Below are positions 1 to 64,000 of a DNA stretch of 64,000 nt, one piece after another; within the stretch, counting starts at the first letter, position 1; every line of letters begins with the position of its first letter. A program made the translations under genes and the position numbers. The stretch comes from an uncultured Campylobacterales bacterium. GTDB lineage: Bacteria > Campylobacterota > Campylobacteria > Campylobacterales > CAZCQG01. Below the pieces are notes generated by a model, which worked only from the letters and a program-made list of their open reading frames with translations, was not told the DNA's origin and made no database searches. The stretch is from assembly GCA_964500775.1 (NCBI GenBank), contig CAZCQG010000004.1, positions 19,383-83,382 on the forward strand, in the 5' to 3' direction.

Positions 1-63
1 TGAAGTTTATCGTACTATTTGTATGAGGTTTGTGTAAAATGAAAAAGCTTAGGAGAAAATACT

Positions 64-1164
64 ATGAAAACAATATCAATATTTAACAATAAAGGTGGTG
101 TCGGCAAAACAACTCTTACATACCACTTTGCAAATGCTTTAGCAGAGTTGGGACATAAAACATTAATTTTTGATCTAGACCCTCAATGTAATGTCACCAT
201 AATTTCTATGGATGAAGAAAAGGTTCATGATTGTTGGGCGAAAGAGGATGACTTTATTGATGACTACAAAAGCGCAAGGGATAAATTAGATAGCGAAGAG
301 TATAAAAAAATGTTTGACGAAGCTAGATCTGTTCATTTTCTCTTAAAACCGGCTGTTGATGGTGTTGATTCTGAATATATTGCTAAGCCTTTTGAATTAA
401 AAGAAAATCTCGCAATTATTCCCGGCAGGCTTACGATGCATTTATATGAAGATAAAATCTCCAATGTTTGGAGTGATGTATACAAAGGAGACCCTCAAGC
501 GATAAGGATAGTTACGCAGATTAGAAAACTTGCTATTAAATATGCAGAAGAATATAAATATGAGTTTGTGATTATGGACACCTCTCCTAGTCTAGGTGCT
601 TTAAATAAAGTTGTCATTTCCACAACAGATGGTTTTGTAATTCCCGCAATGCCCGATTTGTTTTCTCTATACGGCATTCGTAACATCGGGAACGCGTTAA
701 AAACATGGAAAAAAGAGTTTGATATGCTTATGCATTTTTTGTCTGCCGACAAAAAAAAGGAGTTTCCAGAAAAATATGTGAGATTGCTTGGATATACAAT
801 TTATAATGCAAGAAAATATACAAAATCAACAAATAACACATGGTCATTGGCACAGGCTCATTATAACTATGCCAAACAAATTCCTGTAACAATACAAGAA
901 TATATTGATAATGAAATATGGAAAAATATACCAAATGATTTGCTTTCAAAACCGATAGGAGACACATCTGTAATGCATTCTCATAATACACTACCAAATA
1001 TGGCACAAAAGTATCATAAACCGATTTGGGAAGTACCAAATACTGACTTAGATGAGCAAGACAAACCTACCGTTAGTGGAAATCAGTCTTATTACTATGA
1101 AACAAAGGATAAGTACAAAAGTTTCACAGAAGATTTACTATCACGCCTAACATATTTGGATTAA
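64..1164 (+). CDS. Orphan ParA/MinD/Soj-family P-loop ATPase with about 100 aa of extra C-terminal sequence
   Basis: 366-aa ORF. Deviant Walker A IFNNKGGVGKTT (K10..T17), DLDPQ A' motif and hydrophobic Walker B FVIMDTSPS. AGGAG lies 8 nt upstream of the ATG. No parB-like partner follows; the C-terminal third has no motif I recognise. Confidence 0.8.
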   Translation: MKTISIFNNKGGVGKTTLTYHFANALAELGHKTLIFDLDPQCNVTIISMDEEKVHDCWAKEDDFIDDYKSARDKLDSEEYKKMFDEARSVHFLLKPAVDGVDSEYIAKPFELKENLAIIPGRLTMHLYEDKISNVWSDVYKGDPQAIRIVTQIRKLAIKYAEEYKYEFVIMDTSPSLGALNKVVISTTDGFVIPAMPDLFSLYGIRNIGNALKTWKKEFDMLMHFLSADKKKEFPEKYVRLLGYTIYNARKYTKSTNNTWSLAQAHYNYAKQIPVTIQEYIDNEIWKNIPNDLLSKPIGDTSVMHSHNTLPNMAQKYHKPIWEVPNTDLDEQDKPTVSGNQSYYYETKDKYKSFTEDLLSRLTYLD

Positions 1165-1167
1165 TAA

Positions 1168-1821
1168 ATGGATATTGAAAAAATATTACAACTTTTTGAT
1201 GCTAGATACGATGAGATTGAACGACTAAAAAATCAAGTTTATGATTTTTTTAAGTCTAACCGAAAATTAAATTCCGGTACGCCAGCTATCATTCATTCGC
1301 TAAAAGCAAGGGTTAAGGACAGAGTACACCTTAAAGGGAAGCTTGAAAGAAAGTATGCCGGAGGAGAGAGTACAGATGATATAAACCTATTTGATAATGT
1401 AACGGATTTAGCAGGTGTTAGGGTAATACATCTTTATCAAGATCAATTTCGGCATATTCATAATGCTATAATGGATAACGTTAACGGTAAAAATTGGGTA
1501 TTGGGTGAAAAACCAAAAGCTTATACATGGGATCCCGAATCTAAACTTTTTTTTGAAAAATTTGATTTAGATATTGAATTAAAAGATACTTATTATACGA
1601 GCATACACTATTTAGTAAAACCTCACAAAGAGTTTCCTTTTTATTGTGAAATACAAGTTAGAACACTTTTTGAGGAAATTTGGGGTGAAATTGACCATAG
1701 TGTAAACTACCCGAAACCAACAGATAATATTGCCATCAAAGAACAACTTAGAGTTTTATCAAAACTTGTTGGGGCTGGTAGCAGGTTGGCTGATTCAATT
1801 TTTAGAACAATCAGTAATTAA
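1168..1821 (+). CDS. RelA/SpoT-domain protein (single-domain small alarmone synthetase-like pyrophosphotransferase)
   Basis: 217-aa ORF starting 3 nt after the ParA-like stop. SLKARVKDRVHLKGKLERK, D80-LAGVRVI, YTSIHYLV and E161-IQVRTLFEEIWGEIDHSVNYP align by eye with the RelQ/RelP synthetase core. No HD hydrolase domain. Confidence 0.8.
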   Translation: MDIEKILQLFDARYDEIERLKNQVYDFFKSNRKLNSGTPAIIHSLKARVKDRVHLKGKLERKYAGGESTDDINLFDNVTDLAGVRVIHLYQDQFRHIHNAIMDNVNGKNWVLGEKPKAYTWDPESKLFFEKFDLDIELKDTYYTSIHYLVKPHKEFPFYCEIQVRTLFEEIWGEIDHSVNYPKPTDNIAIKEQLRVLSKLVGAGSRLADSIFRTISN

Positions 1822-1830
1822 AGGACTTTT

Positions 1831-3192
1831 TTGCAATCAATATTCAGAGAATACGACATTAGAGGGATTTTTGAGAGGGAGTTGACGTTTGAAAGCGTGA
1901 GTAAAATCGGGTATTTTTTGGGGCTGGAGATTAAAAAGATCGGGGAATATGTCTCCATAGGATATGATGCTAGGATTCATTCGCCAAAGCTTTTTGAGTG
2001 GCTCTCTTCAGGTTTTAATCATGCGGGTGTAAAAGTGCTTGGGTGCGGCTTGGTGCCTACTCCGGTAAATTATTTTAGTAATTACACGAGTTTTGAGGGG
2101 ATCGTCCCGAGTGGCTCGGTGATGATCACGGGGTCGCACAATCCACCCGAATACAACGGCTTTAAGATCACGCTTGACAAGGCGCCATTTTTCGGGGAGC
2201 AGATATACGCGCTCGGAAAAAAGGTGTTGGAAACTCACATCCAAATCCCCCTAGATTCCACCCATACGAAGATCGATGCTTTGGAGCAGTATATCGACTA
2301 TATGGTCACGGAGTTTGCAGCACTCAAAGGCGAAGAAAATATCGTGTTAGATTTCGGCAACGGCGTTGGGAGCGTGGCGCTTTTGCCGATTCTTAATAAG
2401 TTAGGAATCAAATACAAAGCCCTCTATCCCGACCCCGACGGCAATTTCCCAAACCACCATCCAGACCCAAGTGAAGAGGAGAATCTAGAAGACTTGAAAC
2501 ACGCGATAGGATTCTTGGATATAGGATTTGCTTTTGACGGTGATGCCGATAGGATCGCGCTGCTCACGAAGCAAAACAATATCAAAGGCGATATTATCGC
2601 TCTCCTCTTTGCCAAGCGAATGCAAAATCCGCTCGTCATCGGCGAAGTCAAATGCTCCCAAGTGATGTATGACGAGATAAACAAAATAGGACGCGCGGTG
2701 ATGTACAAAACGGGGCATAGCAACCTCAAAGTCAAGCTCAAAGAACTCAATGCCACGTTTGCCGCGGAGGTGAGCGGACACCTCTTTTTCAACGACAAGT
2801 ATTTCGGCTATGATGATGCCCTCTACAGCGCATTAAGAATCTTAGAGCTGCGCCATCAAGGGGTCGATTTTGATGCGGAAGTAGAAGCGCTGCCGAAGGT
2901 CTACAACACCGAAGAGATAAAGGTAAAAACGACGGAGGAGAAGAAATTTCGTATCATAGAGCAGCTTCAAGAGCTACTCAAAAATCCACCCGAGGATTTC
3001 CCGAAGATCAAAGAGATCATCACCGTCGATGGTCTAAGAATCGTCTTTGAGCACGGTTGGGCACTAGTGCGTGCGAGCAATACCACCCCTATACTCGTGA
3101 CTCGCTTCGAGGGAGAGAGTTTGGAGCTGGCGGAGCTCTATGAAGTGAAAACAAACAGGCTCATCCAAAAAGTCAAGGATTCGCTCTCTTAG
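1831..3192 (+). CDS. Phosphomannomutase/phosphoglucomutase (alpha-D-phosphohexomutase family)
   Basis: 453 aa. Phosphoserine loop TGSHNPPEYNGFK, metal loop FDGDADR and sugar loop AEVSGH. TTG start with AAGGA 5 nt upstream. Confidence 0.9.
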   Translation: MQSIFREYDIRGIFERELTFESVSKIGYFLGLEIKKIGEYVSIGYDARIHSPKLFEWLSSGFNHAGVKVLGCGLVPTPVNYFSNYTSFEGIVPSGSVMITGSHNPPEYNGFKITLDKAPFFGEQIYALGKKVLETHIQIPLDSTHTKIDALEQYIDYMVTEFAALKGEENIVLDFGNGVGSVALLPILNKLGIKYKALYPDPDGNFPNHHPDPSEEENLEDLKHAIGFLDIGFAFDGDADRIALLTKQNNIKGDIIALLFAKRMQNPLVIGEVKCSQVMYDEINKIGRAVMYKTGHSNLKVKLKELNATFAAEVSGHLFFNDKYFGYDDALYSALRILELRHQGVDFDAEVEALPKVYNTEEIKVKTTEEKKFRIIEQLQELLKNPPEDFPKIKEIITVDGLRIVFEHGWALVRASNTTPILVTRFEGESLELAELYEVKTNRLIQKVKDSLS

Positions 3193-3195
3193 AGG

Positions 3196-3693
3196 CTATT
3201 TGTCAAGCGACTGCACCGCAAGTCGCTCTATAAGCGTGTTTATGAGTTCGCCGTTTATCTTTTTGTCCCACTCTTTGACACGGAAGACAAACGAGCTTTT
3301 AAACATACTCTCCATATAGTTTGTAAAGACTTTTTGATTCTCAATATATTCTTCCATTATCGCCCGAAATATCTCGGGATTGAGTATCTCTTTGTCTTTG
3401 GCGAGGATGTCTTTGAGTGCTTTTTTTGTCGCTTTTTTCTTTAGAGCTTCAAGTATCGCCTCTTTGTCGCTAAATTCTAAACAACAGTCGATCAAATCTT
3501 CGATAAAGAACTCCGTCTTCACTTTCATTTTCATCGCATTGATTTTTTTTGCACTCTCTTTACTCTCAAATCCGCACGAATATGAAACCATAAATCCAAT
3601 GCCTATAAGATAGTACGTCTCGTAAAACGCCGCGATTTGCGCTAGATTGTCATGTACGACGAAATCATTGGAATGCTCTTGTGCCTCACTCAT
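3196..3693 (-). CDS. Hypothetical protein, no recognisable motif
   Basis: The ORF track gives 3196..3771, but that start lies 86 nt inside the upstream gene. The internal ATG at 3693 (MSEAQEH...) leaves only an 8-nt overlap with the upstream TGA. Start choice is uncertain. Confidence 0.5.
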   Translation of the reverse strand: MSEAQEHSNDFVVHDNLAQIAAFYETYYLIGIGFMVSYSCGFESKESAKKINAMKMKVKTEFFIEDLIDCCLEFSDKEAILEALKKKATKKALKDILAKDKEILNPEIFRAIMEEYIENQKVFTNYMESMFKSSFVFRVKEWDKKINGELINTLIERLAVQSLDK

Positions 3694-4489
3694 AGCTGCT
3701 GCCTCCCCGTTGTTGTTGTAAAATCTCAATCTCCTCTTTGCTAAATCCCGCTTCCAGTCTCGCTGCGACATTCAGCTCTTTGTTTAGCTTTAGCAGTCTC
3801 GGATAGTGTCTCTCCACTATCTCAAAAAACACCTCTCTATCTCTCCCCTCTTTCTTACATATAAAATCGAACCAAACGTTCCCTTTTTTAACGTGACTTA
3901 TCTCATCTCTCAAAATAACTTCCAAAGATTCCAATATCGCGTCTTTGTGATTGGGGTCGTTGTGCTCTATCTTTCTCCTAAGTGCTATGTTTGCATCTAG
4001 TCCGTTCGCCTCAAAACCCATCGGTATGAGTGCCATCCTCTCCAAAGCACTTTGTGTTTTGATGGCAGCATTAAATAGCCCGCCATGCACATTAAAATCG
4101 CCGTACTCGTATCCTAGACTATTGAGGATTTTACGTATACCGATGAAGTGCTCGACCTCCTCCTTGGCTACCTCTAGCCAATCCTCATAGTACAAATCGG
4201 GCAATCCGTCAAACCGATAAATAGCATCCAGTGCGAGATCTATCGCAAAAAACTCTATATGCGCGATGGAATGCAAAAAAAGTGCCAATCCCTCGTCCGT
4301 GAAAAGCTTTCGTCGTTTTCCTACATCGCGAGGATTGACACTTTTACACACATACTCATACGTCGGCTTTTCCCAGTTTTTTTTATTTCCTATTTTTTCT
4401 TCGTATTTTGTTTTCCCTATGGAAGTCACTAACCGCAACTTCTCGTCTACTTTGGTACAAAAAAGTGCCTCTTCTGTCGCTCTTCTCAT
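3686..4489 (-). CDS. Ferritin-like (DUF455-type) di-iron protein
   Basis: 267 aa. HSIAHIEFFAIDLALD plus two ExxH motifs (EEVEH, DEISH) are spaced as in ferritin-like/MiaE-like four-helix bundles. Confidence 0.55.
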   Translation of the reverse strand: MRRATEEALFCTKVDEKLRLVTSIGKTKYEEKIGNKKNWEKPTYEYVCKSVNPRDVGKRRKLFTDEGLALFLHSIAHIEFFAIDLALDAIYRFDGLPDLYYEDWLEVAKEEVEHFIGIRKILNSLGYEYGDFNVHGGLFNAAIKTQSALERMALIPMGFEANGLDANIALRRKIEHNDPNHKDAILESLEVILRDEISHVKKGNVWFDFICKKEGRDREVFFEIVERHYPRLLKLNKELNVAARLEAGFSKEEIEILQQQRGGSSYE

Positions 4490-4513
4490 TAAATGCCGCT
4501 ATCCTTGTTGTTT

Positions 4514-4522
4514 TGCTATACT
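4514..4522 (+). promoter_or_regulatory. Putative extended -10 promoter (TGcTATACT) for pyrC
   Basis: TGCTATACT lies 26 nt upstream of the pyrC ATG, with the AGAAGG RBS between them. The TGn -10 type is common in Campylobacterota. Confidence 0.35.
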
Positions 4523-4547
4523 TTCAAAAAAAACAGAAGGCTTCTTT

Positions 4548-5552
4548 ATGGAAAGTATAATCTTAGATTCTCCGCTTGATATGCACCTACACCTTCGAGA
4601 CGGTGAGATGCTCAATAGTGTCGCTCGATACACCTCGATGTATTTTAGTGCAGCACTTGTTATGCCAAATATCACTCCGCCGCTTTTTAATGTAGATTCC
4701 GTACTTGCGTATAAAGAGAGAGTATTGGACGCGACCGACGGCGATACATTTGAGCCATATATGTCATTGTTTTATAGCGAAAATTTAACCAAAGAGGAGT
4801 TAATCAAAGGCAAACAAAACGGAATAGACATAGTAAAACTCTACCCAAAAGGGGCTACGACCAATAGCGAGGAAGGGGCAAAAGAGATACTCGGTGATAA
4901 AACTCTAGAGATATTCTCATGGATGGAATCGCTAGATATGATACTCTCTATCCACGGTGAAACAAACGGCTTTGTGCTCGATAGAGAGGATGAGTTTTTA
5001 CCTATTTTTACTTTTTTGGCAAAAACATTTCCAAAAATGCGAATCATTATTGAGCATCTTAGTTCAAGAAAATCGATTGAAACTATTGAAAAATATGACA
5101 ATCTTTATGGCACCGTCACACTGCATCATATGCTTTTTACCCTTGATGACGTGTTGGGCGGCGGTCTCAATCCACACCATTTTTGCAAGCCGATAGTTAA
5201 AACGCCGAGGGATAGGGAGGCAATTAGGGATGCTGTTTTCAGTGGGCATAAAAAAATCTCATTCGGCAGCGATAGTGCGCCGCATCCTACGGAGAGAAAG
5301 CTCGCTTTAAACGGTGCCGCAGGGATTTTTTCCGCTCCGATTTTATTGCAGAATCTCACGGAACTTTTTGAGCAAAATTCAGATTTCACAAAATTGCAAA
5401 ACTTTATCTCTAATAACGCTAAAGATATTTACGGCATCAAAGCACCGAAAAAAGAGGTACGCCTCATAAAAAAAGAGATGCAGGTGCAAAGTACATATGA
5501 TGGAATCATACCGATGAGAAGCGGAGAAAAGATAGCTTGGTGTATCGCGTAA
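4548..5552 (+). CDS. pyrC: Dihydroorotase (class II, E. coli type)
   Basis: 334 aa from the ATG at 4548. DMHLHLRDG metal site, KLYPKGATTNS (carboxylated-Lys region) and FGSDSAPH. The upstream part of ORF 4266..5552 is antisense to the DUF455 gene and was discarded. Confidence 0.9.
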   Translation: MESIILDSPLDMHLHLRDGEMLNSVARYTSMYFSAALVMPNITPPLFNVDSVLAYKERVLDATDGDTFEPYMSLFYSENLTKEELIKGKQNGIDIVKLYPKGATTNSEEGAKEILGDKTLEIFSWMESLDMILSIHGETNGFVLDREDEFLPIFTFLAKTFPKMRIIIEHLSSRKSIETIEKYDNLYGTVTLHHMLFTLDDVLGGGLNPHHFCKPIVKTPRDREAIRDAVFSGHKKISFGSDSAPHPTERKLALNGAAGIFSAPILLQNLTELFEQNSDFTKLQNFISNNAKDIYGIKAPKKEVRLIKKEMQVQSTYDGIIPMRSGEKIAWCIA

Positions 5553-5556
5553 GCGA

Positions 5557-6042
5557 CTACATCGAGCTATTTATTTCGTAGTTGTAGAATGCTCCGAATG
5601 TGGCATTTTTTATAACTATAGAGACTTGATAACGCCCTTTATTTTTTACCTCAAAATCTTTACAAACAAAGCTGTTTCCTATCTGTTCGGCTTTGTCTAT
5701 CTTTTGATCTTCTTTGGTCGTTAGCGGTCGGGTGAGTAGACAACTCGCCTCCAATCCCTCTGTCGGAAGGTTTTGTAAAGATTCTACCCGAAATATAAAA
5801 TCATTTTTTCCTACGACAAAACTTTCCGTCTCTTTGATGACGGCGTACTCTTTCTCAAATAATTTTTGAGATTTTACAAGCTCGTTGATATTGTCGTCAA
5901 CTTGTTGATAACTCAATAAATAAGGGCTATCCATCTCTATGCTATTTTTTACGGCGGTATTAATAGTCCAAATTATCAGTATTACAACTGCCAATACTAT
6001 TAAAACTATCCCTTGGGGCCAGTAGTTCTTTTCTTCTTTCAT
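5557..6042 (-). CDS. FixH-like membrane protein of the cbb3 oxidase accessory cluster
   Basis: 161 aa with an N-terminal TM helix (YWPQGIVLIVLAVVILIIW). It is the last gene of the tightly packed cco cluster. The family call rests on context and N-terminal similarity recalled from Campylobacter FixH-family proteins. Confidence 0.5.
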   Translation of the reverse strand: MKEEKNYWPQGIVLIVLAVVILIIWTINTAVKNSIEMDSPYLLSYQQVDDNINELVKSQKLFEKEYAVIKETESFVVGKNDFIFRVESLQNLPTEGLEASCLLTRPLTTKEDQKIDKAEQIGNSFVCKDFEVKNKGRYQVSIVIKNATFGAFYNYEINSSM

Positions 6043-6629
6043 TACCCTCTCTTCATTCTATAGATAAATAAGCCGACAAGCGATAAAGCCATAAAATAAA
6101 AAATATATTTTGTTATATCAAAAGTGGTATTTCCTTTGGTAAGTTCATCAAGTAAATTGATATGGAGTTTTTTTGCTTCGGCAATCTGTTCACCAAATCC
6201 TATCACTCCATTGAGTATGATTGCAGAAATCCTATCAGGATTGAGTTCATTTTGCTTGTCCGTTAGTAGCGGGACGATATAGTCCCAATAAATCTCATTT
6301 TTATCAATAGTCTCTTTTAAGTCATCCGATATACGTAAATCTATCTTTTTAATATCTAGTACAAAAAACAGGGCAAAATAGCTTTTGTCTTTGTAATCGT
6401 TTAAAAATAACTCAGTCATTTTTTCATAGTCGACCAATTGTGAATCGGTTATTGCAAATACCGCAATTTCGGTATTCGTATTTTTATAAATTTCCTGATT
6501 GAGCAAGTTTATCACTTCCTCAGTCTTGGGCAATAAAACATTTTGATTGAATTTTACGGCGTTTTCACCGGCTTGTAGATTTAGCAACAGGGCAAAAAGC
6601 CCTATTGCTATATATTTAAATAAAGACAA
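6042..6629 (-). CDS. Hypothetical secreted/membrane-anchored protein (signal peptide plus C-terminal TM)
   Basis: 195 aa. N-terminal hydrophobic leader (IAIGLFALLLNLQAG) and C-terminal TM (YIFYFMALSLVGLFIY). Overlaps the next gene by 1 nt. Confidence 0.65.
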   Translation of the reverse strand: MSLFKYIAIGLFALLLNLQAGENAVKFNQNVLLPKTEEVINLLNQEIYKNTNTEIAVFAITDSQLVDYEKMTELFLNDYKDKSYFALFFVLDIKKIDLRISDDLKETIDKNEIYWDYIVPLLTDKQNELNPDRISAIILNGVIGFGEQIAEAKKLHINLLDELTKGNTTFDITKYIFYFMALSLVGLFIYRMKRG

Positions 6630-6635
6630 CGTTAC

Positions 6636-6761
6636 TTAGCCTACGTAAGCAAGCATACCGGGGATAAATACAACCGCGATAGATATAACCGCGATAATAA
6701 CATTAGCAGCAGCAAGTACTACTTCTAGTGTATTTAGTTTGATTCCTGTATCAGCCATCAT
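6636..6761 (-). CDS. Unlisted 41-aa single-TM protein in the cco cluster
   Basis: Not in the ORF track (under 60 aa). It reads MMADTGIKLNTLEVVLAAANVIIAVISIAVVFIPGMLAYVG. AAGGGGGA lies immediately upstream of the ATG, and the ORF fills the gap between two cco-cluster genes. Confidence 0.5.
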   Translation of the reverse strand: MMADTGIKLNTLEVVLAAANVIIAVISIAVVFIPGMLAYVG

Positions 6762-6768
6762 ATCCCCC

Positions 6769-6969
6769 TTAGTTTGCACTCTTAACGTGATTCACGTTAG
6801 ATGTGCTGTTCATTTTAAGCTCGAAAGGGTTTTCGATCTTATAATAATTTGTCGCTTCACTTTTTTGAATACCTACAGCAGTCATACCCAATACGAAAAC
6901 GATTGAAAGTAGAAGAACAACTGCTACTAGATAACCAAGAAGTCCGTTTACTCCGAATAATCCGTTCAT
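6769..6969 (-). CDS. Small membrane protein downstream of ccoP (DUF4006-like)
   Basis: 66 aa with one TM helix (LLGYLVAVVLLLSIVFVLGMTAV). An AGGAG RBS is present. The position after ccoP is typical of epsilonproteobacterial cco operons. Confidence 0.6.
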   Translation of the reverse strand: MNGLFGVNGLLGYLVAVVLLLSIVFVLGMTAVGIQKSEATNYYKIENPFELKMNSTSNVNHVKSAN

Positions 6970-6982
6970 TTCTTCTCCTTTC

Positions 6983-7834
6983 TTAGTTTAGAGAGTATAC
7001 ATACTCGCCAAGGGCTTTGTATTGTACATCTGTTAGCATATTGTTAAATGAAGGCATTTTACCTATGTTTCCTTTCTTACCTTTGTTAAGTACGTTTGCT
7101 ATGAAGTCATTTGTACCATACTGCGTAAGATCAGGAGCCATACCTGCCATACCTGCACCGTCTTCACCGTGGCAAGCAGCACATGTAGCCCATAGTGCTC
7201 TACCCGTTTCAACAAGATCAGGGTATTTTGTTTTCTTCACTGCTGAAATTTCAGACATTACATACGCAGCGACCGCTTTTGCACTCGCTTGGTCAGGTAA
7301 TAGACCGGCAGGCATTTCGCCTAACGGGTAGTTCATACCTTTTTGACCGTGTACGATAGAAGTAATAATCCCTTCTTCTTTGCCCCATTCAACAAGGTTT
7401 GCAGCTTTTCCTGCCATACCTTCGGCTGTTTCACCGTGGCAAGGTGCACACTGTACAAGGAAAAGGCTTTGTCCCATTTGTTTTAGTGTATCTTCGCTTG
7501 CGTTTGCCCACTTGCTTTGATACTTATCTTGATACATTTGTACTTCTTCGTTATATTCACCGATTTGTGAATATGCGTTCAACGGGTATCCTACAAACCA
7601 ATACCATAGACCCCATACGATGAGTATCGCGTACATAGATGCCCAACCTACCGGTAGGTCATTTTTCAATTCATCAATTCCGTCCCAGTCGTAACCTGCT
7701 TTTTCACCTTTTACTTGGTCGTCTTTCATTTGCTTGATATACTTACCGGCTATCATGATGGTAAGTATTACAATAACGACCGCACCTAGAAGTGAAAGAG
7801 CATTAACGCTATCTTCGAGATTTAGCCACTCCAT
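6983..7834 (-). CDS. ccoP: cbb3-type cytochrome c oxidase subunit III (diheme)
   Basis: 283 aa with an N-terminal TM and two CxxCH motifs (CAPCHG, CAACHG). Confidence 0.9.
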   Translation of the reverse strand: MEWLNLEDSVNALSLLGAVVIVILTIMIAGKYIKQMKDDQVKGEKAGYDWDGIDELKNDLPVGWASMYAILIVWGLWYWFVGYPLNAYSQIGEYNEEVQMYQDKYQSKWANASEDTLKQMGQSLFLVQCAPCHGETAEGMAGKAANLVEWGKEEGIITSIVHGQKGMNYPLGEMPAGLLPDQASAKAVAAYVMSEISAVKKTKYPDLVETGRALWATCAACHGEDGAGMAGMAPDLTQYGTNDFIANVLNKGKKGNIGKMPSFNNMLTDVQYKALGEYVYSLN

Positions 7835-7846
7835 ATTTAGCTCTCC

Positions 7847-8065
7847 TTATTTATTTTCTTCTTTTTTAGTTCTTTCGCGCTCTTCGATCGGAGCATCAGT
7901 CAATTCGTCATCAAGCGCAAGACGGCCGTACTTTTCATAATCCGCCTCGCCTTTCTTTTCGCTTCTATAGAGATGTAGTATATACCAATAAAGAAAGACT
8001 ACAAGTAAAATGGTCATAAACCAATAGACGTAGCCTTGCAAGACTTTAAGGGTTTCTACATCCAC
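7847..8065 (-). CDS. ccoQ: cbb3-type cytochrome oxidase small subunit CcoQ
   Basis: 72 aa with a single TM, located between ccoO and ccoP. Confidence 0.75.
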   Translation of the reverse strand: MDVETLKVLQGYVYWFMTILLVVFLYWYILHLYRSEKKGEADYEKYGRLALDDELTDAPIEERERTKKEENK

Positions 8066-8761
8066 TTACTGAGCCCTTCTCTTTGTTCCGAGGCTGTTAA
8101 GATAAGCGATAAGTGCAACCACTTCTTTGATCTCGCCTCTATCAAGCGCATCTTTGACATCTTGATTTTTCATATCTGCTACAATCTCTTTAGCTTCTGC
8201 AAGCATAAGCTCTCTAGCTTCTGCTACGCTTCCGCCCAGTTTTACGGTTTCACCGCCGAGATCTTGATCATATGGCATACCGAATACTGCTTTTTGCGTA
8301 AACGCTTCGGCATACGCTGTATCCATATCTATGTTGTTGCTAAACATATGTTTGTATGCAGGCATAATTGAGCCTGGAACAACTGCGTTTGGCTCCCACA
8401 TATGGTTTTCATGCCAGTCAGTAGTTCTGTAGTTACCTACTCTATGAAGATCCGGTCCTGTTCTTTTTGAACCCCAAAGGAACGGTCTGTCATACGCATA
8501 CTCACCGCTAAGTGAATACATACCGTATCTGTCTGTTTCTGATTTAAAAGGTCTTACAAGTTGTGAATGGCAAGCATTGCAAGAATCTTTTATATAGATT
8601 TGTCTACCGGCAGTTTCAAGCAAGCTGTATGGCTTCAAACCTTCCGTAGGTTTTGATGCTTCGGCAAAGTTAGGAAGAATCTCAACTAAACCTGCTATTG
8701 AAAATACTACTAAAAACGCAACCGTAAAAAAGAACGGATTTTTTTCTAAAAAACTAAACAT
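8066..8761 (-). CDS. ccoO: cbb3-type cytochrome c oxidase subunit II (monoheme)
   Basis: 231 aa with an N-terminal TM and one CxxCH motif (CNACHS). Confidence 0.9.
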   Translation of the reverse strand: MFSFLEKNPFFFTVAFLVVFSIAGLVEILPNFAEASKPTEGLKPYSLLETAGRQIYIKDSCNACHSQLVRPFKSETDRYGMYSLSGEYAYDRPFLWGSKRTGPDLHRVGNYRTTDWHENHMWEPNAVVPGSIMPAYKHMFSNNIDMDTAYAEAFTQKAVFGMPYDQDLGGETVKLGGSVAEARELMLAEAKEIVADMKNQDVKDALDRGEIKEVVALIAYLNSLGTKRRAQ

Positions 8762-8775
8762 TACTCATTCCTCCC

Positions 8776-10242
8776 TTACGCTGCCATCGGTGTAGCCGAT
8801 TGTGGCTCTTTATCAAGTTGTCTTGCAGCAGTCATTGTCATAATAATGTTGTATGTGAACATCAAGAAACCGACTAGATATAGAAGACCGCCTACGGCTC
8901 TAATTGTGTAATAAGGCATAAGAACTGTCACGGTATCGATAAATGAATATGCCAAGTTACCGTACTCATCTGCTGCTCTCCACATCATCCCTTGTGTGAT
9001 ACCTGCGATCCACATAGAAGAGAAGTAAAGAACGATACCAGTAGTTTGTATCCAAAATTGTGCTTCCATGATTTTTTTAGAGAATATCTCTCTTTTATAC
9101 AATCTAGGAACCATATGGTAACAAGCAGCTATAACCATAAACCCAACCCATCCGAGCGTACCGTCGTGAACGTGTCCGGGAATCCAGTCAGTAAAGTGCG
9201 CAAGTGCGTTAACTGATTTGATTGATTGGATCGGTCCTTCGAGTGTACTTAGCATATAGAATGTAGACGCTAGTACAAGGAACTTAATCATCGGAGATTC
9301 TTTAAGTTGTTGCCATTGACCTTTCATAGTCAAAAGCATGTTAACAGCCGTACCCCAAGATGGAAGAATAAGGATTACCGAGAAGATAGATCCCATAGTT
9401 TGCATCCAATCAGGAACAGTAGAATAGATAAGGTGGTGGCTACCTGCCCAAATATAAACGAACATCAATCCCCAGAAAGAGAAAAGTGAAAGTTTATATG
9501 AGAATACAGGTTGCCCTGATTCTTTTGGCAAAAAGTAATAAATTAGTGCAATGATAGCTGAAGTAAATACGAACGCAACCGCGTTGTGTCCGAACCACCA
9601 TTGTACAAGCGCATCGTTAGTACCGGCATAAAGCGATATTGAGTGTGTCCATGCACCTACGCCTGAAATCAGGAAAGTCGGGATTGAAAGGTTATTGAAA
9701 ATAAAAAGAGTTGCGATAGCAACAAACGTAGCTATGAAATACCACAATGAAATATATATGGTTTTCTCTCTTCTTACGCCCATGCTTCCGAACAAGCTAA
9801 TACCCCACAGAACCCAAACAACAACAACTAAAAGGTCTAGTGGCCAAACAAGCTCGGAGTATTCTTTTGACTGTGTCATACCCATAAACAGAGACACAAC
9901 CGCAAGAGCCATCAAGATGATATACGCCCAAAAGTGTAGGTGACCTATGAACTTCAAGAACGGATATTCGTTATAAGATATCTTGAGAACTCTTTGTCCC
10001 AAGTAATACCAACTCGCCCAAATACCGCTAAGGGTAAAACCAAAGATGATGCCGCTCGTGTGTAGCGGTCTCAATCTACTGAATGTTCCATATTCGCCCG
10101 CCAAATAGTTTAGATCGGGAAACGCCATCTGGAACGCAATTACAACTCCTAAAAGTAGACCTACGATACCGAAAGCCAATGTCGCGTAGACAAATAGCTT
10201 AGAGACCGAATAGTCATACTCTAATGCCGGATTAGATTGCAT
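8776..10242 (-). CDS. ccoN: cbb3-type cytochrome c oxidase subunit I
   Basis: 488-aa polytopic membrane protein of the heme-copper oxidase type. First gene of the ccoNOQP order, with an AGGAGG RBS. Confidence 0.9.
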   Translation of the reverse strand: MQSNPALEYDYSVSKLFVYATLAFGIVGLLLGVVIAFQMAFPDLNYLAGEYGTFSRLRPLHTSGIIFGFTLSGIWASWYYLGQRVLKISYNEYPFLKFIGHLHFWAYIILMALAVVSLFMGMTQSKEYSELVWPLDLLVVVVWVLWGISLFGSMGVRREKTIYISLWYFIATFVAIATLFIFNNLSIPTFLISGVGAWTHSISLYAGTNDALVQWWFGHNAVAFVFTSAIIALIYYFLPKESGQPVFSYKLSLFSFWGLMFVYIWAGSHHLIYSTVPDWMQTMGSIFSVILILPSWGTAVNMLLTMKGQWQQLKESPMIKFLVLASTFYMLSTLEGPIQSIKSVNALAHFTDWIPGHVHDGTLGWVGFMVIAACYHMVPRLYKREIFSKKIMEAQFWIQTTGIVLYFSSMWIAGITQGMMWRAADEYGNLAYSFIDTVTVLMPYYTIRAVGGLLYLVGFLMFTYNIIMTMTAARQLDKEPQSATPMAA

Positions 10243-10516
10243 ATACTACCTCCTAAAAAGTTAACAAAATAGAATACCTAACAAACGGCTCTATTATATT
10301 TGCTACATTTTGATAGTTTGCTTAAGATAGGTGCGGATTTTGGGGTTATTGTTAAAAAAAGTAACTAATTCTGTGTATTAAAAATAAGAACGAATTTCAT
10401 TATTTTATTTATAATCTTTACTAATTTTTCTAATAATAAAAATTATCAGAAAAAATAGTGCGGCTAGAGCCGTTGCGCTTAACAACGTAAACTCTAACGA
10501 CACCATTGTATTGAGA

Positions 10517-13267
10517 CTAGGCATTAACTACCTCTTCGCATCTTTTGCAAACCGTCTCTTCTATTTCGGAGGTAAACTTCCAACATCTCGGACACTTATG
10601 TTTGTTTGCCGTATATATTTTAAAGATGCCCCCTTCGAGCTCAAAGCTATCGATTTCATCATCTCTTTTAACGTCACATACATCGCTCACCATAAACCAG
10701 TCGGCGATCTCTTTACTCAACGGAATCTTCTCACTTGAGATTCCAAGCTCCAACTCTAAAGTGGATTTTATTTTTTTCTCTTTTTTGAGTTTATCTATAA
10801 TCTCGGAAAATCTTTCCCTAGTAAGATTTAGATACTCGAAATCATACTTGTTTGAAACCTCGGGGAGTGCGACAAATAACAAATCACTCACATCGTATCT
10901 ATCACCTTTGATTGCAGGATTGAGATATTCTAGCGCCTCATCTACGGTATAGGTCAAAAACGGCGCGAGCAATGCAAGCATAGAATCCAAAATCATAGCC
11001 ATTGCGCTTTGTGCCGTCCGTCTACTTTTACTCTCCTTGCCGTCGCAATAAAGTCTATCTTTGCATATATCCATATATATACCGCTAAGATCATTCACGA
11101 CGAACGTACTTAAAAGATGCAACCCTTTGGCGAAATCGTAGTTGTTAAAAAACGCTCTGGATTCTTCAAAAGTCTCTTTAGCACTTTGCATTATCCACTT
11201 ATCTATTTCATTAAAATCCTCTATGGGTGAGAGTTGCTCAAGGTCGTTGATATTTGCTAACAAGAATCGGATAGTATTTCTTAGTTTTTTATACTGCTCT
11301 CCTACTTGTTTGAGGATATTCATACTAATCTTTTGATCGCTTTGATAATCACTCATCGCTACCCAAAGACGCAGGATTTCGCTACCGAGTTCTTTGATCA
11401 CTTCGGCGGGCGCTATGACATTTCCTTTGGACTTAGACATCTTCTCACCGTTTTCATCCATCGTAAAACCATGCGTGAGGATACTTTTGTACGGTGCGAT
11501 TCCGTTTATCGCGCAACTCACTAAAAGGGAGCTTTGAAACCACCCTCTATGTTGGTCACTCCCTTCTAGGTACATATCCGCAGGATATTTCCCCGCCCTA
11601 AAAGCGCTATTATCTAGCACCGCTCTCCACGTGGAACCGCTATCAAACCACACATCCAAAATATGTTCATTCTTTTCAAGATCATTTGGATCATACCCAC
11701 AACCTTTGGGTAATAGTTCGCTTATCTCTCTACTCCACCATGCATCCGCCCCCTCTTTTTCAAAGACCTCGGCGAGGTGTTCGAGGACGTCGTTATCGAG
11801 TATTATCTTATCGCTCTTTTTATCCCTAAAAAACGCGATAGGGACACCCCAGTCTCTTTGTCTGCTGATGCACCAGTCGGGGCGATTTTCTATCATACTC
11901 CGTAGTCTGTTGATGCCGTGCGCGGGATAGAACGCGGTTTTCTCTATCTGCTCCAGTGCCACCTCGCGAAGCGTCTTGTCTAATCCTTCGATTTTTTTAT
12001 CCAAAAGAATAAACCACTGCTTTGTCGCCCTGAAAATAATTGGTTGGTGCGATCTCCAACAGTGCGGGTAAGAGTGTTTGATCTTTGTGCCGCTAAGGAG
12101 GTGCTCCCCTAAAAGTTCCAATATTTTTTTATTTGCATCGAATATATGCATCCCGACAAATTCTTCGGGATTCGGCAGTAGATTCTCGCGCACTATAGTC
12201 TCGTCATAGAGTCCGTTATCATCGACGGGCATAAGAATCGGGAGTTCATATTTCAGTCCGATTCTATAGTCATCTTCCCCGTGTCCCGGAGCCGTATGTA
12301 CCGCACCGCTCCCCTCACCGAGCGCTACGTGTTCACCCAGTAGCACCTTTGAAGGTCTGCCGTTTAATGGGTTTATCGCATGATGATATTCAAGGATTGA
12401 TGCTTTGAAAGTCTTTACGATTGTAGCATCCACCACGCCGCTTTCTGAAAGTTTACTATGTAAATCAGCCGCGACGATATACCCTTTTTGGGTTAGCGCA
12501 TAGTCAAACTCGGGATTGAGGGAGATACCTGTATTTGCAGGCAAAGTCCAAGGCGTCGTCGTCCAAATGACGAGTTTAGCGTTTTGGGAATCGAGTATCT
12601 TTTTTGCTTCGCTATCAAGATCAAACGCAACGAATATCGAATCGCTCTCTTTTTCCTTATACTCGACCTCTGCTTCGGCAAGCGCCGTCGTACACGCCCA
12701 ACTCCAGTATACGGGCTTACTTCGCTCTTCTAATAGCCCTTTTTTTGCGATGGAGCAAAGCGCCCTATAGATGTCGGCTTCAAATTTGAAATCCATTGTT
12801 TTGTAAGGGTTGTCAAAATCTCCCAAGATACCGAGTGCTTTAAATTCGCTTCGCTGGATGTCGATAAATTTTCCGGCATGCTCACGGCAAAGTTCTCTAA
12901 ATTTCTTTTTAGGGAGCGAATCTTTCTTCTCCTTGCCGATTTTTTTCTCCACCTGCTGCTCTATAGGCAGACCGTGGCAGTCCCAGCCGGGGGTATAGTG
13001 GACTTTTTTTCCGCTGAAATAGTGGTATTTGACGATAATATCTTTGAGAGTTTTATTGAGCGCGTGCCCTATGTGGGTATTGCCGTTGGCATACGGCGGA
13101 CCGTCGTGGAGGACAAATTCCTCTTGTACATTTGCCCTTTTTTCTAGCATCTTAGAATAGATTTTCTCGTCATCCCATTTTTTATATCTTATAGGTTCAT
13201 TTTGCGGGAGATTGCCTCGCATCGGGAAGTCCGTCGCAGGTAAAAGCAGTGTCTCTTTATAGTCCAT
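10517..13267 (-). CDS. ileS: Isoleucine--tRNA ligase
   Basis: 916 aa. HIGH-type motif (NTHIGHALN), KMSKS, and a C-terminal Zn-ribbon (CPRC...CKRC). Confidence 0.95.
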
Positions 13268-13365
13268 AATAGTTTACTCTCCGTATATTTTTTCAATTAT
13301 TAAGTGTTTAAAATGGATGTGGATTGTATCAAGATTTGTTTAAGAAGAGATTAGTGTGAAGATAG

Positions 13366-13442
13366 TGGCGGAGCCGACGAGGCTCGAACTCGCGACCTCC
13401 TGCGTGACAGGCAGGCATTCTAACCAACTGAACTACGGCTCC
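13366..13442 (-). tRNA. tRNA-Asp (GTC)
   Basis: Cloverleaf by eye: acceptor GGAGCCG/CGGCTCC, anticodon loop CTGTCAC, T-loop TTCGAGC, encoded CCA. Confidence 0.9.
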
Positions 13443-13449
13443 GCATCTA

Positions 13450-13525
13450 TGGTGGTCGTTGTAGGACTCGAACCTACGGCATCCACCTTGTAAGGGTGGC
13501 GCTCTACCAACTGAGCTAAACGACC
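13450..13525 (-). tRNA. tRNA-Val (TAC)
   Basis: Acceptor GGTCGTT/AACGACC, anticodon loop CTTACAA, T-loop TTCGAGT, encoded CCA. Confidence 0.9.
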
Positions 13526-13547
13526 GTGAAAATATTGTGAGAAAAAG

Positions 13548-13623
13548 TGGCGACCCCTAGGGGATTTGAACCCCTGTAGCCACCGTGAAAGGGTGGTATC
13601 CTTGGCCACTAGATGAAGGGGTC
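13548..13623 (-). tRNA. tRNA-Glu (TTC)
   Basis: Acceptor GACCCCT/AGGGGTC, anticodon loop CTTTCAC, T-loop TTCAAAT, encoded CCA. Confidence 0.9.
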
Positions 13624-13654
13624 TTACTTGTATAAGACATTCAAATTTAAAGGA

Positions 13655-13730
<76 letters not shown>

Positions 13731-13756
13731 ACGCATTTCGTTAAAAATGAGGTGAA

Positions 13757-13785
13757 ATTATAGTTACTTTTTTTTGCGTTGTCAA
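13757..13785 (-). promoter_or_regulatory. Consensus sigma70-type promoter of the tRNA Lys-Glu-Val-Asp operon
   Basis: The minus strand reads TTGACA, a 17-nt spacer, then TATAAT. The -10 ends about 27 nt upstream of the tRNA-Lys 5' end. Confidence 0.6.
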
Positions 13786-13812
13786 GGCTTTTTTGCGAAA
13801 AAATAGAAAAAC

Positions 13813-14904
13813 TCATGATAAATCGTTTTCTGCCAGCTCTACAAGCAGCATAATTGCCCTATATACCGCCTGTTGCTGTATATAATTTCTATCTCCGAAA
13901 AAACGTTCTCGACTGATTATTTCCCTGCTATCACGTTTCGCTACGCCTACAAATACGGTTCCCACGGGCTTTGTTTGTGTGCCGCCGCTAGGTCCTGCCA
14001 CACCGCTAATGGCGAGGGCATAGTCCGCACCGCTGATTTTTAGCACCCCCTTGAGCATATCACTCACCACGTATTCGCTCACTGCTCCGTAGTCATAGAG
14101 TGATTCTGCGCTTACCTCTAGCCAACCTCTTTTAATAGAATCTGCGTACGTAATCACGCTTCCGTTAAATATCGCCGAACTTCCCGATTCTTTCGTGAAA
14201 AAGTAAGAGAGCAATCCCCCCGTACAGCTCTCGGCAAAGGTAATGGTCTTATTATTCTCTTTTAGGCGCTCAATAATATATGCCGCGATATTTGTGGTCG
14301 CTATCACTTTTGAACCAAAAAGCGATTTAGTAGAATCGATAAATTTAGACAACCCGCCGTACTTTGTACAAGTCACGCTTATTTTTGTCCATCCCTCGAT
14401 AATCTCGGTCGTTTGCATCATCGCGTTATACATCTCCGAAATCGGCTTGAGGAGCAACTCTGCACTTTGGTGGTCTATCCCGAATAGATGCAATTCTCCT
14501 TGTTTGACCTCGCTCTCTACAAGAATCTGCGGTATCTCGCATCGAGGTGTGACCTCTAAAAGGTTTACAGCGTGCTCTCGTATCGTGACCAAAAAAGTGT
14601 TTGTATCATAGACTGATGTTTTCGACGGAAGGAGCTGATTCTCTTTGGCTTCTAATGTATCGTTATTGAGCGTGGCAAGCATCCTAGCAATCGTGCTATG
14701 GTTTTTTTTGGAAGCAAAAATAAGTGTAACGGTATGTTTTTTTATAATCTCTTCGAGTTCAAAAAGTATCTCTTTGGGATTCTCGATATTTGCCATGAGT
14801 GTATCGATTTGTCCGAGAATTTTTTTTGATTCCCTAATGAGATAGTCGACAAAAACGTGATCGTTGCATACGTTACTCCCGACTATCACTACACAATTTT
14901 TCAT
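13813..14904 (-). CDS. CinA-family protein (C-terminal nicotinamide-nucleotide amidohydrolase PncC-like domain)
   Basis: The C-terminal half carries FAESCTGGLLS...ALAISGVAGPSGG. I moved the start to the ATG at 14904 (MKNCVVIVG), which has a GGAAAAGAG RBS; the track start at 14925 is a TTG. Confidence 0.7.
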   Translation of the reverse strand: MKNCVVIVGSNVCNDHVFVDYLIRESKKILGQIDTLMANIENPKEILFELEEIIKKHTVTLIFASKKNHSTIARMLATLNNDTLEAKENQLLPSKTSVYDTNTFLVTIREHAVNLLEVTPRCEIPQILVESEVKQGELHLFGIDHQSAELLLKPISEMYNAMMQTTEIIEGWTKISVTCTKYGGLSKFIDSTKSLFGSKVIATTNIAAYIIERLKENNKTITFAESCTGGLLSYFFTKESGSSAIFNGSVITYADSIKRGWLEVSAESLYDYGAVSEYVVSDMLKGVLKISGADYALAISGVAGPSGGTQTKPVGTVFVGVAKRDSREIISRERFFGDRNYIQQQAVYRAIMLLVELAENDLS

Positions 14905-14987
14905 AATCTCTTTTCCGATTTTCAATCTTTTTATGTATTATTACAAAAGTTATATTTTTTTAAGTATAAAAATAAAAAGGATCTCCT

Positions 14988-15818
14988 ATGGCAAAAAAAC
15001 CTCTCACCACAAGACCCGAAGAATCAAATCCCAAAGAGGCGTACAACAAGGAAAATAAATTCAAAAAAGAGTTTTACGAAGATGAGATAACCAAACTCCA
15101 AGTCGAACTCGTAAAACTTCAAAACTGGGTAAAAGACAAAGGAAAAAAGATACTCATCCTCTTTGAAGGGCGCGATGCAGCGGGTAAAGGAGGTGTGATA
15201 AAAGTCCTCACCGAACACTTAAACCCTAGGGGTGCAAGGGTGGTCGCGCTCAATAAACCAAGCGATGTAGAACGGACGCAATGGTATTTCCAACGCTACG
15301 TCGAACAACTCCCAAAAGGGGGCGAGATCGTATTTTTCGATAGGAGCTGGTATAACAGGGCAGGAGTTGAGCGGGTGATGGGTTTTTGTAGCAATGACGA
15401 ATACAAAGAGTTTCTCTACCAAGCACCAAACCTTGAGCAGATGTGGCTAGAGAGCGGGATACTTATCTTTAAATATTTCCTTGACGTCAGCCAAGATGAA
15501 CAAAAAAGCAGAATCAAATCAAGAAAAGACGATCCTCTCAAAATGTGGAAATTAAGCCCCATCGATGAAAAATCACTTGGAATGTGGGATGAATACACCG
15601 AAGCGTTTAACAAGATGTTCGCACGGACACACACGCCCTACACTCCTTGGATACTCGTAAACTCGAGCGATAAAAAAAGGGCGCGTATCAATATCGCTAG
15701 AGACATACTCGCTCATGTAGATTATGACGGGAAAAATCCTGAAAACGTATGTCTCCTCGCCGACCCCGAGATTCTCAATATCTACTCTAGATACGGCATA
15801 AAAACAAGAAGAGGTTAA
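14988..15818 (+). CDS. ppk2: Polyphosphate kinase 2
   Basis: 276 aa. FEGRDAAGKGG Walker A-like loop and WYFQRY, giving the overall PPK2 pattern. Confidence 0.85.
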   Translation: MAKKPLTTRPEESNPKEAYNKENKFKKEFYEDEITKLQVELVKLQNWVKDKGKKILILFEGRDAAGKGGVIKVLTEHLNPRGARVVALNKPSDVERTQWYFQRYVEQLPKGGEIVFFDRSWYNRAGVERVMGFCSNDEYKEFLYQAPNLEQMWLESGILIFKYFLDVSQDEQKSRIKSRKDDPLKMWKLSPIDEKSLGMWDEYTEAFNKMFARTHTPYTPWILVNSSDKKRARINIARDILAHVDYDGKNPENVCLLADPEILNIYSRYGIKTRRG

Positions 15819-15823
15819 TCTAT

Positions 15824-16435
15824 TTGTTTACCGGACTTATTAGAGAGCTAGCCGAGGTAGTTTCATATACCGGCGATGTTTTAAATCTCAAAGCCAAGCA
15901 CAAGCCCAAACTCGGCGATAGTATTGCTATAAACGGTGCGTGTCTTACGGTCATCTCCTTGGAATCCCAAGGGTTTAGCGTGGAATTGAGCCACGAGACT
16001 AGTGCTCTTCTCGCCGTAGAAAATCTCAAAGGAAAAGTCCATATGGAACCTGCGATGCGCCTAAGCGACCGCGTCGAAGGACATATTATGCAAGGGCATA
16101 TCGACACGGTAGGAATCATCAAAAAGATTGACAAAAAAGAATCGTTCTTCGACTTCTTCATTGAAGTAGACAATGAATTTATCCCGCTCATCGTCCCAAA
16201 AGGGAGCATCGGCATAGATGGAATAAGCCTCACGGTCAATGCCCTCGAAAGGAACGTCTTCCGCCTCACTATCATCCCGCATACTATGAAAAACACCCTT
16301 TTTGAGAGCTATAAAATAGGGCAGCGGGTCAATATCGAGACCGACATTTTAGTGCGCTCACTCCGTCATCTCCTCTCGCAAACACAAACACAAACCTCTT
16401 GGAGTGACATCGATAAGGTAATGGCACTCTACTAA
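15824..16435 (+). CDS. ribE: Riboflavin synthase (alpha chain)
   Basis: 203 aa. MFTGLI N-terminus, an internal duplication of the lumazine-binding repeat, and GACLTV/GISLTV motifs. TTG start. Confidence 0.9.
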   Translation: MFTGLIRELAEVVSYTGDVLNLKAKHKPKLGDSIAINGACLTVISLESQGFSVELSHETSALLAVENLKGKVHMEPAMRLSDRVEGHIMQGHIDTVGIIKKIDKKESFFDFFIEVDNEFIPLIVPKGSIGIDGISLTVNALERNVFRLTIIPHTMKNTLFESYKIGQRVNIETDILVRSLRHLLSQTQTQTSWSDIDKVMALY

Positions 16436-16710
16436 TGTATGAACATATAAAAAAAGCGGCGGCACTCCAATATGAAATGGGGAAAGATACCGCTCCAAAA
16501 GTAATCGCAAAGGGAAAGGGGGAGATTGCTTGGCAAATCATCGCTAGAGCGAGAGAATATGAGATTCCTATTTTTCAAAACGAGGCTTTAGCAAACTCTC
16601 TCATCAATATCGAATTAGACGAATCGATACCGAGTGATCTTTACGAGGCGGTGGTGGAGCTATTTATTTGGCTCTATAAAAGCGAGCAAAAAGCGCAGAT
16701 TTCAAACTAA
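16435..16710 (+). CDS. Stand-alone FlhB C-terminal-domain-like protein (EscU/YscU/HrcU family fragment type)
   Basis: 91 aa. AAALQYEMGKDTAPKVIAKGKGEIAWQIIARAREYEIPIFQNEALANSL matches the post-cleavage FlhB-C fold. No TM region and no NPTH site. Confidence 0.7.
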   Translation: MYEHIKKAAALQYEMGKDTAPKVIAKGKGEIAWQIIARAREYEIPIFQNEALANSLINIELDESIPSDLYEAVVELFIWLYKSEQKAQISN

Positions 16711-16711
16711 G

Positions 16712-17764
16712 TTATCGTATCTTTGCGTAATACCCAAACGACACCAAACTAATCACGACAAACGGAAAAAGGACTGCTAGTTCAGGACTCACGACCCCGC
16801 CTATAGATAACCTACCCAGAATAAAAAGAAGACCCCAAAGCATTACCGCTCCAAAAAGCGATACGACACTATAAAGCACAAGATTAGAATCTCTCCTGCC
16901 GAGCGGGAGGTAGTAGTATATGACCGTATTAAAGAGGAGGGGTACTATAGGTGAAAACAACATAATAAATAAAGCGGCAAGAACACGACTCGTATTTATA
17001 TTTTGCTCTTGCAGCACCCCGATCGCCTCATACGCATCTCTGATACTCATACTCCCCTGCATATCATAGACTCGATCAAATACATTTGGTTTAAATCCAA
17101 CAAGTTCTATCTTGTTTTCATAAGAGACAATATCCACTTTTGAATTGATTTCATCAAGAATGTTTGTTTCGGTGACATTAAAAAACATCCATTTGTCATC
17201 CCCGAATATCCCTTTTTTTGCCGAGATAAGTCTTTTGATTTTCCCTTCATTCATTTCGTATATCTTGATATTTTCCGCTTTTTTGAGGAGCGGATAAAAG
17301 TTGCCGAAATAGATGTAGCTATTTTGGTATCTCACAAAAAAATCACTCTTTATTTTTATCCCGTTACTCTCTTTTGTAATCTCATCAAGTTTATCTTTCG
17401 AGTAAGCAAACTGCGTCGTGTTGAGTAATATAAATATCGCCACGATGAAAATCGTAGCAATAAACGATGGAAAAAGAACCGTTTTTCTAGAGTACCCGAT
17501 AGAGTGAAGCGCTATAAGCTCGTTTTTTACGCTCAAAGAGTACTGATAAAGAATTTGCGTGAGAATAAGCCCGATAGGAATCAAAAAACTAGAGGCATAC
17601 ATCGCGTCATACACGATAAAAAGGGTTACAAGGTTTGCAGAATCTGGAATCTCGTTTGATTTGACAAGAAAATCTACCCCCACATAAAATAGCTCTAATG
17701 AGAGAAATATGATAAAAAACATCTTTAAAAATCTTAGGGAAAGGTACCTAAAGTAGAGCATCAC
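16712..17764 (-). CDS. LptF/LptG-family (YjgP/YjgQ) permease
   Basis: 350 aa with N-terminal TM helices, a central periplasmic domain and C-terminal TMs. It neighbours pth/ctc as in Campylobacter. Confidence 0.7.
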   Translation of the reverse strand: MMLYFRYLSLRFLKMFFIIFLSLELFYVGVDFLVKSNEIPDSANLVTLFIVYDAMYASSFLIPIGLILTQILYQYSLSVKNELIALHSIGYSRKTVLFPSFIATIFIVAIFILLNTTQFAYSKDKLDEITKESNGIKIKSDFFVRYQNSYIYFGNFYPLLKKAENIKIYEMNEGKIKRLISAKKGIFGDDKWMFFNVTETNILDEINSKVDIVSYENKIELVGFKPNVFDRVYDMQGSMSIRDAYEAIGVLQEQNINTSRVLAALFIMLFSPIVPLLFNTVIYYYLPLGRRDSNLVLYSVVSLFGAVMLWGLLFILGRLSIGGVVSPELAVLFPFVVISLVSFGYYAKIR

Positions 17765-17777
17765 CGTCCTTGTATGC

Positions 17778-18332
17778 TTATATTCTTTTGCCCGATCTCT
17801 TCGAGACTACAAGCTCAAATTTTTCACCTCTGATTATCTCTAAAATTGACTGACTAACATCTTTTATAAGGGTGGTCAAATGGATAGATTCTTCATCGCT
17901 GAATCGTGAAAGGACATAGTCGGCGACCATGCTTTTTATCGGGGGTTTGGAAATACCGATTCTAGCCCGTTTGTATTCTGTGCCGATTCTAGCATCTATC
18001 GATTTCAGACCGTTGTGCCCGCCGTTACTACCCCCCGTCTTATATCTGACCGTACCGAAAGAGAGATCAAGTTCATCGTGGACGACGAGAATATCTTTGA
18101 CTTTGTAAAAGTGTGCTACCGAAAGGATGGAATCACCGGAGAGATTCATAAATGTCATCGGCTTTAAAAGGAGGATATTTTCTTTTTTATAGAGGTCACC
18201 TTTGAAGGAGGCTTTTGTAGCGTTTGCAGGCTTTAGGGCATCGACAAGCGCGTCGATGACCATAAAACCTATATTGTGGCGAGTATCTTCATACTCTTTG
18301 CCGGGGTTGCCGAGACCGGCTATAAGAAGCAT
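17778..18332 (-). CDS. pth: Peptidyl-tRNA hydrolase
   Basis: 184 aa. LIAGLGNPG, TRHNIGF and GGHNGLKS motifs. Confidence 0.92.
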   Translation of the reverse strand: MLLIAGLGNPGKEYEDTRHNIGFMVIDALVDALKPANATKASFKGDLYKKENILLLKPMTFMNLSGDSILSVAHFYKVKDILVVHDELDLSFGTVRYKTGGSNGGHNGLKSIDARIGTEYKRARIGISKPPIKSMVADYVLSRFSDEESIHLTTLIKDVSQSILEIIRGEKFELVVSKRSGKRI

Positions 18333-18871
18333 TATTTTGCTTTGATTACGCCTACAACGGGAACGCTTGCATTTTCATACATAGTCACGCCCGGGAATTC
18401 GGGAAGATCTCTGACTAGGATGTTATCGCCTACGTCAAGATCGGTCACGTTCAACACATAACTTGCAGGCAATGCTTCAGGAGCACCTTTAACTTTTACC
18501 CTTTTTCTTGAAGTGATAAGCACGCCTTTGTTTCTTAGACCTTTTGGCGTACCTGTCGTAGTCACGGGGATGAAGTAATGGGATACTGCGCCCGCAACGG
18601 CGACTTTGAGATCAACGTGAAGAATATCGTTTGTAACAGGATCTGTTTGATATTCTTGAACGACGGTCTTATATGTCTTGCCGCCCACTTCTACATCTAG
18701 GAATAGACCCTCTTTGCTTCTAACTGCTTTTATAAATTCGTTTTTCTTGAAAGCGCAATTTACGTTATCTACACCCTTGGCATAGATATTGGCAATTAGA
18801 TAACCATCTCTCCTAAGCGCCTTGGAAGCTGATTTGGAGATACTCTCTCTAACAATACCTTTAAGCATCAT
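18332..18871 (-). CDS. rplY: 50S ribosomal protein L25 / general stress protein Ctc
   Basis: 179 aa. [11 protein letters not shown] and the HVD..V pattern, directly upstream of pth. Confidence 0.85.
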
Positions 18872-18957
18872 AAGTCCTTTTAAAAATTTGAAAATGAGGG
18901 CGTATTGTATAGAAAAATAGCTAAAAATAAGTTTAAATTAAGATATTTCTTATGTTG

Positions 18958-19941
18958 CTACTTCATTGATTCGAGTAATTCGCTAAAACTCTCTTTAAAA
19001 GCTCCCAATCCCTCTTTAAGGAGTTCGTCACATACTATTTTATAATCGATTCCGCAATTTTGCATCTTTTGCATATAGTGGGCTATCTCTTCGTTGCTCT
19101 TGGAGACTCTCGGTGATTTATCGCTAGAATCAAGAAAAGCTTGTATTGTTTCTATCGGAGCGGTGTTGATAGTATTTTCTAGCAACAACTCGCTGATATA
19201 GTACCCTTTTGGTAGCTCATCCCCTTTTACGCCCGTGCTCGCAAAAAGGACGCGGATGTCGGGATGCGCATGCTCTCTTGTGTCGTTATAAATCTTCATA
19301 GCATTGCAGATTCCGAGTCTGCCCGTCGGAAGTCCGTTTTTTTTAAGTTCGGCATCGCATTTTCTGTCAAATCTGCTCACAAATACACTTAGCACCGCTT
19401 TGCTTTTCCCGCTCGCCTTTGCCATCCCCGAAGCTATGGCATCAAAGCAGTTTTTCGCCTGTGCGTCGGAAAAAATAAGCGTCGCATTAATGTTTATACC
19501 GCGACTAGCTAGTTCATTCATCACCACGTATCCCGCCGGTGTGGCTGGGACTTTTATCATTACGTTCTCTTTACCGATAGTTTCGTAGAGTCTCTGCCCC
19601 TCATCGATGCTGTGCTTGATGTCATCACAATAAAACGGGTCTATCTCGATGCTCACAAAGCCGTCATCTCCGCGCTTATAGAGCGGCTCTAGTATCTGCG
19701 CGCAGTTTTTTATATCCTCGCACGCGAGGTGTTCATAGATCTCTTTTTTCTCCAAGGAGGCATATTTTTTTATGTCCTCTTTATATGCTGAAGAAGTAGT
19801 AAAAGATTGCTTGAAAATCGCAGGATTACTGGTAGCTCCGTTTATCACCCCCTCGTTTATAAGCGTTTTAAACTCTCCGTTTAAGAAGCTTCGCTCAACG
19901 AAATCTGACCAAATACTAAAATTTATCTCTTTTAAAAACAT
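18958..19941 (-). CDS. tal: Transaldolase
   Basis: 327 aa. GATSNPAIF and the active-site Lys region MIKVPAT. Confidence 0.85.
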   Translation of the reverse strand: MFLKEINFSIWSDFVERSFLNGEFKTLINEGVINGATSNPAIFKQSFTTSSAYKEDIKKYASLEKKEIYEHLACEDIKNCAQILEPLYKRGDDGFVSIEIDPFYCDDIKHSIDEGQRLYETIGKENVMIKVPATPAGYVVMNELASRGININATLIFSDAQAKNCFDAIASGMAKASGKSKAVLSVFVSRFDRKCDAELKKNGLPTGRLGICNAMKIYNDTREHAHPDIRVLFASTGVKGDELPKGYYISELLLENTINTAPIETIQAFLDSSDKSPRVSKSNEEIAHYMQKMQNCGIDYKIVCDELLKEGLGAFKESFSELLESMK

Positions 19942-19951
19942 CTTTTGCCTT

Positions 19952-20575
19952 TTAAATATAGTTGAGAATCTCGCGTAAATCTTTTTGCTCGATTACGATA
20001 TTTGCCCGCTCTTTGATATAGGGTTTACCGCAAAAGCTCACTTTTTTGGCGGCAAACTCAAACATACTCGCATCATTTGCTCCATCACCCGTCACTATCG
20101 TATCTTCGTAGCACACGCCAAGGAGGTTTTGGATTCTCTGTAGCATATCCCCCTTACTAAATCCAAACATCATATCCCCTCCGACTTCACCGCTTAAAAC
20201 TCCATCTTTATGATGGAGGACGTTGCTAAAATCGGCGTCAAATCCGAGTATCTCTTTTGCCTGCCCCGTCGCATTGCGGAATCCGCCGCTAAAGACGACG
20301 ACTTTATAGCCGTGGGCTTTGAGCGCTGCAATCGTCTCTTTTGCCCCCGGCATAAAAGGGAGATTCCCACACACCTCATCCACCGTCTCTTTTTTCATCC
20401 CTTTTAAAAACGCCACCCTCTTTTTTAAACTCTCATAAAAATCCAATTCGCCTGCCATTGCGCGCTCTGTTATCCCTTTTACGTTTTCGCTCACCCCGTA
20501 GGCTTCGGCAAGAATATCTATGGTCTCACCGTCCATTAGAGTGGAATCAAAATCAAATACAGCCAGTTTCATCAA
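19952..20575 (-). CDS. serB: Phosphoserine phosphatase (HAD family)
   Basis: 207 aa. HAD motif I FDFDSTL, motif III-IV GDGANDASM. The tal-serB order matches C. jejuni. Confidence 0.85.
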   Translation of the reverse strand: MMKLAVFDFDSTLMDGETIDILAEAYGVSENVKGITERAMAGELDFYESLKKRVAFLKGMKKETVDEVCGNLPFMPGAKETIAALKAHGYKVVVFSGGFRNATGQAKEILGFDADFSNVLHHKDGVLSGEVGGDMMFGFSKGDMLQRIQNLLGVCYEDTIVTGDGANDASMFEFAAKKVSFCGKPYIKERANIVIEQKDLREILNYI

Positions 20576-20632
20576 TTCCTCGTTTTATCTTTGGTAGCTA
20601 TAATTTTACAAAAATATTATAAAGAGCGCAGT

Positions 20633-21550
20633 ATGCACGAGAAACTGATAGAGCGATTGCAAAATAAAGGATTCATAAGCCTAGAGATTACCCCGCAAAA
20701 ATCCCACACATTAAGTAAGATATGCGACAAACTTGACGCTTCCGACATATTAAAACGTATCGATGCATTTATTATCACCGACAATCCGCTCGCTAAACTC
20801 AAGCACTCTAGCCTCTTGGCAGCAATAAAGTTACAGCAAAAATATAACCTCCCCGCAATCGCAACGATAACTATGCGAGATAGAAACAAACTCGCGCTCC
20901 AAAGCGACATCTTGGGGGTGAACGAGTTTGACGTGCGATCTTTTTTAACCATCACGGGCGATTCGGCGAAGATGTCGGATCAGCCGCAGACAAAAGGGGT
21001 ATTTGAATCCGATAGTACGATGCTTTTGCAAATAATACGATGTTTCAATAGCGGGATAGATTATTCGGGTCGTGAGTTAGGCGAACGACCAAAACCAATC
21101 TATCCGTTTGCAGTTTCAAACTCGTATGCAAAAAACTTTGCCACCCTCCAAAGAAAGCTAGTAAAAAAACTCTCCGCAGGTGCCGTAGCTATAGTCACGC
21201 AACCTATTTATTCCCTAGATGGCGGAGAAAAAATGATGGAGGTTTTTGAAGCGGCAAAAAAAGAATCGGGCAATACCGACGCGCAGCTTATATTTGGTCT
21301 TTTTCCTATCACGAGACTAAAAACCGCGCAATTTTTATCTGCTCACGTGCCGGGTATAAACGTACCTGATGATTTTTTGGAATTGCTATTAGAGGCTTCA
21401 AAGGATTCTGAAGAAGAGGAACAAAACGTAGGATTTGAGTACAGTCTCGCGACCGCGAAGTCACTCTACAAACTCAATCCTAGAATTCACGTCATGAGTG
21501 CGAATAAATTTGATCTTGCCGATGCGCTTATCGATGGGCTGAAGAGTTAA
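20633..21550 (+). CDS. Methylenetetrahydrofolate reductase-like protein
   Basis: 305 aa from the ATG at 20633 (MHEKLIERL). SLEITPQKS...ITDNP...TMRDRN...ITGD has a general MTHFR-family (TIM barrel) pattern. The family call is tentative. Confidence 0.55.
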   Translation: MHEKLIERLQNKGFISLEITPQKSHTLSKICDKLDASDILKRIDAFIITDNPLAKLKHSSLLAAIKLQQKYNLPAIATITMRDRNKLALQSDILGVNEFDVRSFLTITGDSAKMSDQPQTKGVFESDSTMLLQIIRCFNSGIDYSGRELGERPKPIYPFAVSNSYAKNFATLQRKLVKKLSAGAVAIVTQPIYSLDGGEKMMEVFEAAKKESGNTDAQLIFGLFPITRLKTAQFLSAHVPGINVPDDFLELLLEASKDSEEEEQNVGFEYSLATAKSLYKLNPRIHVMSANKFDLADALIDGLKS

Positions 21551-22044
21551 AAGTTTCTCTTCAGTAGCCCGTCTGTTTTGAGGATAGTAAGAATCCTATC
21601 CTCCCTCTTTCCGATACCGTAAATGAGATTTTCATCTTCACTTAACGTCTCCGGTGCCGGATCGATATTTGATTCTTTGATACGTACCGCTTCGGTGAGC
21701 CTATCGATGACAAATCCCGCGACCTCTTCATTGTCTTTTATGACGATATATCGTGTGTCTTCGTTTTGTTTTTGCGGAGACAAGCCGAACTTTATCCGAA
21801 GATTGACCAACGGAATTACATTCCCTCTCAAGTTAAACACACCCATTACATATGCAGGAGTTGAAGGCACCCTTGTATACTCTAAAGGCTTGATTATCTC
21901 TTGGATACTTAAAATCGGCACGGCAAACTCTTCGTCTCCGACGATAAATCCGACAAGTTGTACTATATCTTCGGCTTCGGTTTTGGGCTCTCTTTGTCTT
22001 TGTTGTTTATCAAAGACCTCTTTTAGTTTATCACTCATCTCCAC
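21547..22044 (-). CDS. cheW: Chemotaxis coupling protein CheW
   Basis: 165-aa CheW-like domain (FAVPILSIQEI...NLRGNVIPLVNLR). Overlaps the cheA stop. Confidence 0.9.
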   Translation of the reverse strand: MEMSDKLKEVFDKQQRQREPKTEAEDIVQLVGFIVGDEEFAVPILSIQEIIKPLEYTRVPSTPAYVMGVFNLRGNVIPLVNLRIKFGLSPQKQNEDTRYIVIKDNEEVAGFVIDRLTEAVRIKESNIDPAPETLSEDENLIYGIGKREDRILTILKTDGLLKRNF

Positions 22045-24475
22045 TTACCTCTACTTTTAGGTTTATATTGCGTTTTACGACATTCATTAGATATTCAGGC
22101 GAATACGGCTTCGTGATATATTCGGTCATACCCGATTCTACGCCGCGCATCCTATCGCTTTTGCTCGTACGGCTCGTAACGGCGATAAGCGGCATATTTT
22201 TGAATTTGTTATATTTTCTAATCTCACTCGCTAATGTATAACCGTCCATCCGCGGCATCTCGATGTCTATAAGTATCGCATCGAGTGAATGTTCACCCGA
22301 TTTGATAATATCTAGCGCTTCGACACCGTTTGAGGCTTCAACCGTACTTACGCCTAAAGGTTTTAACGATTTTTTCATAATCGTTCTATCAGTATTGCTA
22401 TCATCCACTACAAGGATACAATAGTCACTCGGTTTATTTTTCTCTTTCACGGCGGCATCTTTACTAAGCGCTTGATGAACATTTACTTTCACTTTTTTCG
22501 CTAATTCCATCATTGCCGCTACGTCTACGATTAGGGTAACCTTCCCGTCTCCTCTTATCGTCGCGCCGGCGATGCCGTCGATATTTTTAAGGTAATATCC
22601 CAAAGACTTGATAACAATCTCTTCCTGACCTATAAGGAAATCGACTATCACCCCAAGCTTCGTCTCGGCCAACCCGATGACCACGACGTATGCCTCTTCG
22701 CTACTTTCAAAGACACTTTGTACTCCGAAAATATCGGCAAGTCGCACAAGGGTAAGTACTTCATCTCGCAATCTAAGGACGCTTTTGCCCTCTACGGTAT
22801 ATATCTCGTCACGGCTGATTCTCACCGTCTCAAGGACGGATGCGAGCGGAATCGCATAATACTCTTCTTGCACACCGACAAGCAATGCTTGGATAATAGC
22901 GAGTGTCAAAGGAATCTTGAGCTTCATTACCGTGCCCACGCCCTTTTCACTATCTATATCAATAATACCGTTGAGTTTTTCGATGTTGGTCTTCACAACA
23001 TCCATACCCACGCCGCGTCCCGAGACGTTGGTCACTTTTGCCGCCATAGAGAAGCCCGGTTTGAAAATGAGATTAAACGCCTCTTTGTCGCCCATATTAT
23101 CGGCTTCTCGCTCGCTTATTACACCTTTTTCGACCGCTTTAATTTTGAGGAGTTCAGGATCCATCCCCTTGCCGTCATCCTTGATTTCGATAACGATATG
23201 ATTCCCTTCATTATAGGCTTTTAGCTCGATGATACCCATTTCAGGCTTGCCTGCCGCAGCCCTGTTCTCTGTGCTTTCGACACCGTGGTCACAAGAGTTT
23301 CTGATAATGTGAACGAGGGGATCGCCGATCTCTTCAACGATCGATTTATCAAGCTCGGTCTCTTCACCGGTGATGACGAGTTCGATATTTTTGCCGAGCT
23401 CCCTTGAGAGGTCTCGCACCATTCTTGGGAATTTATTAAACACCTTCCCGATAGGAAGCATCCTTGTTTTCATAACCGCGATTTGCAAATCGGTCGTAAC
23501 TACCGAAATACTTGAAACGACTTGGTTGAGCTCTTCTAAGAATTTTTCCCCTTCATAGCGCTCCTCCACGTCGTCATAGATTTTTAGTAGTCTATTTTTA
23601 CCCAAAACAAGCTCACCGATGAGATTCATAAGGTGGTCAAGTCTTTTTACGTCAACCCTAATAGTCTGTTCTATTGCGGTAGAAGGAGTTTTCGGTGTTT
23701 CTGCTGCCGCTGCCGCAGGTTTTGGCGCGGGCTTTGGAGTAGCTGCGGGCGCTACCGGTTTTGGCGCAGGTGCAGGTGCTGCTTGCGGTGCTGGTTTTGG
23801 CGTCGGAGGAGGTACGGCTGCTTCCGAGCCCGGATCGGATGGAGCTTGGATATTCAAATCTTCCCCGTTCTCTTTTTTCTCTTCTCTCCGTCTCTTATCC
23901 TCTTCCTGTCGCTCTCTTAATAATCGCTCGATCTCTTTTTCTACTTCATCGGGAGCCATATTTGCATAATCGGGCTCATTGCCGCTCTCTGCCGCAGGAG
24001 CCTCTTGCGCAGGGGGCGGTGGAGGTGGGGGTGGAGTTTCTTTAGCGGGGGCACTTTGAGCAGGAGCCGCATTTGTGGGTGCTTCGCCTTTAGATATAGC
24101 ATCGAGTCTCGGTATGACCGATTCTATATCTATGCCGCTATCCGTATCTGCTCCGCTGTCCCGTATGTGAGACAAAAGACCCTTCATCATATCAATAGAT
24201 TCAAGTACGACATCCATGATGTCGGAAGTGAGTTTCAATTCACCGTGTCTCGCTTTATTGAGTACATCTTCCATATGATGGGTAAGTCTCGTCAACACAT
24301 CAAAGTTCAAAAACGAACTCGAACCCTTAATCGTGTGGGCAACCCTAAATATCCTGTTAAGCAAATCAAGATCATCAGGTCTGCTCTCAAGTTCCACTAA
24401 ATCTTGATCTAATTGCTCTATCATCTCAAAAGCTTCTATCAGAAAGTCTTCTAATATCTCTTGCATCTCATCCAT
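22031..24475 (-). CDS. cheA: Chemotaxis histidine kinase CheA with C-terminal receiver domain (CheAY)
   Basis: 814 aa. Hpt motif HTIKGSS, a Pro/Ala-rich linker, HATPase boxes (DDGKGMD, GRGVGMDVV), a CheW-like domain and a C-terminal REC (VVDDS...DIEMPRMDG...KP). Confidence 0.95.
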   Translation of the reverse strand: MDEMQEILEDFLIEAFEMIEQLDQDLVELESRPDDLDLLNRIFRVAHTIKGSSSFLNFDVLTRLTHHMEDVLNKARHGELKLTSDIMDVVLESIDMMKGLLSHIRDSGADTDSGIDIESVIPRLDAISKGEAPTNAAPAQSAPAKETPPPPPPPPAQEAPAAESGNEPDYANMAPDEVEKEIERLLRERQEEDKRRREEKKENGEDLNIQAPSDPGSEAAVPPPTPKPAPQAAPAPAPKPVAPAATPKPAPKPAAAAAETPKTPSTAIEQTIRVDVKRLDHLMNLIGELVLGKNRLLKIYDDVEERYEGEKFLEELNQVVSSISVVTTDLQIAVMKTRMLPIGKVFNKFPRMVRDLSRELGKNIELVITGEETELDKSIVEEIGDPLVHIIRNSCDHGVESTENRAAAGKPEMGIIELKAYNEGNHIVIEIKDDGKGMDPELLKIKAVEKGVISEREADNMGDKEAFNLIFKPGFSMAAKVTNVSGRGVGMDVVKTNIEKLNGIIDIDSEKGVGTVMKLKIPLTLAIIQALLVGVQEEYYAIPLASVLETVRISRDEIYTVEGKSVLRLRDEVLTLVRLADIFGVQSVFESSEEAYVVVIGLAETKLGVIVDFLIGQEEIVIKSLGYYLKNIDGIAGATIRGDGKVTLIVDVAAMMELAKKVKVNVHQALSKDAAVKEKNKPSDYCILVVDDSNTDRTIMKKSLKPLGVSTVEASNGVEALDIIKSGEHSLDAILIDIEMPRMDGYTLASEIRKYNKFKNMPLIAVTSRTSKSDRMRGVESGMTEYITKPYSPEYLMNVVKRNINLKVEVSGDE

Positions 24476-24506
24476 GCGTAGCCCCTCTCTTAAAATCGGT
24501 AATTAA

Positions 24507-25457
24507 TTATTGATCGGCGCGATGCTTTTCAAGCACCCTGCTGACTTCTTTGTAAAAGACGTTAGCGTCAAACTTAACTAAATATGCCTCACCGCCTGCT
24601 TCCACACTCTTTTCATTCGTAAACTGATCGCTTATCGAAGAGCTAAAAATGATCGGTATCTTGCTAAATCTCGGATCGTCTTTTACCGTAGCGGCGAAAT
24701 GGAAACCGTCCATTTTCGGCATCTCCACGTCAGAGACGATTATTTTTAGTTCTTTATGCAGCCTCTCTTGGTATACCCCATAAAGCTCTTCGAGCTTCGC
24801 GATACCCGACTGACCGTCGATCGCTTCTACTACTTTGAACCCCATCTTTTCTAACGCACCCTTGACGATCTTTCTAGCGATAGCACTATCATCAAGAATC
24901 AAAGCCATTCCGTCAAATTTCTTCACTCCCGCCTGCATATTGAGATCGGGCTGAAAAAATCCAAGCTCTTGAACGACACTCTCAAGATCAAGTATCAGCA
25001 ATACTTGATTCCCTTCAATCCTCGTAACACCGGTGATTTTTGATTTATCTATCCCATCACCCGTACTAAATGTCGCAGGCTCAATGTCCGCCCAGTTTAT
25101 TCTTCTTATTCTTTTGGCTTGATGGACGATAAAACCTACCATTATGTTATTAAACTCGGCGATAATAACCCTCGGTTTTATCTTCGACTTCTTGGGCACT
25201 TCCACGCCCATCCATTGTGCCAAATTGATAACGGGTATCACCATCCCGCGCAAATCGAATATCCCTTCGACATACGAAGGGACACCGGGCAGTTCGGTCA
25301 ACTTCGGAAGCCGTATTATCTCGTTGACCTTGGCGACGTTCACACCGTAGATACCTTGGTATACCTTTCCGCCCTCTTGTTTAAATATCCTAAAATCAAC
25401 CAATTCCATTTCATTGGAGGCGATGTCGGATAATTTAGCTTTTTTGCCTATTGACAC
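24507..25457 (-). CDS. cheV: Chemotaxis protein CheV (CheW-like plus receiver)
   Basis: 316 aa. N-terminal CheW-like domain and C-terminal REC (ILDDS...DVEMPKMDG). Confidence 0.9.
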   Translation of the reverse strand: MSIGKKAKLSDIASNEMELVDFRIFKQEGGKVYQGIYGVNVAKVNEIIRLPKLTELPGVPSYVEGIFDLRGMVIPVINLAQWMGVEVPKKSKIKPRVIIAEFNNIMVGFIVHQAKRIRRINWADIEPATFSTGDGIDKSKITGVTRIEGNQVLLILDLESVVQELGFFQPDLNMQAGVKKFDGMALILDDSAIARKIVKGALEKMGFKVVEAIDGQSGIAKLEELYGVYQERLHKELKIIVSDVEMPKMDGFHFAATVKDDPRFSKIPIIFSSSISDQFTNEKSVEAGGEAYLVKFDANVFYKEVSRVLEKHRADQ

Positions 25458-26197
25458 AAAAACTCCTTAATACCGCATTTTTCGAGACTAAACCTACTAT
25501 CTTTCGATTTTACAACAAAATAACTTTCATTACACGCAACAGACCCTATATTAAAATAACGTCTTTTTTGCTCAATTTCTTCACCTAAAATCTCCTGATG
25601 GAAATGCCCTTCAAGGACTATGTCTGCGCTCAAAAAATCCATTTTGTCCAATCGCTCGTCGAGTACTGTTTTGAAAGTGAGAAACTCTCTGCATAGCTTT
25701 TTTCCTCGAATCGATTCGGTAATTTTTTTACTGATAAACCCGTCACTAAGATCATCAAGCGTATTGAGTAAATACAAAAAAGCTCTATTGGAAATAGTGC
25801 GCATATACATTTCATGTCCGGCTTTTGCATATTTATCACCGTGGAGCAACAACACTCTTTCCGTGCCGAAAGTAAAAAGTGCGGGTTGTTTTTGTCTTGG
25901 AAAGATAGTGATGTTTTTGAGGATTTTTTCGATTCCTAGGTCGTGATTCCCCTCAAAGTAATAAATTTCGCATTTATTTGCTAATCGTTGCAAAATCTCA
26001 ATGAGCTTTGTATTCGCATCCATTTGGAATCTGCACGGAGTGAGTAAATCAAAAATATCTCCGAGTAGAAATAGTTGCTCGGGAGGGCGGTCGAGAAGTT
26101 TTTCGAAAAAAGGGAGTATCTCCTCTCGATAAGGAGCATAGTGGACATCCGAGAGAAAAAGCGCCCCCTCTTTTATGATATTTACATCACGGGACAT
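25448..26197 (-). CDS. Metallophosphoesterase, LpxH-like (UDP-2,3-diacylglucosamine hydrolase family)
   Basis: 249 aa from the ATG at 26197 (MSRDVNII). Calcineurin-type motifs LSDVH, LGDIFD and GNHD. The longer track start (26251) lies inside argC. Confidence 0.65.
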   Translation of the reverse strand: MSRDVNIIKEGALFLSDVHYAPYREEILPFFEKLLDRPPEQLFLLGDIFDLLTPCRFQMDANTKLIEILQRLANKCEIYYFEGNHDLGIEKILKNITIFPRQKQPALFTFGTERVLLLHGDKYAKAGHEMYMRTISNRAFLYLLNTLDDLSDGFISKKITESIRGKKLCREFLTFKTVLDERLDKMDFLSADIVLEGHFHQEILGEEIEQKRRYFNIGSVACNESYFVVKSKDSRFSLEKCGIKEFLCQ

Positions 26198-27215
26198 ACG
26201 GTATATACGGTATGGCACACGAAGCATCAAGCCCAAACATAAGATTCGCATTCAGCACCGCTTGCGAACTCGCGCCGCGGAGTAAATTGTCTATTGCGCT
26301 GTTTATATAGAGAATATCTCCGTCCTGTTTGGCAAATATATCGCAAAAGTTTGTCCCCGCGACACTTTTCACATCGACGGGCTTTTCTCTTACTCGGATA
26401 AACTGCTCTTCTTTATAAGCTTCTTGCAATATCTTGAGCGGCTCTAGTTCTCGATCTACCTTTATGTACGCCGAAATGAGCATACCTCGTGTGAGCGGTA
26501 GTAAGTGCGGCACGAAAATCACTTTTTTGCTCTCATTGCCGAAATGTTCTATCTTCTCTTCAATTTCAGGCGTATGTCGATGCGAAAGGGGGTTGTACGA
26601 AAAGATATTTTCGTTGATAGTGACGTAATGGGTGTTGTCCGTACATTTTTTTCCCGCACCGCTCACCCCGCTCTTGGCATCGATGATGACAGCCTCCCCT
26701 TTTACGGAGTATTTGATAAACGGTAATATCGCTAGCAACGATGCTGTAGGGTAACAACCCGGATTTGCCAATAATCTTGCTTGCGCGATTTTTTCTCGAT
26801 TGTATTCGGGTAAACCGTACACCGCTTCACCCAAATGTTCTTTATCGCTGTGTTCGCAATAAAACGCTTCATACCGCTCCAACTCCAAACGATAATCGGC
26901 GGAGAGGTCGACCACTTTGCATCCTAACCCCAAAAGCTCTTTGGCAAATGCTGCGGCACTTTTATGCGGCAATGCCAAAAAAACCAACTCCGCACATTTT
27001 GCAATCTCTTTCGCATCGGCTTTATGGACGTTATGCGTGGCTACTTTTTGCAATGAAGGATGCAAATCCTGTATATGCACGTCCCCCTCGCTATTGGCGA
27101 CATACACGATATTAAAATACGGATGTATAAGCAATATTTTTAGAAGCTCTAAGCCCGTATAGCCGCTAACTCCGACAACCGCTACGTTTACAATTTTTTT
27201 ATCCGCCACCGACAA
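26187..27215 (-). CDS. argC: N-acetyl-gamma-glutamyl-phosphate reductase
   Basis: 342 aa. VGVSGYTG NAD-binding motif and active-site NPGCYPT. Confidence 0.9.
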   Translation of the reverse strand: MSVADKKIVNVAVVGVSGYTGLELLKILLIHPYFNIVYVANSEGDVHIQDLHPSLQKVATHNVHKADAKEIAKCAELVFLALPHKSAAAFAKELLGLGCKVVDLSADYRLELERYEAFYCEHSDKEHLGEAVYGLPEYNREKIAQARLLANPGCYPTASLLAILPFIKYSVKGEAVIIDAKSGVSGAGKKCTDNTHYVTINENIFSYNPLSHRHTPEIEEKIEHFGNESKKVIFVPHLLPLTRGMLISAYIKVDRELEPLKILQEAYKEEQFIRVREKPVDVKSVAGTNFCDIFAKQDGDILYINSAIDNLLRGASSQAVLNANLMFGLDASCAIPYIPYVP

Positions 27216-27399
27216 ACTCCAAAAATTCTAATTTATCATCCTCTACCGGAATCTTCTTGCCCCACTGCTCTTTTTTTACGATAACGGTATTGAGTGCTAC
27301 TGCCATCACTTTATCAAGGATCTCAAGTTTAGCGAGAATCTCCTCTATGCTCAATCCTTCTTCAAAATCAAAATCTTCACCGTTAATTTTTAGTTTCAA
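27199..27399 (-). CDS. ThiS/MoaD-like sulfur-carrier (beta-grasp) protein
   Basis: 66 aa. MKLKINGE start and a C-terminal ...FVGGG ending typical of ThiS-type carriers. No thiF/G/H or moaE is nearby. Confidence 0.55.
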   Translation of the reverse strand: MKLKINGEDFDFEEGLSIEEILAKLEILDKVMAVALNTVIVKKEQWGKKIPVEDDKLEFLEFVGGG

Positions 27400-27402
27400 A
27401 AA

Positions 27403-28701
27403 TCATCCTTTTTCTCCGAAATGTTTGTAGTAATACCCCGCAATTTCACCCTGTTTTACCCTAGAAATAACCAAAGAACCCGTCTTTGTATCCTTTGTCA
27501 CCGTAGTACCTGCGGCGATAATAGTCTTATCTTCTATGATAATCGGAGCGATTAATTGCGTGTCGCTTCCCACGAATACGTCTTTGCCTATGACGGTCTT
27601 GTATTTTTTTACCCCATCGTAGTTGCAGGTAATAGTACCCGCTCCTATATTCGTACCGCTCCCTATTTCACAATCTCCTAGATAACTCAGATGTCCCGCT
27701 TTGACATCTTCGAGTTTGGCTTTTTTCAGCTCAACGAAATTTCCTATCTTAGAATCGACTATCTCGCATCCCGGGCGCACTCTAGCATAGGGACCTACTT
27801 CGCTGTTTATGATAGTGGATTCTTCTATCACGCTACCGCTTTTTATATGACTCTCGGTTATTTTACTGCCGCTCTTTATCACTACGCCGCTCTCTACCTC
27901 ACACTCGCCTATTAGCTCTACCCCTTCTTCGATGTAGATAGTTTCGGGTAGATGCATAATCACCCCTTGGAGCATAAATCTCTCTTTTATCCTTCTGCAC
28001 ATCATCGCTTCGGCATTTGAGAGATCAAGCTTTGAGTTTACCCCTTTAAACGAAGTCTCATCCACGAACAGCGGGACGATTTTTCCCTCTTCTTTGGCAT
28101 ACATCGCGACTATGTCGGTCAGATAATACTCTTTTTGCGCGTTATCGTTAGAGAGCTTCGGAAGATACCGATCCAAGATTTTTTTACTAAAAAGGTACAC
28201 ACCCGCATTGACGGTATTTATTTTTTTTATCGATTCATCGGCATCTTTTTCTTCGACTATCCGCTCGACAAACCCTTCTTTTATCACGACCCGACCGTAT
28301 CCCGTACCGCTTTTTAGCTCCATCACCGACATCACTATGTCGCCTTCGCATTGTTGAAAACCCTCGATAGATTCTTTATCTACTAAAGGCATATCGCCGT
28401 TTAAAACAAGTATCTTGTCATACTTGGTCTCCACTCCGAACATCGCCCCTCCCGTACCGGGAAAACGCCCATGGTCTTGCTTGTAGATTCCTACCGTATC
28501 GCCGAAATACTTTCGGATGACATCGCGTACTTCGTCATATTTGTGATACAAGACCACATTTACGTCTGCACTCACTTTTTGCGCCTCTTTGATGACATAA
28601 TAAATCATCTCTTTGCCGCATATTTTATGAAGCACTTTTGGAGTTTGGGATTTCATTCTTGTCCCTGCTCCCGCCGCAAGAATCACTACCGATATTGGCA
28701 T
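27403..28701 (-). CDS. glmU: Bifunctional UDP-GlcNAc pyrophosphorylase / GlcN-1-P acetyltransferase
   Basis: 432 aa from the ATG at 28701 (MPISVVILAAGAGTRMKS). The C-terminal half is made of hexapeptide repeats. Confidence 0.95.
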   Translation of the reverse strand: MPISVVILAAGAGTRMKSQTPKVLHKICGKEMIYYVIKEAQKVSADVNVVLYHKYDEVRDVIRKYFGDTVGIYKQDHGRFPGTGGAMFGVETKYDKILVLNGDMPLVDKESIEGFQQCEGDIVMSVMELKSGTGYGRVVIKEGFVERIVEEKDADESIKKINTVNAGVYLFSKKILDRYLPKLSNDNAQKEYYLTDIVAMYAKEEGKIVPLFVDETSFKGVNSKLDLSNAEAMMCRRIKERFMLQGVIMHLPETIYIEEGVELIGECEVESGVVIKSGSKITESHIKSGSVIEESTIINSEVGPYARVRPGCEIVDSKIGNFVELKKAKLEDVKAGHLSYLGDCEIGSGTNIGAGTITCNYDGVKKYKTVIGKDVFVGSDTQLIAPIIIEDKTIIAAGTTVTKDTKTGSLVISRVKQGEIAGYYYKHFGEKG

Positions 28702-28795
28702 AAGGCACCTTTTTAGTTTAAAAAAAAATTTATGTGATTTTAACACAAAAAGGGATAAAGTTAGCAGTCATTAAAACTCCAAAACAGGGGACGGG

Positions 28796-29560
28796 ATGGA
28801 TTTAGGTAGTGTTATCGGTATGGTAGTGTCGCTAGGGGTTATCTTTCTAGCTATGGCTCTTGGTGTCGGTATCGGACCTTATATTGACGTACAGTCGGTC
28901 CTAATCGTCGTCATCGGTTCTATCGCAGCTTTGATGATAGCCTTCAAGATGGAGCAGATGAAAAATTTCGGAAAGATTTTCGGAGTAGCTTTCAAACCAC
29001 AGATATTCGATATACCGGGGCTTATAAAAAAACTCGTAGATTATGCCACGCAAGCAAGACGAGACGGGATACTTTCGCTAGAACAAGCGGCAAACCAAGA
29101 AGAAAACGACTTTTTGCGCAAAGGACTCTCGATGGCGGTGGATGGCTCAGAGCCTGACACTATTAGAGATTTGTTAGAGCTTGATATGGATCAAACTCTT
29201 TCTCGCCACAAAGGAAATGCAGCAATTTTTGATACTTGGGCGGCACTCGGTGGAGCGTTTGGGATGCTAGGGACACTTGTCGGTCTTGTTGCGATGCTCC
29301 TTAACATGGCGGATCCTTCGGCTATCGGTCCGGCGATGGCGGTTGCGTTGCTTACGACGTTGTACGGCTCGCTCATCGGGAACGTTTTTGGTTCACCTAT
29401 CTCTAGCATTTTACAGATACGTGCAGGAGACGAGGCACTTGTGAAGATGCTTATTCTCGAAGGAATCATGTCTATCCAAGCGGGCGATAACCCAAGAACC
29501 CTAGAAGCCAAACTCCTCTCATTCTTGCCGCCTAGCCAAAGAGTGAGCCAATTTGAATAG
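28796..29560 (+). CDS. motA: Flagellar motor stator protein MotA
   Basis: 254 aa with four TM segments and the TLYG..IGN pattern in the C-terminal TMs. Followed by motB. Confidence 0.88.
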   Translation: MDLGSVIGMVVSLGVIFLAMALGVGIGPYIDVQSVLIVVIGSIAALMIAFKMEQMKNFGKIFGVAFKPQIFDIPGLIKKLVDYATQARRDGILSLEQAANQEENDFLRKGLSMAVDGSEPDTIRDLLELDMDQTLSRHKGNAAIFDTWAALGGAFGMLGTLVGLVAMLLNMADPSAIGPAMAVALLTTLYGSLIGNVFGSPISSILQIRAGDEALVKMLILEGIMSIQAGDNPRTLEAKLLSFLPPSQRVSQFE

Positions 29561-29569
29561 GTAGTCGTT

Positions 29570-30352
29570 TTGGGAAAAAAGTGTCCACCGTGCGATTGTA
29601 AACCGGGTCTTCCCCTTTGGCTTGGTACATTTGGAGACCTCATGAGTCTTCTTTTGTGTTTCTTCGTCCTCCTCCTCTCTATGGCGACGTTTGATGCCAA
29701 AAAACTTAACGAAGTTGAAGCCTCCCTCAAAGGGGCGCTTAGCATCTTAAACGGCGGCAGCAAGACCGAGGTCGATTTCGAGCGGGTACAGCAAGCCGCC
29801 GAGATGGTCGATGAACGTGAAACCTCCGAGAGTATCAAGATGATAGAATCGCTCATCATCGAATACAACGAAATGACAAAACTCTCCAAAGGTCCTTCAA
29901 ATGTATTGCAAGACGGGGATGAGGGCTTTTTAATCCGCTTGCCCGCAGCAGTACTTTTTGAGCAAGGAGAGAGTACCATCAAAAACGAAGATGCCCTTTT
30001 GTTTATCAAAAGGATGGCGAGCGTCATCAAAGAGTTGCCTGAAAATCTTCATATTTCAGTACGAGGACATACGAGCGACTTGCCCCCCGGAGAGCAAAGT
30101 ATCTACAAAGATAACTGGCAACTCTCTGCACACAGAGCTTTAGCGGTTGCAAAAGAGCTTATCAACAATAACATCTCACCAAAGAAAATATCTGCTTGCG
30201 GCAATGCCGAATACAAACCCATAGCCCCGAACAACACCCAAGAAGATAGAGCTAAAAACGAAAGGGTAGATGTCTACTTCTACTCCAAAGATAACGCGCT
30301 CAACAAAGGACAAACAAGCATTCTCGACGCAGAGCAAAAAAGCGGGTTATGA
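29570..30352 (+). CDS. motB: Flagellar motor stator protein MotB (OmpA-like C-terminus)
   Basis: 260 aa. FGDLMSLLLCFFVLLLSM plug/TM with the conserved Asp, and an OmpA-like domain (NWQLSAHRA...NERVD). TTG start. Confidence 0.88.
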   Translation: MGKKCPPCDCKPGLPLWLGTFGDLMSLLLCFFVLLLSMATFDAKKLNEVEASLKGALSILNGGSKTEVDFERVQQAAEMVDERETSESIKMIESLIIEYNEMTKLSKGPSNVLQDGDEGFLIRLPAAVLFEQGESTIKNEDALLFIKRMASVIKELPENLHISVRGHTSDLPPGEQSIYKDNWQLSAHRALAVAKELINNNISPKKISACGNAEYKPIAPNNTQEDRAKNERVDVYFYSKDNALNKGQTSILDAEQKSGL

Positions 30353-31080
30353 GACTATTTCTTTTAGCACTTTGTATATTTTTCCCGCTCTACGGCGCAG
30401 AACCGACAATCCCGACGGTCAACCTCTCTTTGAGTGCACCAAATGAGCCGGGCGATCTCGTCACTACGCTCAATATCGTCGTAGTCCTTACCCTTTTAGT
30501 CCTTGCCCCTTCTATCGTCCTTGTGATGACGAGCTTTACGCGGATTCTTATCGTTTTGGCGTTTTTGCGCTCGGCTCTAGGCACCCAACAGTCTCCGCCC
30601 ACGCAGCTCCTCGTCTCTTTGGCATTAGTACTTACGATTTTCATCATGGAGCCTATCGCAAAAGAGGCGTATGAGACGGGAATAAAACCCTACACTGCAA
30701 AAGAGATACCCTATGATGAAGCATTTATTCGAAGTGTAAAACCGTTTAAAGAGTTTATGATTCGCAACACTAGAGAAAAAGACCTCGCCCTTTTTTTTAG
30801 GATACGCAATCTAGAAAATCCCAAAAATATCGAAGACGTGCCGCTAACGGTTGTGATTCCTGCATTTATGATTAGCGAATTAAAGACCGCATTTGAGATA
30901 GGATTCTTGATTTATCTACCGTTTTTGGTCATCGATATGGTGGTAAGCTCGATTCTTATGGCGATGGGGATGATGATGCTTCCGCCGGTTATGATCTCAC
31001 TCCCTTTTAAGATTCTTATCTTTGTGCTGGTAGACGGTTTCAACCTTCTCATCGGCAATATGGTGGAGAGCTTCAAATAA
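30349..31080 (+). CDS. fliP: Flagellar export apparatus protein FliP
   Basis: 243 aa. MTSFTRILIVLAFLRSALG and the PPVMISLPFKILIFVLVDG pattern. Confidence 0.92.
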   Translation: MRLFLLALCIFFPLYGAEPTIPTVNLSLSAPNEPGDLVTTLNIVVVLTLLVLAPSIVLVMTSFTRILIVLAFLRSALGTQQSPPTQLLVSLALVLTIFIMEPIAKEAYETGIKPYTAKEIPYDEAFIRSVKPFKEFMIRNTREKDLALFFRIRNLENPKNIEDVPLTVVIPAFMISELKTAFEIGFLIYLPFLVIDMVVSSILMAMGMMMLPPVMISLPFKILIFVLVDGFNLLIGNMVESFK

Positions 31081-32177
31081 TGACCTGCACCCATTTCGGC
31101 ACTTGCGGCAGCTGTACGCTGTATGCGCTAGATTACGAATCCCAAATTGCAAAAAAACTTACCGAGACTAGAGAGTTGTTTGATTCCTTTTACTGCGGAG
31201 AATACGAATTTTTCAAATCACAAGAGGAAGCCTACCGATGCCGTGCGGAGTTCAAAGTCTATAAAGACGATAGCGGCATTTCGCTTTGCAAAAGCAGTTT
31301 CGAGAAAAAAAATCTCCCGATAAATGAGTGTAAGATTCCGCTAGAATCGATACAAGAAAGCGCCAAAGCGATTTTGGAAAAAATAGAAAAAAACGAGATT
31401 CTAAGGTACAAGCTCTACGGCATCGAGTTTCTAAGCTCAAAAAGCGGCGAACTTTTAATAACCCTCATCTACCACAAAAAACTCGATACAGAGTGGGAAA
31501 GCGAAGCCAAAAGTTTAGGCGAAAATATCATCGGCAGGAGCAAAGGACAAAAGATAATCTTGGGCAAAGATTACATCGAAGAATCCTTTGAAGTCCTCGG
31601 AGAGCGGTTTTACTACACCCTTAAAGACGGTAGTTTTATCCAACCAAATCCAAGAATCAACGAAAAAATGTTGGAATGGGTATGCGACCGCGCGGCAAAT
31701 CAAAGCGGCGATCTCTTGGAGCTATATTGCGGACACGGCAATTTTACGATTCCCCTCGCGCGCCGGTTTAAGAAGGTTTTAGCTACCGAAATATCTACCG
31801 CTTCCATCAGAAGTGCCAAAGAAAACTGTATAAAAAATAGTGCACATAATATCTTTTTCGCAAGGCTTAGCGGCAGCGAAACTATCAGTGCTCTGCAACA
31901 CGAAAGAGAATTTAAGCGCCTCAAAGAAATCAACCTTCAAGAGTATGATTTTAGCGCACTCTTTGTCGACCCTCCGAGGGCAGGGCTAGAGGAAGAGGTA
32001 TGCGGGTACATTAAAAGGTTTCCCACTATAATATATATTTCATGTTCGCAAGAGTCACTCCGACGAGACTTGCAAACGCTAATCAAAACGCACGAAATAA
32101 CACATTTCGCCCTTTTTGACCAATTCCCCCACACCGAACATATAGAATCGGGTGTGATTCTAAAGAAGAGAGTATGA
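31080..32177 (+). CDS. trmA: tRNA/rRNA (uracil-5)-methyltransferase, TrmA-like
   Basis: 365 aa. SAM-binding LELYCGHGNFT, VDPPRAG and C-terminal FDQFPHTEHIE. Confidence 0.75.
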   Translation: MTCTHFGTCGSCTLYALDYESQIAKKLTETRELFDSFYCGEYEFFKSQEEAYRCRAEFKVYKDDSGISLCKSSFEKKNLPINECKIPLESIQESAKAILEKIEKNEILRYKLYGIEFLSSKSGELLITLIYHKKLDTEWESEAKSLGENIIGRSKGQKIILGKDYIEESFEVLGERFYYTLKDGSFIQPNPRINEKMLEWVCDRAANQSGDLLELYCGHGNFTIPLARRFKKVLATEISTASIRSAKENCIKNSAHNIFFARLSGSETISALQHEREFKRLKEINLQEYDFSALFVDPPRAGLEEEVCGYIKRFPTIIYISCSQESLRRDLQTLIKTHEITHFALFDQFPHTEHIESGVILKKRV

Positions 32178-33832
32178 GCGACAGCCAAAATTATGAAGCA
32201 TTAGCAAGAAAATACCGACCGAAAAACTTTGACACATTAGTCGGTCAAGATGCAGTCTCAAGATCGCTATGCTTTGCATTGGACAAAAACAGACTAAGCC
32301 ACGCCTATCTCTTTAGCGGGATACGGGGGAGCGGTAAAACATCAAGTGCGCGGATATTTTCAAAAGCACTCAACTGCGACAAAGGTCCCACAAGTGCACC
32401 GTGCGAAGTGTGTGAAAACTGCAGAATGGCAAATGAAAGTCGTCATATCGATATCATTGAGATGGATGCGGCAAGCTCTAGAAAAATAGATGATGTGCGC
32501 GACCTCATCGAGCAGACCAAATACAAGCCAAGCATCGGCAGGTATAAGATATTTATCGTCGATGAAGTCCATATGCTTACAAAAGAGGCGTTCAACGCTC
32601 TATTAAAAACACTCGAAGAGCCGCCTAGTCACGTCAAATTTATCCTCGCTACCACCGATCCTTTAAAGCTCCCTGCAACGATTCTAAGCCGTACGCAACA
32701 TTTTCGCTTTAAAAAAATCAATAAAAATGACGTACTCCACCATTTAGAATTTATCCTCAATAAGGAGAATGCCCACAGAAGCGAAGAAGAGGGGAAAATT
32801 TCTTACACCTCCGAAGCGCTAGAGATTCTTGCTCGTAGCGGCGGCGGATCATTAAGAGACACGCTCACTTTACTCGATCAAGCGATCATCTACGCAAACG
32901 GAAAAATCGACGTCGCAAGTGTCGCCGATATGCTAGGTATCGTCGATCCCGATTTTATTAAAAGCATCATAGATAAAATCCTTGCCAAAGAGAGCGAAGC
33001 GATAAAGAAAATACTTATCGAGCTCTCCAACTACGAAGCCGAGGTCATTTTAGACGAAATGATCATCTATCTTCGAAACACCATTGAAGGAGGAGGAAGA
33101 ATCTCTTTGCTCCTTTTGGATAGATTCTTTAGAATCCTTAGCGAATCCAAACAACTTCTCTCTATAAACTGCGACGAAGAATTTGTCTTGAGTCTCACCC
33201 TCTTTAAAATGATAGAGGCGACAAAAATAAAAGATATTGAAGGGATGATAGAGGAGCTAGAAGGGAAAGTTGCATCAAGCGACTTCGGAAAAAATCTCAA
33301 AAACGAAAACATTAAACCCGCCATAAGTATAGAAAAAGACGATAATATCGAAGTTACAAAAAAAGAAATCGTAAAAGAAAATAAACATTTATTCGAAGAA
33401 CTCGTAGAAAAAATATACGATAGAAGCTATGAGCTCGGCGAGTGTTTCGCTAAAAACGTGACGTTTATCGGATTTGAAAATGAGATTCTCACTTGGAGTA
33501 GCAAAGCGCAAGGGGCTTGCAAAGAACAACTCAAAAACGAATTTAAACATATTATGGTCATCATACGGGACGTTTTTGGAATGAACACCCAAATATCGGT
33601 CATACGTGATGAAACTCCGAATCTAGAATCTGAAACTTTAGAATCCGAAGACGAAAAAAAAAATATCGTAGGGCTTGAAAACGAGTACGGTAGCTGCGTC
33701 GCACAAGAAGTTTTAGGCGAAGAGACCAAAGATAAAGAGTTAGAGATAAAAGAGCTGCTTGAACACTCTGCCGTGCGGAGTGCCAAGGAGCTCTTTAACC
33801 CAAAGAAGATTATAGTCCAGCAAAAAGTATAA
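32174..33832 (+). CDS. dnaX: DNA polymerase III subunit gamma/tau
   Basis: 552 aa. Walker A GIRGSGKTS, Zn module CEVCENC, DEVHML and SRTQ sensor motif. Confidence 0.92.
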   Translation: MSDSQNYEALARKYRPKNFDTLVGQDAVSRSLCFALDKNRLSHAYLFSGIRGSGKTSSARIFSKALNCDKGPTSAPCEVCENCRMANESRHIDIIEMDAASSRKIDDVRDLIEQTKYKPSIGRYKIFIVDEVHMLTKEAFNALLKTLEEPPSHVKFILATTDPLKLPATILSRTQHFRFKKINKNDVLHHLEFILNKENAHRSEEEGKISYTSEALEILARSGGGSLRDTLTLLDQAIIYANGKIDVASVADMLGIVDPDFIKSIIDKILAKESEAIKKILIELSNYEAEVILDEMIIYLRNTIEGGGRISLLLLDRFFRILSESKQLLSINCDEEFVLSLTLFKMIEATKIKDIEGMIEELEGKVASSDFGKNLKNENIKPAISIEKDDNIEVTKKEIVKENKHLFEELVEKIYDRSYELGECFAKNVTFIGFENEILTWSSKAQGACKEQLKNEFKHIMVIIRDVFGMNTQISVIRDETPNLESETLESEDEKKNIVGLENEYGSCVAQEVLGEETKDKELEIKELLEHSAVRSAKELFNPKKIIVQQKV

Positions 33833-33840
33833 TCAAACAT

Positions 33841-33869
33841 AAGAGGATTTGACCCATTCAAATCCTCTT
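33841..33869 (+). terminator. Stem-loop after dnaX (12-bp perfect stem, 5-nt loop)
   Basis: AAGAGGATTTGA cccat TCAAATCCTCTT lies 9 nt after the dnaX stop. No U-tract follows, so its terminator function is uncertain. Confidence 0.45.
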
Positions 33870-33936
33870 AGTGCGTTGAATTAATCTCTTTTCGCGGAAA
33901 TCGCAAAGCAAACTTTATTCCATTTAAATTATTATT

Positions 33937-33945
33937 TGTTATACT
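33937..33945 (+). promoter_or_regulatory. Putative extended -10 promoter (TGtTATACT) for the trpD-like/tsaE/lptB/rpoN gene string
   Basis: TGTTATACT lies 40 nt upstream of the ATG at 33985, and a GGAG RBS lies between them. Confidence 0.35.
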
Positions 33946-33984
33946 CCTTACAACGACAATCTAAAATAACTATTCGGAGCCTAT

Positions 33985-35310
33985 ATGCCAAAAATAAGAC
34001 AAAATCTTGAATTCGGCGAAGTAATGGACGACTACGTCAAGTACAAACACTTTGAAGGCGAGAAGCGAATTATCGAGAATGATGCATTACAAAGGGTGTT
34101 AGAGCGCTTCTTTGAAGATGTCAAAGTCAATATGACATATGACCCAGAGGCGACGGACAATCAGTACTTTAGCGTAAACGTCAGTATGAAAAACAAAGGT
34201 GAGACCATCAATATAAAAGACGGGGACGGTATCTGCGTCGCCGAAGCCACGCCGCAAGAACCGGGGCGCGCGATCATACTCGACGAAGGTCGCGTCTACG
34301 TCGGACACGACAAATACCTGCCGCTTTTAGAGTTAAGCAACAAAGAGGCATTTGCGATGCTTTTTGATAACGAACTCAAAAGCAAAGAGGCACGGAGATT
34401 TCTCGTCGAACTCTATGAACAAGGGGAGAGCGAGCAAGACATCGCCGATGCGAGCGAGATTATGCGAAGTAAAGCGATACAAGTCCCGCTCCCGCTAGAA
34501 CTCCAAAACAAAGTCTGCGACAACTGCGGCACGGGCGGCGATAAATCGGGGAGTTTCAATATCTCCACGGCAGTCTCGTTTGTAGCGGCAAGTCTCGGCG
34601 GCTATGTAGCCAAGCACGGCAACAGAGCAGCGACTAGCAAAAGCGGGAGTGCGGACATACTCGAAGCACTAGGAATCAACCTCAAAATTCCACTCGATAA
34701 ACTCCCTGTAATGCTCCAAGAGGGGGGCTTTATGTTTATGTTTGCCCAAAATCACCACCCCGTAATGAAGCACATCATGCCCATACGCAAAAGCATCCCG
34801 CATAGGACGATATTCAACATACTAGGACCGCTCACAAATCCCGCAGGAGCAAAAAAGCAGCTTATCGGCGTATTTGATCCGAGCTTCAACGCCAAAATCA
34901 CCGGAGCACTTCAAAAACTCGGTAGCAAAACCGTTATGGCAGTAAGCAGCAAAGACGGATTGGATGAGATAAGTATCAGCGACATCACCCATTATTCACT
35001 CCTCAAAGACGGAGCGATAACACAAGGGGAGATTGACCCTAGGCAATATGGTTTCAAGCTTTACGATAAAAGCGAGATCGCGGGAGGCACCGCCGAAGAG
35101 AACGCCGCGACATTGCGTAAGATATTCTCCGGCGAGCAAGAAGGGGCGCTCAAAGATATAGTCATCTTGAACGCAGGAGCGCTCCTCTATGTAGACGAGC
35201 TTGCCCCTAGTATCGAAGAGGGGATCGCGATGGCACGCGAAGCTATCGAATCCAAAAAAGCGCTAGCACAACTGAACAAAATCATAGAGATCTCCAAAAA
35301 ACTGTGCTAG
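33985..35310 (+). CDS. Anthranilate phosphoribosyltransferase-like (glycosyl transferase family 3) protein with about 115-aa N-terminal extension
   Basis: 441 aa. CGTGGDKSGSFNISTA and KHGNRAATSKSGSADILEALG resemble the TrpD PRPP/anthranilate site. The first 110-115 aa are not part of canonical TrpD. No other trp genes are nearby. Confidence 0.7.
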   Translation: MPKIRQNLEFGEVMDDYVKYKHFEGEKRIIENDALQRVLERFFEDVKVNMTYDPEATDNQYFSVNVSMKNKGETINIKDGDGICVAEATPQEPGRAIILDEGRVYVGHDKYLPLLELSNKEAFAMLFDNELKSKEARRFLVELYEQGESEQDIADASEIMRSKAIQVPLPLELQNKVCDNCGTGGDKSGSFNISTAVSFVAASLGGYVAKHGNRAATSKSGSADILEALGINLKIPLDKLPVMLQEGGFMFMFAQNHHPVMKHIMPIRKSIPHRTIFNILGPLTNPAGAKKQLIGVFDPSFNAKITGALQKLGSKTVMAVSSKDGLDEISISDITHYSLLKDGAITQGEIDPRQYGFKLYDKSEIAGGTAEENAATLRKIFSGEQEGALKDIVILNAGALLYVDELAPSIEEGIAMAREAIESKKALAQLNKIIEISKKLC

Positions 35311-35711
35311 AGCTAGAAGCTTCGTTGGAAGAGTTGGACAAAGTGAGCGATGCGATACTCCAAAGTAAGAATCATATCTTTCTCCTAAGCGGCAATCTCG
35401 CCGCGGGCAAGACCACGCTCGTACAAAACATCGCCAAAAAACTCGGCGTCTCCCATGGGGTAAACTCCCCGACTTTTTCGCTGATGCAAAGTTTTGAGGG
35501 ACGGCTTTTTCACTACGACCTCTATAATCACGACTTCCAAAAATTCCTAGAGCTTGGAATCTTGGACGAACTCGAAAAAGAGGGGCTGCATTTCATCGAG
35601 TGGGGAGAGGGAGCGTGCGAAGCGACGCTAAAGAATCTAGAGATTCCTTTCACCAAAGTGACCATCCTCCCAAAAGGGGAGAAACGAATATATAGGATAG
35701 AAGATGCATAA
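35304..35711 (+). CDS. tsaE: tRNA t6A37 biosynthesis ATPase TsaE
   Basis: 135 aa. GNLAAGKTT Walker A, SPTF and HFDLYR-like (HYDLYN) motifs. GTG start overlapping the upstream stop. Confidence 0.85.
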   Translation: MLELEASLEELDKVSDAILQSKNHIFLLSGNLAAGKTTLVQNIAKKLGVSHGVNSPTFSLMQSFEGRLFHYDLYNHDFQKFLELGILDELEKEGLHFIEWGEGACEATLKNLEIPFTKVTILPKGEKRIYRIEDA

Positions 35712-36426
35712 ATTAAAAGCCGACGGGCTTTATAAAAAAATCAAAAAAACCGACATCATCCAAGACATCTCGCTAGAGCTACGGAGCAAAGAGATAGTCG
35801 GACTACTGGGACCAAACGGCGCAGGGAAAAGCACGACGTTTTATATTATGACGGGCATTCTCCAAGCCGACAAAGGGGAGATTTATTTCGACAACCACAA
35901 GATAACAGACCTCTCGCTCCACCAACGAGCTAATATAGGCATCGGTTACCTCCCGCAAGAATCGACGATTTTTAAAGACCTAAGCGTGGAAGAAAATCTC
36001 CAAATAGCCGCAGAGATATGTATCCCCGATGAAAGTAAACGACGAAAAAAAATAGAAAATTTATTGGAAATATTTAACATCGAACCTATCCGCCATAGAA
36101 AAGGGATCAACCTAAGCGGCGGCGAGCGCAGGCGTGCGGAGATAGCAAGAGCGCTAGTGAAAGAGCCGAGATTCCTACTCCTCGATGAGCCTTTTGCAGG
36201 CGTAGATCCGTTGGCGATTATCGACATTCAAAAAATCATCGCCAAATTAAGCGAACTAGGCATCGGAATCCTCATCACCGACCACAACGTCAGAGAGATG
36301 CTCAATATCTGCGACAGAGCCTACGTCATCAAAGACGGAATGCTTCTTGCAAGCGGTAGTAGCGAAGATGTATACAAAAACAATCAGGTAAGAAAGCATT
36401 ACTTGGGAGAAAATTTTAAACTATGA
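35704..36426 (+). CDS. lptB: LPS export ABC transporter ATP-binding protein LptB
   Basis: 240 aa. GPNGAGKST, the LSGGERRR signature and LLLDEPFAGVDP. Sits upstream of rpoN as in most proteobacteria. Confidence 0.9.
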   Translation: MHKLKADGLYKKIKKTDIIQDISLELRSKEIVGLLGPNGAGKSTTFYIMTGILQADKGEIYFDNHKITDLSLHQRANIGIGYLPQESTIFKDLSVEENLQIAAEICIPDESKRRKKIENLLEIFNIEPIRHRKGINLSGGERRRAEIARALVKEPRFLLLDEPFAGVDPLAIIDIQKIIAKLSELGIGILITDHNVREMLNICDRAYVIKDGMLLASGSSEDVYKNNQVRKHYLGENFKL

Positions 36427-37688
36427 AACTTAGACAAAGCGTTGCGGTAAAAAACAAGCTCTCCGCAACGCTTAAAAGTTGGCTACCGATACTGCAATCA
36501 GGAATCTCGGACCTAGAAGACACCCTCAATAGTTTCGTGGGTGAAAATCCCTATATCAACGTCAAATCAAATATCGCTCAAGATATGAGCTCTAAGCTCC
36601 CAAAAAAGAATTTTGACCGTCCGGGAAAAAGCTCAATGACCGACAAGATTGAGAGCCTGACGGTAAAAAAAGACTCGCTTTATGATCATCTCTACGAACA
36701 AATAAATCCGCCGCTCTTCCCGACTGAACGCTCTAGGGAGATAGCGTATGAGATTATTGAACACCTCGATGAAGATGGATACTTTGACGGTGAAACCGAA
36801 GAGATGTGCAATAAACTAGGTATCGAAGAATCGGAAATAGAACGGATTCGAAGTCGCTTTGCCTACCTTTCTCCTTGCGGTATCGGAGCAAAAAGCCTCC
36901 AAGAATCGCTCCATTTTCAACTCTTGGATACCGACACAAAAGAGGATGTGTATCAACTTGTGAAGGAGATGGTAGACAATCTCGAAAATCTTGCAAAATT
37001 CAAAAAAAACCCACTTTTTAATGCCGCTTTAAAAGTCGTTCAGAGTTTCCGAATCCCTCCTGCGCTTGAGTATCAGGGAAGCGAAGAGCTAGTCATCCCC
37101 GATGTCTTCGTCTATGAAAACGACGGCATCATAGAGGTACACCTCAACGATAAATTTTACCCCGAGATAGAGATAGATGCCGGCGGTCTCGACAAAAAAC
37201 ACGAGTTTGTCCGTGCTAAAATAAAAGAGGCAAAAGATCTCGTAGATGCGCTAGAGATGCGCAAAGCAACCCTGTATAAAATAGGTCTTATGATAGTGGA
37301 GTATCAATACGATTTCTTTATGGGCGGCGAGATACGCCCGATGAAGCTTAAAGACCTCGCTGAAGAATTCGGTCACGCCCCAAGCACCATCTCACGGGCG
37401 ATAAACGGCAAATACTTAGAGTGCAATAAAGGCATCGTCCCGATAAAAAGCTTTTTTACTACGGAGCTGGATGAAGGACTTTCAAACGCTTCGATAAAAG
37501 ACTACATCGAAGAGATAGTCAAAAACGAACCAAAAAATAGACCGCTTAGCGATATTAAGATTCTCGAAATGGTAGAGAGTCGTTTTGAGATTAAAATGGT
37601 GCGACGTACCATCACCAAATACCGCAAACAATTAAATATCGCGAGCTCTAGTGAACGGAAAAAATTGTATGAACTAAGTGCGGTCTAA
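36423..37688 (+). CDS. rpoN: RNA polymerase sigma-54 factor
   Basis: 421 aa. HTH (STISRAINGKY) and an RpoN box-like C-terminus (RRTITKYR). Confidence 0.9.
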   Translation: MKLRQSVAVKNKLSATLKSWLPILQSGISDLEDTLNSFVGENPYINVKSNIAQDMSSKLPKKNFDRPGKSSMTDKIESLTVKKDSLYDHLYEQINPPLFPTERSREIAYEIIEHLDEDGYFDGETEEMCNKLGIEESEIERIRSRFAYLSPCGIGAKSLQESLHFQLLDTDTKEDVYQLVKEMVDNLENLAKFKKNPLFNAALKVVQSFRIPPALEYQGSEELVIPDVFVYENDGIIEVHLNDKFYPEIEIDAGGLDKKHEFVRAKIKEAKDLVDALEMRKATLYKIGLMIVEYQYDFFMGGEIRPMKLKDLAEEFGHAPSTISRAINGKYLECNKGIVPIKSFFTTELDEGLSNASIKDYIEEIVKNEPKNRPLSDIKILEMVESRFEIKMVRRTITKYRKQLNIASSSERKKLYELSAV

Positions 37689-37705
37689 CACGATGGGATA
37701 AGGAG

Positions 37706-39469
37706 TTGAAATTTACACAATTAAGCGCGGTACGATCATACGATTTGCTCCTCTTTTTTATTTTCGGCTCAGTCACTTTTTTTCTCCTTTTTGCGGCATA
37801 TCTTCTTAATAGCCACTACGATTCCAAGTACTACACGGCACAACGAGATTCGTTTTTTACTACGATTTCCCAAAACTACAAAGAGGCATTTAAACAAATC
37901 ATCCCTATGGGTAAATACCAACTTAGAGATTATCTTAGAAAAAATGTAAACGATAATAGAATCATCAAAGAGATGGTGCTGCTAACAACCGACGGTACGA
38001 TTATGGCGCATTCCGATAGTGCGCTAAACGGTAAAAAAGCCGATGCGGCGCTACTAAGCATAATCCATGACACTTTACTTTTTGATTCTATCTCCAAAGA
38101 GTATATTCTCTATAAAACGCCCTCTTCTTCTCTAGTCAAAATTGCCACCGAGGTTGTCTCCGGCAGAGAGCAGCAGTTGCGCTACATACTCTATTTTACC
38201 ATCGAAGACGAGACGTACAATCAAATCTATCGCAAAAGTAGGATAACCATAGGCGTTATGATTTTTTTATTGGTGTTTTTTTCCCTCGGAATCATTTGGA
38301 GCATATCGCATAGATTCTCCCCTTTGTCAAAAAGTCTCGCAAAAAAATACGAATCGTTTCTCCAATACGCACCTATTATGTTATTTCTTCAAGATAAAGA
38401 AGGGAAGATACTAGAGGCATCAAAAAGTTTCTATAAAGAATTTGACAGCTGTAGCGTATGCTCATTCTACTCGCTTATGACCTCAAAAAACGACGAAATA
38501 AAAATGCGGGCACTCGACAAACAAATCCTGCTCAACAAAGAGGGGCGGGAATCCTATGTCGCAATAAGTACAAAAAAGGGTAAGAAAAATCTCCGTTTGT
38601 ATAAATTTCCGATGTTTGATGAAAAGAAAGAGGTGATGCTTTGCGGTATGCTACTTGATATTAGCGAGCTTGAATCCCTAGAAAATGCATTGAGGCAAAA
38701 AAGTAGCGAACTAGAAATCATCAATAAAAAACTTCAAGAAGAGATAACCTATGAAATCGAACTCAATAAAAAGAAAGCGCTTATCCTCCTAGAAACTACC
38801 AAAAAAAATAAGCTTGCACTCCATGTGAAAAAATTTACCCAAAGTTGGAGGCAGCCGCTCAATAACATATATCTGCTCATTTCATCGATACTAGACACAA
38901 AAGAGTTTTCAAAAAAATATCTCGGAAGCACCCTGAAAAAATGTGAGTTAGAGCTTGAACGTTTGTCCCGTTCGGTATTGGGCTTTGATTCTATATTCGG
39001 AAAGGCTTCACAACCGGAGAAGTTTATCGTGCAAGAGGTACTTGATTTGGCACACAATTTCGTAAAATACGATCTCCGCACCAAAAACATCTCTATAAGA
39101 ATCCAAAGCGGCGGTAGAATATCTCTCTTGTTAGATAAAAACTACCTTACCGAATTGTTTATATTAATCATTGCACTTATCATTGACCTCAAACATAAAG
39201 ACCTCAAAGAACAAACAGAGGTAAAAATTCGTGTAAAAAAGGTATTGAAAAGTAAATTAGTAATACAATTTATATTTCGTTTACTAGATATTGATTATTT
39301 TGACCTATTGCGCTATCATAGCGGTGAGCTTGATGTCGTAAGCCCAGGGGCAAATCAGTACATCTATTTGATACAAAAGACTTTGAGCGGTAGGTACGGC
39401 GGTGAATTTTTTGCCTCTACCGAGAATGAAAATATGGTTTTAAGTTTGGAGGTAGCGCTTGAGCAGTAA
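37706..39469 (+). CDS. Membrane sensor histidine-kinase-like protein with degenerate catalytic motifs
   Basis: 587 aa with two TM segments flanking a periplasmic region, a PAS-like middle and a coiled coil. The H-box-like segment is FTQSWRQPLNNI, with Gln379 where related kinases carry the phospho-His (HQWRQPL). I see no DxGxG or GxGLG boxes in the C-terminal 150 aa. Confidence 0.5.
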   Translation: MKFTQLSAVRSYDLLLFFIFGSVTFFLLFAAYLLNSHYDSKYYTAQRDSFFTTISQNYKEAFKQIIPMGKYQLRDYLRKNVNDNRIIKEMVLLTTDGTIMAHSDSALNGKKADAALLSIIHDTLLFDSISKEYILYKTPSSSLVKIATEVVSGREQQLRYILYFTIEDETYNQIYRKSRITIGVMIFLLVFFSLGIIWSISHRFSPLSKSLAKKYESFLQYAPIMLFLQDKEGKILEASKSFYKEFDSCSVCSFYSLMTSKNDEIKMRALDKQILLNKEGRESYVAISTKKGKKNLRLYKFPMFDEKKEVMLCGMLLDISELESLENALRQKSSELEIINKKLQEEITYEIELNKKKALILLETTKKNKLALHVKKFTQSWRQPLNNIYLLISSILDTKEFSKKYLGSTLKKCELELERLSRSVLGFDSIFGKASQPEKFIVQEVLDLAHNFVKYDLRTKNISIRIQSGGRISLLLDKNYLTELFILIIALIIDLKHKDLKEQTEVKIRVKKVLKSKLVIQFIFRLLDIDYFDLLRYHSGELDVVSPGANQYIYLIQKTLSGRYGGEFFASTENENMVLSLEVALEQ

Positions 39470-39851
39470 GTTTCCCGATGAGGATTTGAAGCTATTACAA
39501 AACATCAATGTACTCTACGTAGAGGACGATGATCTTACAAGAGAAGCTTTTTCGAGTATTTTATCTCGATTTGTGTCCACGCTTTACACCGCCGAAAACG
39601 GTGAAGTCGGATTAAATAAATTTAAAGAGACGAATCCCGACATCGTCATCACCGACCTTGAGATGCCTAAGATGAACGGTATAGAGATGATTCATAAAAT
39701 CCGCGAAGTATCCCCCAAAAAAACCATCATAGTGATAACCGCTTTTAAAGACGAGGCGCATAAGGCCGAAGATGCCGATCTCGTATTGGTCAAGCCCGTA
39801 AAAAGAGACTTTCTACTTGATGCGCTGATTAACGAGGCGAAGAAACTCTAA
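39459..39851 (+). CDS. Stand-alone response-regulator receiver (CheY-like)
   Basis: 130 aa. The acidic pocket YVEDDD, phospho-acceptor ITDLEMPKMNG, then T (VITAF) and K (VKPV) are all present. TTG start with a GGAGG RBS, overlapping the upstream gene by 11 nt. Confidence 0.85.
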   Translation: MSSKFPDEDLKLLQNINVLYVEDDDLTREAFSSILSRFVSTLYTAENGEVGLNKFKETNPDIVITDLEMPKMNGIEMIHKIREVSPKKTIIVITAFKDEAHKAEDADLVLVKPVKRDFLLDALINEAKKL

Positions 39852-39858
39852 AGCCTCG

Positions 39859-40509
39859 TTATTCGCATTTCAAAACAAAATCTCCCCGCACATTTACGCT
39901 TTTTTTTGGTTCGATAGGGATTTGCGTAGGCGAAGCTACCTTGAGAGTTATCTCCGCACTCGTATCATATGCTCTATAAGGGATGTTTATTTCTTGTGAA
40001 TAGAGTCTAATATTCTTATGCTCGCATTTGAAACCAAACTCGTTTTCTAGCTCTTTAGCATACTGTACACTCTTTTTTATCACCGTCTTTTCGAGAGCTT
40101 CTACCTCTTTTTTATAGTCGACATCGGGGATAAAAGGTTTTATAGGGAGGATTCTTATCTTAAATACCTCTTTGTCAAGTGCGCTTTCCATCGTCTCCAC
40201 CGCATCATCAAACGTATCAGCCGTTTCAAATTTACAATCAAACTCTATTCTCCCCAAATACCCGATAAACTCTCTTTCTCCTTTGTCGTATTTATAATTT
40301 GGGTAGAGCGAATATTCACCGCCCGCACAAACGCTCTGCTGCGCTTTGAGTTTTTCTAGCAGCGAATCAAACCCTTTTTTTATAAATTCGAAACTTTTTT
40401 CGTTTGCCTCTATGACTATTTTCGACTCGAATGATTTCGCCGTAATTTCGCCGCTAACTTCTCTTGAGTACTCTATCTCCGTTGCCCAAACAAAAGTACC
40501 GAATGCCAA
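39859..40509 (-). CDS. Periplasmic protein, tentatively SIMPL/DUF541-like
   Basis: 216-aa ORF from the first canonical start (TTG 40509). The in-frame upstream codons encode the rest of a signal peptide (see findings). The family call rests on overall pattern only. Confidence 0.4.
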   Translation of the reverse strand: MAFGTFVWATEIEYSREVSGEITAKSFESKIVIEANEKSFEFIKKGFDSLLEKLKAQQSVCAGGEYSLYPNYKYDKGEREFIGYLGRIEFDCKFETADTFDDAVETMESALDKEVFKIRILPIKPFIPDVDYKKEVEALEKTVIKKSVQYAKELENEFGFKCEHKNIRLYSQEINIPYRAYDTSAEITLKVASPTQIPIEPKKSVNVRGDFVLKCE

Positions 40510-40537
40510 AAGGATTGTAATTATTTTTCTTATCGCA

Positions 40538-41809
40538 TCACCCTCTAAATTTGGATATTGTCATACCGACGAGCGATATAACGTCTTCGTATCGCTTTTT
40601 ACTCTCTAAAAAATTCGCTTTCACTTGTTCGCTTTTTGGTTTCTCTTTTTCATAGACGCGTTGCGTCGCTTCTAATTCTTTGGTACTGTTTAGAAGCTTT
40701 ATCTTTAGTCTCTCCACTTCCCCTTCTAGGCGCTTTCTATTTTTAAACAATGTGTCTTCTTCAACACTCAACTGTTTAATTCTGTTTGAAATGGGCTCTA
40801 TTTCATCGTTTGATGCTTTTTTTGTCTTTAATTCAATAAGCTTACTCTTGAGTTCCTTTAGCTCCGTAAGAGAGCTGTCGGCTTTCTCTTTTGCTTCCGT
40901 CAACTCCCCTTCGCTACTTGCTATCTCTTTTTTTAATCGCTCTATTTCGCTAGAGATTTCGGCTATTTGATGTTCAAATCCTTTGAGCTTCTGTGTAAAA
41001 AATTTGAAAGATTCTGCAGCTTTTTTATAGGTCATTCCGAGCTGTAAAATTATTACTTTATTTATTCTTGTTCCCTTTGGATCGACAAAGTAGGGCTTTT
41101 GCAATTTTGAGCCATCAGGTTTAGATATGGTGTCTCCATTGTAAAAATCTATAAAATCGCTTGCTTGTTTATTGCCGCTCATCATAAGATTTACATATTT
41201 ATCGGCTATGATATTCAGGGATTGGTCAAAAAATTTTCTAAAAATAAAATTGACAAGCCCCTCTATAACAAACTTCTCCTCGTTCGTGGCGGCACTTAGA
41301 AAATTTCCGATTCTTGTTTGAAAAACCTTTACAAACAGGGGGGTGAAAGTAAAATTGTTCACTTTTTCAATATTGAGTTCCGCATTGAGTGCTTCGAGGG
41401 CAATCTTTTTTATCTCTTCTTGGAAGTTAATCTTTTTTGCGAGTTTCGCGTATATGTTTTCCAATTCTTCCGGAGGAAGTCCGTTAAAACGCTTTTCAAT
41501 GCCGCCGGAGGAAGAATCTTGCGATTGATTTACCACGTCGTGATTAAAAATACGCACTACTAGCTTATCGCCCATAGCGACCACCACGTCTCTATCGTGC
41601 AAATCAAGCGCATTCCGCAAAGCACATTTAAGTGCTTCGTTGGCATCCTTTTTGTCGATTTCGTTTTCACATTTTGCTAAAATAGCATCTTTTAATTTCG
41701 GCGGTATTACAATGAGATCTTCGCGCTGTTTTGAGCCAAGGATAGTCTCCTTGATTTTCAGAACGATTTGCGTCATTTTTTTACACATCTGAGCGCGAGC
41801 GTCGACCAT
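40538..41809 (-). CDS. Hypothetical protein: about 290-aa globular N-terminal region plus about 130-aa C-terminal coiled coil
   Basis: 423-aa ORF. The C-terminal third is heptad-rich and E/K-rich (EISSEIERLKKEIASSEGELTEAKEKADSSLTELKELKSKLIELK...). No enzymatic motif recognised. Confidence 0.6.
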   Translation of the reverse strand: MVDARAQMCKKMTQIVLKIKETILGSKQREDLIVIPPKLKDAILAKCENEIDKKDANEALKCALRNALDLHDRDVVVAMGDKLVVRIFNHDVVNQSQDSSSGGIEKRFNGLPPEELENIYAKLAKKINFQEEIKKIALEALNAELNIEKVNNFTFTPLFVKVFQTRIGNFLSAATNEEKFVIEGLVNFIFRKFFDQSLNIIADKYVNLMMSGNKQASDFIDFYNGDTISKPDGSKLQKPYFVDPKGTRINKVIILQLGMTYKKAAESFKFFTQKLKGFEHQIAEISSEIERLKKEIASSEGELTEAKEKADSSLTELKELKSKLIELKTKKASNDEIEPISNRIKQLSVEEDTLFKNRKRLEGEVERLKIKLLNSTKELEATQRVYEKEKPKSEQVKANFLESKKRYEDVISLVGMTISKFRG

Positions 41810-41911
41810 TGTCTATAAACCTTTTTTACTTTTATTAAATAATATGTTAACAAATTATCCATTCATCTAAGATTGTAAAAATTTTCCGCTCATATTTTTT
41901 ATGGAGTTTTT

Positions 41912-42967
41912 ATGCTTGTACATATTTGCTGTAGCGTCGATAGCCACTACTTTCTTACAAAGCTGCGTGAGTGCTATCCGAATGAAAAGATTATCGGGTA
42001 CTTCTATAATCCCAATATCCATCCGCAAAGCGAATACGATTTACGTCTATATGATGTAAAAATAAGTTGTGAATCTTTGAATATACCTCTTATCGTTGAA
42101 GAGTACGCATTGGAATCTTGGATGGATGCGACACGCGAGCTCCAAGAATCTCCCGAAAAAGGGGAGCGTTGCAATGTTTGTTTTACCCATAGGCTTGAGA
42201 AAACCGCGCAAAAAGCGCTCACCCTTGGAATCTCTTCGATAACAACGACTTTACTTATGAGCCCAAAGAAATCGATAGAAAAATTACAAACCATCGGAGA
42301 AACGATCGCAACAAAATATAATCTTGATTTTTTTAGCGACGATTTTAGGAGCGACGGCGGGACGAGCAGACAGTTTGCCGCGGCAAAGGAGCTACGCCTC
42401 TACCAACAAAATTATTGCGGCTGTTTTTTTGCGCTAGGACAACAAAATAGAAATCGTGAATTTCACGTCGAGCTATTCTCGCCTCTCAATAAATCTTACT
42501 CTCCTACCGCCTCACAAAATAAGCTTCCGCTATTTCAACAAAGGGATACACAAAATGCAACTTTACTGAAAAGCACCGCACTTGATTATTGTGTCAAGAA
42601 GTTTATTTTTAAAAAAGAAAATATCCCTACAAAAGCGCATCTTCTCCCTTATTCAATGACGAATTTAAAAATGATTTCCGGAAAAATTGCGGCAGAGAAA
42701 AATAATATTTTCTATCTTGAAAAAGGCGGTGTTATCATTATCTCATTAGCTACTTACAACACTTTTTCGCCAAAAAAATTTTCCTCCGTAGATTCGCTTC
42801 TATCAGAATCTAACACTTTTGAAACAGAGGTACAAATCCGTACCCGAATTGACGGAAATTACTCTTTTAACCCCATAGTGATTCTCGACACCGTTTCTTT
42901 AGATGCAAAATATACCGTTGAACTAGAATCCTCCATACAACTCGGTACGACGCATAGGGTCTTGTAA
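41912..42967 (+). CDS. queH: Epoxyqueuosine reductase QueH (DUF208) with about 170-aa C-terminal extension
   Basis: The N-terminal 178 aa carry the HICCSVDS, RCNVCF and YCGC cysteine motifs characteristic of DUF208/QueH. The C-terminal half is unassigned. Confidence 0.7.
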   Translation: MLVHICCSVDSHYFLTKLRECYPNEKIIGYFYNPNIHPQSEYDLRLYDVKISCESLNIPLIVEEYALESWMDATRELQESPEKGERCNVCFTHRLEKTAQKALTLGISSITTTLLMSPKKSIEKLQTIGETIATKYNLDFFSDDFRSDGGTSRQFAAAKELRLYQQNYCGCFFALGQQNRNREFHVELFSPLNKSYSPTASQNKLPLFQQRDTQNATLLKSTALDYCVKKFIFKKENIPTKAHLLPYSMTNLKMISGKIAAEKNNIFYLEKGGVIIISLATYNTFSPKKFSSVDSLLSESNTFETEVQIRTRIDGNYSFNPIVILDTVSLDAKYTVELESSIQLGTTHRVL

Positions 42968-43007
42968 ACCTATTTTTGGTAAAATCGCGACATCAAGGAG
43001 TAAGAAA

Positions 43008-43457
43008 ATGTTTGACGTAACGAGAATCAAAGAAATATTACCGCATAGATTCCCATTCCTCCTCGTGGATAGGGTAACTAGCATCAATCTCAACAACGAT
43101 ATAGAAGCTTTTAAAAACGTGACGATTAACGAGCAACTGTTTGAAGGGCACTTTCCCGTCCAGCCTATATACCCCGGAGTAATGATCATCGAAGGTCTCG
43201 CGCAAGCGGGAGGTGTTTTGGCATTTCTTAGTATGTACGGAGAAGAGGCAAAAAACAACGGTGATAAGATCGTCTATTTTATGGGTATCGACAATGCGAA
43301 ATTTAGAAGCCCCGTAGTGCCGGGAGATAGACTGGTCTACAAACTCAACGTACTGAAGACAAAAGGGAAGGTTTGGGTTTTAGAGGGGAAAGCATACGTC
43401 GAGGGAAAACTCGTAGCAGAAGCCGAACTCAAAGCGATGATGGCGGATAAAGAATAA
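43008..43457 (+). CDS. fabZ: 3-hydroxyacyl-ACP dehydratase FabZ
   Basis: 149 aa. LPHRFPFLLVDR and GHFPVQPIYPGVMIIEG. Confidence 0.95.
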   Translation: MFDVTRIKEILPHRFPFLLVDRVTSINLNNDIEAFKNVTINEQLFEGHFPVQPIYPGVMIIEGLAQAGGVLAFLSMYGEEAKNNGDKIVYFMGIDNAKFRSPVVPGDRLVYKLNVLKTKGKVWVLEGKAYVEGKLVAEAELKAMMADKE

Positions 43458-43474
43458 ATTAAAGAGACAAAACT

Positions 43475-44269
43475 ATGTGCAAAATAGCAAAAACGGCAAT
43501 CATCGGAAAAGAGGTCGAGCTAGGAGAAAACATCGAAATAGGTGATTTTTGCGTCTTAGAGGGCAATATCAAAATAGGCAATGGCACAAAAATTGCTAAT
43601 AGCACGGTAGTTAGCGGCAAGGTTACTATCGGCGAAAACAATAAAATCTATTCGTTCGTCACTCTGGGCTCACATCCGCAGAGTATTTCTTACAAGGGTG
43701 AAGAGGTAGAACTCATCATCGGCAACGGCAATACGATACGAGAATACGCGATGTACAATCCCGGCACCCCGGGACACGGCGGCAAAACCGTAATAGGAGA
43801 TAACAACTTTTTGATGGCATATACCCACATAGCGCACGACTGTATAGTCGGCAACAACAATATATTTGCCAACGGTGCGACGCTCGCGGGTCACGTAGAA
43901 ATAGGAAATAATATCAATATCGGCGGACTTACCCCGATACATCAGTTTGCTAAAGTGGGTGATTTTTGTATGATCGCGGGTGGTTCTGCACTATCGCAAG
44001 ATATTCCGCCCTATTGCATCGCCGAAGGGAATCGCGCCAAGATTCGCGGACTCAATAAGTATGCTTTGCGAAAAAATTTTACAAGAGAACAAGTTGATGA
44101 GATAGCACATGTTTTCAAGGTAATGTTTCGAGGTGTTATGCCGCTTAAAGATCAAGCAGCACTTTTAATGGAGGAGTACCGAGGTATCGCTCACATTGAA
44201 AAATTTTGCGATTTTATACTAAATTCAAAAAGAGGCATACCCTTTTCGAGGAATAGCGATGAATACTAG
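43475..44269 (+). CDS. lpxA: Acyl-ACP--UDP-GlcNAc O-acyltransferase LpxA
   Basis: 264 aa. Hexapeptide-repeat beta-helix plus the C-terminal helical domain, in fabZ-lpxA order. Confidence 0.9.
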
Positions 44270-45488
44270 AAGTTGCAGTTTTTGCAAAGCCAAAGAATCT
44301 CCTACAAACCCGCTTATTGCAGGGAATAACGTCTATATCTGCAAAAATTGCGTCATAAGCGCCCATAAAATTTTATTCGGAGAGGGCGAATCTGAAGAGA
44401 GCTTCGATCTCGAAAAAGGGCTTCCTACGCCAAAAGAGCTAAAATCTGCCCTTGATGATTATGTCATCGGACAAGACAGAGCCAAAAAAATATTCTCCGT
44501 CGCCGTCTACAACCACTACAAAAGAATCTTCAAACAAAGCAAAGAAGACGAGGACGATACTGAAATAGCGAAATCAAACGTCCTTTTTATAGGACCTACC
44601 GGTAGCGGCAAAACGCTTATGGCGCAGACGTTGGCGAGATTCCTCGATGTCCCTATCGCCATAGCCGATGCCACAAGTTTAACTGAAGCGGGCTACGTGG
44701 GCGAAGATGTGGAAAATATCCTTACTCGACTTATCCAAGCTGCTGACGGTGACATCAAAAAAGCCGAGAAAGGGATAGTCTTTATAGATGAAATAGACAA
44801 AATCTCTAGAATGTCGGAAAACCGCTCTATCACAAGAGACGTATCGGGTGAAGGGGTGCAACAAGCGCTTCTCAAAATCATTGAGGGAAGTATCGTAAAC
44901 GTCCCGCCTAAAGGGGGGAGAAAACATCCTAATCAGGAGTTTTTACAAATCGACACTAGTCATATCCTCTTTGTATGCGGCGGTGCGTTTGATGGATTGA
45001 CGGAGATTATCAAAAGAAGGCTCGGCGGGAATGTACTTGGTTTTACAAGCGATAAAAAAAGTAAAAAAGATGAAGAAAATATACTTGCTTTCGTCGAACC
45101 CGATGATTTGGTGAGTTATGGACTCATCCCTGAACTCATCGGTCGTCTCCACGTTACTACGACACTGGAGAATATCTCTAAAGAAGATATGATTCATATC
45201 CTCACCAAACCAAAAAACTCGCTCATCAAACAATATAAAAAAATATTTACGATCGATAATGCGAATCTCATCTTTGAAGAAGAGGCTTTGGAAGCAGTAG
45301 CAGAACTCGCCATAAAAAGAAAGACGGGCGCGAGAGGACTACGCTCTATCTTAGAAGAGGTGACGAGCGATACGATGTTTGAGCTTCCGGAGCTTTCGGG
45401 GTACGACGTAATAGTCACAAAAGATACGGTAATAAAGAAAGAGAAGCCTTTGTTAGTAAAGTCTAATAACGCAAAAAAAAGTGCATAA
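44259..45488 (+). CDS. clpX: ATP-dependent Clp protease ATP-binding subunit ClpX
   Basis: 409 aa. N-terminal Zn finger CSFC...CKNC, Walker A GPTGSGKT, Walker B VFIDEIDK and a pore loop GYVG. Confidence 0.95.
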
Positions 45489-45505
45489 ATTAAAAAGGGT
45501 GGTGG

Positions 45506-46540
45506 ATGCTTTTAGATAAGATAATCGGTGTTTTTTCACACGATATAGCGATAGATTTGGGTACGGCAAACACGTTGGTACTGATAAAAGGGAAGGGTAT
45601 TATTATAAACGAACCTTCCGTAGTGGCGGTACAAAACGATAAGTACGGCAAGAATAAGATTCTAGCCGTGGGCAAAGAGGCAAAAGAGATGGTGGGCAAA
45701 ACCCCGGGCAATATCCAAGCGGTGCGCCCTATGAAAGACGGCGTAATCGCCGACTTTGATATGACCGAAAAGATGATTCGCTACTTCATAGAAAAAGCGC
45801 ACAAAAGAAAAGCGTTTATCAGACCAAGAATCATCGTCTGCGTCCCCTACGGTCTCACGGGTGTGGAAAGAAAAGCGGTCAAGGAATCCGCACTCCTCGC
45901 GGGTGCACGTGAGGTATTCCTTATCGAAGAACCTATGGCTGCGGCTATCGGGGCGGGACTACCTATACGAGACCCTAAGGGGAGCCTCGTAGTAGACATC
46001 GGCGGCGGAACTACGGAAATAGGCGTTGTCTCACTCGGTGGATTAGTCATCAGTAAATCTATCAGGGTTGCGGGAGATAAGATAGATTCTGCAGTGGTAG
46101 ATTACGTCAAGAAAAAATACAACCTTTTGATAGGCGATCGAACGGGCGAAGAGATAAAAATAAGTATCGGTTCTGCCGTAGCATTGGAAGAGCCGCTCAA
46201 AATGCTCGTCAAAGGGCGCGATCAAGTAAGCGGGCTATTAAACACTATCGAACTTACCAGTGAAGACGTGAGAGAAGCCATGAAAGAGCCATTGAAAGAT
46301 ATGAGCGATTCATTAAAAATCGTTCTTGAAAAGATGCCGCCTGATCTCGCCGGAGACATCGTAGAAAACGGTATTATCTTAACCGGCGGGGGTGCACTCA
46401 TTAGAGGGCTAGACAAATATCTTAGCGACATCGTCAAGCTCCCCGTTTACGTTGCCGACGAACCGCTATTGGCTGTAGCAAAAGGGACGGGTAAAGCACT
46501 AGAAGAGATAGACCTACTTCAGTCTCTCGCCGGAGAGTAA
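45506..46540 (+). CDS. mreB: Rod-shape determining protein MreB
   Basis: 344 aa. DLGTANT, VVDIGGGTTE and LTGGGALIRGLD actin-fold motifs. Confidence 0.95.
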   Translation: MLLDKIIGVFSHDIAIDLGTANTLVLIKGKGIIINEPSVVAVQNDKYGKNKILAVGKEAKEMVGKTPGNIQAVRPMKDGVIADFDMTEKMIRYFIEKAHKRKAFIRPRIIVCVPYGLTGVERKAVKESALLAGAREVFLIEEPMAAAIGAGLPIRDPKGSLVVDIGGGTTEIGVVSLGGLVISKSIRVAGDKIDSAVVDYVKKKYNLLIGDRTGEEIKISIGSAVALEEPLKMLVKGRDQVSGLLNTIELTSEDVREAMKEPLKDMSDSLKIVLEKMPPDLAGDIVENGIILTGGGALIRGLDKYLSDIVKLPVYVADEPLLAVAKGTGKALEEIDLLQSLAGE

Positions 46541-46544
46541 GCAC

Positions 46545-46573
46545 GGACATTAGAGACTTACAGTCTCGCGTCC
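46545..46573. terminator. Possible bidirectional hairpin between convergent mreB and the sugar dehydrogenase gene
   Basis: GGAC..GAGACT tac AGTCTC..GTCC forms 6-bp plus 4-bp stems with an internal loop. It overlaps the last codons of the minus-strand gene and has no clear U-tract. Confidence 0.25.
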
Positions 46574-47808
46574 GCCTCCCCTTTTTCCAAAACCCCTTTT
46601 ACGTCAAACACGACACACGCCTCTTTTTTTATATTTTTTAAGGCGATGTCTTTAAACTCTCTATGCCCGACTGCCAAAACTATTGCGTCAAACCGACCTT
46701 CAAGTTTCATTATCGGCTTCAGGGAATACTCATGTTCGACCTCATTCGCATCCGCCCAAGGATCGTATACATCTACCGCGGCTCCAAATTCTTGAAGCTC
46801 ATTGATAATGTCAATCACTCGTGAATTTCTAATATCGGGGCAGTTCTCTTTAAATGTGATTCCTAGTACAAGTATCTTGGAATCTTTGATGTTAATTCCT
46901 TTGTGAATCATCATCTTTATCGTTTTATTGGCGACGGTTTTCCCCATATTGTCGTTGATTCTGCGACCCGAGAGTATCACTTGGGGATTGTACCCGAGGC
47001 TCTCGGCTTTGTGGGTGAGGTAGTAAGGATCTACCCCTATACAGTGTCCACCCACAAGCCCCGGTCTAAAGGGAAGAAAATTCCATTTCGTCCCGGCTGC
47101 CTCTAAAACTTCAATGGTATCAATTCCCATAATATCAAAGATAAGCGAGAGTTCATTGATGAAAGCGATATTAATATCTCTTTGTGCGTTCTCAATTACT
47201 TTTGCTGCCTCGGCGACCTCTATGCTGCTAGCACTATGGGTGCCTGCGGTGATTATGCTTTTATAGAGCTCATCCACCTCTTTTGCAATCGCAGGCGTTG
47301 AACCGCTCGTCACTTTTTTGATGCTTGGGAGGCGATGCTGTTTATCACCCGGGTTGATACGTTCAGGGGAGTAGCCGAGGAAAAAGTCTTCGTTATATGT
47401 GAGACCGCTCACCTCTTCTAGGATAGGTTTGCACACCTCGAGCGTGCATCCGGGATAGACGGTAGATTCGTATATTACGATGTCCCCTTTTTTTAACACC
47501 TGCCCAATCGTCTTGCTCGCACTCTGCAAAGGGCGGAGGTCGGGTTTTTTATACTCATCGATAGGGGTTGGGACGGTGACTATAAATATTTGCGCCTCTT
47601 TGAGGTCGTTGAGCTCAAAGCTATAGGAGAGTTTTTTTGCCTCTTTAAGCTCTTCAGATTCTACTTCCAAAGTACGGTCATATCCGTTTTTTAGCTCCTC
47701 AACCCTTGATCTATTGATGTCGAAACCTATGACGTTTCTTTTTTTACCGAACTCCACAGCCAAAGGAAGTCCTACGTAGCCTAGCCCGATTATCGCTACC
47801 GTTTTCAT
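46558..47808 (-). CDS. Nucleotide-sugar dehydrogenase (UDP-glucose/GDP-mannose dehydrogenase family, TviB/WbpO-like)
   Basis: 416 aa. N-terminal Rossmann [12 protein letters not shown] and the catalytic Cys region [11 protein letters not shown]. Confidence 0.8.
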
Positions 47809-47815
47809 ATTCCCC

Positions 47816-48868
47816 CTAGATTCTAAAAAATTCTCTATACCATTGCACGAAATTCTCTACTCCCGTTTTTATGTCTGTGTTTGGCTTGTACCCCAAATCC
47901 TCGATCAAATCACTCACGTCCGCATAGGTGCTCGGCACATCGCCGGGCTGGATGGGCATAAACTTTTTCTTCGCTGTTTTGCCGATGGAAGATTCTATCG
48001 CCTCGATGAAATCCATCAGCCGTACGGGTGAGCTGTTGCCGATGTTATAGATCTTATAGGGCGCTTTTGAGGTGCCCGGATCGGGATGTGCGCCACTCCA
48101 TGTCGGATTTGCTTTCGCAGGGGTGTCGATGACGCGCACGACCCCTTCTACTATGTCATCGATATAGGTGAAATCCCGCTGCATCTCACCGTTATTAAAC
48201 ACCTCTATCTCCCTATCTTCCAAAATCGCTTTAGTAAACAAAAATAGCGCCATATCGGGGCGTCCCCAAGGACCATAGACGGTGAAGAATCGCAGTCCCG
48301 TCGTAGGGATACCAAAGAGGTGCGAATAGGTATGTGCCATAAGCTCATTGCTTTTTTTGCTCGCGGCATAGAGGCTGATGGGGTGGTCTACGTTGTGATG
48401 CACCGAAAAAGGCTGCGTTTCATTGAGGCCGTAGACGCTAGAGCTGCTAGCATACGCCAAATGTTCGATACCGTATTTTCTACACGATTCCAAAATATTT
48501 AAAAATCCCGTGATATTACTGGACATATAGGCGTGGGGATTGATAAGCGAGTAGCGCACTCCCGCTTGTGCAGCGAGATTGCACACTCTGTCAAATTTTT
48601 GCGATGCGAAGAGTGCATCGATCCCCTCTTTGTCGTCAAGGTCGAGTTTGATGAATTTATAGTTCGGGTATTTTGCGGAATCTAGAAGCTTCCCATACTC
48701 TACTTTTGCTACTTCTATCCCGCTCCGCTCTAGCCGGCCGTATTTTACGTTTACGTCGTAGTAGTCATTTACGACATCCAAACCAACGACCTCATCACCG
48801 CGCTCCAAAAGCCTTTGCGCCGTAAAAGAGCCGATAAAGCCTGCCGTCCCCGTTACTAAAACCTTCAT
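47816..48868 (-). CDS. NAD-dependent nucleotide-sugar epimerase (UDP-glucuronate 4-epimerase-like SDR)
   Basis: 350 aa. [10 protein letters not shown] Rossmann motif and SDR catalytic YAASK. Confidence 0.8.
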
Positions 48869-49981
48869 CTATTTTAGTACCTCGTAATATTTTTGGACAA
48901 AGATTCTATTCGCTTCTCCGTCAAACTTTCTCATTCCGATTCGCTCCATCGCAATCTCTACCGCATTGACCGCCCACAGCGCGTCGCTCACGTCGATAAG
49001 TCCCATGTGGTTGATGCGGAATATCTTCCCCTTGAGGTCATCTTGCCCGCCGGCTATATTTACATTGAGATCATTTTTTAGCGTCTTTCTTATTTTTTCG
49101 GCATTTTCGTCTATGACGGTAGTCATAGAATCCGCAGGGGTTTTGGGATAAATTTTTAGCCCTAATGCTTTGAGTGATTCCCTTGTCGCCTCGGCTCTAG
49201 CATGCGTTTGTCTGTAGAGGTTCTCTACGCCCATTGCAAAAAACTCTTCAAGTATCGCACCAAGACCTATGGTAAGCGTAGTCGCGGCCGTCCAAGCGGT
49301 AGTATTTTTTCGTTGATTCTTTAGCTCGGTGGCGAGGTTGAAATAAAATCCTCTACTTGATTCCTCTATCCTTTTTACCGCAAGTGCGCTCAACCCGATA
49401 AATGCTAACCCGGGAGGAAGCATAAAAGCTTTTTGGCTCCCTCCGATAAGAGCGTCGATATTAGTTACATCTATCTGCTCGACACCGAAAGCCGTAATTC
49501 CATCGGCAATAACCGCTATGTTTGGATTAATAGCTTTGACTGCCGCCGCGACCCTTTCTACCGGATGGCGCAATCCTCCGGCACTCTCGCTTATTTGGAT
49601 ACAGATAGTGTCTATTTCACTATTGTTTTTTACCGCATTTACTACATCTTCTACGGATACGGGAGTATCCCACTCGTATTTGAGTTCTGTGTTTTTTATG
49701 CCGTGTGCTTTTGCGATCTTGCCGAATCGTTCACCGAATTTTCCCGCATTGACGTTAAGCGATTCTTTTTTGCAGAGATTTATGAGCGCGGCTTCCATCG
49801 CTCCGCTACCGCTAGAGCAAAGCATGATGGCTTCTTCCATTCCGTAGAGCGCAATGAGCATTTCTCTAGTTTTTTGGAAAATCGCTTCAAATTCGGGGGT
49901 TCTGTGATGTATTGTCGGAGTAGCCATAGCCATTCTGACAAATTCGGGAACCGGTGTTGGTCCCGGAGTAAAGAGTTTCAT
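48869..49981 (-). CDS. Class V pyridoxal-phosphate aminotransferase (serine-pyruvate/alanine-glyoxylate/phosphoserine aminotransferase family)
   Basis: 370 aa. LFTPGPTPVP N-terminus, SGSGAMEAAL and the PLP-Lys region GGSQKAFMLPPG. Confidence 0.75.
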   Translation of the reverse strand: MKLFTPGPTPVPEFVRMAMATPTIHHRTPEFEAIFQKTREMLIALYGMEEAIMLCSSGSGAMEAALINLCKKESLNVNAGKFGERFGKIAKAHGIKNTELKYEWDTPVSVEDVVNAVKNNSEIDTICIQISESAGGLRHPVERVAAAVKAINPNIAVIADGITAFGVEQIDVTNIDALIGGSQKAFMLPPGLAFIGLSALAVKRIEESSRGFYFNLATELKNQRKNTTAWTAATTLTIGLGAILEEFFAMGVENLYRQTHARAEATRESLKALGLKIYPKTPADSMTTVIDENAEKIRKTLKNDLNVNIAGGQDDLKGKIFRINHMGLIDVSDALWAVNAVEIAMERIGMRKFDGEANRIFVQKYYEVLK

Positions 49982-49996
49982 TTTTTGACCTTGCTT

Positions 49997-50264
49997 AAGG
50001 GCACCTCTAAAAATTCTATACGGTCATAGCTTACAGAGCTTTTTCGTAGGCAAGGCGCACCGACACAGAACTACTTAGGTAATTCAAGAAGGTGCAACGA
50101 AGCTTGCGGAAAAGCTCTATAAGCCCAAAGGGAAGGGAAATTTAAGGCAATCTTTTGCGAGATATTTCCTAAACATAGCTACGGCTATGCCTGCAGAAAT
50201 CTCTCACCAAATCTTACCCCGACTTTCCCTTCTATGACTGCATAGAATTTTTAGAGGTGCCCTT
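49997..50264. repeat. 268-nt nested inverted-repeat element (33-bp closing stem enclosing two long imperfect hairpins); function unknown
   Basis: Hand pairing. 49997-50029 pairs with 50232-50264: 31 Watson-Crick pairs, 1 G-T and 1 A-C, with the outer 23 bp perfect. 50030-50051 pairs with 50102-50123: 18 WC, 3 G-T and 1 C-A. 50132-50168 pairs with 50196-50232: 27 WC of 37. An apical mini-hairpin CATAGC tacg GCTATG sits at 50174-50189. Confidence 0.85.
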
Positions 50265-50356
50265 TAATTAAAAATAGTGTCGTATTTTACTATGTAGGAG
50301 TATAAAAAGAGTTTATCGGTTATAATAACGAAAATTTTTATCATCTAGGAATATTT

Positions 50357-50812
50357 ATGTTTAAATTACTCTGTGTACTGTTTTTATCGGCTGCCCTATT
50401 TGCAACGGGGCTACGCGTCGGCACAACAATCTCTCCTTTAGAGCTTCAAGATCAATTTGAAAAAAAAGTCGTTGCAAACAAGGAAACAAGATTTCTTTTG
50501 ATCGCCACAACCAAAGAGCACGGAAAACAGATTGACAAATTCCTTGTTTCAAAAGGCGGAGATAGTTATTTGCTAGACAAAAAAATGATCTATATTTCAG
50601 ATCTCACCGCAGCACCCTCTTTTGTAGTAAACACTTTTATGCTGCCGAAATTTAAAAAATACACGTACCCTATAGGTCTCTTGCGCGAAGATTCTCAAAG
50701 GGAAATTCTACCGATTCTCGACTCTAAAATTTCGTTTGTTACGTTAGAAAATATGGTTATTCAAAAGATAGAGTATTTTGATACTGCGACTTTTTTAGAA
50801 AACATCAAATAA
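50357..50812 (+). CDS. Secreted hypothetical protein (signal peptide; faint resemblance to YtfJ/thioredoxin-like-fold periplasmic proteins)
   Basis: 151 aa with the leader MFKLLCVLFLSAALFATG. It has no Cys motif. The family resemblance is by eye only. Confidence 0.55.
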   Translation: MFKLLCVLFLSAALFATGLRVGTTISPLELQDQFEKKVVANKETRFLLIATTKEHGKQIDKFLVSKGGDSYLLDKKMIYISDLTAAPSFVVNTFMLPKFKKYTYPIGLLREDSQREILPILDSKISFVTLENMVIQKIEYFDTATFLENIK

Positions 50813-51629
50813 ATAAATTATCGAGTAACCGCACCCCTTCTACTCTTGCGACGACAAGTATAAGGGTCTCCCCTTTTTTAATGACATCCTCTTTTTTAAA
50901 CTCCCTATCTACGATCTCGATGTAATCTATCTCTAAATCCCCGAGCACTCCCTCCATCTCTTTGCGTACTTTTCTAGGGTCAAGCTCCCCTTGTCCTATT
51001 AAGGTAGATGCTTTTTTCAAAGACTTTGCTATAAGTAGCGCCCGATTTCTACCCTCTTTGCTTAGATACGCATTGCGGCTACTCATAGCCAGTCCATCGC
51101 TCTCTCGCACTATGTCGCAAGGGATGATTTCTGTATCCAAAAAATATTCTCTGACCATTTTTTGTATTAAAAAAAGTTGTTGTGCGTCTTTTTTTCCAAA
51201 ATATGCACGAGTCGGATTTACTATGTGTAATAGCTTCATAACAACCGTAAGCATACCGCTAAAATGTCCCGGGCGATCGAAACCTTCTATAATATAGCCG
51301 CAAATTTTTGGAGCTTGCATATTTATCTCGTCTCTAAAATAGATTGATTCGGTATCGGGTATAAATAGTATATCCACGTCTGCCCGTTTGCAGACATCTT
51401 TATCACCCTCGATTCTCCTTGGATATTTGGTAAAATCTTCCCCTTCTAGAAATTGTTTCGGATTAACAAATATCGAAACTACCGTTATCTCATTCTCTTT
51501 TTTTGATCTATTTATCAACGAGAGGTGCCCATTATGAAGTGCCCCCATCGTAGGGACAAACCCGACAGAAGCCTTTTTCTCTTTTAAGATTCTTTTTAGC
51601 TCATAAACATCGCTTACAACTTCCATCAC
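50805..51629 (-). CDS. panC: Pantoate--beta-alanine ligase
   Basis: 274 aa. [13 protein letters not shown] (HIGH-like) and FGKKDAQQ. Confidence 0.92.
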
Positions 51630-51693
51630 TTCCCCGCAAGCACAAAGATATTATAATTCGCGAAATTATAGCGTCTCAAACGTTAGGAGCAAT

Positions 51694-52797
51694 ATGGATA
51701 GTTATGAATACGGTGAGCTATTAAAGGAGCTTGCCTCAAAAGAGCAAAATATCAGGGGTATCGTCAAACCCGAGACATTAGAGGCGCGCCTCAAAGAGAT
51801 TGAAACGATGCAAAATGATGATGATTTTTGGAGCGATGCTAAAAAAGCCGCGGATATTCAAAAGGAAAAAATCTCCATCGGAAGAGTCTTGGAGAAGTAT
51901 TATGATGCCAAAAACAGTATCTATGATGCGATAGAACTTTTCGAGATAGCTACCGCGGAAAAGGATGATGACACATTAGCTGCACTATTTGAAGAATCTA
52001 CCGCACTCGGTTCGAAAATAAAAAATGCCGAGGTCGAAGTGATGCTAAGCGGCGAGTTTGATAGCAACAATGCCATCGTCTCCATCCACCCGGGTGCAGG
52101 CGGTACCGAATCGCAAGACTGGGCGAGTATTTTATATCGTATGTATTTGCGTTGGGCAGAGCGACGAGGATTTAAAGTCGAGCTTTTGGATTACCAAGAC
52201 GGTGAAGAGGCGGGCATCAAGGATGTCAGCTTTATCATCAAAGGAGAAAACGCATACGGCTATTTAAAAGTCGAAAACGGCATCCATAGACTAGTAAGAA
52301 TCTCCCCTTTTGATAGCAACGCAAGACGCCATACAAGCTTCACCTCTGTCCTCGTTAGCCCCGAGATAGACGACGACATAGAGATCGAGATCGAAGAGAG
52401 AGACCTAAAAATCGATACCTACCGAGCTAGCGGTGCGGGTGGGCAACACGTAAACAAAACAGAATCGGCAATACGCATAACCCATATCCCTACGGGAATC
52501 GTAGTCCAATGCCAAAACGACAGATCGCAACACAAGAATAAAGCCACCGCAATGAAGATGCTCAAATCAAGACTTTATGAGCTTGAGTTAGAGGCAAGAG
52601 AAGCCGAAAAGAGCGGCAAACCAAAAAGCGAAATAGGCTGGGGACACCAAATACGAAGTTATGTCCTCGCCCCTTATCAGCAGATAAAAGACACTAGAAG
52701 CAACGAAGCATTTTCTAATACCGAAGCGATTCTTGACGGTGACCTTGATGAGCTTATAGAAGGAGTACTTGTCGCAGAATCATCAAAAGTAGAATAA
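51694..52797 (+). CDS. prfB: Peptide chain release factor 2, encoded in a single uninterrupted frame
   Basis: 367 aa. SPF tripeptide (RISPFDS) and GGQ ([14 protein letters not shown]). There is no in-frame TGA or frameshift site near codon 25. Confidence 0.92.
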
Positions 52798-52850
52798 TTA
52801 GCTAACGGAATAAATTTTGCTTTACTCTTTAAAATTTAAATGGAGCTTAA

Positions 52851-52994
52851 ATGGAATTTATCGCCGTTATTGCCGCTTTTTTATTCGTTGCATTATTGGT
52901 GAGGTTGGCAAAGCCCAGTAAAAGTAAAAAAGAGGGCGACCACTGTTTTTCCATAAAAAACGTCCGCTATACTATGATGGATAGCGAAATTTAA
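52851..52994 (+). CDS. Unlisted 47-aa small membrane protein
   Basis: Not in the ORF track. It reads MEFIAVIAAFLFVALLVRLAKPSKSKKEGDHCFSIKNVRYTMMDSEI. GGAG lies 5 nt upstream. Its stop overlaps the stop of the convergent gene. Confidence 0.4.
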   Translation: MEFIAVIAAFLFVALLVRLAKPSKSKKEGDHCFSIKNVRYTMMDSEI

Positions 52995-53914
52995 TTTATT
53001 AGCGTAGCCTCGCTTTTTTCCACTAAACATATCGGGTTGTAAGAGAGTTTCGCTTTACGCAACCCTTCTATCCCTAAATCTTCCTCTCTGTTGACGAATT
53101 TATAATTACTCCATTCATTTTCAAGAAATTGTTGGTTTATCATTTGATACGCGCCGTGTAGGTTAGTATCGGCTTTTTCAGTATGAATCACCACACACTC
53201 TTCGTTGAGTGCTTCACCAAAACTAAATGCCGCTATCTTCTCCTCTACCCGCAAAAGACCGCCGCGAATGGAGAGTTTATCAAAATGACGCATCACTTCG
53301 ACCGTCCCTATAAACTCGTTCTTCAATCCTTCGTTTACCTTGTCGCCGATCTCGCCAAACCAAATCCTCCACGCCTCCAAAAGCTCACCGACATTATGTT
53401 CGGTCACTTTTTCATATTTATACTCATAGAGTTCTTTAAATCTATTGAGATGATTTTTTTTCTTGTGGTATTTCCGCCCCTTTAGCTCTATGAGCTCTGG
53501 TATAGAATAGATATAATCGAAACGATCTCTGTTTTTAACGATTGAGAACTCCCCTATATTTGATACGATGAGTTCCTCGACCTCGGAATCTAATAAAGAC
53601 TTGATGGCAAAAGGAAGGCTATTGTCTAAAAAATACTCTTTTGCTTTACTAAGTGCGCCTATCTTATCGCCTGTCCCTATGGGATAAAATATAAAAGGAT
53701 TCTGATTGGGATATTGCGTCTTAATAAGAAGAGTATCATCGACAATCGCATAGCAAATCGCTCTGCTAAAATGCCAAATAAAAAGGTTTGTAAAAGTTAC
53801 GTCCGATATTTTTAAAGAGGAGTTTTTCGTAAAACTCTCTATTAGCTCTCTATCGGCAATATCTATGGGTTTCCACTGCATTAAAATCTTTTTGTTTTTA
53901 TTGGATTCTAACAA
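52991..53914 (-). CDS. DUF2156-like protein (fold related to the C-terminal domain of aminoacyl-phosphatidylglycerol synthases)
   Basis: 307 aa. ISDVTFTNLFIWHF near the N-terminus and the overall length match stand-alone DUF2156 proteins as I recall them. Tentative. Confidence 0.5.
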   Translation of the reverse strand: MLESNKNKKILMQWKPIDIADRELIESFTKNSSLKISDVTFTNLFIWHFSRAICYAIVDDTLLIKTQYPNQNPFIFYPIGTGDKIGALSKAKEYFLDNSLPFAIKSLLDSEVEELIVSNIGEFSIVKNRDRFDYIYSIPELIELKGRKYHKKKNHLNRFKELYEYKYEKVTEHNVGELLEAWRIWFGEIGDKVNEGLKNEFIGTVEVMRHFDKLSIRGGLLRVEEKIAAFSFGEALNEECVVIHTEKADTNLHGAYQMINQQFLENEWSNYKFVNREEDLGIEGLRKAKLSYNPICLVEKSEATLIN

Positions 53915-53920
53915 AAAGTA

Positions 53921-54178
53921 TTAAAAAACAGCGTCAAATCTATTATTACTTTTCGACTGTGTTAAAAAAGCTCTGCTTTTCTTTATATCTTGGAGTGATT
54001 TAAGCAGCCTTACGCGCTCTGCTTCGACTATCTCTTTGGCTTCCAATACCAAATCTGCAGCACTTTTCGCACTCTCTAGATTCTCAAATGTCGGCACTCT
54101 CGCAGTTAGTTTTCCGATAGCTTCGGCATCCCTTTGGAGAATTGCTATCTTAAGACTGTTTAGCCAATTCGTTTGCAT
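53921..54178 (-). CDS. Small helical hypothetical protein downstream of fliS (possible flagellar chaperone-type protein)
   Basis: 85-aa ORF overlapping the fliS 3' end by 29 nt. Supported by context only. Confidence 0.45.
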   Translation of the reverse strand: MQTNWLNSLKIAILQRDAEAIGKLTARVPTFENLESAKSAADLVLEAKEIVEAERVRLLKSLQDIKKSRAFLTQSKSNNRFDAVF

Positions 54179-54539
54179 GTATCTCCTTCCAAGCTTCTAA
54201 TAGCCCTTTCGTGACTTTTATAACGACATCTATCTTCTCTTTATTGTTCTCAATATTAGCCTGCGTGAGGGTTTTTATCTGATGACTGTAGAGACCCGTA
54301 AGATAGTGCGCTACCTGCCCCCCTTTTTCATAATCTAGAGAGTTAAGCAGTTCGGTAAAAATATCGGTTGTTTTATTTATATAATAGATTTTCTTTTCTA
54401 TATCATCATCATCTATCGCACGCTTTGCAAACGACGTAAAACGCAAGATTCCTTCATAGAGCATCTCAATAAGTTTTGCCGGCGATTCTACCGTAACGGA
54501 GTTTTGCTGGTATGACGTATAGGCGGCAAAATTTCTCAT
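54150..54539 (-). CDS. fliS: Flagellin-specific chaperone FliS
   Basis: 129 aa. Y..N.V.T.SP.KLI.MLYEG pattern, in fliD-fliS order. Confidence 0.88.
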   Translation of the reverse strand: MRNFAAYTSYQQNSVTVESPAKLIEMLYEGILRFTSFAKRAIDDDDIEKKIYYINKTTDIFTELLNSLDYEKGGQVAHYLTGLYSHQIKTLTQANIENNKEKIDVVIKVTKGLLEAWKEIHANELAKQS

Positions 54540-54551
54540 CGATAAACCTTA

Positions 54552-56636
54552 TTAACTATTTGCAAGTGCATCAATTTGCATTTGCAGTGATTGGAAAGAG
54601 GCATTTATGCTAGCGATGATGCTATCGTATGCCGCAAATTTATTCGCCATAATCTCATACCTCGTATCAAGCATTTTTACAGCACTTGTTCTATCGTCGG
54701 TAAGCTTATCCGCTTCGCTCTCCAGTGAATTGCCGAATGTTGTAAGTAGCCCGGATGTGCTATTGAGCATGCCGTCTAGATAATCATAAAATTTTGTAAA
54801 TACGCCGTCAAACTCTTTTTCTTGCCCAAGTACTGTCGCAGTATATCCCCTAAAGAGTGACTCTGCGCCTTCGCTATCGCCGTTTACCTTGCTTGTAAGT
54901 TTTTCCTCGTCGAGTTCCAATTGCCCGTCTTCATTGAGATATATGCCGTATGCGACCAAAGAGTTGTTGTTCGCATCTGTCGTTAATAAGATATTGTTGA
55001 GGTAGGACTTAATGCTGACGATATTGGTCTCCCCTTGAAAAACACCAGCAACCGCAGTATCGCTATCATACTTTGTTGCCTCTGTGAGCTTAGATACTAG
55101 CTCGTTATACGTCTCCACGAAGCTTTTCACGTCCTCTATTACCGACTCAATGTCCTGTTTGACGCTAATGACCGACTTTTCACCGACATCATGCTCGCTC
55201 TCTAAGGTAATTGATAGTCCGCTCACTATGTCATCTATATAGTTGCCGCTTCGAGTTATCAAAATATCGTTATAGGTAAATTCCGCATCCCTCCCGACTT
55301 GCATATTGTCTAGATTCATCTTGTTTTCCAACAAGAACGCACCGCTCTTATAAGTTACTGCATTGAGACCTATATTATTTATAAACTCTTCGCTCTCGCT
55401 AAGCTCATCATCATTACTTCCCGCAGCACTAATCTCAATCGCGCCGCCGCTAGCTTCACTAATATAAAATCCCGTCCCGTCTTCATTAAGTGATGCACTC
55501 ACGTCGGCTATTCCTGCAGCGTTGATTGCATCCACTATTGCTTGCGCATTTGCGGAGGCGCTATTTGAAGCGGGTGTCGAGATACTCACCTCCGTCCCGT
55601 TTATCTTAAAACTCCCGTCCAACGAAGCACTCTGCACCGTTTGGCTCGCCGCAGAATAATCAATACTCTTCGTATCGGTATCAAAACCTAATGCAGCGGC
55701 GTATGTTCCTCCAATGGTTATATCGTATCCTCTACTATCATTAATGATAATTCTCTTGCTCTCTCCCGTAACATTGATATGTATAGGCTTGTTTCTAGCT
55801 TCTTCGCTATCCACATTATCCTCATCAAACATCACATCGGAAAGATCCGCGCCGTAGTCGTCTATCGCATCTATTATCGCTTGTTTCAATGCCTTCGCGT
55901 TATCGCTAGCCGAGCTATCACTATCGGTAGTCGGTATCGTAATGTCTAAAGTCACGTCATTCCCGTTTTTATCTTTGAGCGTCACCGTCAAATCTCCGAC
56001 TGCGTCTGCTTCCAAAGCACCCCCGATAATCGTGTCCGATATGACGCTAGTTCCGAAATAGATTTTATTTTCAGCACCTGTATCTTTGGAGTTTATCATT
56101 AGCTGATACGGCTTATCACCACCGGTCTTGAGGATAGTTCCTACGATCTCCCCGCCCGTTTCATCCGTGATTTTTTGCGCTACATCTTCAAGGGTATCGC
56201 CGGCATCAATATCGATGTAATATTCGTTCGCACCTTGCTGAAAAAAAAGTCTACTACTATAATTGGAAAAAGTGGCACTTCTTGATTCAAACTTTGAACC
56301 CACTTCATAAATATCGCTTTTTGCGAGTTTATTTACGTGAATCTCAATATCTTGAGGGACTAGACCAGCACCCGCGCTTGCACTCACCCCTTCGCCGCTG
56401 ATACTCGTACTTCTTTCTAGATACGATGATGTGTCGGATATGCCGTAGGATAATGATTTCAAAGAGCCTAACGAAGTTTGCAAATCGGCTAGCGAGGTTT
56501 GTTTTTCGGTGTTCTTCTTTATTTTTTTATCTATGGGGGTTATTATTCCGTCTTCATCCGCAGCTCGTAGCTTATCTATAACGTCATAAGTAAGAACACT
56601 ACTCCCAATCCCTAAAGAACTTAACGTACTAGCCAT
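54552..56636 (-). CDS. fliD: Flagellar filament capping protein FliD
   Basis: 694 aa. N-terminal SSLGIGS...IDKL.AAD, C-terminal coiled-coil with RYE..F..YD. Thr/Ser/Asp-rich centre. Confidence 0.85.
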   Translation of the reverse strand: MASTLSSLGIGSSVLTYDVIDKLRAADEDGIITPIDKKIKKNTEKQTSLADLQTSLGSLKSLSYGISDTSSYLERSTSISGEGVSASAGAGLVPQDIEIHVNKLAKSDIYEVGSKFESRSATFSNYSSRLFFQQGANEYYIDIDAGDTLEDVAQKITDETGGEIVGTILKTGGDKPYQLMINSKDTGAENKIYFGTSVISDTIIGGALEADAVGDLTVTLKDKNGNDVTLDITIPTTDSDSSASDNAKALKQAIIDAIDDYGADLSDVMFDEDNVDSEEARNKPIHINVTGESKRIIINDSRGYDITIGGTYAAALGFDTDTKSIDYSAASQTVQSASLDGSFKINGTEVSISTPASNSASANAQAIVDAINAAGIADVSASLNEDGTGFYISEASGGAIEISAAGSNDDELSESEEFINNIGLNAVTYKSGAFLLENKMNLDNMQVGRDAEFTYNDILITRSGNYIDDIVSGLSITLESEHDVGEKSVISVKQDIESVIEDVKSFVETYNELVSKLTEATKYDSDTAVAGVFQGETNIVSIKSYLNNILLTTDANNNSLVAYGIYLNEDGQLELDEEKLTSKVNGDSEGAESLFRGYTATVLGQEKEFDGVFTKFYDYLDGMLNSTSGLLTTFGNSLESEADKLTDDRTSAVKMLDTRYEIMANKFAAYDSIIASINASFQSLQMQIDALANS

Positions 56637-56652
56637 TCGTCATCCTTTGTAT

Positions 56653-57033
56653 TTAACCCTTTTTATCAAAAATTATCCCTACGATCTCTCGCATCTTAGC
56701 CATAAGCTGCATCGCCTCTTCGCTAGGTATTTTTCTAATAACTTTTTGAGAATCCTTTTCAAAAACCGTAACATATAACTCTTCTATATCATCGCTAAAT
56801 CCGAATTCTATGTTTGTATTTAGAGGATTCATCTCCTTGTTGAGCTGTTTGGTGACCTGACTTAGCTCTTGTTTTAAGTCCTCTACTTCTCTTTTTTCTT
56901 CGGTCTTCTTAGACGTCTCGTTGATAACCTGAGTAGTAGTTGACGAAGCTTCCTTGCTTCTATTTCCTTGAGAAGCAGTACCGAGCGCATCCTGTGTAGA
57001 GATTGCGCCTTGTGAAATATTATCGACTCTCAT
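56653..57033 (-). CDS. flaG: Flagellar protein FlaG
   Basis: 126 aa from the ATG at 57033 (MRVDNISQG), with AAGGGG upstream; the track start at 57048 is a TTG inside that RBS. C-terminal FLAG-type pattern (L.F..D.....V.V.D..T.EVIR.IP). Confidence 0.75.
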   Translation of the reverse strand: MRVDNISQGAISTQDALGTASQGNRSKEASSTTTQVINETSKKTEEKREVEDLKQELSQVTKQLNKEMNPLNTNIEFGFSDDIEELYVTVFEKDSQKVIRKIPSEEAMQLMAKMREIVGIIFDKKG

Positions 57034-57066
57034 AATATACCCCTTCAATACATTTCTATGAAAGAA

Positions 57067-57093
57067 ATATCGGCAACGGAAAAAATTTATTTA
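57067..57093 (-). promoter_or_regulatory. Sigma-28 (FliA)-type promoter upstream of flaG-fliD-fliS
   Basis: The minus strand reads TAAA, N15, then GCCGATAT, matching the enterobacterial/Helicobacter sigma-28 consensus TAAA-N15-GCCGATAA. The -10 ends 33 nt upstream of the flaG ATG. Confidence 0.65.
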
Positions 57094-57160
57094 AATTCTA
57101 CCTCAATTATTGTTTAAACAGCTCTCCGAAAATAATAATTTTCTTCTTCACCCATCGTGC

Positions 57161-58381
57161 CTAGTTTAATGCGATTAGCTCCAAAGGATCGATATGTGTA
57201 TTCTTTTTCGTAACCTCAAACGTCAGTTTATTATCAACTCTCCCGATAACGTACCCTTTTTTTACATACGCCCCCTGTTTTACCGTAGGTGCGATAGCGG
57301 AAAGATTTGCATAAACCGTATGGAGATTTCCGGGATGTTCTACTATTACGACTTTGTTGAGCACCGGAGTTTCTTTGGCAAATATCACCTTTCCGTCTAG
57401 GACGCTTTTTACTTTAGCGTCCGATTTTTTGGAGTTGAGAATCACCGATTCGTTAAATACCTTGAGCTTGTAAACGGGATCATAATAGGGACCGAATTTT
57501 TGCTCTATATCAAACTCATCAAGCGGAGCAATGGTCTTTTTACCGCTATATTTCGTAGTGCTCACGGTGTGATACGAGGAAGCAATTTGTCGTACGTCTA
57601 TCACCTCATCTTCTCCGCTTTCGGCTTCTTTGGAAGGTATGCTGCGTTTTTGTGCTTCAAGTTTTGCATTTTTTTCTTGTTCATTTTTTACGAGTTTCAG
57701 CTCTTGCAATATTTTTTTAAGCTCGTTTTTCTCGTTTTCGATAGATAACAACTCTTTTTTATAATTGCTTTTTTTCGAATCTAGCGAAGCGATGATTGTT
57801 TTTCGTTTTTCTCTCAATGTCAAAAGGTTTGTTTTTTTCTTCTCTTGGGATTCGATATATGTTTTTAAATCCGCTATATCATTTTTGAGACGTGCTATCT
57901 TCTCTACCACTTTTATATGTTCGTCTTTTAGCGTATTGATGTCGTTTTTAGCAATATCGCTTATCCCCTTGATCACCTCTTCGGTTATCAAATCATCGGT
58001 ATATGTAGGTGCAAGATTATTACGGATGATCGAAAAAGAGAGTTCTTTTGCAAGAATCTCTACTACTTTTTTTTCTATTTCACGTTTTTTTTCGAGCAAA
58101 CTATCTTGCTCTTCGAGGGCATTGCGGAGTTTTTTATTTTTTATCTCATAATCGGTTCGCGAATCATCTATCGTGATCTCAATCTCTTTAATCTCTCCCG
58201 CGACCTTATCGTACTCCCTTTGCTCGATTAATATCTCTTTAGCTAGTTCGCTTATTTTTTTCCCGAGCATATCCTCTTGGTACTCTTTTTTATCAAGGAG
58301 TTCCTTTTTTTCGGTGATAGAAGTATCGATATTCGCCGATAGTAACAGTGCGGAAAAGAACAAAAAAAAGCCGATTCTCAA
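57161..58381 (-). CDS. EnvC-like murein hydrolase activator (coiled coil plus degenerate M23/LytM domain)
   Basis: 406 aa with a signal peptide and a long coiled coil. The C-terminal LytM fold has YANL and NKLTFEV where active M23 enzymes carry Y.HL and HLHFE. Adjacent to ftsX-ftsE. Confidence 0.7.
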   Translation of the reverse strand: MRIGFFLFFSALLLSANIDTSITEKKELLDKKEYQEDMLGKKISELAKEILIEQREYDKVAGEIKEIEITIDDSRTDYEIKNKKLRNALEEQDSLLEKKREIEKKVVEILAKELSFSIIRNNLAPTYTDDLITEEVIKGISDIAKNDINTLKDEHIKVVEKIARLKNDIADLKTYIESQEKKKTNLLTLREKRKTIIASLDSKKSNYKKELLSIENEKNELKKILQELKLVKNEQEKNAKLEAQKRSIPSKEAESGEDEVIDVRQIASSYHTVSTTKYSGKKTIAPLDEFDIEQKFGPYYDPVYKLKVFNESVILNSKKSDAKVKSVLDGKVIFAKETPVLNKVVIVEHPGNLHTVYANLSAIAPTVKQGAYVKKGYVIGRVDNKLTFEVTKKNTHIDPLELIALN

Positions 58382-58384
58382 AAA

Positions 58385-59191
58385 CTATCTCCTCTCTTTA
58401 CTGATGACAAATAAAACAGTCACAAGCGAAATGCTAAGTGCAACCCCGCACATCACCAAAGCATCACTCAATGGATAGTACACGCTTCCCTCGATACCGA
58501 TTTTTTCCAGTATCTCTTCTACTTTCGGATAACGGAGTGCTTCAAAATAGATATATGCGACAAGTACTGCGCTAATCAAAGCATCTACCATTCCTAGCCT
58601 AAAAAGACGTGCGCTTCGCATCGCAAAAGATGCACCGAAGAGCGACATAATCTCCATCCGCTCAATATGCTCAAATTTCCAAATTTCAACCTGTTTTACC
58701 ATTAGTAAAAACGAAATTATAAAAATAAGTACGGCAAACACCTTTGAGATTCCGTTAATAAAACGCAAAAGTGTGTATGTGTTGGTGTGTGATTTTGCAA
58801 ATGTCTCTACTCTATTCACCCCTTTGATTTTTTTCAATTTTTCTGCCATCCCTTCTAGCTCTTCGGGGCTTGGCAATGTTTGCAACGTGAGTTTATAAAA
58901 TTTCGGTAACGACACTTTCAATAATGCGAGATTCGCCGACGATACGCCGTCTTTGAGTTTTTCCAATACAAAATCGGGTTCGATTTCAATAATCGTATCG
59001 ACACTTTTTATCGTATCTTTCAAGATTCGCGGGTCAAGATCGCTTTGAGCGGCGATGACGATAGAGTAGCTCTCTTTGAGATTCTCCTCATATCCTTTAT
59101 TTACACGCTCCACCGTAAAGTAAAACTGCAATGAAAAAAGGAGGGCAACAAGCGGGATGATGAGAGCGAGATGCTGTTTAAGAAAGTTCAT
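58385..59191 (-). CDS. ftsX: FtsX-like ABC transporter permease
   Basis: 268 aa with an N-terminal TM, a periplasmic domain and three C-terminal TMs. Overlaps ftsE. Confidence 0.7.
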   Translation of the reverse strand: MNFLKQHLALIIPLVALLFSLQFYFTVERVNKGYEENLKESYSIVIAAQSDLDPRILKDTIKSVDTIIEIEPDFVLEKLKDGVSSANLALLKVSLPKFYKLTLQTLPSPEELEGMAEKLKKIKGVNRVETFAKSHTNTYTLLRFINGISKVFAVLIFIISFLLMVKQVEIWKFEHIERMEIMSLFGASFAMRSARLFRLGMVDALISAVLVAYIYFEALRYPKVEEILEKIGIEGSVYYPLSDALVMCGVALSISLVTVLFVISKERR

Positions 59192-59849
59192 ACACCTCTC
59201 CCTCCTCTATGACGATATGCCTAAAGTCAACCCCGAGCGCTTCGGGAATCCTATGCGTCACGACAACCACCGTCATCCCGAGTTGTTCGTTTGCCCCTTT
59301 GAGCAAACTCCATATAAGATCGCTTGAATAGTCATCCAAGTTTCCTGTCGGTTCATCCGCTAATAATAAAACAGGATTATGCGAGAGGGCGCGCGCCATC
59401 GCTACACGCTGCTGTTCCCCGCCGCTTAGCTCTAGGGGATATTTGGTTGCTTTGTGAGAGAGCCTGATGTGCGAGAGGAGATTTTCACACCGACTTTTGC
59501 ACGATTCTCTCCCAAAGCCGTTTATCTCCATCGGGAGCATCACGTTTCTCTCTATATTCCACTCTTTTATAAGTTTATAGTCTTGAAAAACAATACCTAT
59601 GTGGCGGCGGAGTATAGTTCTGCGCTTATTATTGATCTTGCCCATATCGATGCCGCAGACGTTTAGCTCTCCTCCATCTATCCGCAATGCACCGTAGAGC
59701 GATTTGAGCAATGTAGACTTTCCGCTACCGCTCGCTCCGCTAATAAAAACAAAATCCTTGGGCTTGATTCCGAACGTCCCGTTTTTTATGATCGGTTCAC
59801 CCTCTTTGTACGAGATGCGTAAGTCATTCGCCTCTATTATATGATCCAT
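59178..59849 (-). CDS. ftsE: Cell-division ABC transporter ATP-binding protein FtsE
   Basis: 223 aa from the ATG at 59849 (MDHIIEAN), with a [33 protein letters not shown] and [11 protein letters not shown]. The longer track start lies inside trmB. Confidence 0.85.
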
Positions 59850-61002
59850 TGAGCAGACTCTCCAAAGCTTTATGCGCGGCATAATTAATTTTCGTATGCA
59901 ACGGTTTTTTGGCGACGTATTTCGCACTTTTTCCATCAACTAAAACAAATAGTGATTCGGGCATATCGTATGCGCCGTATACGGTTTTCACTAAAAATCT
60001 TTTTTCATCGATTGAGTATATCTTGTGTATATGCACAAAATATTCCACACCGCGCAATATCTCTATTCCTCTTAAAGCCTCCCTGTCGGAAAATGATTCT
60101 GCGATAAAGGTAAAATCGCCCTCTTTTTCAACCGCTTCATACTCACTCTCGGAAAGAAAAACAAAATCGTATATATCTTTATTTTGTCGTCTCCATCTCG
60201 CTTCGTATTTACTGGTAATCTCGATTTCGCGATTCTTGTAAATCGAAAGATTAAACTTCGGAATCTTGGAAAACTCATTGAAGCAGTGGTGATAATAATT
60301 GGGCGAATCGGTGCGGACTTCAAGCGTCCCCCCTTTTCTAAGTGCTCTATCGCACTCTTTGATAAAACGCTCGCTTATCACCCTCCGCCCCTCTTTTTTA
60401 TCCCAAGGTACCGGGAAATGGACGAGTATCCGCTCTAACGTAGATTCTTTGAGAAGCTCTACGAATATCCGTGCATCGGTCGCTATGATGTAGAGATTCT
60501 CCAATCCGTGCAGTTCGATATTGCGTATCGCTTGCTCGATAGAGGGTTTATGTATCTCTATCCCTATGACTATCTTGTCCCTATTTTTTTTCGCCAAATC
60601 TAGGAGCATCCGCCCGCTTCCAAATCCAACTTCTAAAATCTTTTGCGCGCTAAAAAACGGTTCTTGCAGGAAAAAATCGGGTGTTACGAGATAGGGTGAG
60701 CAAGTGTTTTGTCTTTGGCAAGAGATGGTAAGGTTTGAAGAAATAATGCGCGAGTCGCTTATCTTTTTAAACGCCTCTAGAGATTCTTTAATGATTCCTA
60801 CGGGAGAGACTCTACTCCCTTTCTCGTATCCGACTTTATAATTATGTGCCCGTTTGACTTTCGTGAGGAAAAACTCTTTCCCTTTATGCCGACATAAAAT
60901 AAGTGCCTCATTTCCCTCTTTTGCTTCAAATAAAAATTTTACACTCTCTTGCTCGGCAGGATAGGCGACCTCCGAGATTTCGGAGGCTAAGAAATGGGGC
61001 AA
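59824..61002 (-). CDS. trmB: tRNA (guanine46-N7)-methyltransferase TrmB with long N-terminal extension
   Basis: 392 aa. SAM site LEVGFGSG and HFPVPWDKK (the canonical FPDPW variant). The N-terminal extension is as in Campylobacter/Helicobacter TrmB. Confidence 0.8.
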   Translation of the reverse strand: MPHFLASEISEVAYPAEQESVKFLFEAKEGNEALILCRHKGKEFFLTKVKRAHNYKVGYEKGSRVSPVGIIKESLEAFKKISDSRIISSNLTISCQRQNTCSPYLVTPDFFLQEPFFSAQKILEVGFGSGRMLLDLAKKNRDKIVIGIEIHKPSIEQAIRNIELHGLENLYIIATDARIFVELLKESTLERILVHFPVPWDKKEGRRVISERFIKECDRALRKGGTLEVRTDSPNYYHHCFNEFSKIPKFNLSIYKNREIEITSKYEARWRRQNKDIYDFVFLSESEYEAVEKEGDFTFIAESFSDREALRGIEILRGVEYFVHIHKIYSIDEKRFLVKTVYGAYDMPESLFVLVDGKSAKYVAKKPLHTKINYAAHKALESLLNGSYNRGE

Positions 61003-61006
61003 AGAA

Positions 61007-62266
61007 TCACTCCCCTATACTTTTGGCTAGGAGAAGTTGCGTCTCGTCGGTCGGCTCGGATTCGATACCAAATCTATCTATTGCGGCGATTGAGTAGCTA
61101 TACTCGATACCGGGGATAATATCGTTATCAACAAAACTATTTCCTTTGATGCCCGTTACCCGTATCGGTTTGCTGAACCAATCTTTTGTTTTTTTATAGA
61201 CGACATATTCGACGGCGCGCTCATCTCCCGCATCCCATTTCAATACCGCTTTGCCATCCTCAATACGCGCTGATGCAAAATGGGGTCGGTTGGGCTTAGC
61301 AAGCGTCATCCCCATTACGCCGTACTCTTGCTTATTTCCTTCGAGTTCGTCTTTGTCGACACCCGTGACTTTATAGAAAAAGACTTTCCCGTCGTCGTTT
61401 ACGTCGTCATCAAAGAAATTTCCCTCCGCAGTCCCTATGGAAAAATAAGGTCCTACCTGAAAATACGATCGGTACACTTTGTAGTGGACGATGTCTTTTT
61501 GTTGCAACGCGTTCCAATTAAGTGTGATTTTTTTCGGGAGGTTGTTCGTCGCGCTTAGGCTCTCAATCGTAGCAGGCAAAGGTTTGGTTTTCGCCTCTAC
61601 CGTGTCACTCGGCGGAGCATCCACGCCGCTATAGGTCGTAGCGACGACGCGGTATCTGTAGGTGTGATCGTCTTTGAGATTTGTATCGATGTACTCTACG
61701 AGCAGACGATTGTTTACTTGGGAGATTTTTTCCCATTTGATAGTGCTCGCATCGTTGCGTTCGATTCTGTATCCGTTTACTTTTTGATTAGGATGGGGTC
61801 TCCAAATGATTTTCACTTGTTTGGGATAATTGCTTATCGCGCTCACGAAACTCACAGGCTCGATAGAGGTCGTCCGATACTTCATAAACGCCGTTTTATT
61901 GGAGATTTGCCCCTCTTGATTATAGGTAGCGATTTGGTAAGCATAGTCGGTACCGGGTTTCAATCCCGTATCTACAAAGTGGGAAGAGTATCGGGAATCG
62001 ATCTTTGCAAGCTGCCCCAACTCTCCCGTATCGACATTGAGTTCGCCTTTGTATATGATGTACCCTTCGACGGCAGGATTTAACACGGGCTCCCACTCAA
62101 AAGCGATGCTTGTGAGATCGCTAATGGCTTTAATCTCTTGGGGTTGCGGTAGTGACGGATTTATCTGCGGTTGTGAAGGTATACTAAGAGACTGTACCGA
62201 TTCACACCCCGCAAAGACAAAAATTAAAACGATCGCGGATAGAATCTTCGCTAAATATCGCATCAT
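61007..62266 (-). CDS. Lipoprotein with repeated fibronectin type III-like domains (FlpA-like)
   Basis: 419 aa. Lipobox LIFVFAGC, then about 4 repeats with the W.P......GY.IYR / Y.Y.V.A pattern. The position next to trmB matches C. jejuni flpA. Confidence 0.65.
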   Translation of the reverse strand: MMRYLAKILSAIVLIFVFAGCESVQSLSIPSQPQINPSLPQPQEIKAISDLTSIAFEWEPVLNPAVEGYIIYKGELNVDTGELGQLAKIDSRYSSHFVDTGLKPGTDYAYQIATYNQEGQISNKTAFMKYRTTSIEPVSFVSAISNYPKQVKIIWRPHPNQKVNGYRIERNDASTIKWEKISQVNNRLLVEYIDTNLKDDHTYRYRVVATTYSGVDAPPSDTVEAKTKPLPATIESLSATNNLPKKITLNWNALQQKDIVHYKVYRSYFQVGPYFSIGTAEGNFFDDDVNDDGKVFFYKVTGVDKDELEGNKQEYGVMGMTLAKPNRPHFASARIEDGKAVLKWDAGDERAVEYVVYKKTKDWFSKPIRVTGIKGNSFVDNDIIPGIEYSYSIAAIDRFGIESEPTDETQLLLAKSIGE

Positions 62267-63176
62267 GTTCCTCCAATGAAAAATTCTCTCGTAAATAGTG
62301 CTTCATATCTTCGTGCATTTTCGCTACAAAGTGGATCTTTTTTCCGGTTCGCGGATGGTTGAGATACAGCAAATACGAGTGTAAAAAAACTCTAGGTATT
62401 GTAGTTGTATCGCCCTTAAATCCGTATAAGCAATCGCCCAAAATATGGCGGTTTATGCTCTCTAGGTGGGCACGTATTTGGTGCGTCCTCCCGCTAAAAA
62501 GTTTTGCCGCGATAAGCTCTTCTTTTTTTTCGTTAGCGGCAACTTTTGCAAAAGCGCTTTTTGATTCCCTCCCCTCTTTTACGACGGACATTTTGAGTCT
62601 ATTTTTCGGATTGCGTCCCAAAGGTTTATCGATGATTATCGAATCTTTGAGCGGCAAATCAATGAGCGCCAAATAGTAACGCCCCAATGTCCGCTCTTTA
62701 AGCTGTGCGGAGAGATTTGCGTGCGCGGCGTTATTTTTTGCGATGGCTATCGCTCCGCTCGTCTCTTTGTCGAGTCGATGGACGATGCCGTGGCGCACCT
62801 CTCCTGCTAGTGTAGAGAGAGCGATGCCCTTTGCTTTGAGCCAATCGACTAGCGTAGATTCCTTTACACTCGGTGCATCGTGTATGACGAGATTTGGCGG
62901 TTTGTTGAGGATGAGGATGTCTTCATCTTCGAAAATGACCTCTATATCAAAATCGATTGCATTTTTTTTCGGAATCTCGGGCGCGGGAAAATCGACCGTT
63001 ATCTCTTGCAGATTTTTTATCTTCGCACCGCACTTTTTCACAATCGCTCCGTCCACCGAAACAAGCCCGTTTTTTATTAACGTCTCGATTTGGTTTCTCG
63101 TGGAGGGAATCTGTGAGGTCAAAAAAACATCAAGTCGCGTTTCGTCACTCGTACAAACAAACTTTTCTTTATTCAT
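62202..63176 (-). CDS. rluD: RluA/RluD-family 23S rRNA pseudouridine synthase
   Basis: 324 aa. N-terminal S4 domain and catalytic HRLDKETSG. The 3' end overlaps the downstream lipoprotein gene by 65 nt. Confidence 0.85.
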   Translation of the reverse strand: MNKEKFVCTSDETRLDVFLTSQIPSTRNQIETLIKNGLVSVDGAIVKKCGAKIKNLQEITVDFPAPEIPKKNAIDFDIEVIFEDEDILILNKPPNLVIHDAPSVKESTLVDWLKAKGIALSTLAGEVRHGIVHRLDKETSGAIAIAKNNAAHANLSAQLKERTLGRYYLALIDLPLKDSIIIDKPLGRNPKNRLKMSVVKEGRESKSAFAKVAANEKKEELIAAKLFSGRTHQIRAHLESINRHILGDCLYGFKGDTTTIPRVFLHSYLLYLNHPRTGKKIHFVAKMHEDMKHYLRENFSLEEHDAIFSEDSIRDRFNFCLCGV

Positions 63177-63230
63177 TAATTTCGCTTTCGCTACAATCTT
63201 TACAAAATTACACCAAGCTAAAGGGCGACT

Positions 63231-64000
63231 TTGTTCGGTATAGATAGGCGGATTCTAACACATTTTGATTTCTTTATACTTGTGCTTATCTTGCCCGTTG
63301 TGCTCACTTCCGCATTTTTGATCGGAGAGATAAACGAAACACTCTCCAATAAGCAATTGATCTACTTTAGTGTCGGTATCATCGCATTTTTGATTTTTTT
63401 CATTATACCGATTCGCAAAGTGATTTGGTTTATCCCTATCGTCTATTGGGTCAATATCGCCCTTTTGATCGCCGTCGATCTTTTTGGGGTATCAAAGCTC
63501 GGTGCACAGAGGTGGCTTGAGATTCCTTTTATCAATTTTACCATTCAGCCCTCCGAGATTATTAAGCCCGCTTTTGTTTTGATGATAGCTTTTCTCATCT
63601 CGCAAAATCCCCCTCCAAGGGGCGGATATGGTGTAAAAGATTTTTTAAAATTAAGTTTTTATATCCTCCTCCCGTTTGTCCTCATACTCAAAGAGCCCGA
63701 TCTCGGGACGGCGATGATATTCCTTATCATCGGATTTGGTCTTCTTTTTGTCATCGGAGTAAATCCTAAGATTTGGATCTCGCTCATAGCCGCCGTCGCT
63801 ATAGCCGCTCCGTTTTTGTACGGTTCGCTGCACGACTACCAAAAGAAAAGAATCCACGACTTCTTAAGCGAAAAACCGAGTTATCACGTCAAACAATCCA
63901 TTATCGCGATAGGTTCGGGTGGACTCTACGGCAAAGACAAAGACGAGGCGACACAGGCGCAACTGAAATTTTTACCCATAGCTACGAGTGATTTTATTTT
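63231..64000 (+). CDS. rodA: SEDS-family peptidoglycan polymerase RodA (5' part; runs off the window)
   Basis: The open frame is not in the track because it has no stop. TTG at 63231 with AAGGG 5 nt upstream. IDRRILTHFDF, GAQRWLEIPF..IQPSEIIKP, EPDLGTA and FLPIATSDFIF. Confidence 0.8.
   Translation, partial: MFGIDRRILTHFDFFILVLILPVVLTSAFLIGEINETLSNKQLIYFSVGIIAFLIFFIIPIRKVIWFIPIVYWVNIALLIAVDLFGVSKLGAQRWLEIPFINFTIQPSEIIKPAFVLMIAFLISQNPPPRGGYGVKDFLKLSFYILLPFVLILKEPDLGTAMIFLIIGFGLLFVIGVNPKIWISLIAAVAIAAPFLYGSLHDYQKKRIHDFLSEKPSYHVKQSIIAIGSGGLYGKDKDEATQAQLKFLPIATSDFI

Follow-up and report, generated by a model that had tools for sequence, protein, structure and literature searches.

The familiar task of ParA/MinD-type ATPases is to position cargo, either DNA or protein, and those of the ParA type normally sit on the nucleoid or on DNA. 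A dyad of a ParA/Soj-like ATPase and a HEPN protein of the MAE_18760 family was put forward by Anantharaman et al. in 2013 as a computational toxin-antitoxin (TA) prediction (PMC3710099), in a work that does not mention SAS (small alarmone synthetase) or SIR2 partners. In PANGU type I, a YejK-like nucleoid protein, Pag1A, activates the GRel toxSAS Pag1B, which makes pppGpp (bioRxiv 10.64898/2026.04.06.716658). A ParA partner for a SAS is absent from the text of Jimmy 2020 (PMC7229694), and we found no literature report of a ParA plus SAS or a ParA plus SIR2 defense system. Kaur 2020 was considered as a precedent and rejected, since it deals with MinD/ParA domains that are inactive and belong to vWA-MoxR systems.

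Here, we describe an ATPase-SAS gene pair at the left end of a 64,000-nucleotide stretch of DNA from an uncultured Campylobacterales bacterium, referred to below as the window. A preliminary description of this DNA had called the pair undescribed. It is uncharacterized, but it had been catalogued: the interval between gpA and gpQ of P2 is the old/tin defense hotspot (Rousset 2022), and the pair is hotspot system #110 in Table S5B of that study, with 29 occurrences, unannotated, and is missing from its table of tested systems. The prediction of the ParA/Soj-HEPN dyad in 2013 likewise limits the claim.

The gene pair and its two products

The two genes lie on the forward strand in the same frame, with 3 nt between stop and start, a spacing that the preliminary description had also read. 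The first (positions 64 to 1164, +) encodes a 366-amino-acid ParA/MinD-type deviant-Walker-A ATPase, a predicted regulator, sensor, or neutralizer, and is preceded by a Shine-Dalgarno sequence, AGGAG (51 to 55, +), 8 nt ahead of its ATG by direct reading of the sequence. The second (1168 to 1821, +) encodes a single-domain SAS of 217 amino acids, the predicted toxic effector. The genes are linked by TAATAAATG, and the junction itself reads TAA-TAA-ATG (1162 to 1170, +), without a separate ribosome-binding site. Direct reading found no Shine-Dalgarno sequence comparable to the AGGAG of the ATPase gene ahead of the SAS gene, and therefore translation of the SAS is probably coupled to that of the ATPase, which would be translated first from the same mRNA. 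No terminator-like site was found between the SAS gene and the downstream PMM gene (1831 to 3192), again as previously noted. Promoter and terminator scans of the locus gave a signal no higher than background; an extended -10 element, TGATATAAT, at positions 170 to 178 of the upstream Logan contig L088, was spotted by eye only.

The ParA/MinD hallmarks previously noted in the ATPase were confirmed by Pfam matches to AAA_31 (7e-29) and CbiA (8e-16) and by a 25-sequence family alignment in which K10-GGVG-K15-T, D37 and D39 (DLDPQ), and D172 are invariant. The subfamily is distinct, with the signatures NNKGGVGKTT, DxDPQCN, and a C-terminal MHxHNTxPxMAQxYHxPxW, and its homologues, in 2,670 clusters, share about 60% identity across phyla. 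The AlphaFold2 (AF2) model has a pLDDT of 83; among solved structures, the uncharacterized 3PG5/DIP2308 ranks first as a relative, followed by Soj/ParA. The roughly 100 extra residues that had been placed at the C terminus are real in number (about 110), but they are mostly internal insertions and not a C-terminal appendage, in a ParA fold that runs collinear with Soj as far as its C-terminal end. Positions 1 to 171 of the AAA_31 profile are spread over ATPase residues 1 to 219, and Foldseek aligns Soj chains of about 250 amino acids along the whole model. All NCBIfam partition equivalogs scored far below cutoff, ParA_partition, for example, giving 64 bits against 180. In PADLOC, the only match was to the P-loop of PDC-M28B (residues 3 to 39).

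The SAS matched Pfam RelA_SpoT (PF04607) at 4.7e-16 and 59.5 bits, against a cutoff of 27. This is the sole domain in the protein, which is thus a SYNTH-only RSH, and the Pfam search found no HD hydrolase or regulatory domain. The motifs D80-LAGVR85, Y143-TSIH147, E161-IQVRT166, and H177 are present, and R48, K50, D80, G83, R85, Y143, S145, H147, E161, Q163, R165, T166, and H177 are invariant in 25 homologues, bearing out the earlier view of a lone synthetase with intact motifs. The conserved set takes in the basic ATP-binding strand, DxAGxR, the G-loop Tyr, and ExQxRT; the catalytic residues align to RelQ motifs, and W121-DPE124 is family specific. The AF2 model (pLDDT of 91) is a single domain with Foldseek TM scores of 0.63 to 0.69 to RelP/RelQ (RelQ, 0.68), 0.58 to CapRel, and 0.44 to FaRel2. 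A search of the family profile against PDB gave a similar order, with RelP/RelQ at 1e-9 to 1e-10, CapRel at an E value of 1.7, and no match to FaRel2. The preliminary description had left room for a housekeeping enzyme. The SAS is not a member of RelP/RelQ (YjbM/YwaC), however, because it scored only 31.4 bits against a cutoff of 320 for the YjbM equivalog (NF053588, GTPPhKinYjbM), with the match confined to residues 144 to 188. The RelP/RelQ-like fold, together with a mildly acidic family pI (median, 6.2), weakly favors a nucleotide acceptor over tRNA. PADLOC gave a match to PDC-S33 at an E value of 0.006 and no full-length defense HMM match.

Pairing, distribution, and genomic setting

The preliminary description had made adjacency in unrelated genomes a check on the pairing, and the adjacency proved universal, over at least 11 phyla. 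The ATPase gene lies directly upstream of the SAS gene, on the same strand, in all 79 species-genome loci having upstream sequence, and it is directly upstream in all 22 viral-contig loci from IMG/VR. Across 76 family loci, a 4-nt overlap is the commonest junction, and most junctions fall between -8 and +14 nt. No conserved third gene was found in 82 loci, the flanks being heterogeneous, and no ParB gene was found beside the pair, the gene after the ATPase always being the SAS. Distances between ATPase sequences and between SAS sequences are correlated (Mantel r = 0.83, with none of 2,000 permutations as high); the two proteins are co-inherited. An orphan SAS was not seen among more than 100 loci, and a single orphan ATPase was found, on the Nostoc plasmid pNFSY02. 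One MAG contig (L076) has one in-frame stop in its ATPase gene.

With identity set at 50% or above, 334 of 185,579 species (about 0.18%) carry the pair; they are scattered patchily over at least 11 bacterial phyla and one archaeal MAG, and both proteins retain 55 to 60% identity across phyla. The family comprises some 2,700 to 2,850 protein clusters at 90% identity, of which hardly any are found on plasmids or in the genomes of isolated phages. In the genome-contig search, it was the alignment query that matched loci; single-sequence patterns matched none. The pair is a self-contained, horizontally mobile module.

Base composition had been regarded as weak evidence for such an origin in this genome, a view that did not hold up. 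The GC content of the pair is 33.0%, while the window averages 42.2% (SD, 2.8), and nowhere else in the window is GC lower: only 0.05% of equal-size segments are as GC poor, and each of them overlaps the pair. Composition is therefore strong evidence for a foreign origin. The left flank, which had lain out of view, was recovered via the ATPase on Logan contig L088, which shares 1,169 identical nt with the window and extends it by 783 nt. It contains a PemK_toxin match (1.3e-23), then an 82-amino-acid antitoxin-like open reading frame, and then the end of a PGM_PMM_IV gene; neither parB/parS nor a plasmid was found in these 783 nt. The 3' end of the PemK/MazF-type toxin gene occupies positions 1 to 37 (+) of the window and is given as context only. 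This TA pair is independent of the module and is not conserved with it elsewhere. The ATPase-SAS pair thus stands between two sugar-phosphate mutase genes, and many other family loci are also set among housekeeping genes.

Close relatives of the pair are flanked by type I or IIG restriction-modification (R-M), CBASS, SoFic, and DruE-like genes. At one locus (L198), the order is SNF2 and a IIG MTase, the pair, Fic, a DEAD-MZB helicase, and SoFic; at another (L200), it is HsdRMS and HATPase_c_3, the pair, and then SMODS and S_4TM. Viral contigs carry phage genes for the portal, terminase, and head no more than 8 kb from the pair. Seven of 5,426 complete Escherichia coli genomes carry the pair, between gpA/DinI and the portal gene gpQ of P2-like prophages, where it has 36% GC against 49%. 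The location in defense islands and prophage hotspots is thus recurrent, being seen at L198, at L200, and in the E. coli P2 gpA-gpQ interval. Apart from the P-loop match, PADLOC v2 offers no model for the ATPase or the SAS.

Related ATPases are paired with other effectors. A sister clade, which matches the ATPase described here at an hhalign E value of 8e-45, is paired with SIR2_2 in 24 of 25 metagenomic and 23 of 23 viral loci (47 of 48 together). Other clades of the subfamily are tightly paired with HEPN_RiboL-PSP, in three independent arrangements on four contigs, and a third ATPase clade, intact and divergent (L085), is paired with the same SAS family. Partnership of one ATPase subfamily with SAS, SIR2_2, and HEPN_RiboL-PSP is, as judged from these domain assignments, effector swapping. 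More-remote ParA-like ATPases (145 to 185 bits) were rejected as members of the same system, since their neighbors, including a dGTPase-like HD protein, an integrase, a DUF1156 methylase, and a kinase, are mixed and loosely linked.

Competing explanations and a proposed mechanism

The broad spread of the pair and its location in defense islands and prophage hotspots make it most likely a phage defense or toxin system and not a partition or housekeeping locus. We think it fairly probable that this two-gene unit is a self-contained module, spread horizontally, for abortive infection or another toxin-type defense, and the comparisons of pairing, flanks, and hotspots support the preliminary description in this respect. 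A partition ATPase, left over from a plasmid or prophage ParABS locus and lying by chance beside an unrelated SAS gene, is the reading to which we give next to no credence. The ParA fold and deviant Walker A motifs are indeed present, and putative partition systems occupy the same hotspot in about one-quarter of P2-like phages (Rousset 2022). However, overlapping reading frames and 100% co-occurrence with the SAS over more than 100 loci do not fit a chance neighbor, nor do the lack of ParB and of a conserved third gene, a recovered left flank (783 nt) without parB, and partition equivalog scores far below cutoff; the reading is effectively refuted. It is also improbable, though less extremely so, that the SAS makes (p)ppGpp as part of normal physiology, with the ParA-like ATPase governing how active it is or where it works in stress signaling rather than in conflict, perhaps at the nucleoid or the cell pole. 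Its nearest solved relatives are housekeeping RelP/RelQ enzymes, the sequences are highly conserved, and metabolic genes flank many loci, those of this window included. Against this stand the patchy occurrence in only about 0.18% of species, the foreign composition, the prophage and defense island locations, a RelQ equivalog cutoff missed tenfold, and the use of SIR2 and HEPN toxins as partners by the same ATPase subfamily.

A more serious competitor, though still an unlikely one, is a classical type II or IV TA (addiction) pair in which the ATPase is the antitoxin and the SAS the toxin, maintained by post-segregational killing or selfish spread without a dedicated antiphage role. An antitoxin-like gene comes first and overlaps a toxin-like gene; the one orphan, on Nostoc pNFSY02, is an ATPase and never a SAS; the same proposal was made for ParA/Soj-HEPN dyads in 2013; and in this genome, a MazF pair adjoins the module. 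However, an active ATPase of 366 amino acids would be a costly antitoxin, and plasmids, on which addiction modules flourish, seldom carry this module. The P2 old/tin hotspot, the R-M, CBASS, and SoFic neighbors, and the swapping of SIR2 and HEPN effectors are hallmarks of immune systems. The TA and defense readings are compatible and not mutually exclusive. Counting against the defense reading are the housekeeping flanks at many loci, a conservation unusually high for defense genes, the near-absence from plasmids and isolated phages, and the lack of a PADLOC model.

For the favored defense module, the best reading of the predicted roles is an ATPase regulator or sensor and a SAS effector acting as a nucleotide pyrophosphokinase. 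The ParA-like ATPase would bind the SAS and hold it inactive as long as the ATPase rests in its nucleotide, dimer, or DNA-bound form. A cue from infection, either a phage protein or a changed state of the nucleoid or DNA, would alter the state of the ATPase, thereby freeing or activating the SAS. The active SAS would move pyrophosphate from ATP to a purine nucleotide, giving alarmones of the (p)ppGpp or (p)ppApp type, and this synthesis would drain ATP and GTP and halt both growth and phage replication. Sister ATPase clades may work in the same way but arrest growth through a SIR2 NADase or a HEPN RNase.

A wider proposal, which we hold only tentatively, is that the ParA-type ATPase subfamily (NNKGGVGKTT, DxDPQCN, and C-terminal AQxxHxPI) might be the shared sensor or regulator of a widespread two-gene immune superfamily with interchangeable nucleotide- or RNA-depleting effectors. 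A nucleoid-seated ATP dimer would guard host DNA or detect a hijacking phage protein, and infection would turn the effector on, in the manner of YejK in PANGU, in place of mere antitoxin release. The effectors in such a superfamily would be the RelA/SpoT synthetase, the SIR2 NADase, the HEPN RNase, and possibly others, with PglZ and DUF5855 as further candidates.

If the defense reading is confirmed, it would add ParA/MinD-type ATPases to the bacterial immune sensors and give toxic alarmone synthetases a third control logic, in addition to control by small or fused antitoxins and by the nucleoid protein of PANGU. It would also, if confirmed, suggest a likely role for the orphan structural-genomics protein 3PG5/DIP2308. 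For annotation, the labels "ParA family protein" and "(p)ppGpp synthetase" at such loci should not be equated with partition or stringent-response genes. Since an E. coli representative, the pair of CEA224S at positions 905900 to 907683 of NZ_CP166080.1 with the products WP_089588522.1 and WP_201794907.1, lies in the P2 prophage hotspot, the question is testable with standard phage panels.

Comparison with described systems

With ParABS, the pair shares the ATPase features (KGGVGKT, D37/D39, D172, and the Soj/ParA fold) and not the adjacent ParB. RelP/RelQ enzymes are the best structure and profile match to the SAS, with DxAGxR, the G-loop Tyr, EIQxRT, and the N- and C-terminal helices in common, but identity is only 17 to 21%, and the W-DPE insertion, the obligate ATPase partner, and the mobile, patchy distribution set the present family apart. 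PARIS AriA/AriB and SIR2-HerA also place an NTPase upstream of a toxic effector, which is kept inactive until triggered, and those systems too are found in P2/P4 hotspots; their NTPases are of the ABC/AAA_15 or HerA/FtsK hexamer type, whereas the one described here belongs to the SIMIBI ParA/MinD dimer class, and the effector differs.

Like the toxSAS enzymes (FaRel, FaRel2, PhRel, PhRel2, and CapRel; PMC7229694, PMC9712102), the SAS is a lone SYNTH-domain RSH encoded in a two-gene, often overlapping unit found on mobile elements and prophages. The partner, however, is a 366-amino-acid ATPase in place of a small antitoxin, SAH, or fused domain, and the SAS is not significantly related in sequence to CapRel (E = 1.7) or FaRel2, its fold being nearer to that of RelP/RelQ. 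The dyad predicted in 2013 (PMC3710099) has the same organization, two co-oriented genes of which the first, in the antitoxin position, encodes a ParA/Soj-like ATPase and the one immediately after it a toxin domain, but the partner there is a MAE_18760-family HEPN RNase and here it is RelA_SpoT. PANGU type I differs in having a YejK/NA37 partner where the present pair has a ParA-type one (AAA_31/CbiA), in the C-terminal DNA-mimic (DMK) domain of its effector, with DMK residues in Pag1B reaching to at least 314, which the 217-amino-acid SAS does not have, and in its alternative effectors, which are SIR2 and HEPN in the family described here. Both are nonetheless bicistronic systems that join a DNA- or nucleoid-type partner to a SAS effector, and both are modular, with swappable effectors, and spread over many phyla.

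A co-directional ATPase and alarmone synthetase in an AT-rich islet

The window opens with two co-directional genes in the same frame. One encodes a ParA/MinD-type ATPase (64..1164, + strand; 366 amino acids [aa]; Pfam AAA_31, 7e-29, and CbiA, 8e-16) and the other a small alarmone synthetase, or SAS (1168..1821, + strand; 217 aa; RelA_SpoT, 4.7e-16, 59.5 bits against a cutoff of 27), with no further Pfam domain anywhere in its 217 aa. Their close spacing, reported in the preliminary description, was confirmed (TAA-TAA-ATG at 1162-1170), as was the presence of all motifs: K10-GGVG-K15-T, D37/D39 and D172 in the ATPase and D80-xAGxR85, Y143-xSxH147, E161-IQVRT166 and H177 in the SAS are invariant in the family alignments, and the catalytic sites of the pair are intact as judged from sequence. 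A C-terminal extension ascribed to the ATPase did not hold up; its extra length is mostly internal insertions, and the ParA fold is collinear with Soj. Among solved structures its best relative is 3PG5/DIP2308, an uncharacterised protein matched at full length (E = 5e-26), with which it has a C-terminal HxHxxPxxAQxxHxPI motif in common. The ATPase gene has an AGGAG ribosome-binding site, read from the sequence at 51-55, whereas inspection revealed none for the SAS gene, which suggests that SAS translation is coupled to that of the ATPase; the junction is consistent with such coupling. The next gene (1831..3192) encodes a four-domain phosphoglucomutase/phosphomannomutase (PMM) by Pfam. Convergent with it are a DUF455 gene (9.8e-73) and a 191-aa ORF without a Pfam match, which overlap by 86 nt (3196-4489, - strand). 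Four tRNA genes are clustered within 360 nt at 13369-13730 (- strand).

The GC content of the pair is 33.0%, against 42.2% (SD 2.8) for the window, and is the lowest among all equal-size windows; composition, earlier regarded as weak evidence, is thus strong evidence, and the pair is foreign in composition. A Logan contig (L088) matches the window exactly over 1,169 nt and reaches 720 nt further left, giving the order PGM_PMM_IV gene end, 82-aa ORF, PemK/MazF-type toxin gene, ATPase gene. The toxin gene (1.3e-23) is overlapped by the antitoxin-like 82-aa ORF, which has a weak CcdA match; a 26-nt gap separates the two (L088 199-757; window 1-37) from the downstream ATPase gene. The PemK/MazF and ATPase-SAS pairs together are a small AT-rich accessory islet between the pgm-like and PMM genes. 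Ahead of the toxin-antitoxin pair is a candidate extended -10, TGATATAAT (L088 170-178, by eye). Leftward extension could have exposed a parB/parS locus or an integrated plasmid, but the 720 nt beyond the window contain no parB and no plasmid backbone and so do not refute the proposed module.

Co-inheritance and genomic surroundings of the pair

Clustered at 90% identity, homologues form about 2,850 SAS and about 2,670 ATPase clusters, and each protein is roughly 55-60% identical across phyla. With each species represented by a single genome, a profile scan detected relatives in 334 of 185,579 species. The best 80 loci come from Pseudomonadota, Bacteroidota, Bacillota, Chloroflexota, Poribacteria, Nitrospirota, Nitrospinota, Elusimicrobiota, Acidobacteriota, Desulfobacterota and Campylobacterota, plus one Methanothrix MAG. 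The proposed coupling extends well beyond close relatives: in 79/79 loci with upstream sequence, across many phyla, an ATPase of the same clade lies directly 5' of the SAS on the same strand, and in most cases the two genes overlap by 4 or 8 nt or stand no more than 14 nt apart. The pairing recurs in all 22 IMG/VR contigs, on a Caballeronia megareplicon and in Escherichia coli. The ATPase and SAS distance matrices are correlated (Mantel r = 0.83, a value reached in 0 of 2,000 permutations), and the two proteins are obligately co-inherited. No third gene is conserved around the pair in 82 loci, and the flanks are unrelated. The Methanothrix harundinacea MAG (L020 94-1888) carries an intact pair, with an SAS ~56% identical to that of the window; it was either transferred between domains or placed there by a contaminated bin.

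Nostoc flagelliforme plasmid pNFSY02 carries an orphan member of the SAS-linked ATPase clade (L283 4001-5128; 569 bits). Up to 4 kb away there is neither an SAS gene nor a remnant of one, and the neighbours of this ATPase are an integrase and the toxin-antitoxin pair ParDE. No orphan SAS was seen among loci of this SAS family, and a single MAG contig has, as weak evidence on the role of the ATPase, a stop codon within the ATPase gene beside an intact SAS. The orphan pattern fits both an ATPase acting as antitoxin and one acting as activator. The more distant SAS relatives that form the nearest outgroup (32-36% identity; L090 3914-4996, L091 1712-2881) come from Bacillus anthracis/cereus pXO1-type plasmids, from Paracoccus pMARC1 and from a Ralstonia phage, and have no adjoining ATPase. 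At 360-390 aa they consist of two domains, the C-terminal one being unannotated, an architecture that recalls GRel/Pag1B or CapRel-type fused systems.

The immediate neighbours in the best 80 loci are a mixture of housekeeping genes and scattered defence or mobile genes (PD-Lambda-1, type IIG R-M, AbiEi, GajB, DRT, AriA/AbiLi, IS200). The window's closest relatives (SAS 65-67% identical) lie inside defence islands. One (L198) reads SNF2 and IIG MTase/Eco57I, pair, Fic, a 1,696-aa DEAD-MZB helicase and SoFic; another (L200) reads HsdR/M/S and HATPase_c_3, pair, then SMODS and S_4TM (CBASS). A 4-nt overlap at the SAS stop codon joins a Fic-domain gene to the pair in the closest relatives (L198 7648-8445; L199 4341-5138), where the module may have a third gene or an independent toxin may simply adjoin it. 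Viral contigs carry portal, large terminase, head and baseplate genes no more than 8 kb from the pair. Among 5,426 complete E. coli genomes, 7 carry the pair, at least 99.8% identical to one another; the ATPase is 49% (516 bits) and the SAS 46% (271 bits) identical to those of the window. In both genomes whose surroundings were examined, a P2-like prophage harbours it, with gpA/DinI on one side and gpQ, the portal gene, on the other; this interval (the old/tin locus) is a hotspot of anti-phage systems (Rousset et al. 2022). The pair is thus located in defence islands and hotspots. In some P2 prophages, as in E. coli CFSAN061762 (L285 3512-4653), the hotspot has beside the pair a ComF-family phosphoribosyltransferase-like gene and a hypothetical gene, possibly a second small defence system.

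Other effectors of the ATPase subfamily

A sister ATPase clade, which aligns to that of the window over ~300 columns (hhalign E = 8e-45, 30% identity), is followed by a defence-type SIR2_2 protein of ~290 aa, and the two genes often share 4 nt. This two-gene unit, as well conserved as the ATPase-SAS pair, is represented by L094 4001-5883, L093 4001-5892, L095-L120, L202-L223 and L245; it occurs in Rhodococcus, beside a type I R-M system, and in Paeniglutamicibacter. Counted over loci with downstream sequence, SIR2_2 follows in 47/48 (24/25 metagenomic and 23/23 viral-contig loci). The SIR2 domains match those of ThsA, LmuA and Dsr1/2, and neither a literature description nor a PADLOC model of this pair was found. 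In other clades of the subfamily, four viral contigs show tight coupling to HEPN_RiboL-PSP, arranged in three independent ways (L260 5042-5662, gap +3; L265 3026-3619, -8; L279/L280 5066-5734, 0), recalling a rare ParA/Soj-like ATPase-HEPN dyad predicted in 2013, whose ATPase was proposed as antitoxin (Anantharaman et al. 2013; PMC3710099). One Bacteroidota MAG pairs a true SAS-family member with a third ATPase clade. The effectors of this ATPase subfamily are therefore modular. One conserved NTPase with exchangeable toxic effectors is a typical defence-system architecture, and the SIR2 and HEPN systems suggest a larger unrecognised family. In one case a ParA-like ATPase from another clade of the subfamily shares 4 nt with the gene for a full-length BREX-type PglZ (L249 4978-7290; PADLOC 1.9e-281), and elsewhere a response-regulator-PglZ fusion (L136 2152-3705) lies 224 nt 3' of a remote ParA-like ATPase; such ATPases may be accessory components of some BREX-like systems.

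Proposed mechanism and relation to known systems

The AF2 model of the SAS (pLDDT 91) is nearest to RelP/RelQ (TM 0.63-0.69), with TM 0.58 to CapRel and 0.44 to FaRel2. The family profile likewise matches RelP/RelQ at 1e-9 to 1e-10 and CapRel merely at E = 1.7, and the family is mildly acidic (median pI 6.2). Because of this RelP/RelQ-like fold and profile and the acidic pI, there are weak indications that the acceptor may be a nucleotide (alarmone synthesis, consuming ATP) rather than tRNA. Membership in RelQ/RelP itself was rejected (31 bits against a cutoff of 320).

Comparative genomics (pairing, co-inheritance, defence context and effector swapping) backs the main proposal of the preliminary description, a toxin- or defence-type module. 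The ATPase would bind and gate the SAS; a phage-linked cue would change its nucleotide, dimer or DNA-bound state, and the SAS would thereupon stop growth via nucleotide pyrophosphorylation. We consider it reasonably probable that the pair serves defence or abortive infection. The best classification is a two-gene defence or toxin-antitoxin module of the toxSAS type with an ATPase as the proposed gate, catalogued but uncharacterised.

The module had been put forward as undescribed, which stands for function: no paper was found that describes or tests a ParA-type partner of an SAS or SIR2 effector, and none of the PADLOC models covers the pair. It does not stand for the catalogue, in which 'ParA/AAA_31 | RelA_SpoT' is P2-hotspot system #110, counted 29 times and left without a comment (Rousset 2022, Table S5A/B); the pair's sequence is absent from the table of tested systems there. 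The E. coli ATPase cluster is listed there a second time, with a 131-aa DUF5855 protein in place of the SAS (Table S5B rows 128-129, Table S1A; row #129, 19 occurrences; entries are cluster representatives, so that the ATPases may differ in sequence), a variant present in 0 of the 7 complete E. coli genomes carrying this ATPase. The closest mechanistic analogue is PANGU, in which a YejK-like nucleoid protein switches on pppGpp synthesis by a GRel SAS once phage infection has led to genome degradation (bioRxiv 10.64898/2026.04.06.716658); the ATPase-SAS pair differs from it in the partner and in SAS architecture.

Follow-up and report, generated by a model that had tools for sequence, protein, structure and literature searches.

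The nested inverted repeats upstream of the class V aminotransferase gene are very likely a divergent copy of a gene-less MITE family that borrows the ends of IS5-family insertion sequences. This family is previously undescribed, it occurs in Sulfurimonas-like bacteria, and apart from a branched fold that is unusually well conserved it is of an ordinary kind. The original prediction had not decided between a MITE, a structured RNA and a palindrome in decay; a MITE is favored by copies at many loci with mostly non-palindromic 4-bp duplications, and by IS5-family elements that share the ends.

The window is the whole stretch of DNA that was analysed (64,000 nucleotides). In it, the element consists of nested inverted repeats that make up a single unit of 264 nt (see Table 1), and this copy is detected by the profile HMM of the family over model positions 1-266 (nhmmer search of the 64-kb window, E=2.3e-47). 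The sequence and the nested-repeat anatomy are as first described, and the element folds far better than shuffled sequences on both strands (z about -13). Of the closing stem of 33 bp that had been proposed, the arms of 33 nt (49997-50029 and 50232-50264, 94% complementary) and the perfect pairing of the outer 23 nt stand, but the outermost two base pairs (AA/TT) belong to the flanks; the 23-mer of the arm has an expected count of 0.00 in 64 kb. The terminal inverted repeat proper is perfect over 21 nt and is kept throughout the family alignment. The left repeat is presumed to be a transposase-binding end, and each end carries an outward-facing TAGAAT 14 nt from its tip. TTAA had been read on both flanks, but the right flank is TTTA (50263-50266) and matches at three of the four positions: The duplication of this copy is thus imperfect (TTAA/TTTA), and its left half, TTAA, is a palindrome by itself. 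If the element is taken out, the reconstructed empty site reads ...GACCTTGCTTAATTAAAAATAG... The sole open reading frame that touches the element is a spurious frame of 198 amino acids (49433-50029) which lies nearly completely antisense inside the aminotransferase gene and reaches 31 nt into the left end. Moreover, the substitutions within the family preserve base pairs, and their pattern is not codon-like. Neither a search that tolerated up to 3 mismatches nor a scan for inverted repeats nor the family profile HMM revealed a further copy in the 64-kb window. An inverted repeat at 54071/54326 was considered as a second copy and rejected; it lies inside ORFs and is unrelated.

Table 1. Features of the MITE and of the adjacent aminotransferase gene in the window.
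Feature	Position	Strand	Description
Whole MITE	49999-50262	+	264 nt; + strand as in family alignment A2
Left terminal inverted repeat	49999-50019	+	GGGCACCTCTAAAAATTCTAT; perfect inverted match to 50242-50262
Right terminal inverted repeat	50242-50262	-	Inverted partner of 49999-50019
Left target-site duplication	49995-49998		TTAA; 4-bp duplication is the family rule
Right target-site duplication	50263-50266		TTTA; 3/4 positions identical to left copy
P1, inner extension of closing stem	50020-50028	+	Pairs with 50233-50241; consensus helix 1
Hairpin P2 (hairpin A)	50029-50124	+	Stems 50029-50051/50102-50124 and 50054-50061/50091-50098; tip 50068-50085
Junction mini-helix CC-aaa-GG	50125-50131	+	CC/GG invariant in 25/25 family members
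Hairpin P3 (hairpin B)	50132-50232	+	Stems 50132-50136/50229-50232, 50140-50154/50210-50225 and 50158-50167/50196-50206
Class V aminotransferase gene	48869-49981	-	ORF, Pfam Aminotran_5; ATG 17 nt from the element's end

The element belongs to a family with dozens of homologous copies at unrelated loci. The family ends are defined by the 20-nt sequence GGGCACCTCTAAAAAYTCTA, and an exact match to these 20 nt was demanded in the database scans, so the sample is skewed to copies with intact ends. The scan returned 17 genome stretches and 117 metagenome stretches. Sulfurimonas accounts for six of the 17 genome stretches, i. e. four contigs of MAG STE_9, MAG Kmv11 and the isolate S. indica NW8N; the copy in this cultured isolate is L010. 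The ends recur as inverted pairs, with exactly 266 nt as the most common spacing (20 pairs), and the remaining pairs are either 264-271 nt apart or represent internal-deletion forms (36-213 nt). All full-length copies (32/32) are intergenic and adjoin unrelated sequence. The family is present in multiple copies in other genomes: Four contigs of STE_9 carry copies, and two copies of one MAG (L012 and L014), identical at 262/266 positions, occupy different sites and have different duplications, which speaks for recent activity. In line with this, many contigs break off inside the element, as judged from the profile HMM matches. Two Logan contigs of the source genome break at its ends, which is a weak hint of multiple copies. 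A BLAST comparison of the whole element with the first loci returned matches to the 22-nt ends alone, hinting at unrelated interiors; the multiple alignment then revealed a genuine but diverged homology of the interiors and overturned this reading. Queried with the window copy as well as with a copy close to the consensus, a scan of viral contigs and plasmid BLAST found nothing. Single matches to the end motif in MAGs of Poribacteria, Fibrobacteraceae, Desulfobaccales, Planctomycetaceae and Gloeomargarita were taken as chance hits or remnants: Those matches in distant phyla that were inspected lie in or beside ordinary ORFs and have neither a partner arm nor a transposase.

The copies of the family are flanked by 4-bp target-site duplications. 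An exact 4-bp direct repeat is present at 22 of 40 non-redundant insertions, whereas the re-paired control gave 3.1±1.6. Only at a length of 4 does the signal peak, and models with duplications of 3 bp or 5 bp were rejected. The duplications are A/T-rich, most of them (17/22) are non-palindromic, and the targets observed in the family are TTAA, TTTA and ATAA. Among the loci examined, all of which were selected for carrying the end sequence, there was no polymorphism between filled and empty sites, and the case for mobility therefore rests on the duplications and on the distribution over multiple loci.

The ends of the family are shared with transposase-encoding elements. Three insertion sequences of 1262 bp (L029), 1281 bp (L064) and 1274 bp (L036, with a disrupted frame) have family ends, and the first 17-21 nt of the element ends are common to all three. 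The proteins of L029 and L064 (346 and 340 amino acids) match DDE_Tnp_1 and DUF772 and score 262-280 bits with NCBIfam transpos_IS5_4 (cutoff 140); for the reading frame of L036, the match is to the L064 protein and by tblastn alone. Among annotated elements, the closest relatives belong to the IS5 family: the one of Aliarcobacter faecis pAFAEC (52%), followed by IS1168, IS1169 and IS1194. The end of the pAFAEC element, GGGTACCTCTAAAAAC, resembles that of the window element. The window element has the terminal sequence GGG(C/T)ACCTCTAAAAA(C/T) in common with the IS5 group, and its family has the 4-bp target duplication in common with it. In contrast, the insertion sequences are about 1.27 kb long and encode a transposase, whereas the element has 264 nt and encodes none, and the interiors are dissimilar past about 20 nt at each end. 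IS5-group elements, as described in ISfinder, make 4-bp duplications at YTAR-like sites; the family targets TTAA, TTTA and ATAA are looser than YTAR. No transposase was detected by tblastn in the 64-kb window, in agreement with the earlier statement that none is adjacent.

The position of the element invites a different explanation, i. e. that it is a structured leader or a non-coding RNA gene that is specific for the aminotransferase operon and not mobile. It ends 17 nt from the ATG, and its fold on the strand of the gene is very stable (-134.9 kcal/mol, z -12.6). However, the homologues adjoin unrelated genes in both orientations and are flanked by 4-bp duplications. Moreover, the gap of 106 nt upstream of the aminotransferase-epimerase gene pair of the nearest relative is devoid of the element, a finding that speaks against the aminotransferase leader of about 285 nt proposed initially, even if this relative (68% identical) is too distant for its gap to count as an empty site. 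Finally, Rfam 15 contains no match to the element, neither for the window at the gathering score nor for the locus at the threshold of E<=10, and no family was matched at E<=1 by four members that are close to the consensus; overall, these searches returned only tRNAs and chance-level matches, as expected from the original prediction, which had assigned no known RNA family. Taken together, a leader confined to this locus is extremely improbable. The AAGG between the element and the ATG (CCTT at 49989-49992 of the + strand) is likely, by its sequence, to be the ribosome-binding site, and the element stands between this predicted site and the upstream DNA. The aminotransferase-epimerase-dehydrogenase operon is probably transcribed through or out of the element. 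An outward promoter in the ends, based on TAGAAT, is speculative: The promoter and terminator scan of the locus detected no terminator, and its sole promoter-like site, a hybrid one, points inward and scores at chance level.

The branched fold is the most characteristic feature of the family. In the alignment of 25 members (the window copy and 24 homologues), the closing stem, two long hairpins and a 2-bp junction helix are maintained. The paired cells amount to 94.9% as compared to 82.9% in shuffled and 39-51% in slid alignments, and double, i. e. compensatory, changes are found at 56 of 96 pairs versus 30 upon shuffling. The window copy makes 85 of the 96 consensus pairs at an interior identity of only about 50%. 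Compensatory changes occur across the family in P1 (alignment columns 21-29), and 19 of the 22 pairs of helix 2 (P2) covary. Both hairpins that had been recognized at first were confirmed: hairpin A at 50029-50051 with 50102-50124, including the GCACC/GGTGC helix, which is part of P2, and hairpin B at 50132-50168 with 50196-50232 (arms 73% complementary), which corresponds to the consensus helices 6-9 and has the tip CATAGC-tacg-GCTATG at 50174-50189. The motif CATAG/CTATG does occur five times. In the 8-nt linker, positions 50125-50126 pair with 50130-50131 in a small helix (CC-nnn-GG) that is conserved, so that the junction has four helices in the family consensus. The + strand folds as RNA with -122.8 kcal/mol (shuffles -61.8, z -13.9), and DNA parameters give a z of -10.5. 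The conservation is not limited to the stems: The unpaired interior columns are conserved as much as the paired ones (0.80 vs 0.81). The motifs CAAGGCG, CAACG, GCCCnnnGGGAGGG, TAGCnnnnGCTA and TCCCTCTGA are common to the window copy and the family alignment; CAAGGCG and CAACG are conserved unpaired motifs of P2, and these two and GCCCnnnGGGAGGG are invariant unpaired motifs of the family junction.

These data also bear on the idea that the element is a REP/REPIN-type repeat spread by a RAYT (IS200/IS605-like Y1) transposase, or else an immobile DNA palindrome in decay. The nested palindromes, the intergenic location and the many copies are indeed reminiscent of REP/REPIN elements, and the two halves of the element show a weak two-fold pseudo-symmetry (the profile scores up to 86 bits on the reverse strand vs 277 on the forward strand). 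In contrast to RAYT-mobilised repeats, the element has terminal inverted repeats in common with DDE insertion sequences of the IS5 family, and its family shows regular 4-bp target duplications; REP/REPIN elements are not known to make such duplications. An unsystematic look at the loci examined noticed no Y1 transposase. As for the decaying palindrome, which had been one of the initial options, the compensatory changes that uphold the fold contradict a passive decay. Hence, there is hardly any probability left for either of the two.

Which strand is constrained can be judged from the wobble positions. Watson-Crick pairs make up 90.9% of the cells, and the counts of G-U and A-C are 19/24 in P1, 15/11 in P3 and 62/22 in P2, with the excess in P2 stemming mostly from two columns. 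The element is oriented opposite to the adjacent gene in 13 cases and in the same direction in seven. Neither the G-U versus A-C counts nor the orientation to the flanking genes show a consistent bias, and for the wobble positions this family-wide count agrees with the original prediction. The Watson-Crick pairs, the lack of a consistent G-U bias and the unbiased orientation indicate that the constraint acts on both strands or on the DNA; an RNA that acts on one fixed strand is not supported by these counts. As a fold that is held at 50% divergence is not what one expects of a neutral MITE, some additional constraint is probably at work.

It is tempting to speculate that the MITE also carries a function: The junction might be a functional RNA or DNA module, and the aminotransferase gene might now depend on the element. 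For instance, the junction could serve as a portable 5'-UTR structure or as a processing site, the ends of the element could provide an outward promoter, or mobilisation could require the fold. At about 50% divergence, the family still keeps its fold and several unpaired motifs, the window element separates the aminotransferase ribosome-binding site from the upstream DNA, and TAGAAT faces outward in both ends. In addition, about 20 element ends are located within 50 nt of a start codon versus about seven that adjoin the 3' end of a gene; the insertions concentrate 10-50 nt upstream of start codons, with these distances biased low because the longest ORF was used. Other bacterial MITEs provide promoters, IHF sites and RNase III sites (reviewed in PMC10969869), and bcr1 repeats hold a cruciform-like RNA fold via compensatory changes (PMC3184786). 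However, the orientation to the neighbouring genes is unbiased, the G-U asymmetry is not consistent between the helices, the promoter scan revealed no outward promoter but a single match at chance level, and the bias of the start-codon distances weakens the apparent preference for gene starts. We therefore regard an additional function as rather unlikely. It is equally doubtful that the conserved closed junction (P1, P2, mini-helix and P3) is itself a functional mobile module. Such a module could be a DNA or RNA fold that is required by an IS5-type transposase or a host factor for mobilisation, or it could be a portable structured RNA that rewires, in either orientation, the genes whose 5' regions are invaded by the element. 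This idea leans on the survival of the fold at about 50% divergence, the nearly constant length of 264-271 nt and the insertions 10-50 nt upstream of starts.

For the gene-less MITE with IS5-family ends, we infer the following scenario: A full-length copy elsewhere would supply, in trans, the IS5-group DDE transposase that recognises the terminal inverted repeats of 20-21 bp, and staggered cleavage upon insertion would duplicate 4 bp of an A/T-rich, TTAA-like target. The window copy would have inserted directly ahead of the likely ribosome-binding site of the aminotransferase gene, 17 nt upstream of its start codon, and one of its target duplications would since have gained one substitution. 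The interior is unrelated to the insertion sequences; it is a core of about 225 nt, specific to the family, which forms the closed junction of P1, P2, the 2-bp helix and P3, with a fold constrained on both strands. As the element adjoins gene starts in either orientation, it is likely co-transcribed. Our preferred reason for the fold is that a compact, self-contained structure of the transcript or DNA, formed in both orientations, would make a lineage tolerable and allow it to go on multiplying; template-switching self-correction of quasi-palindromes may add to the upkeep.

With this assignment, an unexplained 'structured RNA candidate' is resolved as a transposon relic. The definition of the family (the defined ends, a core of about 266 nt, a 4-bp A/T-rich duplication and an IS5-group partner) can be used to flag false RNA candidates in genomes and MAGs of Sulfurimonas-like Campylobacterota, where the element also breaks assemblies. 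Moreover, the family is a clean natural case of a branched MITE fold that is upheld by compensatory changes on both strands, and a tractable system to address why MITEs are structured, be it for transposition competence, tolerance of co-transcription or self-correction of palindromes.

The family resembles Correia/CREE of Neisseria, Chunjie of Geobacter and ERIC of Enterobacteria, which are likewise small and non-coding, have terminal inverted repeats and target duplications, and reside at intergenic sites that are A/T-rich and often directly precede genes; size-variant deletion derivatives are shared with Chunjie and QMITE2. These likenesses concern features rather than sequence, and the parent IS family and the duplication length differ: Correia duplicates TA. 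For Chunjie, the duplications are 9 bp long (PMC3184786). Transcripts of folded bacterial MITEs are predicted to form very stable structures (PMC10969869; PMC3184786), and for Correia, roles as promoter, IHF site and RNase III site have been shown (PMC10969869). Correia/CREE, Chunjie and ERIC form one long hairpin, whereas the family described here has a closed multi-helix junction. For a MITE with a branched fold under structural constraint, the closest precedent is provided by the bcr1 repeats of the Bacillus cereus group, again by their features and not by their sequence: They are MITE-like repeats with short flanking direct repeats, and their branched 'cruciform-like' fold is upheld by compensatory base-pair changes (PMC3184786). 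The bcr1 repeats differ from our family in their size (about 155 bp), their 5-bp direct repeats, their occurrence in Firmicutes and in that they are known to be transcribed.

The folded intergenic element beside the class V aminotransferase gene is a MITE with IS5-type ends; a full-text literature search found no earlier description of a MITE in Sulfurimonas, where its family also occurs. At the family level the element is small, has terminal repeats and target duplications, lacks an ORF, and is present in multiple copies. An exact 4-bp direct repeat abuts GGGCACC...GGTGCCC in 22 of the 40 non-redundant insertions with usable flanks, and at least three of the four flank positions match in 33 of them. 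A control with re-paired left and right flanks gave 3.1±1.6 exact matches, and repeat lengths of 2, 3, 5, 6, 8 and 9 bp gave only 0-5. The original prediction had read TTAA on both sides and cautioned that this palindrome proves no duplication. The window copy is actually flanked by TTAA/TTTA, and the caveat is answered for the family, in which 17 of the 22 exact repeats are not palindromes (e.g. TTTA, ATAA, TAAA, GTTT, ATCA, TTAC). The insertion targets are A/T-rich, with a consensus near TTAA. Two copies in one MAG (L012 and L014) share 262 of 266 positions but occupy separate sites whose duplications differ (TAAA and TTAA). This indicates recent movement of the element. No empty site was found among the loci collected, which had been picked by the end sequence.

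The pairing of ends across all loci also revealed two long elements (L029 and L064) of 1262 and 1281 bp, each with one ORF (346 and 340 aa, respectively). Both proteins have hits to Pfam DDE_Tnp_1 and DUF772 and reach 262-280 bits with the NCBIfam model 'IS5 family transposase' (transpos_IS5_4; cutoff 140). In a further element with the same ends (L036), tblastn aligned the L064 protein to the reading frame in two separate segments. The closest annotated transposase, with 52% identity, belongs to an IS5-family element of the Aliarcobacter faecis plasmid pAFAEC that ends in GGGTACCTCTAAAAAC / GTTTTTAGAGGTTCCC; IS1168, IS1169 and IS1194 were also matched. The IS and the MITE have only about 17-21 nt per tip in common and their interiors are unrelated: it is by its ends that the MITE is placed with the IS5 family. 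Within the 64-kb window, the element occurs once and IS5-type transposases are absent.

Copies elsewhere are numerous. A scan of one genome per species for exact matches to GGGCACCTCTAAAAATTCTA returned 17 stretches, six of them from Sulfurimonas (MAG STE_9 with four contigs, MAG Kmv11 and the isolate S. indica NW8N), in which the end motif forms inverted pairs, 266 nt tip to tip, or shorter forms. A metagenome scan with GGGCACCTCTAAAAAYTCTA gave 117 stretches. Since both scans demanded an exact 20-nt end, the counts are lower bounds biased to intact copies. Of the elements delimited by end pairing, 20 measure exactly 266 nt and a few others 264-271 nt; there are also internal-deletion forms of 36, 54-55, 79-81, 98, 130-162 and 213 nt. 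The family profile HMM matches the window copy at E=2.3e-47 and detects many further copies cut off by contig ends, as expected for an assembly-breaking repeat. In independent assemblies of the window's organism (runs SRR13617032 and SRR13617028), the Logan contigs L001 and L138 stop 38 nt inside the left end and start 20 nt inside the right end, respectively; as weak evidence, these breaks are compatible with the genome having extra copies or with the hairpin being poorly covered. A 36-bp minimal derivative consists of two abutting ends (GGGCACCTCTAAAAATTCTAATTTTTAGAGGTGCCC) and has an exact TTAC/TTAC duplication in a Cellvibrionaceae MAG (L016). If real, this form may be near the smallest mobilisable unit, and present outside the Campylobacterota. 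Four stretches titled 'MAG: Rickettsia typhi' (L002, L004, L005, L013) carry the Sulfurimonas-type end motif or minimal palindromes at 34-38% G+C, and this label looks doubtful. The left flank of a 162-nt deletion form in L115 recurs in L109, a contig that ends in a differently matching element part; the two may represent a size polymorphism at one site.

Features of the window and of collected loci
Feature	Position	Details
Element proper	49999-50262	264 nt
Closing stem P1	49997-50029 / 50232-50264	33-nt arms, 94% complementary, outer 23 nt perfect
Hairpin P2	50029-50051 / 50102-50124	plus GCACC/GGTGC
Hairpin P3	50132-50168 / 50196-50232	73% complementary; tip CATAGC-tacg-GCTATG
tRNA genes	13369-13730 (- strand)	four within ~360 nt; Rfam 57-78 bits
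Inverted repeat	54071-54088 / 54326-54343	18 nt, arms 237 nt apart, span similar to MITE
Palindrome	39501-39536	24 nt, overlapping
Window start	1-2000	G+C 0.335 vs ~0.42 window-wide; GC skew positive, unlike remainder
Left end	L001:1-38	
Right end	L138:1-20	
Long element	L036:2899-4172	
36-bp form	L016:3846-3881	
36-bp form	L013:7904-7939	
36-bp form	L005:6761-6796	
Shared left flank	L109:1-239	
Deletion form	L115:2940-3101	162 nt
Both-strand profile match	L087:2416-2681	

The nested stems read from the window copy were recovered, including the tip of P3 and five occurrences of CATAG/CTATG. The 33-bp closing stem is present, with its outermost AA/TT being flank bases, and the presumed linker between the hairpins contains a small conserved CC-nnn-GG helix. 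Both strands fold far more strongly as RNA than dinucleotide shuffles (plus strand -122.8 kcal/mol, z -13.9; minus strand -134.9 kcal/mol, z -12.6), and z is -10.5 with DNA parameters. As had been proposed, no known RNA family was recognized: Rfam, which has no model for the MITE family, gave no match at gathering score or E<=10. A decaying DNA palindrome had been one of the candidates. In an alignment of 25 distinct members including the window copy (274 columns), RNAalifold recovers P1, P2 and P3, the predicted three-way layout, and adds a 2-bp junction helix between P2 and P3. Standard pairs make up 94.9% of the cells, as compared to 82.9% after shuffling (0/500 shuffles reach the observed value) and 39-51% after sliding; 56 of the 96 pairs have changed on both sides (30.4 shuffled, 23-33 slid), and the covariation score is 0.361 (0.130 and 0.07-0.10, respectively). 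The window copy, just 43-56% identical to other members in its interior, still makes 85 of the 96 consensus pairs, with Watson-Crick pairing at 80. Unpaired motifs are conserved as well (CAAGGCG, CAACG, GCCCnnnGGGAGGG, TAGCnnnnGCTA, TCCCTCTGA), with a conservation of 0.80 in unpaired interior columns versus 0.81 in paired ones. Thus, the conserved fold and motifs across diverged members reject a passively decaying palindrome.

An RNA working from one fixed strand is likewise unsupported. Among all cells of the family, 90.9% are Watson-Crick, 4.0% G-U on the aligned strand and 2.4% A-C, the latter being G-U on the opposite strand. The ratio of G-U to A-C is 19 to 24 in P1, 15 to 11 in P3 and 62 to 22 in P2, where about 30 of the 62 come from two adjacent columns (46-118, 47-117); the wobble positions therefore show no consistent strand preference, as originally noted. 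All 32 full-length copies are intergenic, and of those with an end no more than about 60 nt from a start codon, 13 are antisense and seven sense to the gene, a bias that is not significant. With no strand bias in wobbles or orientation, the fold constraint acts on both strands or on the DNA. It may be explained by tolerance when co-transcribed either way, by a need in mobilisation, or by quasi-palindromes correcting themselves through template switching. The family profile also matches the reverse strand of its own members far beyond the ends (up to ~86 bits versus 277 forward, e.g. in L087), and the tips of P2 and P3 are both TAGC-nnnn-GCTA. Together, these likenesses give the element a two-fold pseudo-symmetry, and it may have originated as a head-to-head dimer of a ~130-nt hairpin unit.

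About 20 ends lie 3-46 nt from a flanking start codon (<50 nt) and about seven adjoin a gene 3' end, the distances being biased low because the first start codon of the longest ORF was taken. This suggests that promoter or 5'-UTR DNA is preferred, or that insertions are retained there. In the window, the aminotransferase gene (closest homologues 64-70% identical, the named ones from Arcobacteraceae, Sulfurimonas, Sulfurovum and other Campylobacterota) is followed by genes for an NAD-dependent epimerase/dehydratase and a UDP-glucose/GDP-mannose dehydrogenase-family protein; on the right lies a 151-aa protein without Pfam match. The aminotransferase homologues mark the host as an uncharacterised campylobacterotal bacterium. 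The aminotransferase ATG is 17 nt downstream of the element (gap at 49982-49998), with a likely AAGG ribosome-binding site directly between. Since the element sits immediately upstream of this site, transcription of the operon would have to run through the folded element or start from its end. Each end has a TAGAAT that faces outward and lies 14 nt from its tip; a promoter scan of the locus found no outward promoter, its sole hit being at chance level. As we read the sequence, deletion of the element and one duplication would regain a compact A/T-rich upstream region with a TAAAAT box ~40 nt from the ATG. The window's 18-nt inverted repeat falls within two ORFs (53921-54178 and 54150-54539) and is not hit by the family profile; this repeat and the 24-nt palindrome are probably due to chance.

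Bacterial MITEs are A/T-rich intergenic elements with stably folding transcripts, and they can provide promoters, IHF sites or RNase III sites, e.g. the Correia elements (PMC10969869). The present family is unusual in that its length hardly varies, several helices meet in a closed junction, and its members have diverged deeply with their base pairs preserved. Its fold resembles that of bcr1 of the Bacillus cereus group, which is also branched ('cruciform-like') and maintained by compensatory changes (PMC3184786).
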